Assembly (NCBI GenBank): GCA_965237415.1
Contig: CBDEFM010000002.1
Span: 1,952,001-2,016,000, forward strand
Length of the DNA stretch: 64,000 bases
Direction: 5' to 3'
Origin: Alphaproteobacteria bacterium
Lineage (GTDB): Bacteria; Pseudomonadota; Alphaproteobacteria; UBA828
Part shown: positions 1 to 64,000 of the stretch, piece by piece
Numbering within the stretch: the stretch's first letter is position 1
How the letters are laid out: every line of letters begins with the position of its first letter
Made by a program: the position numbers and the translations under genes
Notes under the pieces: generated by a model
Database searches by the model: none
Told to the model about the DNA's origin: nothing
What the model saw: the letters and a program-made list of their open reading frames with translations, nothing else

Positions 1-1430
1 ATGCCGGTGGCTTTCACGATGTTGGCGGAATTGCCCATGATCGCGGCGTAGCAGAGCGAGAACGCCCGGTGCAGATCGCGCGGCGTGAGTCGTAGCCGGT
101 GTCCGCCCGAGGCGGCGACATCCGCAGCCAGCGAAAACGCGATCGCATTGCTGGACGCCGCGTAGAGCGACAGAACCACGGCGGCGACCAGGAAGGCGTC
201 GAGCGTGAATCCAAGCGAAAGCAGCACACCGCCCAGGCCGAAGAACACGATGTAGAGTTGAAGCAGCGGGGGAGTCATGCGCAGGAACTCGCTGAACCCC
301 CGCAGGAAGTGGCTGACTCCCGGCACCCGGCGGTGCATCAGCCAGCCGAAGAGCACCCCCAGAAAGATGCTGCCGACAACCGTGATGACCGAGAGCAACG
401 CGGTCAGGGCCAAGCCATAAAGGAAAACGTCTCGGTCGATCGGGTCGTACAGGATGCTGATGTCGAGACCCGTTACCTCCATGATTGTCAGCGAGAAGCC
501 CGACAGGCCGCCGATGCCGCTGCCGGTGACGAGTGCGACCTCCCGGCATTCCAGAGGCCACTGGCCCTGCTCGCCGCGCCGGCACTTCAGTTCGCCGGTC
601 TCGTCGACCTCCTGCCAGGTCGTGCGTGCATTCCGCAGGAAGGGAGAGGGCGGCAAGCCCCATTTCTGTTCCAGCGATTGCAGGAAGCCGTCGCGATGCC
701 ACTGCGCCAGGGTATCGCCCATCAGCTGATCGAGCCGGCCGCCGCCTTCCTCCTTGGCAATAGCGACGGCCCAGGGCAGCACGAAGCGCGTCGGCAGCGT
801 GACGCTGAATCCGTCCCACTCGCCCGTCTCCAGTTCGTGCAGAAGGAGGACCTCGTCGTAGATCCAGCCGACGCAATGTTCGTTGCGCAACGCCTGGCCG
901 GCCTCGCGGGTGCTGTTGAACGAGGTCACGCCGAGCAGCAGCCGCTGTTTGGCGAGCCGGTTCCACAATGAGCCCTGAAGGCCGCAGACGGTCTGACCGC
1001 GCAGTTCGGCCCAGGTGCCGATCCTGGCGTTGTCCCGCAGCAGCACATTGGCGCCGTCGCCGTAATATTGCGGCTCGATCATGCTGACCAGCTCGCGGCG
1101 GCTGCGGGTATCGCCCATGGTGGCGGCGACAATGTCGATCTCGCCGCGCCCCACCTTTTGCAAGCGGTTGGCGCTGGTCACCGGCACCAGCTGGACCTCG
1201 ACGCCGATCGCGTCTGCAAAGCCGCGTGCAACGTCCACATCGTAGCCGGCCAGCATGCCCTCGGAATCGCGGAAGCCGAAGGGCGAGTAGTCCTCCTTGA
1301 CGCCGACGATCACGTGTCCGCGGTCCTGGATCTCCTGCAGCCGGTCGGCAAGTGCTGGACAGGCTAAGCCGGCCCAGGCGACGAGAACGGCGGCGCACAG
1401 CAGGCGCCAAGGCGGAAATCGCCGTCTCAT
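1..1430 (-). CDS. Polar amino-acid ABC transporter, substrate-binding domain fused to permease (runs off the left edge)
   Basis: Absent from the ORF track because it has no stop in the window. ATG at 1430 gives signal peptide MRRRFPPWRLLCAAVLVAWAGLACPALA, then SBP family 3 sequence DRLQEIQDRGHVIVGVKEDYSPFGFRD. The same frame at the left edge reads ..AAIMGNSANIVKATG, a permease C-terminal motif. Frame was spot-checked, not every codon. Confidence 0.8.
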   Translation of the reverse strand, partial: MRRRFPPWRLLCAAVLVAWAGLACPALADRLQEIQDRGHVIVGVKEDYSPFGFRDSEGMLAGYDVDVARGFADAIGVEVQLVPVTSANRLQKVGRGEIDIVAATMGDTRSRRELVSMIEPQYYGDGANVLLRDNARIGTWAELRGQTVCGLQGSLWNRLAKQRLLLGVTSFNSTREAGQALRNEHCVGWIYDEVLLLHELETGEWDGFSVTLPTRFVLPWAVAIAKEEGGGRLDQLMGDTLAQWHRDGFLQSLEQKWGLPPSPFLRNARTTWQEVDETGELKCRRGEQGQWPLECREVALVTGSGIGGLSGFSLTIMEVTGLDISILYDPIDRDVFLYGLALTALLSVITVVGSIFLGVLFGWLMHRRVPGVSHFLRGFSEFLRMTPPLLQLYIVFFGLGGVLLSLGFTLDAFLVAAVVLSLYAASSNAIAFSLAADVAASGGHRLRLTPRDLHRAFSLCYAAIMGNSANIVKATG

Positions 1431-1892
1431 GCTTCTAGCCGCCTGCGCAACACGGTGGGCGCGGAGACCGCAAGGTCCATAGCGCGGCCGCCGCCCTCGG
1501 CTGCCTCCCGGTAAGAAGGAGAGGCCGGGTCGCGTTTGCGCATCAATCCGTCCGCGCCGCGGCGGAATCGGCCATGGAGGCCCGGCAAAAAGCCGCGACC
1601 GCAGCGCATCGGGTGTCGATGATCGTCGCGTAAATCATCGTAGCCACTCTACTTGACGCAAGCCGGAAAGAGGGATCAGCGGGAAAGAATGCTGGCCCTA
1701 CCGGCCGTTGCCGCAGTGCCGCCGGCCGCAGCAGCGAAGAACCCTATCCGATATGGCCAAGGGACGAAATAGAGTATCGTGCCGCGCCTAGAGAACCAAT
1801 GTCTGCCGCCGCCCCATACGCGTCCGTGCTGCAGGGGGCCGGCGCACCCGTGTCAAAGCCCGCGGGATGGGCGGCACACCGTCGGGGGAAGA

Positions 1893-2837
1893 ATGACCGG
1901 CTTCAGTCATCGTCTGCACCTCGCTGTGCCGCGACGTTGGGCGCTGCTCCGGTATGCGGGCGCGGTTCTTGCGTTTGTCTTGTTGGCGTCGGGGCTGCCG
2001 CGCCTAGCACCCCCAGCGCAGGCCGCCGCCGACGGCGTGCTTGCCAAGATAGAGGCCGGCGGTGTGATTCGCGCCGGCACCAGGGCGAGCGCACCGCCCT
2101 TCGCCCGGAAGCTGGAGACGGGAGGATTCGAGGGTTTCTCGGTCGACTTGCTGGAGGCGGTCCGGGCCGCTGCGGAGGAGAAGGTCGGCCGACCGGTCAC
2201 GCTGGAAATTCATGAGGTTACGCCGGCGGACCGGCTGGATCGAGTCGCTGCGGGCGAGCTCGACATCGTGTGCGGCATCACCACGCCGACCTGGGATCGG
2301 GAGGCGCTGGTCGATTTCTCCGTGCCGTTCTTTCGCGACGGCACCCGTATCCTGATCTATCGGGAGCAAGCCACAGGCGGCGTGGATCTCGGCAGGCTCG
2401 ACATCGGCGTGGTCGAAGGCACGACCACCGTGACGATCATCGGCGAAGAGCTGCCCACGGCCAATCTGCGTCTCTATCCCACCATGAACGATGCCATGGC
2501 AGCGCTCGCTGCGTCCGAAGTGCACGGTGTCGCCAACATCGGCATTACGCTGCTGGGGCTCGCGGCACGGGCGGAGCCGCGCCGCAGCGTGGTGTTACTC
2601 CCGCGCACCTACGCGCTCGCCATTGAAACGCTGGCCTGCGTCCTGCCGCAGGACGACAGCCCCTGGCGCGATACCGTCAATCGGGTCATCGTCGACATGT
2701 TTACCGGAGTGGAAGACTCCAACAGCCGTTACGACGAGATCTACGATCGGTGGTTCGGGCGCCACAGCGAGATCTTCTATCCGCTCGACCGCGACAACCG
2801 GACCTATCTGAGCACCGTATCGATCTGGGCGCGGTGA
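1893..2837 (+). CDS. Amino-acid ABC transporter substrate-binding protein (SBP family 3, GltI-like)
   Basis: Signal peptide, then IRAGTRASAPPFA, GFSVDLL, ELDIVCGITTPTWDREALVDFS; start placed at ATG 1893 after GGGGGAAGA. Confidence 0.85.
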   Translation: MTGFSHRLHLAVPRRWALLRYAGAVLAFVLLASGLPRLAPPAQAAADGVLAKIEAGGVIRAGTRASAPPFARKLETGGFEGFSVDLLEAVRAAAEEKVGRPVTLEIHEVTPADRLDRVAAGELDIVCGITTPTWDREALVDFSVPFFRDGTRILIYREQATGGVDLGRLDIGVVEGTTTVTIIGEELPTANLRLYPTMNDAMAALAASEVHGVANIGITLLGLAARAEPRRSVVLLPRTYALAIETLACVLPQDDSPWRDTVNRVIVDMFTGVEDSNSRYDEIYDRWFGRHSEIFYPLDRDNRTYLSTVSIWAR

Positions 2838-2907
2838 CGCACCGGCGCGCCGGTGACGCACGGGCAGTGAGCGCAAAGCCCATACCAGAGAACGCTCAGC
2901 AAGAGCG

Positions 2908-2924
2908 ATGATATAGTGTAACCT
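2908..2924. promoter_or_regulatory. Putative Zur box
   Basis: ATGATATAGTGTAACCT resembles the Zur core ATGTTATAnTATAACAT; AT-rich patch about 45 bp upstream of zur. Confidence 0.6.
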
Positions 2925-2968
2925 GTTGCGGTTGCCGCACCGCAGCACGCGGCGAAATTGAGGAACGA

Positions 2969-3475
2969 ATGAACGGCCAGCACGTCGACCGGCCCGCCTT
3001 CCATGACGGCGGGCACGAACACCAGGGCTGTATCGCCGACGCGCTCACTCGTGCCGAGGCCGTGTGCCGCCAGCGCGGCGCCCGGCTCACGCCGTTGCGG
3101 CGCAAGGTGCTGGAGCTGGTCTGGGGGAGCCATCGGGCGACCAAGGCCTACGACCTGCTCGCCGCGCTCGGCGATGAAGACGGCGCGGCGAAGCCGCCGA
3201 CGGTCTACCGCACCCTGGAGTTTCTCATGGACCAGGGCCTGGTCCACCGCATCGACAGCCTCAACGCCTTCGTCGGCTGCCCGACGCCCGACCGTCGCCA
3301 CACTGCACAGTTTCTCATTTGCGGCGGTTGCGGCGAGGTGTCGGAGATGGCTGCGTCGAGCATCGACCGCGCGGTCGCGGACCAAGCAGCCGGCTCCGGC
3401 TTCGCGCTCTCGCGTCAGATCATCGAGCTGCACGGCAAATGTCCGCACTGCGCGGCGCTGCCGCAGAGCCCCTGA
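2969..3475 (+). CDS. zur: Zinc uptake regulator (Fur family)
   Basis: RLTPLRRKVLEL, AYDLL, PPTVYRTLEFL, two CxxC motifs (CGGC, CPHC); precedes znuCB. Confidence 0.92.
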   Translation: MNGQHVDRPAFHDGGHEHQGCIADALTRAEAVCRQRGARLTPLRRKVLELVWGSHRATKAYDLLAALGDEDGAAKPPTVYRTLEFLMDQGLVHRIDSLNAFVGCPTPDRRHTAQFLICGGCGEVSEMAASSIDRAVADQAAGSGFALSRQIIELHGKCPHCAALPQSP

Positions 3476-4278
3476 GTCGCCGGCCGGCCGCCGCCGGGCC
3501 GCCGCTCGCCTCGGGCCGCGACCTGGTGGTGCGCTATCGCGGCCGCACGGTGCTGGACCGGGTCTCGATCGAGGTCCACCGCCGGGAGGTGGTGAGCCTG
3601 ATCGGGCCCAACGGGGCCGGCAAGACCACCGCCGTGCGCGCGCTGCTCGGCCTGATCAAGCCGGATGCGGGAGTCGTCCATCGCGAGCCCGGCGTCGTGG
3701 TCGGCTATGTTCCTCAGCGCATTGAGCCGGAGTCGCTCCTGCCGCTCACCGTGCGCCGGTTCCTGGCGATGGCAGGGCGGCGGACCCGTGCCGACGTTGC
3801 CGCGGCACTGGAGGAGGTGGGAGCGGCGGCGTTGATCGACCGCCAGCTGAGCAGCCTTTCCGGCGGTGAGTACAGGCGCGTCCTGCTCGCCCGGGCCCTG
3901 CTGCGCAATCCTGACCTGCTGGTGCTCGACGAACCTGTCCAGCAGGTGGACTTCGCTGGCCAGATGGCCATGCACCAATTGATCGCCCACCTGCGCAATC
4001 GGCGCGGATGCGGTGTGCTGGTCATCTCCCACGACCTTCACCTTGTATTGGGCGCGACCGACCGCGTGGTGTGCATCAATGGGCATGTCTGCTGTGCCGG
4101 CGAGCCGGAGGCGGTGAGCCGCCATCCCGAATACATCTCGCTGTTCGGCCCCCATGCGGCCACCGCGCTCGCGGTCTACACCCACGACCACGACCACAGC
4201 CACGGCCTGCCCGCCGCTGTGACGCCGGTCGACGCAGACTCGCCCGACGCGGGATCGCCGCCCGCCGGGTCTGGCTGA
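3439..4278 (+). CDS. znuC: Zinc ABC transporter ATPase (start uncertain)
   Basis: Walker A GPNGAGKT, LSGGE, LVLDEP, HVCC motif, His-rich tail HDHDHSH. Confidence 0.9.
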   Translation: MSALRGAAAEPLSRRPAAAGPPLASGRDLVVRYRGRTVLDRVSIEVHRREVVSLIGPNGAGKTTAVRALLGLIKPDAGVVHREPGVVVGYVPQRIEPESLLPLTVRRFLAMAGRRTRADVAAALEEVGAAALIDRQLSSLSGGEYRRVLLARALLRNPDLLVLDEPVQQVDFAGQMAMHQLIAHLRNRRGCGVLVISHDLHLVLGATDRVVCINGHVCCAGEPEAVSRHPEYISLFGPHAATALAVYTHDHDHSHGLPAAVTPVDADSPDAGSPPAGSG

Positions 4279-4285
4279 CCGCACC

Positions 4286-5119
4286 GTGTTCGACGATTTC
4301 TTCGCGCGCGCGCTCGCGGGCGGCATCGGCATCGCGCTCGCCACCGGGCCGCTCGGCTGCTTCATGGTGTGGCGGCGCATGGCCTATTTCGGCGATTCGG
4401 TTGCGCACAGCGCGTTGCTCGGCGTCGTGCTCGGCGTTGGGCTCGGCATCGACCTCAACGTCGGCATCGTCCTCATGTGCATCGGGCTCGCCCTGCTGCT
4501 GCTCCTGCTCCAGCAGCAGCGGCGACTGGCTACCGACACGCTTCTCGGCATCCTCGCGCACGGCGGCCTGGCGCTTGGTCTTGTGGGAATCAGCTTCCTC
4601 GAAAGCGTGCGCGTAGACCTGATGAGCTACCTGTTCGGCGATATCCTGGCCGTTACCGGCAGCGACCTGATATGGATTTATGGCGGCGGCGGCGCGGTAC
4701 TGGTCGCGACGGTGCTCATCTGGCGGCCGCTGCTGGCCGTCACCGTGCACGAGGAGCTCGCGCGTGCCGAAGGCGTGCGCGTCGGTCTCGTCCGTATCGC
4801 CTTCACCCTCCTGATCGCGCTGGCGGTCGCCATCGCCATGAAGATAATCGGGCTGATCCTGATCGTGGCGCTCCTGATCATCCCGGCGGCGACGGCGCGC
4901 AGGTTCGCGCGCTCGCCCGAGCAGATGGCGGTGCTTGCGAGCGTCGTCGGCGTGGTCGCCGTGGCCGGCGGGTTGCACGGCTCCCTGGCCTGGGACACGC
5001 CATCGGGCCCCTCGATCGTGGTCGCGGCGCTTGCTCTGTTCACGCTCGGCCACGGCGGCGCCGCGCTGGCCTCGGCCTGCGTAGGCCGGGTCGTTGATTC
5101 GACACCGGGCAACAATTAG
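4286..5119 (+). CDS. znuB: Zinc ABC transporter permease
   Basis: GPLGCFMVWRRMAYFGDSVAHSALLG, DLMSYLFGDIL, DTPSGPSIV. Confidence 0.93.
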   Translation: MFDDFFARALAGGIGIALATGPLGCFMVWRRMAYFGDSVAHSALLGVVLGVGLGIDLNVGIVLMCIGLALLLLLLQQQRRLATDTLLGILAHGGLALGLVGISFLESVRVDLMSYLFGDILAVTGSDLIWIYGGGGAVLVATVLIWRPLLAVTVHEELARAEGVRVGLVRIAFTLLIALAVAIAMKIIGLILIVALLIIPAATARRFARSPEQMAVLASVVGVVAVAGGLHGSLAWDTPSGPSIVVAALALFTLGHGGAALASACVGRVVDSTPGNN

Positions 5120-5230
5120 AGCGTGTCCGACATTGTCGGACACGCGACAGGCCGCGACCGCGGCCCGCCGCTCCTGCGGCGCCCTCGCGGAGGCGCCGGC
5201 CGCAGGCCGGCTGCCGTGAGCGACAAATGC

Positions 5231-5265
5231 CTAGAGCGTTTCCGTGTGAAACGGAAATGCTCTAG
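5231..5265. repeat. 35-bp palindromic element with CTAG ends
   Basis: CTAGAGCGTTTCCG-TGTGAAA-CGGAAATGCTCTAG; 14-bp arms with 1 mismatch. Confidence 0.7.
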
Positions 5266-5294
5266 CTTCGCGCTCTCGCGCAAGGAGAACGCAG

Positions 5295-5675
5295 ATGGCG
5301 GCGAGCGGCGACCTGGCCCAACAGGTGATCGAGCGGCTGCGTTTCGACGACGCCGGCCTCATTCCCGCGATCGCGCAGTCGCACGAGACCCGCGAGGTGC
5401 TGATGCTCGCGTGGATGAACGCGGACTCGGTGCGCGAGACACTCGCGACCGGCCGGGTCTGCTACTGGTCCCGCTCGCGCCAGCAGCTCTGGCGCAAGGG
5501 CGAAACCTCGGGTCACACGCAGCGGCTGGTCGAGATGCGCTTCGACTGCGACAGCGACGCCCTGCTGCTCCTGGTCGACCAGACCGGCCCCGCCTGCCAC
5601 ACCAACCGCCCGGCCTGCTTCTTCCACGCCGTGCAAGACGGCGAGATTCGCGTGATCGCCGAGCCGGTCCGCTAG
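5295..5675 (+). CDS. hisI: Phosphoribosyl-AMP cyclohydrolase
   Basis: GLIPAIAQ, YWSRSRQQLWRKGETSGH, DCDSD, GPACHT..CF. Confidence 0.96.
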   Translation: MAASGDLAQQVIERLRFDDAGLIPAIAQSHETREVLMLAWMNADSVRETLATGRVCYWSRSRQQLWRKGETSGHTQRLVEMRFDCDSDALLLLVDQTGPACHTNRPACFFHAVQDGEIRVIAEPVR

Positions 5676-5704
5676 CCGGCATTTCGCCTTGGCACTGCTG
5701 AGAT

Positions 5705-6520
5705 CTACCGAAGCGATGGACCGCGCCGTTCGAGAAATTCCCTGAGAGCACGGGCACACGCCGGGCCATGCGAATAGGCGACGCCGTGGCGTGCGCCGGC
5801 GACGACGTGCATCTCGCAATCCGGCATGGCGCGCAGCCGTTCGACCTGCGTCTCAAGCGAGACGAAGGGGCTGTCGTCAGGCGCGATGAGGAGGGTGGGC
5901 ACGCGGATGTCGCCGAGCGCCTCCGTGAGGTCCACCTGCACCAGCATGTCCACGAGGTCGACACAGGCGTGAGGCGCCGAGGCCCGTTGCGTGTCGTGGA
6001 ACCAGCGCTCCATCGCCGGGCTCAGGCGGCCTGCTGGAAACCGCAGCGGCATGAGCTTTGCCGACCAGTCGTCCATGCCCAGCTCTCGCACGTCGTCCCT
6101 GAGCGCCCGCGATCTGCCGATCGTGCCGCCCCGGTGCGCCGCGGTGACCATGGTGAGCGTCAGCAGGCACTCCGGACGGTGCGCCGCAAGTTGGAGGCCG
6201 ACCGTGCCACCCGTCGATTCTCCGACGAAATGAACCCGCTTCGTGCCGAGCGCGGCGAGCACGTCTCGAACGTCGTCGGCCAGCGCGTCGATGGACCAGG
6301 CTTCGCCCTCTGCGGGAACGAATGAGCGGCCGAAGCCGCGCAGATCCATGCGGACAATCCGGTAGCGGTCCGCCAGTACCGGTAACCAGGTGACCCATAT
6401 GTCGGAATCGATGGCGAGCCCGTGGAGAAAGAGGATGGTCTCGCGCGGCTCCATCCAAGGGGGCACGACGTCGCAAAGTTCGTAGTGGATATTCCCCTCG
6501 GGACGTTCCAGCATCGCCAT
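5705..6520 (-). CDS. Alpha/beta fold hydrolase (PcaD/MhpC-like)
   Basis: ILFLHG, DLRGFGRS, nucleophile motif GESTGG, C-terminal GARH; RBS GGAGG before ATG 6520. Confidence 0.88.
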   Translation of the reverse strand: MAMLERPEGNIHYELCDVVPPWMEPRETILFLHGLAIDSDIWVTWLPVLADRYRIVRMDLRGFGRSFVPAEGEAWSIDALADDVRDVLAALGTKRVHFVGESTGGTVGLQLAAHRPECLLTLTMVTAAHRGGTIGRSRALRDDVRELGMDDWSAKLMPLRFPAGRLSPAMERWFHDTQRASAPHACVDLVDMLVQVDLTEALGDIRVPTLLIAPDDSPFVSLETQVERLRAMPDCEMHVVAGARHGVAYSHGPACARALREFLERRGPSLR

Positions 6521-6706
6521 GGCATCGCCTCCGGCGTCGGCCGATTTCCGGGTCAATCGCCGCCCTGCGGTGGGCCGCGCCCGTGCGATGCAGTGTCTGG
6601 CTTTGGCAATTTTCTGACAAGCCCGCGCAGCGGCCGATACGCAACCAATGCCGGCGTTGATCGGCGCCGGCTGCCGCCGCATCATCGGGCAGTGGAGGAT
6701 ATCAAG

Positions 6707-8128
6707 ATGGTTGGCAGCGACGAGCTTTGCATGATGACGGCGGGCGAGGCGCTTGCAGCCTTTCGCGCCCGCCGGCTCTCGTCGGTCGAGCTCATGCAGG
6801 CGGTGATTGCCCGCGTTGAGCAGGTCAACCCCGCGCTCAACGCCTTTACCTATACCTTCTTCGAACGCGCGCTCGAGCAGGCGCGCCGCGCCGAGGCCAA
6901 GTACCTCAAGAGCGATGGCCGGCCCCGGCCGCTCGAGGGCATCCCCGTCGCGATCAAGGACCTGCACCCGGTCAAGGGCGAGATCACCACGTTCGGCTCC
7001 AAGGCCTTCGCCGATAACCGACCGGACCACACCGCGCCCACGGTGGAACGCTTGCTGCGGGCGGGCGCCATCCTGCACGCGCGCACGACCACGCCCGAAT
7101 CGCCCTCCGGCACGACCTACAGCGCGCTCTGGGGCGTGACCAGAAACCCGTGGAACACGGCCTACAGCCCCGGCGGCTCATCGGGCGGGGCGGGGGCAGC
7201 ATTGGCGAGCGGCATGACCATGCTCGCCGACGGCACCGACGCCGGCGGCTCGATCCGGATCCCTGCTTCGGCATGCGGGTTGATCGGCTACAAGCCGCCA
7301 TTCGGACGCAACCCGCTCGATCTCGAATTCCCGCGCGAGACGATCCTTCAATTCGGCCCGCTCACCCGTGCCGTCGGCGATGCCGCGCTCATGCAGAATG
7401 TGATGTCGGGCCCGCATGCGGAGGATCCCTGCTCGCTCCGGACCCGTGTTCGCATCCCCGAAAACTTGGCCGGGATCGAGGGGTGGCGTGTCGCCGTCTC
7501 GCTCGATCTCGGCTACAAGACGATCGATCCGGAGGTCGAGCGAAACACGCGCGCTGCCGCAGACGTCTTTCGCGATATGGGATGCGACGTGGAGGACGTT
7601 GCGCTCGGTTGGAACTCCGGCGTGCTGGATGCCTTCCTGACCCATTCGGAAGCGCTCTATGCTGGCATGTTCGGGCATCTGCTGCCGCGCTGGCGCTTCG
7701 AGATGGACCCGTTCCTGGTCGACGTGATCCAGCGTGGTATGCGCCTCGACGCCGCACGGGCCTATCGCGTCAACCTCGTGCGCGGCGAGATGTACCGGCA
7801 GCTCTCGCCGATCCTCGACCGCTACCACGTGTTGATCTGCCCGACCCTCGCCGTGCCGTCGGTGCCGATCGAGCACAACAATATGGACTACGATCTGCGC
7901 ATCGGCGGGACGCCGGTGCAGCCGCATCTCGGCTGGCTCCTGACCTACCCGTTCAACCTGGTGGGCGAGTGTCCGGTCATGAGCGTGCCGAGCGGCTTTT
8001 GCAAAAAGACCGGCGTGCCGACGGGAATCCAGATCGTCGGCCGGAGCTTCGATGACCTTCGCGTGTTCCGTGCGGCCGCGGCGTATGAGAAAGCGAGCCC
8101 GTGGAGCGGCCGCTGGCCGGCCCTTTGA
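6707..8128 (+). CDS. Amidase signature family enzyme
   Basis: PVAIKD, SPGGSSGG, GTDAGGSIRIPAS (Ser-cisSer-Lys triad); RBS GGAGG. Confidence 0.93.
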   Translation: MVGSDELCMMTAGEALAAFRARRLSSVELMQAVIARVEQVNPALNAFTYTFFERALEQARRAEAKYLKSDGRPRPLEGIPVAIKDLHPVKGEITTFGSKAFADNRPDHTAPTVERLLRAGAILHARTTTPESPSGTTYSALWGVTRNPWNTAYSPGGSSGGAGAALASGMTMLADGTDAGGSIRIPASACGLIGYKPPFGRNPLDLEFPRETILQFGPLTRAVGDAALMQNVMSGPHAEDPCSLRTRVRIPENLAGIEGWRVAVSLDLGYKTIDPEVERNTRAAADVFRDMGCDVEDVALGWNSGVLDAFLTHSEALYAGMFGHLLPRWRFEMDPFLVDVIQRGMRLDAARAYRVNLVRGEMYRQLSPILDRYHVLICPTLAVPSVPIEHNNMDYDLRIGGTPVQPHLGWLLTYPFNLVGECPVMSVPSGFCKKTGVPTGIQIVGRSFDDLRVFRAAAAYEKASPWSGRWPAL

Positions 8129-8144
8129 CGGAACGCCGATCCGG

Positions 8145-8816
8145 CTAGCCGATCTCGATACCGCCGGGATAACAGAAAGACGCGCGCGGCGCGTGGAAGC
8201 CGAACACCAGCTCCAGCGGCTCCCTGGGGCGGAAGGGGTGGATCGGATGTCCCGGGTCCAGGAACGAGATCGATCGCATTTCGAAAGCCTTGGCCCGCTC
8301 CATGATGACCGCATGGCGGTTGCGCATCACCCGCCCGTCGAGGGCCGACAGGACCATCAACTGACCGCCCGTGATCTCGCCGATCTCGCCGCTCGTGCGA
8401 GCACGGGAGCGGATCAACGGCCGCCCGTCGACCGTGGCGGTCGCGACCAGGGTATCGCCCTCGAACTCCAGCGTCGTCACGCCATCCGTCGCCGGGATGC
8501 CGCGCTCGATGGCGTAGTCGCGTACCCGGGGCGACGAGATGAAGTAGTGGCTGAACCAGCGCCCCGGCGTATCGTCGTCGGCGTCATGGCCGACGACGTC
8601 GAAACAGATATAGCTGAGCGAGTACGCGCCGAAGCCGGAGGTCTGCTCGTCCCGGTCCACCACATAGTGCACGAGGACGACAGCGCGGCTCTCCACGGGC
8701 GTGAGCCCGAGACCTGCGGGCAGCGCCTCGTCGATCGCCCCAGGCCCCGCCGGCACGTAGCTCAGGAACATCATTCGGCAGTTGACGACCAGCTGCGGCG
8801 GCAGAAGTTCAGGCAT
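8145..8816 (-). CDS. Acetoacetate decarboxylase-like family protein
   Basis: ADC-like pattern (ALPAGLGL, FGAYSLSY, ERGIPA); RBS GAGAGG; family assignment by resemblance only. Confidence 0.55.
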   Translation of the reverse strand: MPELLPPQLVVNCRMMFLSYVPAGPGAIDEALPAGLGLTPVESRAVVLVHYVVDRDEQTSGFGAYSLSYICFDVVGHDADDDTPGRWFSHYFISSPRVRDYAIERGIPATDGVTTLEFEGDTLVATATVDGRPLIRSRARTSGEIGEITGGQLMVLSALDGRVMRNRHAVIMERAKAFEMRSISFLDPGHPIHPFRPREPLELVFGFHAPRASFCYPGGIEIG

Positions 8817-8860
8817 GGCGCACCTCTCGCTGCAATTCGGACCGCACGAGTTTACCGTGT

Positions 8861-9385
8861 CACGAGCTCTCGGGCGGTGTGTGCCAGCGCGTCGTCATCG
8901 CCATGGCGCTGAGCCATTCGCCCAAGCTGCTGCTCGTGGACGAGCCGACGGCAGGGCTCGACGTGACGATCGCACGGCAGATCCTGGACCTGATGGCCGA
9001 GCTGGTGCACGAATTCGGCTCGTCGCTGATGCTCGTCTCGCGCGACATGGGCGTGGTGGCGCACTATTGTCAGCGGGTGGCGGTGATGTACGCCGGTCAG
9101 ATCGTCGAGGTCGGCGAGACCGATGTGTTCTTTGGCGCCGCCGCCCATCCCTACAGCCGCCACCTGCTGCGTGCCGCACGCGCAGCTCGGGACGACCGGC
9201 GCGGCGTCTCTGCGTCGGTGGAGGCGCGGGCCGCTGCGGCCCAAGGTTGCGCCTACATGCCGCGATGCCCTGTGGCGCTTGCAACGTGCGAGCAGTCTTC
9301 ACCCGCGCTGGAGCCGGTCAACGACGGTCATACCGCTCGCTGTTTCCGCCGCGGCGAGGTCGCGCGGGGCGAGGTGCAAGCCTGA
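8861..9385 (+). pseudogene. 5'-truncated oligopeptide/dipeptide ABC ATPase (DppD-like C-terminal half)
   Basis: Begins at HELSGGVCQRVVIAMAL, then DEPTAGLDV, HPYS and Cys-rich tail; no Walker A, and no room upstream because a divergent gene starts at 8816. Confidence 0.85.
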
Positions 9386-10383
9386 TGGCGGAGCGCCTGC
9401 TCGAGGTCTCCAACCTCGTGAAGCATTTTCCGATGGGTCGCCGTCAGACCGTCAAGGCGATCAATGACGTCTCGTTCCACATCGATCGGGGCGAAACCCT
9501 GGCTCTGGTGGGTGAGAGCGGCTCCGGCAAGACCACGGTGGGCCGGTGCATCCTGCGCCTGATCGAGCCCACCGAAGGTCGGATCACCTTTGCCGGCGCG
9601 CAAGTCGATACCATGTCGGCAAACCAGCTTCGTGCGCTCAGGCCGCGGGTGCAGATGGTCTTCCAGGAACCCTACGACTCGCTCAACCCGCGCATGAGAA
9701 TCCGGAAGATCGTCGAGGAGCCGATCCTCCTCGGCGGCGACATGACGCCGGTACAGCGCCACGATCGGGTCGCCGAGGTGCTTGAGATGGTGCGCCTCGG
9801 CGCTGACTCCATGGACAAGTATCCCCACCAATTCAGTGCCGGCGAGCAGCAACGCATCGGGATTGCCCGCGCCATCTCCACAGAGCCCGAGCTCGTGGTG
9901 CTGGACGAACCGACGTCAGCGCTCGACGTCTCCGTGCGCGCCGAGATTCTAGACCTGCTGACGGACCTTCAAGAAGACCTGGCGCTCTCCTATCTTCTGA
10001 TTTCGCACGACTTGACCGCGGTACGGCGCGTTTGCCACCGCGTGGCGATCATGTACCTCGGCAAGATCGTGGAGCGCGGCAATGCCGACGAGCTGTTCGA
10101 GCAGCCCCTGCATCCCCATAGCCGGGCGCTGCTTTCCTCGGTGCTCTACCCCGATCCGAGCGAGCAACTTTCGCGCTTCCTCCTGAGCGGCGAAATCCCG
10201 AGCCCGATCGACCTGCCCCCGGGTTGTCATCTCCACGGCCGCTGCCCCTGGGCTGTCGACACCTGCAACGATGCCTATCCCGATGCGGAGGAGCTGCTTC
10301 CCGGGCGCCACGTCGCGTGCTTCCGGGCGCGCGAAATGAATGCTCTGAACGGCGGTACGGCCGCCGAAAACCAAGACGCCTGA
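9385..10383 (+). CDS. Oligopeptide/dipeptide ABC ATPase (DppF/AppF-like)
   Basis: GESGSGKT, YPHQFSAGEQQR, LDEPTSALDVS, GCHLHGRCP; TGATG overlap with the upstream fragment. Confidence 0.92.
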   Translation: MAERLLEVSNLVKHFPMGRRQTVKAINDVSFHIDRGETLALVGESGSGKTTVGRCILRLIEPTEGRITFAGAQVDTMSANQLRALRPRVQMVFQEPYDSLNPRMRIRKIVEEPILLGGDMTPVQRHDRVAEVLEMVRLGADSMDKYPHQFSAGEQQRIGIARAISTEPELVVLDEPTSALDVSVRAEILDLLTDLQEDLALSYLLISHDLTAVRRVCHRVAIMYLGKIVERGNADELFEQPLHPHSRALLSSVLYPDPSEQLSRFLLSGEIPSPIDLPPGCHLHGRCPWAVDTCNDAYPDAEELLPGRHVACFRAREMNALNGGTAAENQDA

Positions 10384-10408
10384 CGTCGCGCGCGACCGAT
10401 CCCCTACG

Positions 10409-11854
10409 TCACGAACGGTTCCACACGCTCACCGGCGGATGCCGGCCGGCCCAGGGCTGTGCCTGCTCGAGCTGGCTCGCGAGCCTCAGAAGCACGTCCT
10501 CGCCACCCGAACGCGCACCCAGCTGGATACCGATCGGCAAGCCGTCGTCGGTCCAGTGGAGAGGCACGCTGATCGCCGGATGCCCCGAGACGTTGTAGAT
10601 CGATTGTGCCGTGTTGTAGGTCCAAAGCCGGTCGAAGAAGACCTCCGAATCGGCCATGTTAGCATCCAGATGGCCCAGCGGCGGCGGCGGGGTGGCCGTC
10701 GTGGGAGTCAGCCAGATGTCGTAATCCTCGAAGAACCGCGCGAACGCGCGGGTGATGCCGTTGATGTCATAGAGGGCACGCAGGAGATCGCTCGCAGACA
10801 GCGACCGGCCTCGTTCCATCAGGTAGAGGTTATTGCGCTCCAGATTGTCCGGCCCCGGCGTCCGCCCGACGGCGGCGGCGAGAGCTTCGATCGTCGGAGC
10901 CGAATGAGCCGCGAAGAGCGTCATGAAAATCTCGAGCAGGCGCTCGCGATCGTACCCCGGTTCGGCCGGCTCCACCTCGTGACCGAGCCCTTCGAGCAGC
11001 GTGGCCGCCCCTTCCATCGCGGCAATGCTCTCGGGGTGGGCGACCTTGCCGGGCGGCGTGCCGGGCGAGAAGCCGACCCGGAGCGGGCCGGGGTCCACAC
11101 CCACCTCTTCGATAAAGGGACGCGCCGGCGGCGGCGCGACGTAGGGGTCGCCCACGTCCGCGCCGGCCGTGCAATCCAGGATCAGCGCCGTATCCCGAAC
11201 CGTCCGGCTGACCACATGCTCGGCGACGAGGCCGTTCCACATCTCGCCCGCGTCGGGCCCGAGCGGGTTCCGTCCCCGCGTCGGCTTGAGACCGACCACG
11301 CCGCAGTTCGACGCCGGGCCGCGGATCGAGCCACCGCCGTCGCTCGCATGCGCTGCCGGCACGATCCCTGCCGCGACGGCCGCGGCCGAACCGCCGCTCG
11401 AGCCGCCCGTGCTATGGCCGAGGTTCCAGGGATTGCAGCTTGCACCGTAGGCGACGGGTTCGGTGGAGCCGTTCGAGCCGAGCTCCGGCGTGTTCGTCTT
11501 GCCGACAACAACGAGCCCAGCGCGCTTCCACCGCACCAGGATCTCGCTGTCGTAATCGCGGGTCCAGCCGTCGAGGAGGCGGCTGCCGCTGCTGGTGGGG
11601 ACGCCCGCGTAGGAGACGACGAGGTCCTTGAGTAGGATGGGCACGCCGGTGAGCGGCCCCTCGGGGAGCGGTGCGGCCACCGCGGCCCGCGCCTCGTCCG
11701 CCATCACGTTGACGACGGCGTTGAGCTCGCCATCCAGCGCGTCGATGGCCGCGAGCGCGTGCTCCACGAGCTCGCTCGCCGAGGCATCGCCGCGCCGGAC
11801 GAGTTCGGCAAGGGCGATCGCGTCGTGGTTCGCATAGTCGATCAGGGTCTGCAT
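10409..11854 (-). CDS. Amidase signature family enzyme
   Basis: [34 protein letters not shown]; RBS GAGGAGGGAG. Confidence 0.93.
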
Positions 11855-11883
11855 GGCTCCCTCCTCTCGCCCTCTCGCGCCGC

Positions 11884-12699
11884 CTATTCGTACAGCAAAC
11901 AGGCGACCCGATGGTTGCCGCCCACGTCCATCAGCGGCGGCTCGCGCTCCGAGCAGACGGGCATCCGCTTCGGACAACGTGTGTGGAAATGGCACCCCTT
12001 GGACGGATCGATGGGGCTCGGCACGTCGCCCTCGATAGCGCCCTGACCCGCAATGTGCCGCTCGGTCGGCTCGGCCGAGGGAATGGATTCGAGCAGGGCC
12101 TGGGTGTAGGGGTGCAGCGGCTCATCGTAGAGGCGCTCGCTCTCCGCCAACTCCACGATCCTGCCGAGATACATCACGGCGGTCCGGTCGCAGACCCGCT
12201 TCACGACGCTGAGGTCGTGCGAGATGAAGATGTAGGTGAGCTGGTAGTCCTGCTGGAGCTCCAGCAGGAGCTGCAGGATCTGAGCACGGATCGACACATC
12301 GAGAGCGGAGACCGGCTCGTCGAAGATGATGAGCTTGGGGCGGAGGTGCAGCGCGCGGGCGATGGCGACGCGCTGGCACTGGCCGCCCGAGAACTCGTGA
12401 GGATAGCGGTCGTAGTCGGCCGCGCGCAGACCCACGACCTCCAAGAGCTCGCTGGCCTGCTGGATCCGTTCCAGGCGGTTGCCGATGCCGTGGTAGTAGA
12501 GCTGGATCGCGATATTCTCGCCCACCGTCATGCGCGGATTGAGTGAGGAGAGCGGGTCCTGAAAGACGATCTGCATCTCGCGCCTGAGCCGCCTCAGGTC
12601 GCCGCCCGAAGAGCCCAGAACGTCGACCCCGTCGAGCGTGACGCTGCCGCTGGTGGGCTCGATCAGACGCAAGATCAGCCGTGCCGTGGTGGACTTGCC
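11884..12699 (-). pseudogene. 5'-truncated oligopeptide ABC ATPase (DppF-like)
   Basis: Homology starts mid Walker A (GKSTTARLILRLIEPTSG), then YPHEFSGGQCQR, FDEPVSALD, GCHFHTRCP. Confidence 0.85.
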
Positions 12700-13697
12700 G
12701 GCGAGAGCATGCCGTACTCGGCCCGGCCCGTGCCGGCGAAGATCTCCCGCACCAGACTCTCGCGGTCGATGGCCATGTTCATGGCGCGGCGTACGCGCAC
12801 GTCCTGCAGGATCGGGTGCCTGTTGTTCAGATGAATGAACCAGATGAAGGGCACGTTCTCATTGATGGTGAGATGGAAGCCCTCATCGACCAGGTCCTGA
12901 ATGTCGTCCCAGGGCGGCGTGTTGGTCATGTCGATCTCGCCCGTGCGCAGCGCGTTAATGCGCGTCGCGGGGTCCTCGAGCGGGCGGAAAATAACCCGGT
13001 CGAGCTTCGCCTTGCGGCCCCAATAGTCCGGGTTGCGCTCGATGACCGTCTTCACGCCCTGCTCGCGCTCGACGAACTTGAAGGGCCCGGTGCCGATCGG
13101 GTTCAGCGCAACGCCTTCGTTCCCGAACGTCTCGACCGCAGTCGGGCTGATCATGAGCGGCTGGCCGTAGCTCTGGAGCCCCGAGCGGATCCATTCATAG
13201 TTGGGGGCGTTGAGCGTGACCTTGATCGTCATGTCGTCGATCGCTTCGACGTTCTCGATCCAGCGTGTGTAGGCGGCGACGAAGGCCTTCGACTTTGCGT
13301 AGAAGTGCGGCGAGGCTTCGTTCCAGAAGCGGTCGAAGTTGAACTTGGCTACGGCCGCATCGAACGGCGTGCCGTCGTGGAACTTGACGCCCTCGCGCAG
13401 GTAGAACGTGTATTCGAGACCGTCTTCCGAGATTTCCCAGCTCGTTGCGAGCGCCGGGATGAGCTCGGGCGTCGCTGCGTTAGGATCGGTCAGGTCTTCT
13501 TTCGCGAAGCTCTCGAATATCTGATACGTCACGTCGTAGGTGAGCCTCCCGCCGGTGGCGTGCGGGTCGAGGATGTCGGTCTCCGCAGGCATGCCCCAGA
13601 CCAGCGTGCCCTCGCCGCCCTCGGCGGCGGCGTCCTGGGCGGTGCCGACCAGCGCCACGGCACCCGCAATCGCAAGCGATGCCAGAGGAGGCCCCAA
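12700..13697 (-). pseudogene. 3'-truncated peptide/nickel-family ABC substrate-binding protein (SBP family 5); start unclear
   Basis: LDPH, PALATSWEIS, LREGVKFHDGTPFDA, PIGTGPFKF, DVRVRRAMNMAIDR; ends abruptly at EYGMLSP, joined to the ATPase fragment. Confidence 0.85.
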
Positions 13698-13850
13698 ACC
13701 GCCGCAGTGCCCGTTGGCTGTTCCGGTCTGGCTCGCTCCGGGGCGTCGTCGTGATAGGCGTGATATGGTGGGGAAGCGTGCGCCGCGCCGTGCAAGCGGG
13801 CGATATCTTTGGGCGCTCGACACGTTGCTGAACGCTGAGAGGACGAATCG

Positions 13851-14519
13851 ATGGAACTGTACGAGGCCATGCGCACGACATTCGCCTGCCGCGACTTTAC
13901 CGACGATCACCTGCCTGACGAGGTGATCTACGAGATGATCGAGAACGCCCGCTTTTCGCCGAGCGGGGGCAACCGTCAGGGCAACCGGGTCATCATCGTG
14001 CGCGACATGGCGACCAGGCAGCAGCTCTCCGACCTGACGGTGCCGGTGGCGAAGCGCTATCGCGCCCAGATGGACGCCGGCGAGAGTCCCTGGAACGCCT
14101 ACGTTCCGACCAAGCTCACGCCTGAGCAGATCGAGGCGACTCCGGCGCCGGCCATGCTGACCGAGCCGCTACTCAAGTCCTCCGTCGTGCTCGTCGTCTG
14201 CGTCGACCTCAAGGTCGTCGCCGCGACCGACCAGTATCTGGACCGCGTGGGTGTGATCGGCGGGGCCTCGATCTATCCCTTCGCCTGGAGCCTGCTGCTG
14301 GCGGCCCGGCAGAACGGGTTCGCCGGCACCATCACGACGCTCCCCATCGCCCACGAGCCCGAGATCAAGACGCTGCTCAACATCCCGGACGATCACGCGG
14401 TCTGCGCGGTCATGCCCTTCGGGCGCCCGGTCAAGCAGCTCACCAAGCTGAAGCGCCGCCCGGTGGAGGAGATCGCAACGCGCGAGCGCTTCGACGGCGA
14501 CGTCTTCGCGCAGGGCTGA
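13851..14519 (+). CDS. Nitroreductase family protein
   Basis: MELYEAMRTTFACRDF, ARFSPSGGNRQ, LLLAARQNG; RBS GAGGA. Confidence 0.9.
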   Translation: MELYEAMRTTFACRDFTDDHLPDEVIYEMIENARFSPSGGNRQGNRVIIVRDMATRQQLSDLTVPVAKRYRAQMDAGESPWNAYVPTKLTPEQIEATPAPAMLTEPLLKSSVVLVVCVDLKVVAATDQYLDRVGVIGGASIYPFAWSLLLAARQNGFAGTITTLPIAHEPEIKTLLNIPDDHAVCAVMPFGRPVKQLTKLKRRPVEEIATRERFDGDVFAQG

Positions 14520-14558
14520 CGCAGGACGCCTCGGCGCTAACGCAGGACGCAGACGCGA

Positions 14559-14592
14559 CGAGACCCCGCAGGCATTGCCTTGCGGGGTCTCG
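14559..14592. terminator. GC-rich hairpin between convergent nitroreductase and tRNA genes
   Basis: CGAGACCCCGCA...TGCGGGGTCTCG perfect 12-bp arms; no strong U-tract. Confidence 0.5.
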
Positions 14593-14630
14593 CTTCGACC
14601 GGCGGACCGCCTGCTCCGGCGGTCGGAAAC

Positions 14631-14706
14631 TGGCTCCCCGGGCCGGACTCGAACCAGCGACCCAGCGGTTAACAGCCGCTTGCTCTACCAACTGAGCTAC
14701 CGGGGA
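14631..14706 (-). tRNA. tRNA-Asn (GTT)
   Basis: TCCCCGGTAGCTCAGTTGGTAGAGCAAGCGGCTGTTAACCGCTGGGTCGCTGGTTCGAGTCCGGCCCGGGGAGCCA; 76-nt cloverleaf with encoded CCA. Confidence 0.97.
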
Positions 14707-14860
14707 TCATTCGTCGCCTCTTGGCCGCTCACCTCCCGGCCGAACGCCCATCTCGGCTCTATATAGCATCAAGAACGCCGCCATTCCAGACGCCCTACGT
14801 GCTGACCCTTAGTGGATCCGGCGTTCCCGGTGCCGGAGTTCTCGCGGTGCCAATACCGCT

Positions 14861-15547
14861 TCAGGCTGACACTGCAGCGGGGCGTGAGGGGCGAGTCTGT
14901 TCCAGCTCCTGAACAAGCTCTGCCGTGGTTCGGACCCGGCAATAGCCCCTGAAACCGTGCAGGGCTTCGCGGTGACGTTCGTCCGAATACGCGGCGCACG
15001 CGTCGTCGACCAAGGTCATCAGGAACCCGCGGTCGCAACCGTCACGAACGGCCGTTTCGACGCATTGGTCGGTCAGCATCCCCATGACCATCACGTACTC
15101 GATGCCGAGGTTGCGCAGCACGTACTCGCAGTTGGTCGAGTTGAACAGGCTCGAGGAGGTCTTGGGGATGACGATCTCGTCGTTTCCCGGACGCAACTCG
15201 TCGATGACCTCTGCTTCCCATGACCCCTTGGCGGCGAAGATCCCGGAAATCTTGTAGTCCAGGCTGCGGTCGCGGCCGTCCCGGGTCAGGCACTCGATCA
15301 CCGTGTAGATGACTTCGATACCGGCGTCGCGGCAGGCGGCGATCAGGCGTTGCCCGTTCGGGATGACGACGTCGCGAACCCGGTCGTAGAGGTACTGGCT
15401 GTTGGGGTTCTGTGTGGGCCTCTTTGCATTGTATTCGCCCTTCTGAAGATCGACGACGAGCAGAGCGGCCCGCTCGGGCTCGACCGCCCGCTGCCGAAAC
15501 GACACGTCGCCTTCCAGGGGAATTGCTTCGATTTCGCTGCGCTCCAT
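14861..15547 (-). CDS. Isochorismatase-family cysteine hydrolase
   Basis: ALLVVDLQ, IPKTSSSLF, GMLTDQCVETAVRD (Asp-Lys-Cys triad). Confidence 0.92.
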   Translation of the reverse strand: MERSEIEAIPLEGDVSFRQRAVEPERAALLVVDLQKGEYNAKRPTQNPNSQYLYDRVRDVVIPNGQRLIAACRDAGIEVIYTVIECLTRDGRDRSLDYKISGIFAAKGSWEAEVIDELRPGNDEIVIPKTSSSLFNSTNCEYVLRNLGIEYVMVMGMLTDQCVETAVRDGCDRGFLMTLVDDACAAYSDERHREALHGFRGYCRVRTTAELVQELEQTRPSRPAAVSA

Positions 15548-15643
15548 GTGTGTCGTCTCCCATTCTTGAGGCCGGGTCGCCCGCCTCTGTCCGATCACGA
15601 CGAAGGGCCGTACCGCGACCGCCGGCATGAATTCCTGGTTCCG

Positions 15644-16957
15644 TCAGTAAACCTGCACGTATCTCTCGCACATGCGCTCGGATCGCGACTCTGTGTAGAG
15701 CCGCATTTCGTGCCGTTTGAGCGCGGAATAGGCCTGCACCATCGTGGGCGTGAACCAGCTCTTCACGCTCTCGTCGATCTCGAACACGTCGAGAGCCTCT
15801 TCGAGCGAGGCGGGAAGCCTGCTGATTCCGAGCGCTCCTCTTTCGTCTTCGCTCAAATCGTCCGGTTCCCCATTCACCAGGGTCGGGCGTGGCAGCTTGT
15901 CGCGTATTCCCTGCAGGCCCGCGCGCACGATGACGCCGATGGCGAGGTAAGGGCTCGCGGTGGCATCGGTGAAGCGGAACTCGATGTTGAATGCGTCGCC
16001 GCGGTCCGCCGGATCGGGGGCCGGCGACGGGCAGATGCGAATGGCGGCCTCCCGATTCTGAACGCCGACCACGTCGTAGCCGCAGCTCCAGTGATGGGGG
16101 CCGAGGCGCAGATAGGAAATGGGGCTCGGTGCAGTCAGGGCGCAAAGGGCCGCGACGTGGCGCTGAACGCCCGCGACGAAGCTGGCGGCGACCGCGCTGA
16201 GCTCTCCCGGTGAATCGGCGTCGTAGGCAGCAGCGTTGCCGTCGGCATCCCAAAAGCTCATATGAAGGTGGCAGCCGTTGCCGACCGCATCCGGGGCCGG
16301 CTTGGGGGAGAATGTCGCGCGCAGCCCGCACTGGCGCGCGGCCTCGTGCACGACCTCGCGGGTGAGCACGACACGATCCGCGCCCGCGAGACCCGCAGCA
16401 GGCCCGCAGGTGATCTCGAATTGCCCCACGCCATACTCGGGCTCGAAGGTCTCGATCCCGGCTCCGGCGTCGATCAAGGCCGCCACACAAAGATCGGCGA
16501 ACGGCGCAATCCGACGCACCGCATCCAGCGAGAACGGGGCCGCCCAGCGCAGATCCTCGCCGAAGAGCGCGAACTCGTTCTCGTAGGCGATCTGCAGGTC
16601 GAAACCGGTTTCCGCCTTCAGATCCGCCAGCGCGGCGGCCAGGAAGCTGCGCGTGCAGCATTCCCACGGGCTCCCGTCCGGATTGAGACTGTCGCAGAGG
16701 ACCAGATGAAGGGGCGGATGCTCGGGCCGCAGTACAACTCGTCGCCGCGTCTCGTCATCGGGGGTCTGCCGTACCTCATCCATCGGCCCCCACGGGTTCT
16801 CGGCAATGTCCTCGAACGGAGTCATCGCCTGCCCTGCCAGCGCCCAACCGAGGCCGTGGGCCTTGCGGCGCTCATACTCCGCGATCGGTACGCCGCGGGT
16901 GCGCGAGAGCCCCACGAGGTCGTTCCAGACCAGATAGATCAGCTCGCCGCGGCTCAC
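15644..16957 (-). CDS. Glutamine synthetase-like protein (gamma-glutamylamide ligase type)
   Basis: EPEYGVGQFEI, GNGCHLHMS, SYLRL, QNREAAIR, IEFRFTDATASPYL; GTG start after GGAGG. Confidence 0.9.
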   Translation of the reverse strand: MSRGELIYLVWNDLVGLSRTRGVPIAEYERRKAHGLGWALAGQAMTPFEDIAENPWGPMDEVRQTPDDETRRRVVLRPEHPPLHLVLCDSLNPDGSPWECCTRSFLAAALADLKAETGFDLQIAYENEFALFGEDLRWAAPFSLDAVRRIAPFADLCVAALIDAGAGIETFEPEYGVGQFEITCGPAAGLAGADRVVLTREVVHEAARQCGLRATFSPKPAPDAVGNGCHLHMSFWDADGNAAAYDADSPGELSAVAASFVAGVQRHVAALCALTAPSPISYLRLGPHHWSCGYDVVGVQNREAAIRICPSPAPDPADRGDAFNIEFRFTDATASPYLAIGVIVRAGLQGIRDKLPRPTLVNGEPDDLSEDERGALGISRLPASLEEALDVFEIDESVKSWFTPTMVQAYSALKRHEMRLYTESRSERMCERYVQVY

Positions 16958-17137
16958 GGTCTTTGTTCCTCCGGACGCTGATGTATGACGTCTCCGAGGG
17001 TTGCGCCTGGATCGGTCATGGCTGCTCCGGCCGGTGTGCAATGGCTGTCGAACTAATAGAGATGTGTCGCAACGATGTAAAAGACCTCGGGTGTCGAGCC
17101 CACGTCCTTGCACCGCGAACGCGCCGAGGAATTCTGG

Positions 17138-17959
17138 CTAGTGCGCCATCAGGACCGGGACTGTCATCTCGCGCAAGACGTCGCGCGTCACGCCACCCAG
17201 CAGCTTCTCGCGCATTGGGTTATGACCGTAGCCACCCATGACGAGGAGGCCGATGCCGCAATCGCCGATCTCGGAGAGCAGGGCATCGCCGATGGCGATG
17301 CCAGACGAGGTCTGCGTGTGCCGGGCCTCCGCGCTGACGCCATGCCGAGCCAAGTGCGCGCCGATGTCGGCGCCCGGTATGTGCCTGCCGTCGTCCATGT
17401 CGACGCCGAAGACGATCACTTTGCGCGCCTGCTGCATCAGGGGCAGCGCACCGTCGAGTGCGTGCTTCGCTTCGCGCGTACCGTTCCAGGCGAGCATGAT
17501 GGTTGCCGCGTTGACGTCGAACTCGCCGGCATAGGGCCAGATCAGCACGGGGCCGCCTGCGCCCAGCACCGCGCTGTCCGCCAGCCCGCCGAGGCTGTCG
17601 TCATCCTTAGGGTCGGTTTGGCCGACGATGACAATGTCGGCATAGTGCGCACTCGTCACGATGGCATCGGCTAAATCGCCGGCCATAAGGCGCCATTCGC
17701 CGCGCACCGCCGTCCTCGCCGTCCGTTCGGCGAAGCGTTCTTCGGCCTCTTCGGCGAGCCTGCGCTCTTCCGTATCCAGCCGTTTCTGGATCTCTGGAGG
17801 GAATTCGCAGCGGATGAAGCCAGGGATGTTGCGTCGGGACAACACATAGACGCCGGTTACCCTGCCCTCATGACGTTGGGCCAACTGAATTGCGGCATTC
17901 AGCCGTGCCGCCGACCGGTTGTCCTTTCCAAGCTGCACCACGATGTCCTTGTACGCCAT
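17138..17959 (-). CDS. Universal stress protein (tandem USP domains)
   Basis: YADIVIVG, LAWNGTREA, LLVMGGYGH..LLGGVTRDVL..VPVLMAH. Confidence 0.92.
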   Translation of the reverse strand: MAYKDIVVQLGKDNRSAARLNAAIQLAQRHEGRVTGVYVLSRRNIPGFIRCEFPPEIQKRLDTEERRLAEEAEERFAERTARTAVRGEWRLMAGDLADAIVTSAHYADIVIVGQTDPKDDDSLGGLADSAVLGAGGPVLIWPYAGEFDVNAATIMLAWNGTREAKHALDGALPLMQQARKVIVFGVDMDDGRHIPGADIGAHLARHGVSAEARHTQTSSGIAIGDALLSEIGDCGIGLLVMGGYGHNPMREKLLGGVTRDVLREMTVPVLMAH

Positions 17960-18031
17960 GGCCTGGCCTCCTTCACCACACCGCCCATGCCCGAAGGCGT
18001 GGCGGCTCTCTCAGTTCAATCCTGGTGCCGT

Positions 18032-18973
18032 TCAGCACCGTCGGTCTGTCCATTCGATGTGATCCGGTAAAATTGGAGGGGCATCCGACGGGGCGCAGGC
18101 CGCGTCGATCTGAGAATCCGAGAGGTCGTACGCCTGACTGAGCCGGGCCCCGCCTATGTCTGCCCCGTCGAACAGCGCCCCCTGAAGCTCCGTTTCGCTG
18201 AAGTTGGTGTCGGACAGATCTGCTCCAGCAAAATTGGCATATGCGCCGTTTGCCGAGGTTATGATCGCCCCCTCCATCAGCGCATTCGAGAAGTTCGCAA
18301 CGAGAAACTCGGCGCCCGCTAGATTGGCTCGCTCCAGATCTGCCCCGTGAAGAACCGCGCCCACGAGGTCGGAATCGGCGAGGTTCGACTCGCAAAGATT
18401 TGCCTCTTCGAGATTTGCGCGCGTGAAGACCGCTCCGCTCAGATTCGCACCGAATAGATCGGCGCCGCTGAGGTCCGCCTCGATAAGGATCGCGTTCTCC
18501 AGATTGGCCCACCTCAAGTCCGCGCCAGCCAGAATGGCTCCACGGAGGTCCGCACCGCTAAGGTCAATCTCCTTCATTGCCACGCCGTCGCGCGCCAGCG
18601 CTTCGACACCCGCCTTCAGCGCTCGCGCTCCTTTCCCTTCCGGGAGCGCATAGGCTCGCGCGATCATCGCGAACAATGTCGCTTCGCGAACGCCGCGATC
18701 GATCGGTCGCTTCTCCATGTCCATGGTCACGCCGTAGATGCCAAACGCGAACAGCATGACGGCAGACAACTGAAGGAGGAATCGAAAACTGGCGATGTTG
18801 CCGTACAGGTAATAGTACCAACCGGTTGCGTATTCGAATCCGTACAAAGCGACTGCCATGGATGTCTTAAAACTATTTTTCCTTCGCCAGTTTCGTGGCC
18901 AATTTGGCCTCGTTTCACCTGGCTTCGTGCGCACACGGTTGCCCGTGTTCTCTATGTCAGCCGGTTTCTCCAT
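18032..18973 (-). CDS. Membrane-anchored pentapeptide repeat protein (start uncertain)
   Basis: Hydrophobic segment FLLQLSAVMLFAFGIYGV followed by a long A[D/N]Lxx array (ADLRG AILAG ADLRW ANLEN...). Confidence 0.85.
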   Translation of the reverse strand: MEKPADIENTGNRVRTKPGETRPNWPRNWRRKNSFKTSMAVALYGFEYATGWYYYLYGNIASFRFLLQLSAVMLFAFGIYGVTMDMEKRPIDRGVREATLFAMIARAYALPEGKGARALKAGVEALARDGVAMKEIDLSGADLRGAILAGADLRWANLENAILIEADLSGADLFGANLSGAVFTRANLEEANLCESNLADSDLVGAVLHGADLERANLAGAEFLVANFSNALMEGAIITSANGAYANFAGADLSDTNFSETELQGALFDGADIGGARLSQAYDLSDSQIDAACAPSDAPPILPDHIEWTDRRC

Positions 18974-19530
18974 CGGATTTGCGCATGGGCAGCATGGGCC
19001 GGGCCGGCGCGGACGCGTATGGCGTTCGCTACACGCCGCCCGAAAATCGGTTTCGAATGCCGCCACACCCTCATGTGCCGTGCGCCCTTCTCATGCTCTC
19101 TTACCGTGAGATGGTGGCAGGTGGGCACCGCCGCAAGGGCGGGCAGCCACCGCAGAGAGCCACACCCACTGTTCGGCCCGCAGGGACGTACGAGCCTCAA
19201 GAGCGGAGGGCGCGCCGAAACTCATCGGCCGCGCGCAACCATGCCCAAGGCGCTTCCACCAGGACTCACGCGCCGATTGACGCACGGGCTCCGCAGGTTG
19301 CGTACCCGCGCGCCGAGCGGCTTCGGGCCTTGAGCGTGTCGGCGGCGACGTTCTCGGGCAACCATGGGCACCGCGCATCCCGGCGCTCCAGCCCGTCCTG
19401 AAGCATCTGCGTCTTGCGGTCCCGCGGCGACGTCGCTCGGCTCACCGCGATGTCGCCTCGCGGAGACGCCGGGCCGGGCAACGCCTGTACCGCCTACTCC
19501 CGAATCATCAAATGCTGGTGACGCAGTCCA

Positions 19531-19552
19531 AAATGTGGTTGACACCACAATT
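19531..19552. promoter_or_regulatory. Palindromic operator overlapping a TTGACA -35 element
   Basis: AAATGTGGT-TGAC-ACCACAATT; GntR/FadR-like TGGT..ACCA core; TTGACA at 19539-19544. Confidence 0.5.
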
Positions 19553-20012
19553 GTCCCATAACAGGATTGATGCGTACTCGCTGGCCCGACGAAAGGCCAA
19601 GCACACCGATGTGGCCTGGGAAAGGAGCATGGTGCAGTTCACGAGGCCACTGTGGAACCAATTGTCCGGTGGCGACTCTCAGTTCGCCAACTCGGTCGCG
19701 TTTAACGGTAACCGTTTCGGCTCCGACTTCGCTGTTAATCGTGTGTTCGACGATTCTATAATTGGAATTCCAGGACGAACGGCTCAACGCGCCGCGGCGG
19801 CGGCTTTGAGTGCTTGCAAGCGGTATAGGGACGTCAGCGGTGCGCGCTAATTCGAGCCCGTGCGACGAATTCTACTTTTCTTCGAATGTAAGGAATTATC
19901 AACGCCAGAGTGACAGTCCATCGCAAGTGGAACGTTTGCGTTTGTGGCGGGTTTCACACGGCAAAATCCGTGGGAGAAATGAGGGATTACCCGCATCCGG
20001 GTGGGCATTTGA

Positions 20013-21128
20013 ATGACCCAGGATGCCCCGGATATTGTGGTGTTCGACCGCGTGCAGAAAAGCTACGACGGGGAGACACTGGTCGTCAAGGACCTCAATT
20101 TAGGTATCAAGGCGGGCGAATTTCTGACGATGCTGGGCCCCTCCGGGTCGGGAAAGACGACTTGTTTGATGATGTTGGCTGGTTTCGAGCCAGCGACGCA
20201 TGGCGAAATTTACTTGAACGACAGGCCGATAAACAAGGTCGCCCCACATCGGCGCAATATCGGCATGGTATTTCAGGACTATGCTCTGTTCCCGCACATG
20301 ACGGTGAATGAGAACCTGGCGTTTCCCTTGAAGGTTCGGAAGATCCGCAAGTCGGAGGTCGAGGCAAGAGTTAAGCGCGCGCTCGACATGGTTCGGTTGC
20401 AGGAATTCGGCAATCGACGACCGGCTCAATTGTCCGGCGGTCAGCAGCAACGGGTGGCGGTTGCTCGGGCGCTGGTGTTCGAGCCCGACCTGGTGCTCAT
20501 GGATGAACCTCTCGGCGCCTTGGACAAGAATTTGCGTGAGGAGATGCAGTACGAAATCAAGCATCTTCATGAGGAACTCGGCGTAACGGTGGTCTACGTC
20601 ACCCACGATCAGTCCGAAGCCTTAACCATGTCCAACCGGATTGCCGTCTTCAATGATGGGGTGATTCAGCAATTGGCAAGTCCCAGCGCGCTGTACGAAC
20701 AGCCGGAGAATGCCTTTGTTGCGCAGTTTATTGGCGAGAACAATCGCTTATGTGGCAGAGTTAAGTCCGTCGAGGGGCAGCATTGCCACGTGGATTTAGA
20801 TGGCGGCGGCACGATTCGAGCCCTTAATGTGAGGGTCGAAGGCATGGGCGCGCGGACGACGCTCTCCCTGCGCCCTGAACGCGTCATCATCGCGTGCCAG
20901 GAAGGGGAAGTGGAAAACAGGCTCGTCGGTCGCGTCGAGGAGTTGATCTATTTGGGAGACCATATCCGCGCGCGCTTGTCTGTCGCGGGAACCGAAGAAT
21001 TCGTCGTGAAGATTCCGAATACGGACCGCAATGCTGCGCTGCACGAGGGCATGGACGTGAACCTGGGCTGGGCCGCCGAGGATTGCCGGGCGTTGGACGC
21101 GCCGGCCGAGGTGGTCGGTTCCGATTAG
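20013..21128 (+). CDS. Polyamine/opine-type ABC transporter ATPase (PotA-like)
   Basis: GPSGSGKT, LSGGQQQR, MDEPLGALDK, TOBE tail. Confidence 0.93.
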   Translation: MTQDAPDIVVFDRVQKSYDGETLVVKDLNLGIKAGEFLTMLGPSGSGKTTCLMMLAGFEPATHGEIYLNDRPINKVAPHRRNIGMVFQDYALFPHMTVNENLAFPLKVRKIRKSEVEARVKRALDMVRLQEFGNRRPAQLSGGQQQRVAVARALVFEPDLVLMDEPLGALDKNLREEMQYEIKHLHEELGVTVVYVTHDQSEALTMSNRIAVFNDGVIQQLASPSALYEQPENAFVAQFIGENNRLCGRVKSVEGQHCHVDLDGGGTIRALNVRVEGMGARTTLSLRPERVIIACQEGEVENRLVGRVEELIYLGDHIRARLSVAGTEEFVVKIPNTDRNAALHEGMDVNLGWAAEDCRALDAPAEVVGSD

Positions 21129-21211
21129 AGCAAATCAAGACGCGTCGGTGTAGCCGCCGCGAGGCTTGAGAACCCGCCGGCCTGTCCGGCAAACGAGAGA
21201 GGAGAGAGAAA

Positions 21212-22315
21212 ATGCGATGGTTGTTGAGTACGACTGTTGTTGCCGCTGGGGTCGCATTGGCGGCTGGCAGCGCCCAGGCGGTCGACCTCACGATCGTGTC
21301 GTGGGGCGGCGCTTATACGGCGAGTCAGCAAAAGGCCTATCACGATCCCTATATGGCAGAGAATCCGGACATTAGCATCATTAATGACGACAACGCCGCC
21401 GAGGGTCTGGCCAAACTGAGGGCCCAGGTCGAATCGGGCAACGTCACCTGGGACATCGTCGACATGGTGGCGGCCGACGCGATTACCGCGTGCGACGAAG
21501 GCGTAATCATGGAAATCGATCCGGACACGTGGCTGGCGGCAGCGCCGGATGGGACTCCTGCGTCGGAGGATTTCTTCGCCGGCACCCTGTCGCCGGGCGG
21601 AACCAACTGCTTCATCCCGCAGATCGTCTATTCCACAACCTTCGGCTATCGCACTGACGTCTTCGACGGTGAGCAGCCCTCGACAATTGCCGACGTGTTC
21701 GATCTCGAGAAGTTTCCCGGCAAGCGGTCGCTGGAGAGAAGGCCCATCAACAATCTCGAGTGGGCGCTGGTCGCCGATGGCGTCGCGCCAGCAGATGTCT
21801 ACGGCATGCTCAGCACGTCAGAGGGTGTGGCGCGGGCCTTCGCCAAGCTCGATACCATCAAGGATCAAGTGGTCTGGTGGACCAAGGGAGCCCAGCCGCC
21901 GCAGCTGCTGGCGGACGGCGAGGTCGTCATGGCCTCGGCCTACAACGGTCGACTCTTCTCGGCCATCGCCGAAAAGAATCAGCCCATCGCCATGATGTGG
22001 GATCGGCAGATCTTCGATCTCGACGGCTGGGTCGTGCCGGTCGGCGTCCAGGATCTCGATGCGGTGAAAAAGTATCTCTACTACGCCACCGACACGCAGC
22101 GCTTGGCGGACCAGGCGAAATTCATCTCCTACGGTCCGGCCCGCTATTCGTCGGCGCCCCTGGTGGGCAACCATGCCGATCTCGGTATCGACATGAAACC
22201 CCACATGCCGACAGATCCCAATAACGCCGCGACCATCTTCGATTTCGACTATGTCTGGTGGGCCGACCACCGGGCGGAACTCGACGAGGTATTCAACACC
22301 TGGCTCGCCAGGTAG
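21212..22315 (+). CDS. Polyamine/opine-type ABC substrate-binding protein (PotD/PotF-like)
   Basis: Signal peptide, LTIVSWGGAY, FDLEKFPGKR, QLLADGEVVMASAYNGR. Confidence 0.92.
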   Translation: MRWLLSTTVVAAGVALAAGSAQAVDLTIVSWGGAYTASQQKAYHDPYMAENPDISIINDDNAAEGLAKLRAQVESGNVTWDIVDMVAADAITACDEGVIMEIDPDTWLAAAPDGTPASEDFFAGTLSPGGTNCFIPQIVYSTTFGYRTDVFDGEQPSTIADVFDLEKFPGKRSLERRPINNLEWALVADGVAPADVYGMLSTSEGVARAFAKLDTIKDQVVWWTKGAQPPQLLADGEVVMASAYNGRLFSAIAEKNQPIAMMWDRQIFDLDGWVVPVGVQDLDAVKKYLYYATDTQRLADQAKFISYGPARYSSAPLVGNHADLGIDMKPHMPTDPNNAATIFDFDYVWWADHRAELDEVFNTWLAR

Positions 22316-22398
22316 CAGAGCATCGGAGGGGCGGGATGCATATGTGCGTCCCGCCCTCTTTCCTTCGAGGCCCCTGAGCGACACCCGGACCGGCACCC

Positions 22399-23661
22399 AT
22401 GTCGACGGTCGCCGATAGCGCCCTGAGAACCGCCGATGGCGTGCCGTTGAAGCGTAGCCTGCGCCGGGCGACGGCCCGCAGGCGGCTTCGCGCATTCCTG
22501 TTGGTCGTACCGATCCTGGCATTCCTGTTGATCACATTTGTTTTCCCGGTTATCGACATGTTGTTTAGAAGCGTCGACAATCAAATCGTTTCGTCCGTCC
22601 TCCCCCGTACAACGCTGGCTATCCAAAGCTGGGATCCCGCGAGCGAGGAGTTGCCGGCTGAATTCGTGTTTGAAGCTCTGGTGCTGGACATTCAGGAATC
22701 ATTTAAGAGCAAACGTCTGGGCCGCGCCGGGCGGCGTTTGAATTACGAGATGACCGGAATGACGAGCTTATTCCGGGTGTCGGGACGACGAGCCAGAGGC
22801 ATAACCGAGGCCCCTTTCAAAGACCAAGTCATCGCGATTGACCAACGATGGGGAGAGCGGAAAACTTGGCAGACAATTTACCAGGAATCGAGCAAGGTCA
22901 CCGAAAGTTACTTTTTGTCGGCCGTCGACCTTCGGGTTGACTATCGCGGTGAAATTTCCTGGAAGGCAGAGGAGCGACGAATTTATTTGTTCCTCTTCTA
23001 TCGCACATTGTGGATGAGCGGTTTTATCACGATACTTTGTTTAGCCCTCGGCTACCCAATTGCTTTCCTTCTGGCAACGTTACCGCCACGCCACAGTAAT
23101 CTCTTACTGATTCTCGTTCTGCTGCCATTCTGGACTTCTTTGCTGGTCAGGACGACTGCGTGGATCGCCTTGCTTCAGTCCGAGGGGGTGTTGAACGACC
23201 TGATGGTATTTTCGGGCATTATTTCGGATGACGGTCGATTGCAGATGATTCACAATAAGTTCGGTACGTTCGTGGCGATGACGCACATTCTTTTGCCCTT
23301 CATGATTTTGCCGCTTTACTCGGTGATGAAAACCATCCCCTCGACGTACATGCGCGCGGCGCGGTCTCTCGGCGCATCGCCTTTCACCAGCTTCATGCGG
23401 GTCTATATGCCCAACACCGTTCCGGGTATCGGGGCCGGGTGCATTCTGGTCTTTATTCTGTCGATCGGCTACTACATCACGCCGGCGTTGGTCGGCGGGC
23501 GAACCGGCACATTCATTTCGAATATCATCGCCCTTCACATCAGTGAGACATTGAACTGGGGCCTGGCCGCGGCGTTGGGCGTGATATTGCTGGCCCTCGT
23601 CCTGTTGCTTTATTTCCTCTATGACAGGATCGTCGGCGTCAACAATATGAAGCTCGGATAG
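22399..23661 (+). CDS. ABC permease (PotB-like, with extended periplasmic loop)
   Basis: LGYPIAF, LLPFWTSLLVRT, HILLPFMILPLYSVM, GYYITPALVGG. Confidence 0.92.
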   Translation: MSTVADSALRTADGVPLKRSLRRATARRRLRAFLLVVPILAFLLITFVFPVIDMLFRSVDNQIVSSVLPRTTLAIQSWDPASEELPAEFVFEALVLDIQESFKSKRLGRAGRRLNYEMTGMTSLFRVSGRRARGITEAPFKDQVIAIDQRWGERKTWQTIYQESSKVTESYFLSAVDLRVDYRGEISWKAEERRIYLFLFYRTLWMSGFITILCLALGYPIAFLLATLPPRHSNLLLILVLLPFWTSLLVRTTAWIALLQSEGVLNDLMVFSGIISDDGRLQMIHNKFGTFVAMTHILLPFMILPLYSVMKTIPSTYMRAARSLGASPFTSFMRVYMPNTVPGIGAGCILVFILSIGYYITPALVGGRTGTFISNIIALHISETLNWGLAAALGVILLALVLLLYFLYDRIVGVNNMKLG

Positions 23662-23666
23662 ATTTC

Positions 23667-24515
23667 ATGCCGCCGCCGCTGCACGCGACACACTCGGAAC
23701 GCGTTTGGTACTATACGTTTCGTACGCTATGTGTGCTGATTTTTATCTTTTTGGTTGGCCCTATTTTCGTCATCATACCGCTTAGCTTCAACGAGCTTCC
23801 CTACTTTACCTTCACGCCGGAAATGCTTGCCTTCGATCCGGCGGGCTACAGCACGAAGTGGTATCAGGAATTCTTTACCGAGGATTCATGGCAAAGGGCC
23901 GTACAAAATAGCTTCTTTATAGCAATATTCGCGACGCTCATTTCGACATTTCTCGGCACGCTCGGGGCGCTCGGGCTAAGCAGGCCCGAAATGCCGTTCA
24001 GGAAAACGATCATGGCGCTCTTGATATCGCCGATGATCGTGCCGCTGATTATTTCGGCTGCGGGTATGTATTTCTTTTATGCACGCATCGGGATCGCGTC
24101 GACGCACTTCGGCGTCATTCTCGCCCATTCGGCGTTGGGCATCCCCTTCGTCATCATTACCGTGACGGCCACCCTGGTGGGCTTCGATCACTCGCTGACC
24201 CGTGCGGCGGCAAGCCTGGGGTCGAGCCCGACGCGCACCTTCTTCGTGGTGATCGTGCCGTTGATTCTGCCTGGCGTCATATCGGGCGCGCTGCTGGCGT
24301 TCATCACCTCCTTCGACGAGGTCGTGGTGGTGCTGTTCGTCGGCTCCGTCGAGCAAAGAACGATTCCGTGGAAGATGTTCTCGGGCATCCGGGAAGAGAT
24401 CCGCCCGACCATCCTGGCGGTCGCTACACTCTTGGTGTTCGTATCGATCGTGTTGTTGACGATGGTCGAACTCTTACGGCGGCGGAGCGAGCGGCTGCGC
24501 GGTATTCGATCCTGA
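23667..24515 (+). CDS. ABC permease (PotC-like)
   Basis: IPLSFN, SPMIVP, AAASLG, FITSFDEVVV. Confidence 0.92.
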   Translation: MPPPLHATHSERVWYYTFRTLCVLIFIFLVGPIFVIIPLSFNELPYFTFTPEMLAFDPAGYSTKWYQEFFTEDSWQRAVQNSFFIAIFATLISTFLGTLGALGLSRPEMPFRKTIMALLISPMIVPLIISAAGMYFFYARIGIASTHFGVILAHSALGIPFVIITVTATLVGFDHSLTRAAASLGSSPTRTFFVVIVPLILPGVISGALLAFITSFDEVVVVLFVGSVEQRTIPWKMFSGIREEIRPTILAVATLLVFVSIVLLTMVELLRRRSERLRGIRS

Positions 24516-24540
24516 CCCACCCGGCGGGGTCCCAACTCTT

Positions 24541-24555
24541 GTTCTTGTAATGTTC
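24541..24555 (+). promoter_or_regulatory. Alphaproteobacterial LexA (SOS) box
   Basis: GTTC-TTGTAAT-GTTC is an exact GTTC-N7-GTTC; overlaps a TTGTAA-N17-TACGCT promoter. Confidence 0.75.
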
Positions 24556-24579
24556 GCCGTCGCAGTCTACGCTGTGGCG

Positions 24580-25644
24580 ATGCGGGACGTGCGCAAAGGA
24601 CGAGGAGCCGCGAGCAACCGGAGCGGCCGCTACGAGCGCCACCAGCACGAGACGTTCGACGATGGGTGGGGCACCATCGACGAGGCCCAGGTACCGCTCC
24701 GCACCGAGGTCCGGCCCGATACCAGCCGCACGGTAATCACCCGCAACGATTCGCCCGATCTCGGGTTCGACCGTTCCATCAACGTCTATCGCGGCTGCGA
24801 GCATGGCTGCGTCTATTGCTACGCGCGCCCGACCCATGCCTATCTCGGCCTCTCGCCCGGCCAGGACTTCGAGAGCCGCATCTTCGCCAAGCACGATGCG
24901 CCGGCCCAACTCGAGCGCGAGCTGGCGCGCCCTGGCTATGAGTGCCGGATGATTGCGATGGGCACCAACACCGACCCCTACCAGCCGACCGAGCGCCGCC
25001 TCGCACTCACCAGGCGCGTCCTCGAGGTGCTCGACCGGCACGACCATCCGGTCGGCATCGTGACCAAGTCGGCGCTGGTCACGCGCGATGCGGACATCCT
25101 CTCCCGCATGGCAAAGCGCAGGCTCGCCACGGTCGCGCTCTCGGTCACGACGCTGGACCGCGACCTCGCGCGCACCATGGAGCCGCGCGCGTCGACGCCG
25201 GCTAAGCGGCTGGACGCGATGCGCACGCTCGGCCAAGCGGGCGTCCCTGTGGGCGTGATGGTCGCGCCCATCATCCCGGGCCTTACCGACCACGAAATGG
25301 AAACGATTCTCGAAGCCGCCAAAGAGGCTGGCGCGGGCCGTGCGGGCTACGTCGTTCTGCGGCTGCCGCGGGAGGTGCGGGAGCTCTTCCTGGAATGGCT
25401 CTCGGTCCACGCGCCGAACAAGGCAAAGCGCGTCGTCTCTCTGCTGCAGGGGATGCGCGCAGGCCGGCTCAATGATCCCAACTTCGGCTCCCGCATGACC
25501 GGCGCCGGCCCCTACGCCGATCTGATCGCCACGCGCTTTGCTGCCGCGACGCGACGCCTCGGGCTGGTGCGCCGGGGGCCTAGTCTCGACACGGGGCGGT
25601 TCCGCCCGCCCGCCCGCGACCCCGCGCATCTCGCCCTCTTCTGA
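24580..25644 (+). CDS. PA0069/Rv2578c-family radical SAM protein (SplB-related)
   Basis: KGRGAASN, ITRNDSPDLGFDRSINVYRGCEHGCVYCYARPTH, GTNTDPYQP. Confidence 0.92.
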   Translation: MRDVRKGRGAASNRSGRYERHQHETFDDGWGTIDEAQVPLRTEVRPDTSRTVITRNDSPDLGFDRSINVYRGCEHGCVYCYARPTHAYLGLSPGQDFESRIFAKHDAPAQLERELARPGYECRMIAMGTNTDPYQPTERRLALTRRVLEVLDRHDHPVGIVTKSALVTRDADILSRMAKRRLATVALSVTTLDRDLARTMEPRASTPAKRLDAMRTLGQAGVPVGVMVAPIIPGLTDHEMETILEAAKEAGAGRAGYVVLRLPREVRELFLEWLSVHAPNKAKRVVSLLQGMRAGRLNDPNFGSRMTGAGPYADLIATRFAAATRRLGLVRRGPSLDTGRFRPPARDPAHLALF

Positions 25645-25695
25645 GCCGCCGGCGCGCCGTTGCCCGCGCGGGCCACGCTCGTGGTAGAAGCGCTC

Positions 25696-26334
25696 ATGGC
25701 AAAGCGACACGTCCCGCGGGATAGTCCGGACTTTTCGCTGGAAGACGCGGCGGACGGGCGCGTTGCCGGGATCGACGAGGCCGGCCGGGGCCCTTGGGCG
25801 GGGCCCGTGGTCGCGGCGGCGGTCGCGTTCGGCGCGGGCGGCCCAACGCCACATTTGCGGGCGATGATTACCGATTCCAAGCTGCTCCGGGCCGAGCGCC
25901 GCTCCGCGCTGCAGCCGGCAATTCTGGCCTGCGCCGATGCTGCCGTCGGCCTCGCCAGCGTCGCCGAAATCGACAGCATGAACATCCTTCAGGCCACTCT
26001 TCTGGCCATGCGCCGTGCTGTCGTCCGTCTCGCCCACCTGCCCGACCTCGCGCTGGTGGACGGCAACCGCGCGCCCTGCCTGCCTTGCCCGGTGCGGACG
26101 GTGGTCGGCGGCGACCGGCTGAGCCTCTCGATCGCCGCGTCCTCGATCGTCGCCAAGGTCGCCAGGGACCGTCTGATGGCGCGCCTCGCGCTCGACCATC
26201 CCGGCTACAGTTGGGAGCGGAACGCCGGCTATGGCACGGCGGAGCACCGCGCGGGTCTCGCGCGGCTCGGGCCTTGCGTGCACCACCGGCGATCCTTTCG
26301 CCCGATCCGCGAACTCTTGGAGGGCGATCCGTGA
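25696..26334 (+). CDS. rnhB: Ribonuclease HII
   Basis: AGIDEAGRGPWAGPV, DSK, LVDGN, SIAASSIVAKVARD, HRRSF. Confidence 0.95.
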   Translation: MAKRHVPRDSPDFSLEDAADGRVAGIDEAGRGPWAGPVVAAAVAFGAGGPTPHLRAMITDSKLLRAERRSALQPAILACADAAVGLASVAEIDSMNILQATLLAMRRAVVRLAHLPDLALVDGNRAPCLPCPVRTVVGGDRLSLSIAASSIVAKVARDRLMARLALDHPGYSWERNAGYGTAEHRAGLARLGPCVHHRRSFRPIRELLEGDP

Positions 26335-26873
26335 GCCTCCCGACATCCGACGACGACCTCGTCGTCCATCCGCCGGGAATTCTCCAGTGGCGCGGCAAGC
26401 GCTTCGCCTGCGCGATCGGGTCGGGCGGGGTGCGGTCGAACAAGCGCGAGGGCGACGGTGCGACCCCCGCCGGCCGTTTCCCGTTACGCCGGGTCCTCTA
26501 CAGGCCCGACAGGACGGCGCCGCCACGCACCGCGCTCCCCATCGCGCCGCTGAGCCCGCACGACGGCTGGTGCGACGATCCCGGCCATCCCCTCTACAAC
26601 GAGCCGCTGCGTCTGCCCCACGAGGCGAGCCACGAAGAGCTGTGGCGCGGGGATCACGTCTACGACCTGATCGTCATTCTCGGCCACAACGATACGCCCG
26701 CGGTGCCGGGCTTGGGCAGCGCGGTGTTCCTTCACGTGGCTCAGCCGGACTACGCACCGACGGCAGGGTGCGTCGCCCTTGCGGCGGGCGACTTGCTAAC
26801 GATCCTGGCCGGCGTGGGTCGGCGGGCCTGGCTCCGCGTTCCGTCCGCTGGAGTGCCGCCCGGCCGGAATTAG
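26331..26873 (+). CDS. L,D-transpeptidase family protein (YkuD-like)
   Basis: KREGDGATPAG, WCDDP, GSAVFLH..PTAGCVAL; GTG overlaps the rnhB stop. Confidence 0.88.
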   Translation: MSLPTSDDDLVVHPPGILQWRGKRFACAIGSGGVRSNKREGDGATPAGRFPLRRVLYRPDRTAPPRTALPIAPLSPHDGWCDDPGHPLYNEPLRLPHEASHEELWRGDHVYDLIVILGHNDTPAVPGLGSAVFLHVAQPDYAPTAGCVALAAGDLLTILAGVGRRAWLRVPSAGVPPGRN

Positions 26874-27583
26874 CGCGTGGGACGGGCCCCAAAAATCGCC
26901 GTACCGATCCGGACGTGGGTGGCGCCGAGCGCGATCGCTGTCCGGTAGTCGGCCGACATGCCCATGCTGAGGCGGTCGAGGCCGTGGCGCGCGGCGAGCT
27001 CCCGCAATAGCGCGAAGTGGGGGGATGGGTCTTCGTCGGCGGGCGGAATGCACATGAGCCCGATCACGGGCAGCATCAGATCGTCCCGGCAGTGCGCGAC
27101 CAGTGCATCGAGGCCATCCGGCAAGATTCCGGCCTTCTGCGGCTCGGCCCCGGTATTGACCTGAATGAAGCAGTCAGGACGGCGGCCCTGGCGCACCATC
27201 TCGCGGGCCAGCGCAGCAGCCAGCTTGGCCCGATCGATCGCATGGATGGCATCGGCGATGGCCACCGCGTCGCGGACCTTGTTGGTCTGCAGCGCGCCGA
27301 TGTAGTGAAGTGCCGCACCGGGCCATTCGGTGCGGAGCGCCTGCCATTTCTCGCTCGCTTCCTGCACCCTGTTCTCGCCATAGGTCGTGTGGCCGGCGGC
27401 AAGCGCAGGCAGGATCCGGCTTGCGGGGTGTCCCTTGGAGACCGCGATCAGCGTAATCTCGCCCCCGCCGCGTCCTGCGGCACGCGCCGCATCCTGGACC
27501 TCGGCCGTGACGGCGGCCAGATTGGCGGCGACATCGACGGCCGGCGGGTCGTCTCTGGGAGTGGCAGGGGCTGCGTGCGCCAT
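26870..27583 (-). CDS. yggS: PLP homeostasis protein (YggS family)
   Basis: LIAVSK, GENRVQE, IGALQTNK, GLMCIPP, LSMGMSADY, VRIGTAIFG. Confidence 0.95.
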   Translation of the reverse strand: MAHAAPATPRDDPPAVDVAANLAAVTAEVQDAARAAGRGGGEITLIAVSKGHPASRILPALAAGHTTYGENRVQEASEKWQALRTEWPGAALHYIGALQTNKVRDAVAIADAIHAIDRAKLAAALAREMVRQGRRPDCFIQVNTGAEPQKAGILPDGLDALVAHCRDDLMLPVIGLMCIPPADEDPSPHFALLRELAARHGLDRLSMGMSADYRTAIALGATHVRIGTAIFGARPTR

Positions 27584-27605
27584 AGGAACCTGAATTGAGC
27601 GAGCG

Positions 27606-28214
27606 GTGGGAACGCTAGCAGAGGCGGCGGCAAGCCTCAAACGAACGGCGGGGAGCAGCTTGCCGGCGCTCCTGCTGATGACCGACGAGGCGCGGCTCGC
27701 CGATCCCCTCCCGGCTGCCAACGCGCTGCCGGCGGGGAGCGGCATCATCCTCCGTCATTATGGAACGCCGGAGCGCGCGGCGCTCGCCCGCAGCCTTGCC
27801 GCTATTGCGCGACGACGAGGGCTCGTCCTGCTGGTGGGCGAAGACCCGGCGCTCGCGCGGCGGGTCGGCGCTCACGGGGTCCATCTGCCGGAGCGCGCCA
27901 TCAGGCGCGCCGCTGCCGTGCGCTGGCAGCGGGACTGGCTGGTCACCGCCGCCGCCCATTCCCCTGCGGCGTTGCGCTCGGCCGCCTCCGCTGGCGCCGA
28001 TGTCGCTCTACTCTCCCCGGTGTTCGCCACGGCGAGCCACCCCGATGTCCGCGCCCTCGGCCCCCACCGTTTCGCTGCGCTGGCGCGCGCCAGCCCTCTC
28101 CCGGTCTATGCTCTCGGCGGCATCGACAGCACCCGCGCGCGTCTCCTGCAAGGCAGCGGCGCCGTTGGAATCGCCGGCATCGGCGGGCTCATTCCTCAGA
28201 CGCCTCGCCCGTAA
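27606..28214 (+). CDS. Thiamine phosphate synthase-like protein (ThiE/TenI family)
   Basis: GVHLPE, LSPVFATASHP, PVYALGGI. Confidence 0.8.
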   Translation: MGTLAEAAASLKRTAGSSLPALLLMTDEARLADPLPAANALPAGSGIILRHYGTPERAALARSLAAIARRRGLVLLVGEDPALARRVGAHGVHLPERAIRRAAAVRWQRDWLVTAAAHSPAALRSAASAGADVALLSPVFATASHPDVRALGPHRFAALARASPLPVYALGGIDSTRARLLQGSGAVGIAGIGGLIPQTPRP

Positions 28215-28239
28215 GGGCGAAGTGCCGCGCGCAGCCATC

Positions 28240-29457
28240 CTAGAGGGGCGGTGTGCCGCCTTCGAGGGGGATGATCTCCACCGCTGAGCCGCGCGCCGCC
28301 GCCGGCGCATGGGGCGGGCGGACGACGAGGCATTGCGCCTTCACCAGCAGCGACAGCATCGAGCTGTCCTGCTTCGTGAAGGGCGTTGCGATCAGCGCAC
28401 CGCTTTCGTCGCGCCTGAGCGTCGCGCGGAGATAATCCTGCCGCTCGTCGTTCTCCCCGACGTCGGCGCCAAGGCTCGCTCGTTGCGCCATCGGGTGAGC
28501 GCCCTCGTCGGAGCCGAGCATGCGGGCCAGCGCCGGCCTGAGGAAGACCAGCGCGCAAACCAGCGAGGAGACCGGGTTGCCGGGGAGGCCGAGCAGGCGG
28601 GTGCCGCCGACGGTGCCGAACATCAGTGGCTTGCCGGGCCGCATGGCGATCTTCCAGAAATCGAGGGTGAGTCCTTCATCCTTGAGCGCGGAGCGGATCA
28701 GGTCGTGCTCGCCCACCGAGGCGCCGCCGGTGGTGACCAGCAGGTCCGCGCCATTCGCGCCGGCGGCAAGGCGCGCGAGGGAGTCGGCGTCGTCGCGGGC
28801 GATGCCGAGGTCGATCGCCTCGCCACCGCACCCCTCCACCACCGCCCTGAGCGCGTGCGTGTTGGAACTCACGATCTGATTGGCGCCCAGCGGCTCGCCC
28901 GGCATGACGATCTCGTCGCCGGTGGCAAGCAATGCGATTCGGGGCCTGCGCCTGACCGTGAGCCACGGCTGGTTCATGGCGGCGGCAAGCCCGATGGCGC
29001 GTGCGTCGAGCCGCCTTCCTGCCGCGACGCCGACCTCGCCCGCGCGAAAATCGAGGCCGGCGGGGCGAATGTAGCGGCCCGCCGGCGCGCCTGCGCGCAC
29101 GGTAATCGCGTCGCCGTCCCGGCGCGTGTTCTCCTGAATGACGATCGTATCGGCGCCGTCCGGCACCGGCGCGCCAGTGAAAATGCGGACAGTCTCGCCG
29201 GGGCCGACCGTGCCTTCGAAGCGGGCGCCGGCGGGCACGCTGCCGATCTGACGCAGGGTGACGGGCACCTCCGCGACATCGGCGGCGCGCGCGGCGTAGC
29301 CGTCCATGGCCGAGACGGCGAAGGGCGGCTGCGTGAGGCGGGCGACGATGTCGGCTGCCAGCACGCGGCCGTGAGCCGCGGCGAGCGGCACGGTCTCCGC
29401 CGGCAGCGGCGAAAAGGCGGAAGTGATGCGGGCGACCGCTTCAGCGACCGGAATCAT
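28240..29457 (-). CDS. moeA: Molybdopterin molybdotransferase
   Basis: SAMDGYA, RIFTGAPVP, TGDEI, TTGGASVGEHD, MRPGKP, LPGNPVS. Confidence 0.96.
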   Translation of the reverse strand: MIPVAEAVARITSAFSPLPAETVPLAAAHGRVLAADIVARLTQPPFAVSAMDGYAARAADVAEVPVTLRQIGSVPAGARFEGTVGPGETVRIFTGAPVPDGADTIVIQENTRRDGDAITVRAGAPAGRYIRPAGLDFRAGEVGVAAGRRLDARAIGLAAAMNQPWLTVRRRPRIALLATGDEIVMPGEPLGANQIVSSNTHALRAVVEGCGGEAIDLGIARDDADSLARLAAGANGADLLVTTGGASVGEHDLIRSALKDEGLTLDFWKIAMRPGKPLMFGTVGGTRLLGLPGNPVSSLVCALVFLRPALARMLGSDEGAHPMAQRASLGADVGENDERQDYLRATLRRDESGALIATPFTKQDSSMLSLLVKAQCLVVRPPHAPAAARGSAVEIIPLEGGTPPL

Positions 29458-29460
29458 CGG

Positions 29461-29937
29461 TCACGGCGCCCGGAACTCGCCCGACTTGCCGCCCTCCTTG
29501 TGGGTGAGCCGCACGTCGGTGATGCGCATGCCGCGATCGGCGGCCTTGCACATGTCGTAGACGGTGAGCGCGGCCACGCTCGCTGCGGTCAGCGCCTCCA
29601 TCTCGACCCCGGTGCGCGCCGTGATGCGGCAACTGGCCTCGATGTCCACGGCGCCCTCTGCCTCGTCGCAGGTGAGCCTCACGTCGACAGCGCTGAGCGC
29701 CAGGGGATGGCAGAGCGGGATCAGATCGGCGGTCCGTTTGGCCGCCATGATGCCGGCAAGCCGGGCGACACCGAGCACGTCCCCTTTCGCGACGCCCCCT
29801 TCCTGGATCAGCCGCGCGGTCTCGGGCTTCATCAGCACGCGCGCCCGCGCCGTCGCCCGGCGCTCGGTGACCTCCTTCTCCGTCACGTCCACCATGCGCG
29901 CCTTGCCTTCGGCGTCGATGTGGGTGAGCCGCGCCAT
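29461..29937 (-). CDS. moaC: Cyclic pyranopterin monophosphate synthase (in frame with upstream trpC)
   Basis: [48 protein letters not shown]; own RBS GGAGGG. Confidence 0.95.
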
Positions 29938-30771
29938 CGCTCGGCCCTCCGCCGCCTGAGCGGCCGGCGCGTCGGCGGAGACGGGCGCGAGCAGCGCCGC
30001 TGTCGCCGCCGCGACATCGGCCTGGCGCATCAGGGACTCGCCGACCAGGAACCGGCGCACGCCGAGCGCCGTCATGCGGGCGATATCGGCCGGGCCGTGG
30101 AGGCCGCTCTCGCAGACCATGGGCGGCCCGCCCGCCGCCAGCGGCGCGAGGCGCTCGGTGGTCGCGAGATCGACCTCGAGGGTCTTCAGGTTGCGGTTGT
30201 TGATGCCAAGCAAGGAGGCACCGAGAGCCAGCGCCCGCTCGAGCTCGTGCGCGTCATGGACCTCCACCAGCGTGTCCATTCCGAGCTCCCTTGCCGCGGC
30301 AGCGAGCTCGGCGGCCTCCCCGTCGCCAAGGGCGGCCATGATGAGCAGGATGCAGTCCGCGCCGAGCGCGCGTGCCTCGACGACCTGATAAGGATCGAGC
30401 ATGAAGTCCTTGCGCAGCACGGGGAGCGGGACGGCCTCGCGCGCCTCCAAGAGATAGCGGTCTTCGCCCTGGAAGTAAGGCTTGTCCGTCAGCACGGAGA
30501 GGCAGGCCGCGCCGCCGCGGGCGTAGGCGGCCGCGAGTGCCGGCGGGTCGAAATCGCTGCGGATCAGGCCCTTGCTGGGCGAGGCCTTCTTGAGCTCGGC
30601 AATGAGCGCCGGGCGGCCGCTGTCGGCGACCGCGCTGAGCGCTCGGGCGAAGCCGCGTGGCGCTTCCGCCGCGCGCGCCCTCTCCGCCAGCGCTGCCTGC
30701 GAGACTGCCCTCTTGCGGGCGGCGACGTGGAGCCGCTTGTCGTCGCAGATCTTGGAAAGGACGTCGCTCAT
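29938..30771 (-). CDS. trpC: Indole-3-glycerol phosphate synthase (no stop codon; reads into moaC)
   Basis: [47 protein letters not shown]. Confidence 0.95.
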
Positions 30772-31826
30772 TGGCCCGCTGCGCTCCCGGCCCGCGCGGG
30801 CGCGCTCCGGCCGCTGATCTCGACGAGCCGGTCGAGCGCGGCCTGGGCCTTGCCGCTGTCGACCGCCTCGGCCGCACGGCGAACGCCGTCCATGAGATCG
30901 CCGGCGCGCCCGGCGACGATGAGCGCCGCGGCGGCATTGAGCAGCACGATGTCCCGCGCCGGACCGGGCGCGCCATCGAGGACGGCGCGAACGATGGCGG
31001 CGTTCTCCCCGGCGTCGCCGCCCTTCAGATCCTCGGGCTGGGCCCGCGGCAGGCCAGCGTCCTCCGGCGTGACCTCGAAGCGGCGGATCGTGCCGCCGTC
31101 GAGTTCGACAACCGCAGACGGCCCCGTGGTAGTGAGCTCGTCGGTACCATCGCTGCCATGGACGACCCAGACGCGCTCGGACCCGAGATTGCGCAGGACC
31201 TCGGCCATGGGCATCGCCCACTTGGGGTCGAACACGCCGATCACCTGGCGGGTGGCGCCGGCCGGGTTGGCGAGCGGGCCCAGCAGGTTGAAGACGGTGC
31301 GCGTGCCGAGCTCGATCCGGGTCGGCCCCACGTGGCGCATGGCGCTGTGGTGCCGCGGCGCCATGAGGAAGCCGATCCCGGCCTCCCACAGGGCGTCGCG
31401 GACGAGCGCCATGTCCGCATCGATGGTGACGCCGAGGGCGGCGAGCAGGTCGGCCGAGCCCGAGCGCGAGGAGAGCGCCCGGTTGCCGTGCTTGGCGACG
31501 GGCACGCCGCAGCCAGCGGCCACGAGCGCGGCGGCGGTCGAGATGTTGAAGGTGCCCTTGGCGTCCCCGCCGGTGCCGCAGGTGTCGATGGTTCCCTCGG
31601 GCGCGTCGATTTTTAGCGCGCGGGCGCGCATCGCCTGCGCGCCGCCGGTGATTTCGTCGACGGTCTCGCCCCGCACGCGGAGCGCCATGAGAAAGCCGCC
31701 CATCTGCGATGGAGTCGCCTCACCCGCCATCATCGCGTCGAAGGCGGCCCGCGATTCGTCCACGGAGAGCGCCGCGCCGCTCGCGACACGCCCTATGAGC
31801 GCCTTGAAATCGGTCGATTCCGTCAT
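30768..31826 (-). CDS. trpD: Anthranilate phosphoribosyltransferase
   Basis: [36 protein letters not shown]. Confidence 0.96.
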
Positions 31827-32061
31827 GGGGGTCAGACGTCCGCTCGCTCGCTCGCGCGCCGGCTCCAGGCCGCGCTGCCCGGCCGGTGCGCCCCGTGTTA
31901 TAGCCGGTTCTCGACGAAACGCCATACGGGCGTAGGCCGGTCTGTCGCCGGAGTGCAGCCGCCAGAAGCGCGCCATTCGGTCTTGACCGAGCCGCCGCGA
32001 GGGCCGACATGTGTAGGGTGAACGGGGACTGCTGCATCCTGCTCTGGGCGCGCCCTCTGGG

Positions 32062-32712
32062 GTGGACGCGGTCGTGACGGCGGTCGACGCACGCGCGGTC
32101 TATAGACGAATCGCGCCCTATTACGACTTTCTCGATGGGTCTTTCGAGCGGAAGCGCTATGCGCCGATCCGCGGCACGCTGTTCGCCGGGCTCAGCGGGC
32201 GAATACTGGATGCCGGCATCGGGACGGGGTGCAACATCCCCTACTATCCCGCCGGCGCTGAGGTGGTCGGGATCGACCTTTCGCAGGCGATGCTGGCGCA
32301 AGCGCGTGCCCGGCGCGACGGGCTCGGCAGCGCCGTCCCGTTCGCGGCAATGGATGTACTGAGAACCGCCTTCCCCGATTCGAGCTTCGATGCCGTGGTT
32401 GCGAGCTTCGTCTTCTGCGTGCTCAGGCCCGACCAGCAGCAGGCGGCGCTCACCGAGCTCGGGCGGATTCTGAAGCCCGGCGGCGAAATTCGCCTGCTCG
32501 ACTACACGTGGTCCAAACGGCCGTGGCGGCGCTTCGTCATGGGCCTGTGGGCGCCCTGGGTGCGGTGGGCCTATGGCGCGGGCTTCGACCGCGAGCCCCA
32601 CCGCCATGTCGAGCCCGCCGGCCTCGCGCTCGCCGAAGACCGCTTCCTGATCGACGATGTCGTCCGGTATGTGGTCGCGCGCCGGCCGCCCGCGCCCGAG
32701 CCTCCGACCTAA
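32062..32712 (+). CDS. Class I SAM-dependent methyltransferase (PmtA/UbiE-like)
   Basis: [39 protein letters not shown]. Confidence 0.88.
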
Positions 32713-34613
32713 TTCTGCTGGCTGAACAGGGCGGAGAGCGTGCCTTCGTTGACCGAGATTTCGTGCCGGCCGTAGAGCGCAACCCGGTAGGCTTCCGTGA
32801 GGTCGCCGCGCCACGCGCGTGCGAGCTGATCGCGTATCCGGTCGCGCTCCTCGCCCGTGGCGCCCCGGCCGGCATCGTTGACCCCGGTGAGCACCGCGAC
32901 TCCCCAGCCGCCCGCCGTCTGCGCGACGATCGGCTCGCGGTCGCCTTCGTCCGTCGCGAATAGCGCCTGGATCAGCGCGAAAGATGCATCCGGCCCGGCA
33001 CCCCGCCCATCGCGCCGCACATTGTCGAGCGTCGTCACGGCGAGGCCCGCATCGCGGGCGGCGGCAGCGAGGTCTTCGCCCACCCTTACCCGATCGGCCA
33101 GCGCGCTCGCCACGCGCTCGGCCGCCTCCCTCTCCGCCTCGCGCGTGAGCGCCGCACGCACCTCGCCCCGGACCTCCTCCAGGGGCCGCGGCGCGGATAC
33201 GGCCACCTCGTCCACCCGCAAGATGGCGAAGCTCCCGTCGTTGAGCTCGGTGAGGTTCGATTCCCGCCCCTCCCCCGTCTCGAACAGGAGCGAGACTATG
33301 TCGTCCCGCTCGCTCAAGTCGCTCAGGACGAGGGACCCACTGCGGTCGAGACCGTTTCGGGTGACGCCGTTGAGGATGATCGGCTCGACGCCCACGACCG
33401 CGGCACCTTGCTCCAGCGCGGCGCCGCCGCCGAGCTCGTCCTCAAGCACGGTGGAGAGGCGGAATAGGCCCGCTCCGGCCAAATCGAGCGCCATTTCGTC
33501 GTGCAGCTCCTGCTTCACTTCCTCGAATCTCTGGCGCCGCGCGGGCACCACCTTGTCGACCTTGAAGAGATGCCAGCCGAACGGGGTCTCGAGCGGGTCG
33601 CTGACCGAGCCCTCGGAGAGTCTGAAGACCGCCTCGCTCACGCCCCTCAGCGGGCCGTCGGCCCTGAATTCCGGGAGCGAGAGCACGCCCGCGCCGCGCC
33701 TCTCGAGGTCGTCTGCCACGACGTCGAATGGCTCGCCCTCCGCGAGCCTCTGCGCGCCCTCGCGGATCAGCGCCTCGTCCTGGGCATTGATCTGGACGAC
33801 CGCGCGTTGCTCGGGCAGATCGAACTCGTCGATCCGCGCTTCGTACTCGGCATAGACATCTTCGTCGCTCAGCTCGATCTCCGACACCATGGCCTCGGCG
33901 GTGAGCTGCACGACCACCGCGCTGCGCCGCTCGGGCGCCATGAACGACGCCGTGTTCGCCTCGTAATAGGCCGTGAGGGCGGCTTCGTCCGGTACGGCAA
34001 GGCCCCTCATGCCGCGGGCGGGGATCAGCGCGAGCCCAGCGCTGCGCTCCTCGGCGCGGAAGCGATGGAGGGCTTCGATCAGTGACTCGGGGACCTTGCG
34101 CTCGCCGCCGATGGCGTTCAGGAGCTGGCTGCGGAGCAGGTCGACGCGGATCAGATCCTCGTACTCGGTCCGGGTCATGTTGTTGCGCTCGAGAACGAGA
34201 TCGTAAAGCTCGGGATCGAACGCGCCCTGCTCGTTGCTGAAGGCCGGCGAGTCCTCGAGCTCCCGTCTCACGCTGTCGTCCGCCGCCCGCATCCCGAGTT
34301 TGCTGGTTTCGGCATCCAGCAGATATTCGCGGACGAGGAGGTTGAGCACCTGGCCTGTAAGGCCGGCCCGGTGGGCCTCGTCACGAGTCAGATCGGGGCG
34401 GCCGGAGCGTTCCCTCTCCCGCTGCAGGGCGCGCTGGAACTGGCGGTCGAACAGGACCGTCGGCACCTCGACGTCGCCCACCGTCGCCACCGCTGTGCGG
34501 CTCCCGCCGGTGAACACGTCGTTGATGCCGAAGGCTCCGAAGCTCAGCGCCAGGATGATGATGACGCCGCGGGCCGCCCACGACTTGGTGGCCTGGCGCA
34601 TGGATTGCAGCAT
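32709..34613 (-). CDS. ppiD: Periplasmic chaperone/PPIase (PpiD, SurA N-terminal domain)
   Basis: MLQSMR plus TM anchor, VATVG, rotamase motif VSDPLETPFGWHL; divergent from tpiA. Confidence 0.88.
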   Translation of the reverse strand: MLQSMRQATKSWAARGVIIILALSFGAFGINDVFTGGSRTAVATVGDVEVPTVLFDRQFQRALQRERERSGRPDLTRDEAHRAGLTGQVLNLLVREYLLDAETSKLGMRAADDSVRRELEDSPAFSNEQGAFDPELYDLVLERNNMTRTEYEDLIRVDLLRSQLLNAIGGERKVPESLIEALHRFRAEERSAGLALIPARGMRGLAVPDEAALTAYYEANTASFMAPERRSAVVVQLTAEAMVSEIELSDEDVYAEYEARIDEFDLPEQRAVVQINAQDEALIREGAQRLAEGEPFDVVADDLERRGAGVLSLPEFRADGPLRGVSEAVFRLSEGSVSDPLETPFGWHLFKVDKVVPARRQRFEEVKQELHDEMALDLAGAGLFRLSTVLEDELGGGAALEQGAAVVGVEPIILNGVTRNGLDRSGSLVLSDLSERDDIVSLLFETGEGRESNLTELNDGSFAILRVDEVAVSAPRPLEEVRGEVRAALTREAEREAAERVASALADRVRVGEDLAAAARDAGLAVTTLDNVRRDGRGAGPDASFALIQALFATDEGDREPIVAQTAGGWGVAVLTGVNDAGRGATGEERDRIRDQLARAWRGDLTEAYRVALYGRHEISVNEGTLSALFSQQN

Positions 34614-34882
34614 TGCGGGACCTGCTGAATGGTGGAGACGCGCCCAGGCCGCTCCGGGACGGGCGTTGCGGCGGATAATAGGAGCGGCCGTGTACGCCGG
34701 GCAACACGCAACCTGTCATTTGGTTTGTGACCACGTAGCCCGTCGCCGTTTGCCTGCCAACTCGGTGCGACTGGCCCACGGTCGCGGGCCGTGATAGAGC
34801 ATGGCGGCCCGCCCGTAGCGCGTACCCGCGCGTAAGGGCCGGGACATGACCGCCCACAACCCACACCTGCTCCCATGGCGCC

Positions 34883-35151
34883 TAACCCGCATTTCTCACC
34901 ACGGTCACGGCCTGCGTCGCGCCCAGGCGTTCGGTCCGCTAGGAGCGGGCCGAAAAGCGTATCGGTGCATACGGTTGAGGCCCGCGACGAAGCGGGCGGG
35001 CGCCTGGGCGCGACCCGAAGGGCGGCGCTGTCCGGCCGACAGTGTGCGTCACGCCGCTTGCCCGATGCACCACATCGCGCTGTGCGCCGTTCCTACCCTG
35101 TCGACCGGACAGCGCCGCGCAGACCATGACCGTGGTGAGAAATGCGGGCTA
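34883..35151. mobile_element. MITE-like palindromic element with TA ends, inserted in the 5' end of tpiA
   Basis: Left TIR TAACCCGCATTTCTCACCACGGTCA, right TIR TGACCGTGGTGAGAAATGCGGGCTA; internal inverted repeats; related left arm at 62363. Confidence 0.88.
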
Positions 35152-35924
35152 AGTTCCCTCCCCGCCGGCCGCTCCTGGTCGCAAACTGGAAGATGAACGG
35201 CTTGCATGGCGATGGGCTAGCCCGCGCTAGCGCGCTGGCGGACCACGCGGCTGCCGGCGATTGCGGAGGCGACATCGTCGTGTGTCCGCCGGTGACGCTT
35301 CTCTTCGCGCTCCGGGCCGTGTTCGCCGGCACGCAGATCGCGCTCGGCGGGCAGGACTGCCACGTCTCGGCGGAGGGCGCACACACCGGCGACGTGAGCG
35401 CTCTGATGCTCGCCGATGCCGGCTGCGCCTACGTCATCGTCGGCCATTCCGAACGCCGCGCGAGCCACGGTGAGAATAACGAATGGGTCGCGGGCAAGGC
35501 CGCCGCGGCCCATGCGGCGGGGCTCACCGCCATCGTCTGCGTCGGCGAAAGCGCGGCCGACCGGGATGCCGGGCGCGCACTCGCCGCGATCGGCCGCCAG
35601 ATCGAGGGATCGCTGCCAGCAACTGCCACGCCCGACAACACCGCGATCGCCTACGAGCCGGTCTGGGCCATCGGTAGCGGCCGCACACCGGGCCCGGCCG
35701 ATATCGAGGCAGCGCACGCGAAAGTGCGGGCCGGGTGGGACCAGAGATTTTCGGGAAGCGGCGCGGCGCTCCGCGTGCTATATGGCGGCTCCGTCACGGC
35801 GCGTAACGCAGGCGACATCCTGGCCGCGCCGGGGGTTGACGGCGTGCTGGTCGGCGGAGCCAGCCTCTCTGCGGACGCGTTCTGGCAGATTTGCCAAGCG
35901 TGCCGCCGAGCCCGTCCAGGCTAG
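35142..35924 (+). CDS. tpiA: Triosephosphate isomerase
   Basis: ANWKMNG, GAHTGD, IVGHSERR, AYEPVWAIG, YGGSV, LVGGASL. Confidence 0.96.
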   Translation: MRAKFPPRRPLLVANWKMNGLHGDGLARASALADHAAAGDCGGDIVVCPPVTLLFALRAVFAGTQIALGGQDCHVSAEGAHTGDVSALMLADAGCAYVIVGHSERRASHGENNEWVAGKAAAAHAAGLTAIVCVGESAADRDAGRALAAIGRQIEGSLPATATPDNTAIAYEPVWAIGSGRTPGPADIEAAHAKVRAGWDQRFSGSGAALRVLYGGSVTARNAGDILAAPGVDGVLVGGASLSADAFWQICQACRRARPG

Positions 35925-35939
35925 TGGCAAGGAGCGGCA

Positions 35940-36314
35940 GTGGAAACGATCCTGCTCGTGGTCCTGATCGTCATCGTCATCACGATGATCGGTCTCGTGC
36001 TGCTCCAGCGCAGCGAGGGCGGCGCGCTCGGTATCGGCGGCCCCGGTGCGATGTTCTCGGCGCGCGGCACGGCCAATCTGCTTACCCGCGCCACGGCGGG
36101 GCTGGCGGCGGCCTTCATGATCATGAGTCTGGTCCTCGCCATCCTTTCCGGCAGCTGGACCGATCGGGAGTCGGTGCTGGATACCGCAGAGGAGGATCCG
36201 CTGGCCATCGAGGCCGAGCCGCTCGTGCTGCCGGGCGAGCTCGACTTCCCCACCGATATCGAGCCGCTGGATCTCCCCGGCGACGACGGGCCTGCAGTCC
36301 CCCGCGCCGAGTGA
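35940..36314 (+). CDS. secG: Preprotein translocase subunit SecG
   Basis: VLLQRSEGGALG, RGTANLLTR; tpiA-secG-pyrG order. Confidence 0.93.
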   Translation: METILLVVLIVIVITMIGLVLLQRSEGGALGIGGPGAMFSARGTANLLTRATAGLAAAFMIMSLVLAILSGSWTDRESVLDTAEEDPLAIEAEPLVLPGELDFPTDIEPLDLPGDDGPAVPRAE

Positions 36315-36453
36315 GGCATCGCGCCGTTCCGACGGTGCCCTCGGTTAGAACGCCGCGGCTGCCAGCACGACACGTAGGGACCACCCGAATTTATGGGTTG
36401 CCCAAATAATTTACCGATGGGTGGTGGCGACTCGGGTGCGTTTGATAAGGTAG

Positions 36454-38088
<1,635 letters not shown>

Positions 38089-38106
38089 GGACACTGTGAG
38101 GCCGAT

Positions 38107-38946
38107 GTGAGCGAAACGCCCGCCCCAGGCCGGGTGACGATCGGCGCCTTCGAGGTGGGCAACGCGCTGCCGCTTGCGCTCATCGCCGGCCCCTGCGCGA
38201 TCGAAGGACGCGATCACGCGCTCAGGGTCTCGGAGACGCTCGTCGCGATGACGGCGGCTCGCGGTATGCCGTTCGTCTACAAGAGCTCCTTCGACAAGGC
38301 CAACCGCACCTCCGCCGGCAGCCCGCGCGGCATCGGCATGGACGAGGGACTCGCGATCCTGGAGGCGGTGCGCGATGCCCACGGCTGCCCGGTGCTGACC
38401 GACGTGCACCTGCCGGAGCAGTGCGCGGCGGTGGCACAGGCGGTGGACGTGCTTCAGATTCCGGCGTTCCTCTGCCGCCAGACCGACCTGCTGCTGGCGG
38501 CGGCAGCGACCGATAAGCCGATCAATGTGAAGAAGGGCCAGTTTCTCGCGCCGTGGGACATGCGCCACGTGGTCGCGAAGATCGTTGGCGCCGGCAACAG
38601 CCGGGTGCTGGTGTGCGAGCGCGGCGCGAGCTTCGGCTACAATACGCTGGTCTCGGACATGCGGAGCCTGCCGCAGCTGGCGGAGACCGGCTGCCCCGTG
38701 GTGTTCGATGCGACCCATTCGGTGCAGCAGCCGGGGGGACAGGGTGCGGCGAGCGGCGGGCAGCGGGAGTTCGTGCCCGTGCTGGCGCGGGCCGCGGTGG
38801 CGGTGGGCGTCGCCGCGGTCTTCATGGAGACCCATCCGGCGCCGGACGAGGCGCCTTCCGACGGCCCCAACATGGTGCCGCTGGATACGCTACCGGAACT
38901 TCTCGACCGCCTGCGCGCGTTCGACGCGCTGGCTAAAAAACCGTGA
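38107..38946 (+). CDS. kdsA: KDO 8-phosphate synthase
   Basis: [39 protein letters not shown]. Confidence 0.97.
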
Positions 38947-38957
38947 GGGAGAGAGCG

Positions 38958-39857
38958 ATGAGCGAGGGATGCGTGTTCATCGGCGGCGAGTACGTCTCGC
39001 CCGAGGACGCCAAGATGTCGATCTTCGATGCCGGCTTCGTCTGGGGAGACACCGTCTACGACGTGACCTCCACCTGGGCCGGCTGGTTCTTCATGCTCGA
39101 CGAGCATCTCGAGCGCTTCGCGCGCTCCTGCGCGGGCTTCCGGCTGGAGAATCCCTACAGTGCCGACGACATGCACCGAATTCTTGCCGAATGCGTGGCG
39201 CGGACGGGGCACGACAACTGCTACGTGAAGATCCAGCTCACCCGCGGCGTCATCAACAGCGAGACCCGCGACCCCCGCCTCGGCGCGCCCGAATTCGTGG
39301 CCTACGCCACGCCCTACGCCTGGATCTGGGGCGAGGAGAAGTGCCGCAACGGCGTCGCGCTCTATCTCAGCGGCGTCGAGCGTGTCTCGTCGAAGGCGAT
39401 CGACGCCCGCTACAAGAACTACAACCGGGCGGACTTTGTGCAGGCCCGCTTCGAGGCCTACGACCACGGCTGCGACGACGCGCTGCTGGTGGGCGGCGAC
39501 GGCTCGCTCACCGAAGGGCCGGGTTACAACATCTTCGTGATCCGCGACGGCGCGGTCGCGACGCCTGACGCCAACGTTCTGGAGGGCATCACGCGGCGCG
39601 CGGTGGCAGAGCTCTGCGACGAGGAAGGCATCCCCTTCTCATACCGCAGGGTGGAGCCGGCGGAGCTCGGTGCCGCAGACGAGCTCTTCGCAAGCACCAC
39701 GGCCGGCGGCGTCATGCCGGTGGTGCGGCTCGGCGACAAGCCCATCGGCAACGGCCACGCCGGCCTCGTCACCAGCCGCATCCAGTCCCGCTACTGGCGC
39801 AAGCGCGAGGAAGGCTGGCACGGCACGCGAGTGGACGACCTCCACGACGCAGCCTAG
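38958..39857 (+). CDS. PLP fold-type IV aminotransferase family protein
   Basis: SIFDAGF..GDTVYD, HLERF, catalytic K in YKNYN, EGPGYNIF, LEGITR, STTAGGVMPV. Confidence 0.9.
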   Translation: MSEGCVFIGGEYVSPEDAKMSIFDAGFVWGDTVYDVTSTWAGWFFMLDEHLERFARSCAGFRLENPYSADDMHRILAECVARTGHDNCYVKIQLTRGVINSETRDPRLGAPEFVAYATPYAWIWGEEKCRNGVALYLSGVERVSSKAIDARYKNYNRADFVQARFEAYDHGCDDALLVGGDGSLTEGPGYNIFVIRDGAVATPDANVLEGITRRAVAELCDEEGIPFSYRRVEPAELGAADELFASTTAGGVMPVVRLGDKPIGNGHAGLVTSRIQSRYWRKREEGWHGTRVDDLHDAA

Positions 39858-39960
39858 GCGAACCGGAGGCTCTTCCCTCCCGATTCGCCGGACCATGGTG
39901 CGCTGCCCGGCGCAGGGTGTCGGTGTCAGCATCGCACCGTGCGCTGTGAGAAAGAAGACA

Positions 39961-40168
39961 CCCCCACCTCACCCCGGCCCTCTCCGCCCCCAGGGGCGGA
40001 GAGGGAGAACGGGCAGCGCCGTCTGCGTCTCCCCTCCGCCCCACCGGGCCGTCAGGCCCGGACGGCGCGACTGCGCCGCGCGCGAATGCGCGTAAGCCAA
40101 GCGAGCGGAGCGAGCGCCCGGCGACTGAGGGATACGAACAAGTTGGGAGGGGGACAGGGGGAGGTGGG
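39961..40168. repeat. Composite palindromic intergenic repeat
   Basis: Perfect 13-bp hairpin CCCTCTCCGCCCC-CA-GGGGCGGAGAGGG; outer ends CCCACCTC/GAGGTGGG; internal unit of about 100 bp shared with 61382-61480. Confidence 0.7.
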
Positions 40169-40175
40169 TGCGGGC

Positions 40176-40725
40176 GGTACAGACCGGATAGATAGGTAAC
40201 AGAATGGACCGGATAGATGGGTGACAGGTTATGGCAGGGCCAGGAGGTGGCCGATGCCGTGGAAGGAGACCTGTCGCATGGAGGAGAAGTTGGTTTTTGT
40301 CGCAGACTGTCTGCGTGGCGAGTTGCCGATGACAGCGCTTTGCGAGGACTACGGCATCAGCCGCAAGACGGGCTACAAATGGCTCGGTCGCTATCGCGAG
40401 CACGGCCCGGAGGGCCTGGTGGAGCGCTCTCGTGCGCCGCACCGTCATGGTCGGTCGATGGCGCCGGAGATGGCCGAAGCGATTGTTGCTCTGCGCAGGC
40501 AGCGTCCCCATTGGGGTCCGCGCAAGCTGCGCGCAGTGCTGATGGGAGAGCGCCCCGAGGCGGTGTGGCCTGCGGCCAGCACGATGGGCGATCTGCTGCG
40601 TGCGGAAGGGCTGGTGAGCGACGGCGAACACTGTTACCCATGTAACCGGTCCATAGCGTTACCGAACACTGTTACCCATGTATGCTTCCGGTTGCACAGG
40701 CGGTACCCATGCTTCCGGTTGCACA
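40176..40725 (+). mobile_element. Internally deleted IS481-family element (HTH part of transposase, both ends retained)
   Basis: ATG 40254 MPWKETCRMEEK..LCEDYGISRKTGYKWLGRY..HWGPRKL..WPAASTMGDLL; DDE core missing; left end GTACAGACCGGATAGATAGGTAACAG is roughly inverse to right end TACCCATGCTTCCGGTTGCACA. Confidence 0.88.
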
Positions 40726-40767
40726 GTCGCCTGCGAGGCACACTGCTATCGCGCACACGACCTCATA

Positions 40768-40862
40768 TGCCGCGCGCGAGACGTTTCGGGCTCACGCGAC
40801 TCGGGCGTGCGCGACATCCCACTTATCCCACTTAATCCCACTTAATCCCGGCTAAGAAATGT
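40768..40862 (+). repeat. Gene-less miniature of the DUF3486 unit: 33-bp hairpin motif plus TCCCACTTA(A) tandem array
   Basis: 40768-40800 matches the reverse complement of 62209-62241 at 29/33; 40817-40852 matches the reverse complement of 61512-61547 at 35/36. Confidence 0.85.
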
Positions 40863-40942
40863 TCATCTGTCTCGATACACCGGGCAGCCACTGCGAATGG
40901 CGGACGGCGGAGCCGGAGTGCGACAGCGGCGGGAAGAGCGGG

Positions 40943-41932
40943 TTAATGGTCCACGTAGTCCTCGATGTACTGGCGCACCACCTCGTCCAAAGGCGGGTTC
41001 TGGGGCAGGCCGAGGGCCGCGGCCCGTTCGGCCTTCGCGTAGGCTGGCCAGGAGCCGACGAGACGCTGCACCGCCCCATCGGGCGCATCGATGACCGCGC
41101 CGAGCTTGCGGCCGGCACCCACCCGCTCCAGCGCCGCCACCATCTCCCCCGCCGTCGCCGAGAAGGAGGGCAGGTTGATGGTGCGGTCGTCGCCGAGCGC
41201 CGTGCTCGGCGCCTCGTGAAGGGCGACCAGGCTGTCCACGATCGTGCGGTAGCCGCCGAGGACGATGCGCGTGTCCCGGCTGACCGGGAGCGCGTGGTCC
41301 ACACCGGCGAGCGGCTCGCGGAAGAGCCCGCTGGCGAAGCCGGAGGCCGCCTTGTTGGGCTTGCCCGGCCGCACGATGACGGTGGGTGGCCTGCCGCCGC
41401 GGCCATCCAGGTAGCCCTTACGGGTGTAGTCGGCCACGAGGTGCTCGTTGATCACCTTGGTCACGCCATAGGTGCCCTGCGGGGTGATCTTGGTCTCGTC
41501 GGAGATGGTCTCCGGCAGCGCACTGCCGCCATAGACCGCGATGCTGCTGGTGAAGACGAGCCGGGGGAGCCCCGGCGCGGCGCGGCAGGCGTCGAGCACA
41601 TTGAGGCCGCCGGTGAGGTTGACCGCCAACGCGAGGTCGAAGTCCTGCTCGGCGCCGGCGCTGACCACCGAGGCGAAGTGAAAGACCGAGAGCGAATCGC
41701 CCGCGATGAGCGCGCGCACCGTCTCCCCATCGGCGACATCGCCCGCGGCGAACGAGACCCGCTCGTCCTCGAGGCCCGCAGGCGGCTGGTCCGGCACGAC
41801 GGCATCGAAGAGGACCATCTCGTCGATCCGCTCCTGCTCGCCCGATGCGCCGGTCAGCGTATCCCTGTCGAGCAGCGCCCGCGCGAGTCTCTGCCCGAGA
41901 AAGCCCAGTCCTCCCGTAATCACCACCTTCAT
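40943..41932 (-). CDS. D-erythronate dehydrogenase-like extended SDR (DenD family)
   Basis: ITGGLGFLG, FHFASVVS, FTSSIAVYG, YGVTK, VRPGKPNKAASGFAS..REPL. Confidence 0.85.
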   Translation of the reverse strand: MKVVITGGLGFLGQRLARALLDRDTLTGASGEQERIDEMVLFDAVVPDQPPAGLEDERVSFAAGDVADGETVRALIAGDSLSVFHFASVVSAGAEQDFDLALAVNLTGGLNVLDACRAAPGLPRLVFTSSIAVYGGSALPETISDETKITPQGTYGVTKVINEHLVADYTRKGYLDGRGGRPPTVIVRPGKPNKAASGFASGLFREPLAGVDHALPVSRDTRIVLGGYRTIVDSLVALHEAPSTALGDDRTINLPSFSATAGEMVAALERVGAGRKLGAVIDAPDGAVQRLVGSWPAYAKAERAAALGLPQNPPLDEVVRQYIEDYVDH

Positions 41933-42100
41933 GCGTGCCCTCCGTCCGCTCGGTCTCGTTCGTGCTCAACATATCCTATTGGCATGTCGCGCCGGTATGC
42001 GGATGATACCGGCGCGCATCCGTTACCCGCTTCCGCTCATCCGCATGGCGGAGGACGCTGGCGGTTGCGGGGCACCGCGGGGCAATTTTGGGGGGCGAGG

Positions 42101-43249
42101 ATGACGACATCGGCGGCGCTTGGGCCGAACCAATCTCTGATCGATGAGCGCGAATCGCGGGCCCGCCTGATCACGCCCGCTTTGGTGCTCGATCTCGACG
42201 CGATGGAGCGCAACATCGCCACGATGGCGGCGTACGCGGCAGAGCAGGGTGTCGCCTTCCGCCCCCACGCGAAGACCCACAAGAGCGTGCAGATCGCGCG
42301 CCGCCAGCTGGACGCCGGCGCGCTCGGCATCTGCTGCGCCACCTTGGGCGAGGCGGAGGCGTTGGCGGCGGGGGGGATCGACGGGCTGCTCGTCACCTCG
42401 CCGATCGTGGCACCCGCCAAGATCAACCGCCTCATGGCGCTCCGCCGCGACAATGAGTCGCTCATGGTGACGGCCGATGACATGGACAATCTGCGCGCCC
42501 TCGAGTCCGCCGCCGCAGCGTCCGGGTTCGTGCTCGATGTGGTGATCGATGTCGACGTCGGGCTGCATCGCACCGGCACCCGCGATGCGGAGACCGCGGT
42601 GGCCCTCGCGGAAGCCGCGGACGAAAGCGTCAGCCTGCGCTTCTGCGGGCTTCAGGGCTATGCCGGGCACGTCCAGCACATCGAGGATTTCGGCAACCGC
42701 CGCGCGGCCTCTCACGGCGATCTGACGCCGCTTCGGGACGCCCGCGACCGGCTCGTCGAGCGCGGCATCGAGGTGCCCATCGTCACGGGTGCCGGCACAG
42801 GCACCCACGACATCGACACGGAGATCGGCCTGATGACCGAGCTCCAGGTCGGCTCCTACGTGGTCATGGACGTGGAGTATCTCGATGTGCAGGCGCGGGA
42901 CGGCGGCGATTGGCGCTTCGAGCCGGCGCTCTTCGTCCGCTCGACCGTGGTCTCGGCGAGCCACGACGGAAGTGCCACCATGGATGCCGGCCTCAAGTGC
43001 TTCGCCACCGACGGGCCGTTGCCGCGCTTCCACACCGGCGTGCCCATCGGCGCTTACTACCAGCATTTCGGCGACGAGCACGGGCGCATCGTCTTCGCCG
43101 GCGCCAATGAGCGGCTCGCCATCGGCGCGGCCCTCGAATGCATCGTGCCGCACTGCGACCCCACCGTGAACCTCTACGACCACTACCACTGCGTGCGCGG
43201 CGAGACTCTGGTCGACATCTGGCCGATCGAGGGCCGCGGCCGCCACTAG
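42101..43249 (+). CDS. DSD1-family PLP enzyme (D-threonine / 3-hydroxy-D-aspartate aldolase-like)
   Basis: TPALVLDL, RPHAKTHK, GLQGYAGH, GAGTGT, ELQVGSYVVMD, HCDPTVNLYD. Confidence 0.9.
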   Translation: MTTSAALGPNQSLIDERESRARLITPALVLDLDAMERNIATMAAYAAEQGVAFRPHAKTHKSVQIARRQLDAGALGICCATLGEAEALAAGGIDGLLVTSPIVAPAKINRLMALRRDNESLMVTADDMDNLRALESAAAASGFVLDVVIDVDVGLHRTGTRDAETAVALAEAADESVSLRFCGLQGYAGHVQHIEDFGNRRAASHGDLTPLRDARDRLVERGIEVPIVTGAGTGTHDIDTEIGLMTELQVGSYVVMDVEYLDVQARDGGDWRFEPALFVRSTVVSASHDGSATMDAGLKCFATDGPLPRFHTGVPIGAYYQHFGDEHGRIVFAGANERLAIGAALECIVPHCDPTVNLYDHYHCVRGETLVDIWPIEGRGRH

Positions 43250-43258
43250 AGTGAAGCC

Positions 43259-44362
43259 ATGGCGTCAATCTCGCTCGCGGGCCTGACCAAGCGCTTCGGC
43301 GACTTGACCGCGGTCGCATCGCTCGATCTTGAGATCGGGGACAAGGAGTTCGTCGCGCTGCTGGGGCCATCGGGCTGCGGCAAGACCACGACGATGAACA
43401 TGATCGCCGGCATCGAGACGCCGTCGGAAGGGCAGATTCTCTTTGACGGCCGCGACATGCGCCAGGTGCCGGCCAACCGGCGCAAGGTCGGGTTCGTGTT
43501 TCAGAATTACGCCATCTTCACCCACCTCTCGGTGCGCAAGAACCTGGCGTTCGGCCTGCAGGTTCGCGGCCTTCCCAAGGCAGATGTCGAGCGTCGCGTC
43601 GCCGCCATGGCTGCGCTCATGCGCCTCGAAGACCGGCTCGACTGGCCCACCGCGAAGCTCAGCGTCAACGAGCTTCAGAAGGTCGCGATCGGCCGCTCGG
43701 CCATCACCGAGCCGGAGATCTTTCTCCTTGACGAGCCGCTGAGCAATCTCGACGCCGCCTTCCGCGCCTTCATGCGCACCGAGCTCAAGCATCTGCAGCA
43801 CCAGTTCCAGCAAACCATGGTCTACGTCACCCACGACCAGATCGAGGCGATGAGCCTAGCCGACAGGATCGCGGTGATGGACCTCGGCGTGCTGCAGCAG
43901 TACGGCTCGCCCATCGAGGTCTACAACGAGCCGTGCAACGTCTTCGTCGCCAACTTCATGGGCAGCCCCAGCATGAACCTGGTACCGTGCGCGCTCACCG
44001 GCGGGGACGGAAGCTACGCGCTCGATTTCGGCGAAGGCGGCACGGCGGCCGTGGAGGACGACGCGCTCAAGCGGCGCTGCAAGACGGCGCGCGACGCGGC
44101 GCTCATCTTCGGCGCCCGGCCCGAGGACCTGGACATCGAGCCGCCGGGCCACACCGGCCCCGGCATCGAGGCGGCCGTCACCTTCGTCGAGCCCATCGGC
44201 CCGCGCACCATCGTTCACCTGGCCGCCGGCGAGCGCCGGATCAAGATCGCCAAGGGCAAGCAGTACGGCATCGAGCTGGGCGCCCGGGTCAAGGCGGTGC
44301 TGCCGCCCGGCAAGTGCCACCTGTTCGACGCCGAAACCGGCGTGGCGCTCGGCGTCGCTTAG
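43259..44362 (+). CDS. MalK-type ABC ATPase with degenerate signature motif
   Basis: GPSGCGKT, VFQNYA, signature LSVNELQK, LLDEPLSNLD, YVTHDQ. Confidence 0.9.
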   Translation: MASISLAGLTKRFGDLTAVASLDLEIGDKEFVALLGPSGCGKTTTMNMIAGIETPSEGQILFDGRDMRQVPANRRKVGFVFQNYAIFTHLSVRKNLAFGLQVRGLPKADVERRVAAMAALMRLEDRLDWPTAKLSVNELQKVAIGRSAITEPEIFLLDEPLSNLDAAFRAFMRTELKHLQHQFQQTMVYVTHDQIEAMSLADRIAVMDLGVLQQYGSPIEVYNEPCNVFVANFMGSPSMNLVPCALTGGDGSYALDFGEGGTAAVEDDALKRRCKTARDAALIFGARPEDLDIEPPGHTGPGIEAAVTFVEPIGPRTIVHLAAGERRIKIAKGKQYGIELGARVKAVLPPGKCHLFDAETGVALGVA

Positions 44363-44378
44363 CCCGGAATTCTCACCA

Positions 44379-45452
44379 ATGGCACGGCTCGAACTCAGGA
44401 ACGCGAGCAAGTCTTACGGCAAGACCGTCGCCGTGAAGGACATCGACCTCGTCGTCGAGGACAACGAGTTCTTTTGCATCTTCGGCCCGCCGAGCTCGGG
44501 CAAGACGACGATCCTCCGCCTGCTGCTGGGGCTGGTGGCGCCGGACGAGGGCGAGATCACCATCGGCGGCGTGGCCGTGGGCGATCAGGGGCCGAAGGAG
44601 CGCAACCTCGCCATGGTGTTTCAGAACCTGGCGCTCTTCCCGCATATGACCGCCGGCCAGAACCTCGCCTTCCCGCTGGTGGAACGGAAGCTCGAGAAGG
44701 CCGCAGTGATGGAGCGGGTGGCCCAGGTGGCGGAGACCCTGCACATCACGCCGCTGCTCGACAAGCTGCCGGCGCATCTGAGCGGGGGCGAGCGCCAGCG
44801 TGTCGCCATCGGCCGGGCACTGGTGCGCGACCCGGCAGCCTTCCTCATGGACGAGCCGATCGCCGCGCTCGATGCCAGGCTCCGCGAAGAGATGAGGGTC
44901 GAGCTCAAGCGCCTCCAGCGTGAGCTTCACCACACGATCATCTACGTGACCCACGACCAGGAAGAAGCGATGTCGATCGCCGATCGCATTGCCGTGATGG
45001 AGGCGGGTGAAATTCGCCAGATCGGCACGCCGGCCGAAATCTATAACCTGCCCAACAGCCGCTATGTCGCAGAGTTGATCGGCTCCCCGCCCATGAACTT
45101 CATCGATGGCACCCTCGCGGACGGCGGCCGTTTCGAGGGAAGCGACGTGCCGCTCTCGATGTCGCTTGACGGCGCCGAAGGGGCGGGCCCAGCGGCGCTG
45201 GCCGTGCGGCCCGAGGACATCGGGATCGATTCCTCGGGAGCCAATGGCGGGGTCGAGGCTGCCATCTACGAGGTCGAGCCGCTCGGTGCCTTCACCATTG
45301 TGGATGTCAGCGCGGGCGAGCGGATCCTCAAGGTGCAGGCGCCGGGGCAGCCGCACTTCACTCTCGGGGAGCAGGTGCGGCTCGCGCTCGATCCCAACCG
45401 CTGCCACCTGTTCCACGGCGAGACCGGGGCGCTGATCCGCTCAGCCCGCTGA
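44379..45452 (+). CDS. MalK-type ABC ATPase
   Basis: Walker A GPPSSGKT, LSGGERQR, MDEPIAALD, TOBE tail. Confidence 0.9.
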   Translation: MARLELRNASKSYGKTVAVKDIDLVVEDNEFFCIFGPPSSGKTTILRLLLGLVAPDEGEITIGGVAVGDQGPKERNLAMVFQNLALFPHMTAGQNLAFPLVERKLEKAAVMERVAQVAETLHITPLLDKLPAHLSGGERQRVAIGRALVRDPAAFLMDEPIAALDARLREEMRVELKRLQRELHHTIIYVTHDQEEAMSIADRIAVMEAGEIRQIGTPAEIYNLPNSRYVAELIGSPPMNFIDGTLADGGRFEGSDVPLSMSLDGAEGAGPAALAVRPEDIGIDSSGANGGVEAAIYEVEPLGAFTIVDVSAGERILKVQAPGQPHFTLGEQVRLALDPNRCHLFHGETGALIRSAR

Positions 45453-45491
45453 GAGGGGCACCGCCGTTGCGCACGACGGGGCAGCCGCGTT

Positions 45492-45522
45492 AGGGTAGAA
45501 AGCGCAGCTTCGTTTCTACCCT
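45492..45522. promoter_or_regulatory. Inverted repeat upstream of vapB (operator or terminator)
   Basis: AGGGTAGAAA-N11-TTTCTACCCT perfect 10-bp arms just before the vapB RBS. Confidence 0.6.
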
Positions 45523-45532
45523 TGAGGATACG

Positions 45533-45790
45533 ATGAGCCTCAATATCAAGAACGACGAGACCTGCCGGCTGGCCCGCGAGCTCGCGCAGCTCACCGGCGA
45601 GAGCATGACAGGCGCGATCACCACCGCGCTCCGAGAGCGGCTGGAGCGCGAGAGGCACGCCCGCAGCGTCGAGGCGCGCGCGAAGAAGATACGCGCCATC
45701 GCGGAGCGTTGCGCTCGCAATCTGAAGCCCGGGCCCTCGGCGGTGGAGCACGGCGACCTGCTCTACGACGAGCGGGGCCTGCCGAAGTGA
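45533..45790 (+). CDS. vapB: Type II TA antitoxin VapB (Rv0623-like)
   Basis: MSLNIKN..LARELAQLTGESMTGAI..LYDERGLPK; overlaps vapC. Confidence 0.9.
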   Translation: MSLNIKNDETCRLARELAQLTGESMTGAITTALRERLERERHARSVEARAKKIRAIAERCARNLKPGPSAVEHGDLLYDERGLPK

Positions 45791-46173
45791 TCGTCGACAG
45801 TTCGGCTCTCCTAGCCGTTCTCTTTCGCGAGCCAGACGCCGAACGCTACGTGACGGCGCTTGCCGCGGCCCCTGCGTGCCACATGTCGCTGGCCAACGTC
45901 TTCGAGACATCCATCGTGTGGGAAGGTCGCGGCGGCCCGGCGGCGGGCCATGAACTCGACCTTTTCATGGAGCAGGTCGGGATCGAGATGGTTCCGGTGA
46001 CGGCCGACCAGGTCGCCGCCGCTCGCCAGGCCTGGCGACGCTTCGGCAAGGGCAATCATCCGGCGGCGTTAAACTTTGGGGATTGCTTCGCCTATGCCCT
46101 CGCCGCCGTGACCGGCGAGCCGCTTCTGTTCAAGGGCGATGACTTCGGCCTCACCGATATCGAGGCGGTGTAG
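45787..46173 (+). CDS. vapC: Type II TA toxin VapC (PIN domain)
   Basis: IVDSSALLA, RFGKGNHPAALNFGDCFAYA, LLFKGDDF. Confidence 0.93.
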   Translation: MIVDSSALLAVLFREPDAERYVTALAAAPACHMSLANVFETSIVWEGRGGPAAGHELDLFMEQVGIEMVPVTADQVAAARQAWRRFGKGNHPAALNFGDCFAYALAAVTGEPLLFKGDDFGLTDIEAV

Positions 46174-46182
46174 CCGGAACGC

Positions 46183-47064
46183 CTACATGTTCTGCAACAG
46201 GTGGATCAGGCTGGAGGTATCCCAGCGGTTGCCGCCGCGTTGCTGGACGTGGGCGTAGAACTGATCGACCAGCATCGACATCGGCAGGAGGGCGCCGTTC
46301 TTCTTGCCCTCCTCGAAACACAAGCTCAGGTCCTTGCGCATCCAGTCGACGGCGAAGCCGAACTCGAACTCGCCCCGGAGCATCGTCGAGCCGCGGTTCT
46401 CCATCTGCCAGGACTGCGCTGCGCCCTTGGAGATGACCTCGAGCACGGTCTTGCCGTCGAGCCCGGCGCGCTGAGCGAAATTGAGGGCTTCGGCGAGGCC
46501 CTGAACCACGCCCGCAATGCAGATCTGGTTGACCATCTTGGTGAGCTGGCCGTTCCCCGCCGGCCCCATGTGGGTCACGTTGCGCGCGAACGCATCGATG
46601 ACCGGCTGGGCGCGGCTGTAATCGGCTTCGTCGCCGCCCACCATGACCGTCAACACGCCATTCTCGGCTCCAGCCTGCCCGCCGGAGACCGGCGCGTCGA
46701 GGAAGCCCACGCTGCGTTCCTTGGCTGCGGCATAGACTTCGCGGGCAACAACGGCGGAATCGGTGGTGTGGTCGATGAAAATCGTGCCTTCCGCCATGCC
46801 GGCGAGCGCGCCGTCCTCGCCATAGACCACCGCACGCAGATCGTCGTCGGCGCCGACGCAGGCGAAGACCATCTCCGCGCCTTGGGCGGCGGCGGCAGGG
46901 GTCGCAGCGGCGCGGCCCTGGTTGACCTCATTCCATTGCGCGGCCTTCGCCTCGGTCCGGTTGTAGACGGTGACCTCATGGCCCGCCTTCGCGAGATGGC
47001 CCGCCATCGGGAACCCCATCACGCCGAGCCCGAGAAACGCCACCTTGGTGCCGCCATTACCCAT
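46183..47064 (-). CDS. 3-hydroxyisobutyrate / tartronate-semialdehyde reductase family NAD(P) oxidoreductase
   Basis: FLGLGVMG, DAPVSGGQAGA, KMVNQI, MRKDL. Confidence 0.92.
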   Translation of the reverse strand: MGNGGTKVAFLGLGVMGFPMAGHLAKAGHEVTVYNRTEAKAAQWNEVNQGRAAATPAAAAQGAEMVFACVGADDDLRAVVYGEDGALAGMAEGTIFIDHTTDSAVVAREVYAAAKERSVGFLDAPVSGGQAGAENGVLTVMVGGDEADYSRAQPVIDAFARNVTHMGPAGNGQLTKMVNQICIAGVVQGLAEALNFAQRAGLDGKTVLEVISKGAAQSWQMENRGSTMLRGEFEFGFAVDWMRKDLSLCFEEGKKNGALLPMSMLVDQFYAHVQQRGGNRWDTSSLIHLLQNM

Positions 47065-47155
47065 ACTTGTGTCCTCCCCGCCGGCTTCCTGCGCCGTGGC
47101 GCGGCATCCTAGCGGCGGCTTAGGGGGCGAGCAACGAGACCGCGCAACCCGCCGA

Positions 47156-47169
47156 TTGACGCAGATCAA
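47156..47169. promoter_or_regulatory. FNR/FixK/DNR-type binding site upstream of nosR
   Basis: TTGAC-GCAG-ATCAA versus consensus TTGAT-N4-ATCAA. Confidence 0.8.
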
Positions 47170-47262
47170 GGCGCTGGCGTATGCGCGCTTCAGACTGGCA
47201 GTGCTCGAGTCTGTCGGCGATTTCATGGGGGCCGCGCGCTCACTCGTCATGACGCCTGTGCC

Positions 47263-49521
47263 ATGACAGCGGTTTCCTTCCCGGGAGCTGCCCGCCCCAG
47301 TGTGGCGGTGCGCCCTATCCGTATCGGCATTGCCGGCGCGGCGGCGCTGCTGTTCCTGCTGCTCCTCGCAGGCGTCGCGCACAACGCCCGCGCCGCCGTC
47401 GATCTCGGAAGCGCACTCGCCACAATCCAGCCCAGCGACCTGGTGCCCGGCGCCGATCGCTTCGGCCCGGTCGAAGGCGCCCCACCCCGCGCGCAGGCGC
47501 TCGAAGGCTCCACGCTTAGGGGCTACGTGTTCCTGAATACCGACGTCGTGGGCGCGGTGGGCTATTCGGGCAAGCCCATCCACCTCCTCATCGGGCTCGA
47601 CACCGAGGGCACGATCGCCGGCGTCGTGCTGCACGAGCACCACGAGCCGATCGTCTTGATCGGCATTCCCGAGCGCAAGGTGAAGAGCTTCATCGCCGGC
47701 TACGTCGGGCGCAACGTCCGCGAGTTTCTCGAGGAGCGGGACGCCGACGATCGTTCGCTCGACATCATCGCCGGCGCCACGGTCACAATCCTGGTGATCG
47801 ACGATGCGATCCGCCGTGCGTCGGTCAGGATGGCTCGCGCGCTGGGCCTCGCCGGGCTCGGCACGGAGCAGGCGTCCCGCGCGCAGCCACGGGGCGAGGT
47901 CGACACCGCGCAAGAGGGCGTGGACGACTGGATGACTCTGATCGGCGATGGCTCGGTGCGCCGACTCAGCCTCAGCGTCGGCGACGTGACCGGCGACTTC
48001 GCGGCTGCGGGCAAGGAGAAAGCCGCTGCCCGGCCCGAGAGCGACGTCCCGGAAGAGCGCTTCATCGATCTCTACGCGGCGCTGGTCAGCGTCCCCGTCA
48101 TCGGTCGCAGCCTGCTCGGCGATGCCGAGTACGAGAGCCTCCGCGCCCGCCTGGAGCCCGGCCAGCATGCATTGCTGATCGCCGCCAATGGCCTCTATTC
48201 GTTCAAGGGCTCGGGCTTCGTCCGCGGCGGCATCTTCGACCGCATCCAGCTCGCCCAGGGCGAAGGCAGCGTTCGCTTCCGCGACCGCCACTACAAGCAC
48301 TTGGGCGAGGTGGCGGCAGACCTCGCGCAGCCCTTTGCCGAGATCGGTCTCTTCGTCGTGCCGGGCGATGCCGGGTTCGACCCTGCCGCGCCTTGGACGC
48401 TCCAGCTCCTGGTGCAACGCGCGATCGGCGCGCTCGACAAGGATTTCCTGCTCTACGAGATCTCCTACACCCTGCCTGAACGGTATCTGAAGCCGCTGCC
48501 CGCGCCGCCGGTGGCGGCCGGGGCCGCCGGCGCAGGCTTTGCAGAACCGGAGGCGGCGCCGGAACTCTGGCCGCGGATCTGGGAAGACCGGATCGTCGAC
48601 GTGGCGGTGCTGGGCGCGGCCTTGATCGCGCTCACCCTGATCTTCTTCTTCCAGGACTGGTTCGCACGCCGGCCGAAGCTCGCGACGGCCGTGCGGGTGG
48701 GCTTTCTGCTCTTCATCGTGGCCTGGCTCGGCGGCTTCGCCCAAGCGCAGCTCTCGGTGGTCAACGTGCTGACCTTCGGCAACGCGCTGATCACCGATTT
48801 CCGCTGGAGCTACTTCCTGATGGACCCGCTGATCTTCCTGCTCTGGTGCAGCACCGCGATCGCGCTGATCTTCTGGGGCCGGGGTGTGTTCTGCGGCTGG
48901 CTCTGCCCCTTCGGCGCGCTTCAGGAGCTGCTCAACAAGGCGGCGCGGCTCGCGCGCGTGCCGCAGGTGACCCTGCCCTGGGGCCTGCACGAGCGGCTCT
49001 GGCCGGTCAAATATGTGATCTTCATCGGCATCTTCGGGGTCTCGTTTCACGACCTCGCCTTTGCCGAGCGGCTGGCAGAGGTCGAACCCTTCAAGACCAC
49101 GGTGATCCTGCGCTTCGCCCACGATTGGCCGTTCGTGGCCTGGGCCGGCGTGATGCTCGGCACCGGGCTCTTCATCGAGCGCTTCTTCTGCCGCTACATC
49201 TGCCCGTTGGGAGCAGCACTCGCGATCCCCGGCAAGATCAGGATCATGGAGTGGCTGCGCCGCCACAAGGAGTGCGGCGCGCCCTGCCATCGCTGCGCCC
49301 AGGAATGCATGGTGCAGGCGATCCATCCGGACGGGCACATCAACCCGAACGAGTGCCTCTACTGCCTGCATTGCCAGCAGGTCTACCACGACGAGCACCG
49401 CTGCCCGCCGATGATCCAGCGCCGCCTCAGGCGCGAGCGCCGCCGGACGCGGGCGTCGGCGAACATCACGATCCCACCTGCCGCTCCCGCAGGCCCATCC
49501 GGCACAGCAACGAGTCCCTGA
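47263..49521 (+). CDS. nosR: Membrane FMN/FeS protein NosR
   Basis: [19 protein letters not shown] site, [25 protein letters not shown]-terminal ferredoxin Cys motifs. Confidence 0.95.
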
Positions 49522-49544
49522 TGCCAAGCAATGAGGAGAAAGCC

Positions 49545-51476
49545 ATGTCGAAGAAGAAGCACGATGCACCGGAGCAAACCGGCGTCACCCGCCGCGAGCT
49601 GATCGGCAACACGGCGAAGATCGCCACCGTCGGCGGGGTGGTCGCCGCCGGAGTCGCCGGGGTAACTCCCGCCGACCCGCCGCGCGAGGCGCACGCCGCG
49701 ACTGAGGCTGGCTCCGCCCACGTGGGGCCCGGCCAGCTCGACGAATATTACGGTTTCTGGTCGAGCGGCCAGGCCGGCGAGGTGCGCGTCTTTGGCGTGC
49801 CCTCCATGCGTGAGCTCCTCCGCATCCCGGTGTTCAACCGCTGCAGCGCCACGGGCTGGGGGCTCACCAACGAGAGCCGCAAGATCATGACCGAAGGGCT
49901 CACACCAGAGACCCGAAAGTTTCTCGAATCCCGCGGGGGCATCTACACCAATGGCGACGCGCACCACCCGCATATGTCGTTCACCGACGGCACGTACGAC
50001 GGGCGCTATCTCTGGATCAACGACAAGGCAAACACGCGCGTCGCCCGGATTCGCTGCGACGTGATGAAGGTCGACAAGATCGTGGAGATCCCCAACGCCA
50101 ATGACATCCACGGCTTGAGACCGCAGAAATATCCGCGCACCGGCTACGTGTTCTGCAACGGCGAGCACGAGATTCCGCTCCCCAACGACGGCTCCGTGCT
50201 CAATGACCCGTCGCAGTACATCGCGATCTTCACGGCGCTCGACGGCGACACGATGGAGGTAGCCTGGCAGGTGATCGTCGACGGCAACCTCGACAACGTC
50301 GATGCCGACTATCAGGGCAAGTACGCGGTCTCCACCTGCTACAACTCCGAGATGGGCATGAACCTGGAGGAGATGACCGCGTCCGAGCAGGACTGGGCCG
50401 TCGTCTTCAACATCGCCCGCATCGAGCAGGGGGTGAAGGACGGCGACTACACGATGCACGGCGGCGTCAAGGTGCTCGACGGCCGCAAGGGCTCGCCCTA
50501 CACCCGCTACATCCCGATCTCCACCAGCCCGCACGGCGTCAACTCGGCACCCGACGGCAACCACATCGTCATCAACGGCAAGCTCTCGCCGACCGTCTCG
50601 GTCATCGACGTGCGTCGCCTCGATGACCTGTTCGCAGACAAGATCGCGCCGCGCGACGTGATCGTCGCCGAGCCCGAGCTCGGCCTCGGGCCGCTCCACA
50701 CCGCCTTCGACGGGCGTGGCAACTGCTTCACCACGCTCTTCCTCGACAGCCAGATCTGCAAGTGGAGCCTTGACGACGCCATCCGTCAGTACAACGGCGA
50801 GCAGGTGGACCCGATCATCGATAAGATCGACGTCCACTACCAGCCGGGGCACAACCATACCTCCATGGGCGAGACCAAGGAGGCGGACGGCAAGTGGCTG
50901 GTCTCGCTCAACAAGTTCTCGAAGGACCGGTTCATCAATGTGGGCCCGCTCAAGCCCGAATGCGAGCAGCTCATCGACATTTCGGGTGACAAGATGCAGC
51001 TGGTCCATGACGGCCCCGCCTTCTCCGAGCCCCACGACTGCATCATCGTTCATCGGACCAAGGTGAACCCGAAGCAGATCTGGGACCGCGAAGACCCGAC
51101 CTGGGAAGAGGCGCGCCAATGGGCGGCGAAAGACGGCGTCGATCTCGACTGGGGCGAGGACGTGATCCGCGACGGCAACAAGGTGCGCGTCTACATGTAC
51201 TCGATCGCGCCCGCCTTCAGCCTCGAGAGCTTTGAGGTGAACGAGGGCGACGAGGTCACCGTCTTCATCACCAACCAGGACGATATCGACGACCTCACCC
51301 ACGGCTGGTCCCTTTCCAACTACGGGGTGGCGATGGAGGTGTCGCCGCAGGCGACAGCTTCGGTAACCTTCACCGCCGACCGGCCGGGCGTCCACTGGTT
51401 CTATTGCCAGTGGTTCTGCCATGCGCTTCACATGGAGATGCGGGGGCGCATGTTCGTGAAGCCGAAGACCGCCTGA
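49545..51476 (+). CDS. nosZ: Nitrous oxide reductase, clade I (Tat-exported)
   Basis: Tat motif TRRELIG; CuZ His motifs DAHHPH, IHG, PHG, PLH, EPHD; Cu[13 protein letters not shown]; RBS GAGGAG. Confidence 0.97.
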
Positions 51477-52743
51477 TGCGGCTGCGGCGCGCGGCGATTG
51501 CCCTCGGCGCGGCGGTGGCGTTGCTCGCCGCCGCAGGCGAGGTGCGCGCCGCGCCTGCCGCCGTCATCGCGGTCGCTCCCGGCGAGGGGACGCTGCAGGC
51601 AGCGCTGGATACGGCTCCGCCCGGCGCGGTGCTCAGGCTGGCGCCGGGGATCTATCCGGGGTCGGTTACCATCGACCGGCCCCTCACGCTGGAGGGTGCG
51701 CCCGGCGCCATCCTCGACGGCGGCGGGCGGGGCCGGGTGCTCAGCGTCGCCGCGCCCGACGTGGTGGTGCGCGGGCTCATCGTCCGCAACTCGGGCCTCA
51801 GCCTCGCCGAGACCGACGCCGGTATCTTTCTCGACAAGCCTGCACGAGGCGCGCTGATCGAAGGCAATCGGCTGGAGAACAACCTGTTCGGCATCTATCT
51901 GCATGGCGCCAGGAACGCGCTGGTGCGGGGCAACGAGGTAATCGGGAACCGCAGCTTGCGCATGAGCGAGCGGGGCAACGGCATTCATCTGTGGGCGGCC
52001 AAGGGCTCGGTGGTCGAGGGCAACACCGTGCGCTACGGCCGCGACGGCATTTTCGTCACCACCAGCCGGAACAACGCATTTCGCAACAACAGCTTCAGCG
52101 ATCTCCGCTTCGCCATTCACTACATGTACACACACGACAGCGAGGTCAGCGGCAACGTCTCCCGCGACAACCACGTGGGCTACGCGCTGATGTATTCGGA
52201 TCGCCTGCGCGTGCTCGCTAACCGCTCCACAGGCGACCGCGACCACGGGTTTCTCTTCAACTTCACCAACAAGTCGCGCATCGAGGGCAACCTCGTGCGC
52301 GCCGGCCGCACAAAGTGCGTCTTCCTCTACAACGCGAACCGCAATGCGATCAGCGGCAACCTCTTCGAGGGCTGCGCCATCGGCATCCACTTCACCGCCG
52401 GTTCCGAAGGCAACGTCATCGCGGGCAACGGCTTCATCGGCAACGCGACGCAGGTGAAGTATGTCGGCACCCGCCACGTCGAGTGGTCCGACGACGGCGT
52501 CGGCAATTACTGGAGCGACAATCCCGGCTTCGACCTCGATGGCGACGGCATCGGCGACGTGCCCTACAGGCCCAACGACCTCGTGGATCAGGTGGTCTGG
52601 CGCCACCCGCTGGCCAAGCTGCTGCTCACCAGCCCGTCCGTGCGCATCTTGCGCTGGGCCCATGACCGCTTCCCCTCCGTCTATCCGGGCGGCGTGATCG
52701 ATTCCGCACCGCTCATGCGCCCGCCTGACCTCGGGGCCGGGTA

Positions 52744-52744
<1 letters not shown>
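51476..52744 (+). CDS. nosD: N2O reductase maturation protein
   Basis: SERGNGIHLW, RFAIHYMY, GYALMYS, GNYWSD..DLDGDGIGD. Confidence 0.95.
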
Positions 52745-53666
<922 letters not shown>

Positions 53667-53670
<4 letters not shown>

Positions 53671-54494
53671 CGGCGGTCGCCGCCATCGCCGGACGCGAGG
53701 TCCTGGCCGGCATCCGCAACCGCTGGATGCTCGCCGCCTCCCTGCTGCTCGGCGTGCTGGCGCTGACGCTGGCGTTTGTCGGCAGTACCCCGGCCGGGCC
53801 GGTCGCGGCGTCGCGTCTCGCGATCACCGTGGTGAGCCTTTCGAGCCTTTCGATCTTTCTTGTGCCGCTCATCGGGCTGCTGGTGAGCTACGACGCGCTT
53901 GTGGGTGAGATCGAGCGCGGCACGATGCCGCTCCTGATGACGTACCCGGTCACCCGCTGGCGGATCGTGCTTGGCAAGTTCGCTGGCCAGGTGGCCATCC
54001 TCGCCATCGCCACCGTGATCGGCTTCGGCGTCGCCGCGCTCATCACGGGCCTTGGCGAAGGCGGCGATGCCGAGGCCTGGCGTGCCTTCGGGGTCATGGT
54101 GGGCGGCTCGATCCTGCTGGGCGCCGCCTTCATCGCGCTCGGCACGCTTTTCAGCGCCGTGGTGGCGGAGCGCGGCACGGCGGCCGGGATCTCGGTGGCG
54201 GCATGGCTGGTCTTCGTGGTGCTCTTCGACATGGCGCTGCTCGCTATTCTCGTCGCGGACGAGGGACAGGTCGTCTCCGGCGATCTCTTCCGCGTGCTGC
54301 TTCTGCTCAACCCGACCGACGTCTACCGCATGCTGACGCTTTCCGGCTCCGAGACTGTGGGGGCGCTCTCAGGCATGGCAGGGGTGAGCGCCGAGGCCGC
54401 ATTCGGCCATGCGCTGCTGCTGCCGGTCATGGTGCTCTGGATCGCGGCGCCCCTCGCCCTCGCGGGCCTTCTGTTCGGGAGGAAGGAACTGTGA
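53667..54494 (+). CDS. nosY: Nos ABC transporter permease
   Basis: IRNRW, YDALVGEIERGT, LLLNPTDVYR. Confidence 0.93.
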
Positions 54495-55039
54495 GGCGCG
54501 CACTCGCCCTGCTGGCGGTCGCTCTCTTCGCGCTGTCGGGCGCTGCCGGCTGCGGCGGGGAGGACGAGGTGGTGGCCAAGCCGGCGCCGGTGGAGCCCAC
54601 CCGCGAGGCCTCCGGCCGCTACTGCGGTATGATCCTGCTCGATCACAGCGGGCCCAAGGCCCAGGTTCATCTGCCCGACGAGCCCGAGCCGGTGTGGTTC
54701 TCCTCGGTGCGCGATGCCATCGCCTTCAACATGCTGCCCGAGGAGCCGCGGAACTTCACAGCCATGTACGTCAACGACATGGGCGTGGCTCAGTGGGACG
54801 TGCCCGAGCCTGGCACCTGGATCGATGCGGCGGGGGCCCTTTACGTGATCGGGAGCGACCGGATGGGCGGCATGGGCGTGCCCGAGGCGGTGCCGTTCGC
54901 GGCGCGCGATGCGGCCGAGCGTTTCGTGACAGAGCACGGCGGGCGCATCGTCGCGCTGACGGATGTGCCGGAGAGCTATATCTTCGCCTACGCAGACGAG
55001 GCCGACGCGACGATGCCGGAGCACGGGGACAATCAATGA
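54491..55039 (+). CDS. nosL: Copper chaperone lipoprotein
   Basis: Lipobox AAGC, YCGM..HSGPKAQ, FSSVRD, YVNDM, GGMG. Confidence 0.93.
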   Translation: MRRALALLAVALFALSGAAGCGGEDEVVAKPAPVEPTREASGRYCGMILLDHSGPKAQVHLPDEPEPVWFSSVRDAIAFNMLPEEPRNFTAMYVNDMGVAQWDVPEPGTWIDAAGALYVIGSDRMGGMGVPEAVPFAARDAAERFVTEHGGRIVALTDVPESYIFAYADEADATMPEHGDNQ

Positions 55040-56061
55040 ATCGGTGGCCCGGTGCCGCGCCGACGCGGCGGCGCTTCATCGCCATTGCGGCAGCGGCGGC
55101 CGGCCTGCCGCTCGCGGCGGTCGGGGCGGCCGGGGCGGAGACGGCGCATCTACACCGCTGGTCCGGCATCGCGTTGGGAGCGGCGGCCCAGATCGTCCTG
55201 CACGACCCGGACGGTGCCCGCGCGCGCCGGCTGATCGCGCGCTGCGTCGCCGAGATCGACCGGATGGAGGACGTGTTCAGCCTGTACCGGCCCGAGAGCG
55301 CGATCTGCCGGCTCAACCGGCACGGACGGCTTGCGGCGCCGCCTCTGGAACTGGTCGCGTTGCTGGCGGAGGCCCGCTCCTACTCGGAGCGGACGGAGGG
55401 CGCCTTCGACGTGACCGTGCAACCGCTCTGGCGCCTCTATGCCGCGCATTTTTCCCGTCCCGGTGCCGATCCGCGCGGGCCGGCCGAGGCCGATCTCGCA
55501 CAGGCGCAGGCGCTTGTTGACTACAGGGCCGTGGAGATTGAGCCTTCGGAGGTCCGCTTCGCCCGGCCGCACATGGCGATCACCCTCAACGGCATCGCCC
55601 AGGGCTACATTACCGACCGCGTGGCGGCCCTCCTCGAAGGCGCCGGCATGGGCGACGTACTGCTCGACATCGGCGAATGCCGGGCGCTCGGCCGTCATCC
55701 CGATGGGCGCCCCTGGCGGGTCGGCCTCCGCCGGGCGGCGGAGCCGGAGACGATCGCCCGCACCATCGCCCTTGCCGACCGTGCCGTCGCCACCTCGGCC
55801 GGCATCGCCAGCCCGTTCGAGCCGAGCGGCCGCCACCACCACCTGTTCGACCCCGCGACCGGCAGGCCGGCACCGGGCGCCGGGCAGGTCTCGGTGATCG
55901 CGCCCCGCGCCACTATGGCCGACGCGCTCTCCACAGCGTTCGCCGTGTCCCCGCCCGCGCGCGCCGCCGCGTATGCGGCCCGCTTCCCAGATATAACCGT
56001 GCTGACCGACACGGCGAGCCAACCGTCGTGGCGGCTCCCCTCCGTCGCACAGCTTGGTTAG
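55036..56061 (+). CDS. nosX: FAD:protein FMN transferase (ApbE family)
   Basis: Tat motif [47 protein letters not shown]. Confidence 0.92.
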
Positions 56062-56100
56062 GATGCGCCCCGACTCCTCTTGCCGTTGAGCGGGCGCCCG

Positions 56101-57072
56101 ATGGCCGTCTACACCGAAGTCTCCGACGACGAGCTTGCCGCGTTCATCGCGGAGTACGACATCGGCACGGCGCTCTCCTGCAAGGGCATCGCCGAGGGGG
56201 TCGAGAACACCAACTATCTGCTGCTGACCGAGGGCGGCCCCTACATCCTCACGCTCTACGAGAAGCGGGTCGACGCCAAGGACCTGCCGTTCTTCCTCGG
56301 GCTGATAGAGCATCTGGCGGACCGCGGCGTGCCCTGCCCGGTGCCGGTTCATGGCAGGGATGGCGCAGTGCTCCGCACGCTCTGCGAGCGCCCGGCGGCG
56401 ATCACGAGCTTCCTCGCCGGCGTCTGGCCGAGGCGCCCGCGGCCCGGCCACTGCGCGGAGCTGGGCGAGGCGCTCGCGCGGATGCACCTCGCGGGCCTCG
56501 ACTACGCCCAACGCCGCGCCAACGCGCTCTCGGTCGAGAGCTGGCGGCCGCTCTTCGAGAAGTGCCGCGCCGGCGCCGACGGCGTGGTGCCCGGCCTCTC
56601 GGCCGAGGTCGCGGCGACGCTCGACCGCATCGAGGCGGAATGGCCCCGCGATCTGCCGCGCGGCGTGGTCCACGCCGATCTCTTCCCCGACAACGTCTTC
56701 TTCAACCGCGAGAAGCTCAGCGGCCTGATCGATTTCTACTTCGCGTGCAACGACGCGCTCGTCTACGACCTGGCCGTCTGCCTCAATGCCTGGTGCTTCG
56801 AGCCCGACCTCAGCTTCAACGTCACCAAGGCGCGCCACATGATCGCGCGCTACCGCGCGGTGCGCCGCTGCTCGGAGGCCGAGATCGCAGCGCTCCCGCG
56901 GCTCGCCGAGGGCGCCGCGCTGCGCTTCCTGCTGACCCGCCTCTACGACTGGATCAACCAGGTGGACGGCGCCCTGGTGCGCCCCAAGGACCCGCGCGAG
57001 TATCTGCACAAGCTCCGCTTCCACCGCGGCGTCTCGGACCCGCGCGCCTACGGGATCGACATCGACGCATGA
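56101..57072 (+). CDS. thrB: Homoserine kinase type II
   Basis: [37 protein letters not shown]. Confidence 0.95.
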
Positions 57073-57503
57073 GGGTCACGATCTTTACCGACGGCGCGTG
57101 TCGCGGCAATCCGGGGCCGGGCGGCTGGGGCGCGGTGATGAGCTGCGACGGCCACTACCGCGAGTTGAGCGGCGCGCACCCGCAAACCACCAACAACCGC
57201 ATGGAGCTCACCGCCGCGATCCGGGCGCTGGAGGCGCTCAACCGCCCCTCCGAGGTCACGCTCTACACCGACAGCACCTACGTGAAGGACGGGATCACCC
57301 AGTGGCTGCCCAACTGGAAAGCCAGAGGCTGGCGCACCGCGGCCAAGGCGCCGGTCAAGAACCGCGACCTGTGGGAGGCCCTCGACGCGCTTGCCAACCG
57401 CCACGACGTGACCTGGCACTGGGTGCGGGGCCATGCCGGCAATCCCGCGAACGAGCGCGCCGACACACTCGCGCGGGCGGCGCTGAAGGCGGAGGCGACG
57501 TAG
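57069..57503 (+). CDS. rnhA: Ribonuclease HI
   Basis: [41 protein letters not shown]. Confidence 0.96.
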
Positions 57504-57656
57504 GCGGACGCGCTCGCTCTTGCTCTGCATGGCGCGATCCTGATGCAGAAGCCGCGCATCCTGCATCGCACCATGGTCCGGAGAATCGGGCGGGGGGAGA
57601 GGCCCAGGCCCTAATGAGAATTTCGGGCCTGAAACCTGCCGCCAGCCGCGGGACTG

Positions 57657-60600
57657 TTACTCCGCAGCGCTGACCTGCGGCGCGGGTGCACGGAAGGCGG
57701 CGAGGAGCTCGGCCTCGCGCTCCTTCGCGCAGGCGATGTTGGCCTCCTTCACATGGCCGAAGCCGCGCATGGCGAGCGGCACCTCGGCGATCTCCACGGC
57801 GAGCGCATGGTTGTCCGAATCGAGGCCGGCGATCAGCGCCTCCACCGTGGCCTCGTACTCGCCGATCAGCGCGCGCTCCCGCCGCCGCTCGGCGGTGTAG
57901 CCGAAGGGGTCGAGCGGAGTCCCGCGCAGGCCCTTGAATGCCGCGAGCAACCGAAAGGCCGTGAGCATCCAGGGGCCGAAGAGGCGCTTCTTCAGGTGGC
58001 CGGTCGCCGGGTCGCGCCCGGCGATGAGCGGCGGCGCCATGCTGAAGCGGAGGCCGACCGCTCCCTCGAACTGCGCCTCCACCTGGGCCCGGAAGCGGCC
58101 GTCGGTATAGAGCCGGGCGACCTCGTATTCGTCCTTGTAGGCGAGCAGCTTGTGATAGGCGCGGGCGACCGCCTCGCCGAACCCCTTGCGGCCCGGCGCC
58201 CGCGCCCGCTCGGCCTCGCGCGCGCGGCCCACCAGCGCGCGGTAGCGGGCGGCGTAGGCCGTGTCCTGATAGGCCCTGAGGTCGGAAGCGCGGCGCTCGA
58301 TCAGCGCGTCGAGTCCCTCTGGCCGAGGAGGCTGGGGCACGGTACCCGTCTCGGCCGCCGCTGCGGCAACGGCCTCAGGATCGTTCGCGGCAGCGCGGCC
58401 CCAGCGGAAGGCACGCAGGTTGGCCTCGACGGCGACGCCGTTGAGCGCGATCGCCCGCTCCAGGGCCTCGGCGCCCAGCGGGATCTGGCCGCGCTGGTAG
58501 GCGAAGCCCAAGAGGAAGAGGTTGGCGTAGACGGCATCGCCGATCAGTGCCGTCGCCATGCGGGTCGCGTCGACGACGTCGAGCGCGCGTGCCGCCGCTC
58601 CGACCACCCGCTCCAGCTGATCGGCGGGGAAGTCGAGGTCGGGCGCGCGGGTGAAATCGCCAGTCGTGATCGGGCCGCCGTTGACCACGGCGTGGGAGGT
58701 GCTGCGGTCGAGCCGGGCCACCGCCTCGCGGCTCGCCGCCACAACCAGGTCGACGCCCAGCAGCAGCCTGGCGCCGCCTGTGGCGATCCGCACCGCATGG
58801 AGATCCTCTGCCCGCTCGGCAATACGGATGTGGCTGGTGACGGCGCCGTACTTCTGGGCGAGGCCCGCCTTGTCGAGGACCGTGGCCCCCTTGCCCTCGA
58901 GCCGTGCCGCCGTACCCAGCAGCGCGCCGAGGGTGACGATCCCGGTGCCCCCGACTCCTGCAAGCAGGATGCCGTAGGGCTCGGCGCAGGAGGGGCGAGC
59001 GGGCTCCGGCAGCGCGGCGATCGGCTGCTCGGAGACGCCGGACGATGCGCCAGAGCGCCTGCGCCCCCCCTTGACCAGCACGAAGCTCGGGCAGAAACCC
59101 TTGATGCAGGAAAAATCCTTGTTGCAGGCGGATTGGTCGATCGCTCGCTTGCGGCCGAACTCGGTCTCCAGCGGCACGACCGAGAGGCAGTTCGACTGCA
59201 CGCCGCAATCGCCGCAGCCCTCGCACACGTCCGGGTTGATGATGACGCGCCAGTCGGGGTCCTCCAGCAGGCCGCGCTTGCGCCTGCGCCGCTTCTCGGT
59301 CGCGCACATCTGGTCGTAGACGATGGCCGAGACCCCCTCCCACTCGCGCAGCTCGCGCTGCACCTGGTCGAGCGCGTCCCGGTGATGGATCGTCACGCCG
59401 TCGGCGAACTGCCCGTCGAAGGGGTATTTCTCGGGCTGGTCGGTGACCACGGCGATGCGGCCGACGCCTTCCGCCTGAATCTGGCGGGTCACGCGCTGGA
59501 CCGAGAGCGGCCCGTCCATCGGCTGGCCGCCGGTCATCGCCACGGCGTCGTTGTAGAGAATCTTGTAGGTCATGTTGACGTCGGCGGAGACCGCAGCCCG
59601 GATCGCCAGAATGCCGGAGTGAAAATAAGTGCCGTCGCCGATGTTCTGGAAGACGTGCGGGGTCTCGGTGAAGGGCGCCTGCCCGATCCAGCTCGCGCCC
59701 TCGCCCCCCATGTGGGTGAAGGTCGCGGTCTCCCGGTCCATCCACTGCGCCATGTAGTGGCAGCCGATGCCGGCGAGCGCGCGGCTCCCCTCCGGCACCT
59801 TCGTCGAGCTGTTGTGGGGGCAGCCCGAGCAGAAGTAGGGCACGCGCTCCATCGCCGCAGGCTCGGCGGCTTCGCTCTCCGCCCACCGGGCCCGCAGAAG
59901 GGCTACACGAGCCTCGATGCGCTCGTCCGTACCGAAGCGCTGGAGGCGGGCGGCCAGCGTCTGCGCAACCCCGCCGGGGTCGAGTTCGCCCGAGGCGCGG
60001 AGCAGCGGCCGTCCCTCCTCGTCGCACTTGCCGATGACGCGGGGGCGCGCGCTCGCGGGCAGGTTGTAGAGCAGCTCCTTGATCTGGTTCTCGATGAAGC
60101 CGCGCTTCTCCTCGACGACGAGAATCTCGTCGAGCCCGCCGGCGAAGCGCCTGATGCCGTCGGGCTCCAGCGGCCAGCTCATGCCGACCTTGTAGAGGGC
60201 GAGGCCTAAGCGCCGTGCCGTCCCCTCGTCGATATCGAGGTCGTCGAGCGCCTGGCGCACGTCGAGGTAGGACTTGCCGGTGGTCACGATGCCGAGCCGG
60301 CGCCCCGGCCCGTCGATCACGGTGCGGTCGAGCCTGTTCGCCCGGCCGTAGGCGCGCGCGGCGTCGAGCTTGTATTCGAGAAGGCGCTCCTCCTGATCGA
60401 GCGGCGTGTCGGGCAGGCGGATGTTGAGCCCGCCGGCGGGCAGCACGTGGTCTTCCGGCCTGACGATGGCGACGCGGTGCGGGTCCACCGAGACGATGGC
60501 CGAGCTGTCCACCGTCTCGGCGATGCAGATGAAGCCGACCCAGAGGCCGGCGTAGCGCGAGAGCCCCCAGCCGTGGAGCCCATAGTCCAGAAACTCCTGG

Positions 60601-61127
60601 ACGCCCGCCGGGTTGATCACCGGCATGGCCGCGCTCATGAAGTCGAACTCGCTCTGATGCGCCGTCGTCGACGAGGCGCAGACGTGGTCGTCGCCGGCCA
60701 GCGCGAGTACGCCGCCGTGGGGCGCCGTGCCGGCGTTGTTGGCATGCTTGAAGACGTCCATCGTGCGGTCGACACCCGGCCCCTTGCCGTACCAGATGGC
60801 GAAGACGCCGTCGTGCTTGGCACCGGGGAAGAGCCCCACCTGCTGCGTGCCCCAGAGCGCGGTGGCTGCCGTGTCCTCGTTGACGCCGGGTTGGAAGTGC
60901 ACGCCGTGCTTCTCCAGGAACGGCCGCGCCTGCCAGAGCGCCCGGTCGAAATTGCCGAGCGGCGAGCCCCGGTAGCCCGAGATCATGCAGGCCGTCTCGA
61001 GCCCGGCCGCCTGGTCCCGCAAGTACTGGATCATCGGCAGCCTGACCAGCGCCTGGGTGCCGGTCATGTAGACGTCCCCCGACGGGGCGGCGTACTTGTC
61101 GTCGAGAGTGACCGCGGCGAGCGTCAT
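57657..61127 (-). CDS. Indolepyruvate:ferredoxin oxidoreductase family protein (fused alpha/beta subunits)
   Basis: SGYRGSPLG, WYGKGPGVDR, PYFCSGCPHN, GDGTYFHSG, CEGCGDC, GVGGTG, AYKDEYEVAR. Confidence 0.94.
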   Translation of the reverse strand: MTLAAVTLDDKYAAPSGDVYMTGTQALVRLPMIQYLRDQAAGLETACMISGYRGSPLGNFDRALWQARPFLEKHGVHFQPGVNEDTAATALWGTQQVGLFPGAKHDGVFAIWYGKGPGVDRTMDVFKHANNAGTAPHGGVLALAGDDHVCASSTTAHQSEFDFMSAAMPVINPAGVQEFLDYGLHGWGLSRYAGLWVGFICIAETVDSSAIVSVDPHRVAIVRPEDHVLPAGGLNIRLPDTPLDQEERLLEYKLDAARAYGRANRLDRTVIDGPGRRLGIVTTGKSYLDVRQALDDLDIDEGTARRLGLALYKVGMSWPLEPDGIRRFAGGLDEILVVEEKRGFIENQIKELLYNLPASARPRVIGKCDEEGRPLLRASGELDPGGVAQTLAARLQRFGTDERIEARVALLRARWAESEAAEPAAMERVPYFCSGCPHNSSTKVPEGSRALAGIGCHYMAQWMDRETATFTHMGGEGASWIGQAPFTETPHVFQNIGDGTYFHSGILAIRAAVSADVNMTYKILYNDAVAMTGGQPMDGPLSVQRVTRQIQAEGVGRIAVVTDQPEKYPFDGQFADGVTIHHRDALDQVQRELREWEGVSAIVYDQMCATEKRRRRKRGLLEDPDWRVIINPDVCEGCGDCGVQSNCLSVVPLETEFGRKRAIDQSACNKDFSCIKGFCPSFVLVKGGRRRSGASSGVSEQPIAALPEPARPSCAEPYGILLAGVGGTGIVTLGALLGTAARLEGKGATVLDKAGLAQKYGAVTSHIRIAERAEDLHAVRIATGGARLLLGVDLVVAASREAVARLDRSTSHAVVNGGPITTGDFTRAPDLDFPADQLERVVGAAARALDVVDATRMATALIGDAVYANLFLLGFAYQRGQIPLGAEALERAIALNGVAVEANLRAFRWGRAAANDPEAVAAAAAETGTVPQPPRPEGLDALIERRASDLRAYQDTAYAARYRALVGRAREAERARAPGRKGFGEAVARAYHKLLAYKDEYEVARLYTDGRFRAQVEAQFEGAVGLRFSMAPPLIAGRDPATGHLKKRLFGPWMLTAFRLLAAFKGLRGTPLDPFGYTAERRRERALIGEYEATVEALIAGLDSDNHALAVEIAEVPLAMRGFGHVKEANIACAKEREAELLAAFRAPAPQVSAAE

Positions 61128-61208
61128 CGCTACTCCTGTCCTCAGCGTCCGGCTCTTCTTGGAGCGAGGCCGCAAGCGGCCGCCGCCCGGTGCGCGGCCG
61201 CAGCGCCA

Positions 61209-62159
61209 TCATACCCCATGGTGCCGTCCCGGCGCGAAGGGGCGGCGTGCGATGGGACGTGCCAAGCGATTTTCTGCGAGATTTGCCAGGATCGGGCCGC
61301 AGAAGGCGTGACGCGCCGGCGCCACCTGCGTCCCCTCTCCGCCGCGCGCGGCAACCGACGATGCGTCGACCATAAGGAGGGCCGGACCGCAGGTCCGGAG
61401 CGCGCGACCGCGCGCCGCGCCGAATGGCGCGTAGGCAAGCGAGCGGAGCGAGCGCCCGCCGTTGAGGGATTTGAAAGAAGACACGCCCGACACATTTTCT
61501 GGGCGGGATTCGCCGGGATTAAGTGGGATTAACTGGGATAAGTGGGAGTCCGCAGGATTCCACGGGTCGACCGGGGCCGATGCGACGGCGCGCGCAGGCC
61601 GACGGGGCCTCCCCTCGACGACCTCGCGGATGGCGGCGACGGCCTCGGGCGAGAGGCCCTTCCTGACCGGCGCCTGGCCCGCGCCGGGCGCGGCCCTGGC
61701 CGCCTTCGCCGCCGCCCGCTCCCGCTCGAGGCGGAGCTTGTCGGTGCCTTCGATGCGCCTGAGGACCAGCGCCAGGCGGGCGAGCTCTTCCGTCGACACG
61801 GGCTCCTCGCGACGGCTGAGATCGGCCAGGGCGGAGAGCGTCAGCGTCCGCAGGGTCTCGATCAGGATGAGCCCCGCGCTGCCCTCGGTGCGCTCGCCGA
61901 GCGCACGCACCCACGCCTCGTTGGCGCGGTCGGCCTCCTGCTGCTGGCGGATCAGGTCGCGCACGTTCTTGACGTAGCGGCCGACGGCCGAGCGCGAGCA
62001 CGCGCCGCCCTCCGCCCGGATGCGGGCCGTGATTTCGTCGATGGTGGCGCCGTCTGCGATGGCCGCATCGACGGCCTCACGCAGGGTGGGCGGCAGCCGC
62101 GCGATCAAGGAGCGCCCGAACGTCGCGGCTGTCGTAGTCTGTCGGGTTTCGTTTTGCAT
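61209..62159 (-). CDS. Mu gp27/DUF3486-like protein; ORF reads on through downstream repeats
   Basis: GRSLIARLPPTLREAVDAAI..TIDEI..SRSAVGRY and GLSPEAVAAIRE resemble Mu-like phage gp27; family resemblance ends near 61610. Confidence 0.75.
   Translation of the reverse strand: MQNETRQTTTAATFGRSLIARLPPTLREAVDAAIADGATIDEITARIRAEGGACSRSAVGRYVKNVRDLIRQQQEADRANEAWVRALGERTEGSAGLILIETLRTLTLSALADLSRREEPVSTEELARLALVLRRIEGTDKLRLERERAAAKAARAAPGAGQAPVRKGLSPEAVAAIREVVEGRPRRPARAVASAPVDPWNPADSHLSQLIPLNPGESRPENVSGVSSFKSLNGGRSLRSLAYAPFGAARGRALRTCGPALLMVDASSVAARGGEGTQVAPARHAFCGPILANLAENRLARPIARRPFAPGRHHGV
61382..61480 (+). repeat. Dispersed repeat of about 100 bp (second copy)
   Basis: Homologous to 40044-40142; exact 23-bp core CAAGCGAGCGGAGCGAGCGCCCG. 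Confidence 0.8.
61493..61547 (-). repeat. TCCCACTTAA-type 10-bp tandem array
   Basis: Minus strand TCCCACTTA TCCCAGTTAA TCCCACTTAA TCCCGGCGAA TCCCGCCCAG AAAATGT. Confidence 0.85.
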
Positions 62160-62362
62160 GAGGCGATGCTGGCGCGCCGAGCCCCCGCCCTCCACCGCAC
62201 CATGGTGCGTCGCGCGAGCCTGAAAGGTCTCGCGCGCGACAGATAGGGTTGTGAGTGTAGCCGACGGAGCGTCGCATGAATCGGCAATGGAAAGTCGGAT
62301 GAAACCCTGGAATATCGGCTGGAAATCCGGGCCGGGCTCGCGGTCGAATTGGCCTGGAAATT

Positions 62363-62462
62363 TAGGCCGCACTTCTCACCAAGGTCATGGCCTGCGTCGC
62401 GCGGGACGCGCGCGGAGCGCACGATGCGTCCAGGCGTTCGATCCGCCAGGAGCGGGCCGAGA
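62363..62462 (+). mobile_element. Partial (left arm) copy of the tpiA MITE family
   Basis: TAGGCCGCACTTCTCACCAAGGTCATGGCCTGCGTCGCGC...CCAGGCGTTCGATCCGCCAGGAGCGGGCCGA aligns with 34883-34953. Confidence 0.8.
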
Positions 62463-62604
62463 ACTTGAATCACGTCGTCTGTCATATGACCCTCACCCAC
62501 ACCAGCCCGCTCAAGAGCGATAACCGGCGTCCGGTCTCCAGGAAATTGGCGCGACCGTCGAACGCGAGCCGCGGGCGGTATTCAGCCAGCACCTCCAGCC
62601 GCAC

Positions 62605-63244
62605 CGCCTGAGCGGCGGATGCATGGCGTGCTCGCGCATCAGGCGCTTGATCTTCTTGTGGTTGACGATCCAGCCCCGATGCCTGCACGCCGCCTGCATG
62701 CGTCTCCAGCCGTAGGCTTCGAACTCGTCCTTGATCGCGTGCTTGGCCTCGACCAGGGCGGTGTCGTCGACCGATGCCCTTGGTTCGTCGTAGTAGGTGG
62801 AGCGTGCGATCCCCATCAGCCGGCATCCTTGGGCGATGGAGAGGCCTCTGGGCCGGTGATGACGGACATGGGCGCGCTTCTCGGCCGTGTCGTCCTTGCT
62901 GCAGCGCCCCCCTTAGGAACTCGAGCTCGAGGGCCTGCTTGCCCACCAGGCGTTCGAGGGCCGCGATCCGGGCCTCGTACTCCTGGATCGTGCTGGCCGC
63001 CTCGGCGTCCTCGTCGAAGGCGCCGGCCTCGTACTTCTCCACCCAGATCCGATGGGGTGCGGGAGAGCTCGTGGCGGCGTGCCAGGCTGTGGAGGGTCTC
63101 GCCGGCGAGATACTCCTGAACGACCTGGCGCTTGAAGGCGATGCTGTGGGTGCGGTGCTTTGCCATGGGCGTCGATCCCTCGAATGCCCGACGCACCGGT
63201 CAAATCATTTCAATCCGCCTGTCCGACCCAAGGGGCCCACTCCA
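62605..63244 (-). mobile_element. IS3-family remnant (frameshifted orfA, truncated orfB)
   Basis: Left end TGGAGTGGGCCCCTTGGGTCGGACAG; orfA from 63166 MAKHRTHSIAFKRQVV with frameshift near 63053; orfB MGIARSTYY..YGWRRM..VNHKKIKRLMRE ends before the DDE core. Confidence 0.88.
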
Positions 63245-63502
63245 GAGCGGCGTTGAACTTATGTGGCATTTAAACCGACCCCAGCGGTGAAAGAAGCCAA
63301 TGATAAGACTTGTTCGCGATGATCCATGCAAAAAGGTGGGACCGAAGTGTCTCAAGCGGCACACTATGCCGGAATGTCCGCCTGGGCTCAGCTGCCACGA
63401 AACTGACTCAATCGCCGACGTCAAAATTCGTTGAAGTTACGAAAATTCCGCCCCCCGTGGTTGACAAGGGGCGGTTGGCGCCAAGAGCCGGTCGTGATCG
63501 GC

Positions 63503-63892
63503 CTATTTGATTTCGAGGGACGTGTCGAGCAATTTGGCACAGGCCTCGGCCACATCGTTGTTCGGCTCCGCCCCGCCGGGGAAAGTTGCCCAGCCGGCTT
63601 CTATCAGATGGTTGTCGCGTTGCCACGACTTGACCGCGGCGAAACTAGCTACCAAGCCATTATCGGCATTGGCCGCCTCCTCGAATTTCGCGGCACAAAT
63701 CGGGGCCAGAGCCTGGACCATTGCTGTTTGGGCCGCTACTTCGGCGTTTTTAGTGGCAGTGCTACCGAGAAGCAATATGCCCGTAGAAAAGCCGATGACC
63801 ACGGTGGCAACCACACCCACCACTAACCCTTGAATGAGACGTGTCGGAGATTTTCCATCAACATATGGAGATAAGAAAGCAGGTGTTCGCAT
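63503..63892 (-). CDS. Hypothetical single-pass membrane protein
   Basis: RBS GGAGAGG; TM GLVVGVVATVVIGF; ALAPICAAKF..GWATFPG..VAEACAKLL with two Cys. Confidence 0.7.
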   Translation of the reverse strand: MRTPAFLSPYVDGKSPTRLIQGLVVGVVATVVIGFSTGILLLGSTATKNAEVAAQTAMVQALAPICAAKFEEAANADNGLVASFAAVKSWQRDNHLIEAGWATFPGGAEPNNDVAEACAKLLDTSLEIK

Positions 63893-64000
63893 GGGATGCC
63901 CTCTCCCATACCGAGAGCGGAGTGTTCCACCCTACCACGCCCACGGTAGCACGCTCATCCCATTCTTGCTAGGCGGTGTCCTCGTTCAGCACATCTGAGA

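Follow-up and report, generated by a model that had tools for sequence, protein, structure and literature searches.

A lone Mu gp27-like gene and its 10-bp-phased array as modules of a repeat family restricted to one genus and showing transposon-like features

Why should a single gene of the Mu gp27 family stand between a GC-rich palindrome and a tandem array of 10-bp repeats, and why should the same two motifs recur some 20 kb away with the gene missing? The window, i.e., the whole stretch of 64,000 nucleotides analysed here, had been read in a first-pass annotation as holding one such unit and its gene-less miniature. The hairpin (62241-62209, minus strand), the gp27-like open reading frame and the array (61547-61512) are indeed present, as is the second copy with hairpin (40768-40800) and array (40817-40852) 29/33 and 35/36 identical to the first and separated by 16 bp. 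Two occurrences of the array 17-mer were counted in the window, against an expectation of 0.02. As a private pair of motifs, the arrangement does not hold, since the genome contains 63 true TCCC arrays, identified by genome-wide pattern search, and 44 matches to the hairpin (≤5 mismatches). The features of the window, listed below, belong as modules to a repeat family confined to one genus.

62209..62241, minus strand: REP-like GC-rich palindrome (hairpin), adjoining the left end of the element; independent insertion, outside the element
62160..62209, minus strand: left end or leader, CACCATGGTGCGGTGGAGGG...CAGCATCGCCTC, closing at the ATG; inner part of an imperfect terminal inverted repeat
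61548..62159, minus strand: Mu gp27/small-terminase-like gene, subfamily A, core of ~204 codons
61503..61560, minus strand: 10-bp-phased array GGAATCCTGCGGACTCCCACTTATCCCAGTTAATCCCACTTAATCCCGGCGAATCCCGC of TCCC type
61480..61502, minus strand: A/T-rich tail (CCAGAAAATGTGTCGGGCGTGTC), where paralogue homology stops; without right-end inverted repeat
39880..40944, plus strand: gene-less copy (the earlier 'miniature'), left end at 39893
~40281-40595: IS481-like transposase fragment inside the gene-less copy
40768-40800, plus strand: decayed hairpin of the gene-less copy
40817-40852, plus strand: array of the gene-less copy
40900-40942: right-end-like segment of the gene-less copy, abutting the stop codon of a convergent epimerase gene (at 40943)
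57500..57636, minus strand: truncated copy, long-form left end only (match at C2:2009576, window 57576)
62363..62463, minus strand: internal piece of a separate ~265-bp TA-flanked MITE family sharing a 25-bp inverted repeat with the element right end

The gp27-like gene and its protein

Assignment to the gp27/DUF3486 family was confirmed by profile search: Pfam PF11985 (Phage_Mu_Gp27) is matched over positions 1-171 of 173 (E 2.8e-23) with 83.6 bits vs. a cut-off of 28, which places the protein within the family, and PHROG 426 'terminase small subunit' is matched with an E value of 1.6e-26. Other protein lineages of the element family also match PF11985 and PHROG 426. The reading frame starting at ATG 62159 had been thought to end before the array; it remains open across the array to 61209, and at related loci with a VDPW motif the frame is likewise open past the array, the shortest tail comprising 27 codons. 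As judged from a median dN/dS of 0.42 over 325 pairs, calculated for 26 intact genes from 28 loci, the gene is under purifying selection. It is the only gene retained in all lineages of the family.

The AF2 model features an N-terminal helix-turn-helix followed by a long helical hairpin. Foldseek against the PDB yielded no match at E≤0.001, the best rows being sigma region-4 helix-turn-helix proteins at E ~1 with a small terminase at rank 49 (E 4.4), and a wide VIA-align comparison returned generic helical hairpins only (Z≤8). A complex prediction with four copies of residues 14-190 scored 0.07 and weighs neither way. RNA-library contigs covering the gene at a depth of 2-9 were rejected as a sign of transcription; all runs were contigs. 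The contig joints 61552>62209 and 61539>62186 were likewise set aside, having sides of <30 nt and probably stemming from gene-less copies elsewhere.

With regard to its surroundings, the gene is in fact a lone one and not the edge of a degraded Mu prophage: it is flanked by an oxidoreductase gene and IS fragments, and ORF and profile searches revealed neither a phage gene beside it nor the Mu-type context of adjoining large terminase and portal genes. No conserved neighbour gene and no phage neighbour was found among 61 loci of the family. A single Mu portal and a TerL fragment lie ~785 kb away on the contig; TerL is represented in this genome by a C-terminal fragment only, the portal is truncated, and searches of this genome with Terminase_6N and TerL_ATPase found nothing. 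Downstream of the distant homologues L077, L078 and L167, on the other hand, TerL-like ORFs are located.

Boundaries, copies and mobility of the element family

The hairpin had been taken as one end of the element. Folded as single-stranded DNA it reaches -15.1 kcal/mol (z -3.98), a value attained by none of 200 shuffles, and among the 44 genomic matches the stems covary while the loop ACCTTTCAGGC is conserved; its counterpart at 40768 (z -0.14) is decayed. The hairpin is, however, missing upstream of three of the four close paralogues (c3851, c1398, c1740), it is inserted in-frame within three other gene copies, and one public contig (X3) skips 62214-62250, exactly its 37 bp. It is therefore an independently inserted REP-like palindrome and not an element end. 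A Y1/RAYT gene (PF01797) gave no match in the genome, the control search being positive in six of 14 reference genomes.

What marks the true left end is the leader or inverted repeat CCATGGTGCGGTG (window 62205); homology with three close paralogues begins at 62209. The leader motif has 90 matches in the genome (≤1 mismatch), 50 of them with the leader tail. RNAalifold applied to 50 leader copies found only a 5-bp helix with G-C/G-U changes; a 9-bp leader stem (CATGGTGCG / CGCGCCATG) was discarded as unsupported, being invariant. Rfam reported only tRNA in the window at gathering thresholds and nothing relevant in five paralogue loci at E≤0.1. The same leader heads degraded loci for phage head protease/capsid, tail, lysis and portal elsewhere in the genome, and a 12-kb tail operon is framed by the left end on one side and hairpin plus array on the other. 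Based on these occurrences, the left end may belong to a phage late operon as its leader instead of bounding a transposon.

The true right end lies beyond the array. A right inverted repeat is recognizable at 31 of the 63 arrays, and the first 25 nt of the right end equal the inverted repeat of a separate MITE of 264-266 bp that is present in at least 15 copies and has a perfect TIR. The left inverted repeat is imperfect and matches the right one only partially (TAGCCCG.., CCAYGGT.GCGGT). TA follows the right end in 18 of the 31 cases and precedes the short-form left end in seven of the listed copies. The window's own gene-bearing array (61503..61560) has no right-end TIR within 170 nt, and paralogue alignments stop at 61480-61513. 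The full unit, 0.7-1.3 kb long with one gene, is composed as follows.

Outer left: TA, then the left inverted repeat and leader (…GCCCGGA-CCATGGTGCGGTGCAC…ATG)
Middle: Mu gp27/small-terminase-like gene, optional REP-like hairpins, array of 4-8 units phased at 10 bp
Right: A/T-rich spacer, then a ~55-nt right end closing with a 25-bp inverted repeat (…GACCGTGGCGAGAAATGCGGGC), then TA

Upstream of 59 of the 63 arrays, on the same strand and within 1.6 kb, a left end is found. Independent occurrence of the motifs, which the first-pass annotation had named as refuting its reading, thus holds true for the hairpins but not for the left end and the array. In 52 of the pairs left end and array are 126-433 bp apart and gene-less, in seven they are at least 650 bp apart; gp27-like matches number 11, and the ratio of arrays to intact genes is ~6:1. 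Gene-less copies retain the ATG and ~15-20 codons of the gene. Most copies of the family are internal-deletion derivatives that keep left end, first gene codons and array, i.e., multi-copy short derivatives of a longer form with common ends, as expected for MITEs. The proposed relationship of full-length and miniature forms in a small element family without recombinase, of which none is encoded by the element, stands in this wider sense. The 'miniature' itself was drawn too short: not 95 bp (40768-40862) but ~39880-40944 is the extent of this copy, which has its left end at 39893 and is interrupted by the IS481-like fragment.

Depending on the congener, the array pattern was counted 0 to 133 times; the reversed pattern used as control had no match in any of the 31 genomes. 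We regard the family, with slightly more confidence than doubt, as one of small non-autonomous transposon-like elements hosted by one genus of uncultured Rhodospirillales-like bacteria. Two of the RNA runs, each matching a small part of the stretch, are labelled as sponge metagenome.

Mobility was assessed for three elements (E1, E2, E3) in a region of 19 kb compared with sister genomes. Gene-bearing copy E2 is missing at the orthologous site in G001, G008 and G018, E3 in the same three genomes and in G009, and E1 in G008, so that the empty alleles called for by the first-pass annotation exist for all three. It is exactly at E1 and E2 that synteny with G004, the closest genome, is interrupted. 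At the E1 site a MITE of G001 reads GAGC-TA-[GCCCGC…GCGGGC]-TA-GGAC vs. the empty GAGT-TA-GGAC in G008; TA duplication is clean in this comparison and consistent for E2, while the junctions of E3 are not clean and clean junctions are few altogether. As the empty orthologous sites in sister species indicate, insertion takes place between convergent genes at TTAG/CTAA (TA-containing) stop codons. In the window, the truncated copy at 57500..57636 lies immediately past the stop codon of the oxidoreductase gene; of 19 genomes, 13 have an element at the site upstream of this gene, in differing variants.

Within this genome, 11 DDE_3 and 18 DDE_Tnp_1 matches were counted, and neither an autonomous partner with the same ends nor a pair of the inverted repeats framing a transposase was found. 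The main IS630 copies (ends TAGTCACCTGGCAC) and a 1204-bp IS5-like IS (ends AGGGAAAGTCTGAAC) were dismissed as helpers, their ends not matching those of the element, and so were 4.4-kb Mu/Tn7-like transposons of sister genomes, which have different ends.

These observations bear on the idea that left end, gene and array are late-operon remains, i.e., the non-mobile debris of repeatedly decayed Mu-like prophages. The leader in front of other phage genes, the framed tail cluster and the TerL and portal remnants would fit such an origin. The boundaries, however, are precise and common to the copies, 52 short copies exist, orthologous sites are empty, no phage neighbour was found at the 61 loci, and the flanks are TA instead of the 5-bp duplications that Mu is expected to leave, which makes debris a very improbable explanation.

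The array, its protein and competing explanations

Arrays of four types, TCCC, GGCC, TCTC and TGCC, occur in the family, and each tracks one clade of the protein. On the protein tree the array-type label changes five times as compared to a mean of 11.8 after shuffling, and none of 200 shuffles is as low. The putative recognition helix differs among array types. Two or three types coexist in five genomes (G005, G006, G008, G011, G017); gene-less GGCC arrays are found in eight and TCTC arrays in four of 21 genus genomes, while the genome studied here has TCCC-type genes only and lacks both gene-less GGCC and gene-less TCTC arrays. In subfamily B proteins an SRSAVGRY motif is interrupted by hairpin insertion or lost, and TCCC arrays are still kept. 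Since array core and protein lineage change together, a cognate relationship of protein and array is plausible, and so is the earlier suggestion that a phage-derived protein recognizes the 10-bp repeats; judged from these sequence comparisons, the protein probably does recognize the repeats of its own element. The covariation could also be mere linkage, both partners riding on the same element.

The reading that we prefer, at a probability of roughly 0.55, is that of a non-autonomous TA-targeting TIR element whose sole protein is an exapted terminase-small-subunit-like binder of the element's own array. A TA-specific DDE transposase supplied in trans would move the elements. The encoded protein would be a repurposed phage terminase small subunit that binds the array of its own element sequence-specifically, probably as an oligomer contacting one face of the helix, and by virtue of this binding the array would constitute a cis site needed for propagation. 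We favour a function as a lineage-private transposition cofactor or marker; the principal alternative is a packaging (pac-like) signal for phage or GTA capsids.

Taken further, this alternative holds that the protein is still a small terminase and the phased array its packaging start site, so that sites scattered over the chromosome would let resident or infecting Mu-like or GTA-like capsids package DNA from them, as in a minimal satellite or transducing device. Phased repeats in or beside terS genes can serve as pac sites, and the match to PHROG 426, the leader common to head protease/capsid, tail, lysis and portal loci, the closure of the tail operon by hairpin and array, and the large-terminase-like ORFs after distant homologues all agree with such a cassette. 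It is nevertheless rather unlikely given that TerL and portal persist in this genome only as remnants, that arrays are absent from the three prophage-type distant homologues examined and that the arrays exhibit no obvious strand polarity. It also leaves unexplained why the intragenomic deletion derivatives always keep the array.

This constancy, together with a position always 25-80 bp inside the right end, could instead mean that the array is the subterminal site of a trans-acting transposase, comparable to Tc1/Sleeping-Beauty IR-DR or Mu/Tn7 ends, and the gp27-like gene passive cargo; cargo-carrying non-autonomous elements are known. Several points argue against this view and render it quite doubtful: the array is present at one end of the element only, the coexistence of four array types with four protein lineages would call for four transposases, and passive cargo is difficult to reconcile with purifying selection on the one gene kept throughout.

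Host factors constitute a further group of possible array binders, in which case the arrays would be DnaA-box-like, CtrA-like or nucleoid-protein sites for regulation or chromosome organization. The TCCC unit TTATCCCAC, which we take to resemble a DnaA box, the TTAA repeated every 10 bp, and a conserved single array-like site also present in other genera can be cited for it. GGCC, TCTC and TGCC arrays are built in the same way without those motifs, though, and neither the range of copy numbers among congeners nor presence and absence at orthologous sites is in line with host-factor sites, the chances of which we consider minimal.

Relation to known systems and significance

Our preferred reading of a transposon-like element with an exapted small terminase combines traits of several known systems. 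Proteins of the Mu gp27 family (PF11985, formerly DUF3486; PHROG 426) share the full-length profile match, a similar size and the N-terminal helix-turn-helix followed by long helices, but the gene described here is lone and multi-copy, has no large terminase or portal adjoining and is followed by a lineage-specific phased array that the examined prophage-type homologues do not have. In general features, the elements are akin to TA-targeting MITEs (IS630/Tc1-mariner-derived; Correia/NEMIS of Neisseria), i.e., they are small, numerous, in part bounded by putative terminal inverted repeats and TA flanks, devoid of their own transposase and inserted beside gene ends; in contrast to these, the full-length form carries a predicted DNA-binding gene other than a transposase, and its two ends differ, only one having an array and the left repeat being imperfect. 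In having scattered GC-rich palindromes that flank a family-associated gene, the family is reminiscent of REP/REPIN-RAYT systems, and the hairpins behave like REPs; yet the genome lacks Y1/RAYT, the associated gene is multi-copy and terminase-like, and the hairpins are not element ends.

SaPI/PICI-type satellites with their own small terminase likewise have a terS-like gene outside a phage genome and possibly their own recognition site. They are 5-15 kb in size and contain integrase, replication and regulation genes, whereas the units described here comprise 0.7-1.3 kb and a single gene, have putative TIR/TA ends and are accompanied by tens of gene-less copies. The ends of Mu, Tn7 and Tc1/Sleeping-Beauty likewise have several phased repeats for protein binding close to the terminus, binding being a prediction in our case. 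There the binder is the transposase itself and sites are present at both ends, as opposed to sites at one end only and a terminase-like protein as the sole one encoded. In the parts of the literature that were accessible, DUF3486 led only to a halovirus genome note, the combination of miniature inverted-repeat transposable elements and small terminase only to an unrelated study of PLE satellites, and the combination of sponge symbiont, MITE and Rhodospirillales to nothing relevant.

Miniature transposons are usually thought to carry only their ends. The full-length form of this family appears to carry, in addition, a single selected phage-derived DNA-binding gene beside repeats that change with the protein. 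If the protein binds the array, the four types TCCC, GGCC, TCTC and TGCC would amount to naturally occurring orthogonal protein-DNA address pairs, and the family would exemplify a transposon that has recruited a terminase small subunit. Under the same condition, two questions would be open to direct testing, namely by what means non-autonomous elements acquire specificity and in which way packaging sites could spread along a chromosome. More speculatively, and in our estimation improbably, a small-terminase gene and its array were captured by a TA-targeting miniature transposon and became a self-spreading 'address label', with a private protein-array pair in each element lineage that either licenses the element's own mobilization or seeds capsid packaging. 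Should packaging be seeded from dozens of chromosomal sites, the degraded head and tail genes that have the leader in common would make up a GTA-like transfer system, one with transposable start sites. Inversion breakpoints between sister genomes coincide with the elements, which also give stop codons to neighbouring genes, and in this way they shape genome structure in these uncultured bacteria.

Anatomy of the element and its copies

The host genome (4.75 Mb, 66.7% G+C, two contigs) contains 63 true arrays of the TCCC core type, 44 matches to the GC-rich hairpin, in which the stems covary and the loop is conserved, and 11 gp27-like matches. Four of the latter are close paralogs (subfamily A, 71-100% protein identity); a second group, subfamily B, comprises proteins of about 300 aa. 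The two sites in the window, described in the first-pass annotation as one full/miniature pair, are thus members of a larger family. The order of hairpin, gp27-like ORF and 10-bp array on the minus strand (62241-61480) is as proposed there, and so is the second occurrence at 40768-40852, with identities of 29/33 and 35/36 and motifs 16 bp apart. The ORF, assumed to lie between hairpin and array, has no stop ahead of the array and its frame continues to 61209. The supposed miniature is indeed a gene-less copy; its limits are larger than claimed, from the left end at 39893 to about 40943, and its hairpin at 40768 is not intact, folding no better than shuffled sequence (z -0.14).

Features of the two copies and their surroundings
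62241-62209, minus strand: GC-rich palindrome (hairpin), 33 nt; DNA fold -15.1 kcal/mol, z -3.98
62159 (ATG), open to 61209, minus strand: gp27-like ORF with complete Phage_Mu_Gp27 domain (PF11985, E 2.8e-23)
3' of the ORF core, within 62241-61480, minus strand: TCCC-centered units in 10-bp phasing
61479-61380: dispersed repeat of another family (TTTCAAATCCCTCAACGGCGGGCGC...), about 100 bp, about 30 genome copies, directly after the element
62482-63196: IS3-family transposase remnant, frameshifted, upstream of the element (weak HTH_Tnp_1 match)
39893, plus strand: left end of the gene-less copy
Within the gene-less copy: inserted IS481-like transposase fragment (HTH_32 and LZ_Tnp_IS481 domains)
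40625-40745: two direct-repeat pairs (2x CACTGTTACCCATGTA, 2x ACCCATGCTTCCGGTTGCACAG) directly following the truncated IS481-like fragment
Following in the gene-less copy: decayed hairpin, array, right-end-like segment abutting the stop codon of a convergent epimerase gene (40943)
34885-35149: full copy of a separate MITE family
62363-62463: internal piece of the same MITE family

The direct repeats at 40625-40745 could be subterminal repeats of the IS481-like IS or of another transposon end. In genome G004, the 100-bp repeat occurs on both sides of a gp27 copy.

DNA homology among subfamily-A copies extends from 62209 to 61480-61513. Because it starts directly after the hairpin, which is absent upstream of three of the four copies, because a 36-nt hairpin is inserted in-frame in three subfamily-B genes and because one public contig lacks exactly 37 bp at 62214-62250, the hairpin is an independent REP-like insertion and not, as suggested initially, an element end. 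A search of the genome for a RAYT-type gene with the PF01797 profile gave no match.

The left end, consisting of the motif CCATGGTGCGGTG and a leader of about 50 nt that ends in the ATG of the gene, recurs genome-wide (90 motif hits at up to one mismatch, 50 of them with the leader tail). Of the 63 arrays, 59 have this left end upstream on their own strand, at a distance of 126-433 bp in 52 cases and of at least 650 bp in seven. Short copies retain the ATG with the initial 15-20 codons and then jump to the pre-array region; they are therefore a series of internal-deletion derivatives of the gene-bearing form. The array is followed by an A/T-rich dozen bases and, in 31/63 copies, by a right-end segment of about 55 nt finishing ...GACCGTGGCGAGAAATGCGGGC, with TA next in 18 of these 31; the gene-bearing copy in the window lacks this right repeat. 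The last 25 nt of the right end equal the terminal inverted repeat of the separate TA-flanked MITE, a family of 264-266 bp with 25-bp inverted repeats (GCCCGCATTTCTC.CCA.GGTC) and at least 15 full copies in the genome. Since the left end starts with TA-GCCCGGA-CCATGG in its short form and, in its long form, with a more complete version of the repeat, the inverted repeat of the element is imperfect.

Empty sites and distribution

Mobility was addressed with a 19-kb region of this genome carrying three elements (E1, E2 and E3; E2 is a gene-bearing copy), which was compared with five congeners. The orthologous site lacks E2 in G001, G008 and G018, genomes in which the stop codons of two convergent genes overlap (…TTAG… / …CTAA…). 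In the window's genome both genes end in TAG beside the element, one TAG stemming from the right end of the element, such that the insertion lies between convergent genes, at stop codons that contain TA. E3 is absent in these three genomes as well as in G009, and E1 is absent in G008. The E1 site of G001 is occupied by a MITE with perfect 25-bp repeats (GAGC-TA-[…]-TA-GGAC), the empty site in G008 reading GAGT-TA-GGAC. E1 and E2 are precisely the points at which synteny with G004, the closest genome (DNA identity 95-97%), is broken and inverted (locus L105), and the repeats therefore probably act as recombination substrates.

For the oxidoreductase gene adjoining the window copy, the upstream site was compared in 19 genomes. 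Six have no element, three (including the window's genome) carry a subfamily-A gene with a TCCC array, two a third gene lineage with a TCTC array, and five a gene-less GGCC array, and in three the left and right ends persist as a minimal remnant. The exact TCCC array pattern is present in 12/18 other genomes of the genus and in 0/12 outside it, and a looser ATCCC-N5 pattern yielded 0 to 133 occurrences per genome (reversed control 0). A near-identical single site, ATCCCATGTTATCCCATTAAATCCC, is present in three genomes from other genera of the order (G019:C9:33970, G021:C17:275984, G022:C8:264542) and could represent a conserved cluster of binding sites with no relation to the mobile arrays, for instance an operator or origin.

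The gp27-like protein and its putative cognate array

The gp27-like gene stands alone everywhere: across 61 loci, no cluster is common to most apart from the gene and its antisense frame, and the next one comprises 12 loci. It is under selection, with a median pairwise dN/dS of 0.42 in subfamily A (range 0.14-0.76; 325 pairs, 26 intact genes from 28 loci). Purely passive cargo ranks behind a packaging role, considered below, among the rival explanations for this gene. An AlphaFold2 model (32-row alignment, mean pLDDT 78.5) predicts a three-helix N-terminal domain (pLDDT >90) followed by long helices; fold searches returned nothing specific.

The architecture of the array is constant across the genus, units of core-ACTT…, core-GCTT, core-GGAAT/GGCGA and core-GC preceding an A/T-rich run, and the core differs by lineage: (A)TCCC, (G)GGCC, (G)TCTC or (G)TGCC. 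A 10-bp unit is unable to encode a peptide repeat, and we therefore reason that the constraint acts on the DNA. Array type tracks protein lineage. A quick maximum-likelihood tree with 54 proteins requires five changes of array type (minimum 4; shuffled mean 11.8; 0/200 shuffles as low), a result that is weak by itself because related copies inherit labels by descent. Stronger support comes from three observations. Two or three array types exist side by side in G005, G006, G008, G011 and G017, each beside its own protein lineage; the stretch SRSAVGRYxKN of the TCCC type is replaced by SRSAVVRYxKR (GGCC), SRAAVGRYATRN (TCTC) and SRSAIARYARR (TGCC); and gene-less GGCC and TCTC arrays, present in 8/21 and 4/21 genomes of the genus, respectively, were not found in the window's genome, which has TCCC-type genes only. 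The covariation could alternatively reflect linkage on one element; that the units of any one array all change together, however, argues for a lineage-specific reader. Given this joint change and the fact that only one lineage-specific protein is encoded, we infer that this reader is the gp27-like protein.

Phage relationship and proposed mode of propagation

Distant homologs, found in two other genera and as a single prophage-type copy within the genus, lack an array and have large-terminase-like ORFs downstream, in agreement with Mu-type prophages, in which gp27-gp28 is the usual gene order. In the window's genome, the same leader precedes four other loci with phage genes:

C2:24629: head-maturation protease (phrog_976), cement and major-capsid genes
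C2:1133179 to 1120807: duplicate protease gene, then about 12 kb of tail genes, ending in hairpins and a TCCC array
C2:1209572: DUF5675/holin-like pair
C2:1229542: truncated Mu-type portal, near a C-terminal large-terminase fragment

Judged from its position before head, tail, lysis-type and portal loci, the leader looks phage-derived, and the gp27-like gene was probably captured together with it; the leader may in addition function as a transposon end. An inverted segmental duplication of several kb (C2:17.7-26.0 kb and C2:1131.9-1140.0 kb) contains host genes and the phage protease gene. Capsid genes follow past one copy and tail genes past the other; a recent rearrangement or a join made during assembly could account for this arrangement. 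The stretch C2:1227317-1230969, some 785 kb away from the window, contains a degraded packaging module with the large-terminase fragment, a gene for an RTX-repeat protein, hairpins plus leader, and the truncated portal.

The main rival explanation is a packaging role, terS plus pac. The window ORF is classed by PHROGs as 'terminase small subunit' (phrog_426, E 1.6e-26); a search of the genome with three Pfam families did not find an intact large terminase.

With respect to movement, a TA-specific DDE transposase supplied in trans would mobilize the elements. Transposase matches in the genome comprise 11 of the IS630 type and 18 of the IS4/IS5 type; no helper was recognized among the IS examined, the ends of which differ from those of the element. 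A Mu-transposase C-terminal domain and TGTTGT... ends characterize transposons of 4.4-4.6 kb, of which G009, G008 and G032 have 30, 10 and 20 near-identical copies, respectively (L181-L187). They were considered as helper candidates and rejected: their ends hold repeated GATTTCCC-like sites, yet differ from those of the element.

We did not come across an account of such an element in the literature that our search covered. The element falls within an established category, non-autonomous TIR elements with cargo; the nature of this cargo and the accompanying lineage-specific phased array are unusual. An oligomer of the gp27-like protein would bind the array sequence-specifically, and the retention of the array in every short derivative suggests that propagation requires it in cis. 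For this reason we lean towards a function of the gp27-like protein and its array in transposition, as a private cofactor or label.
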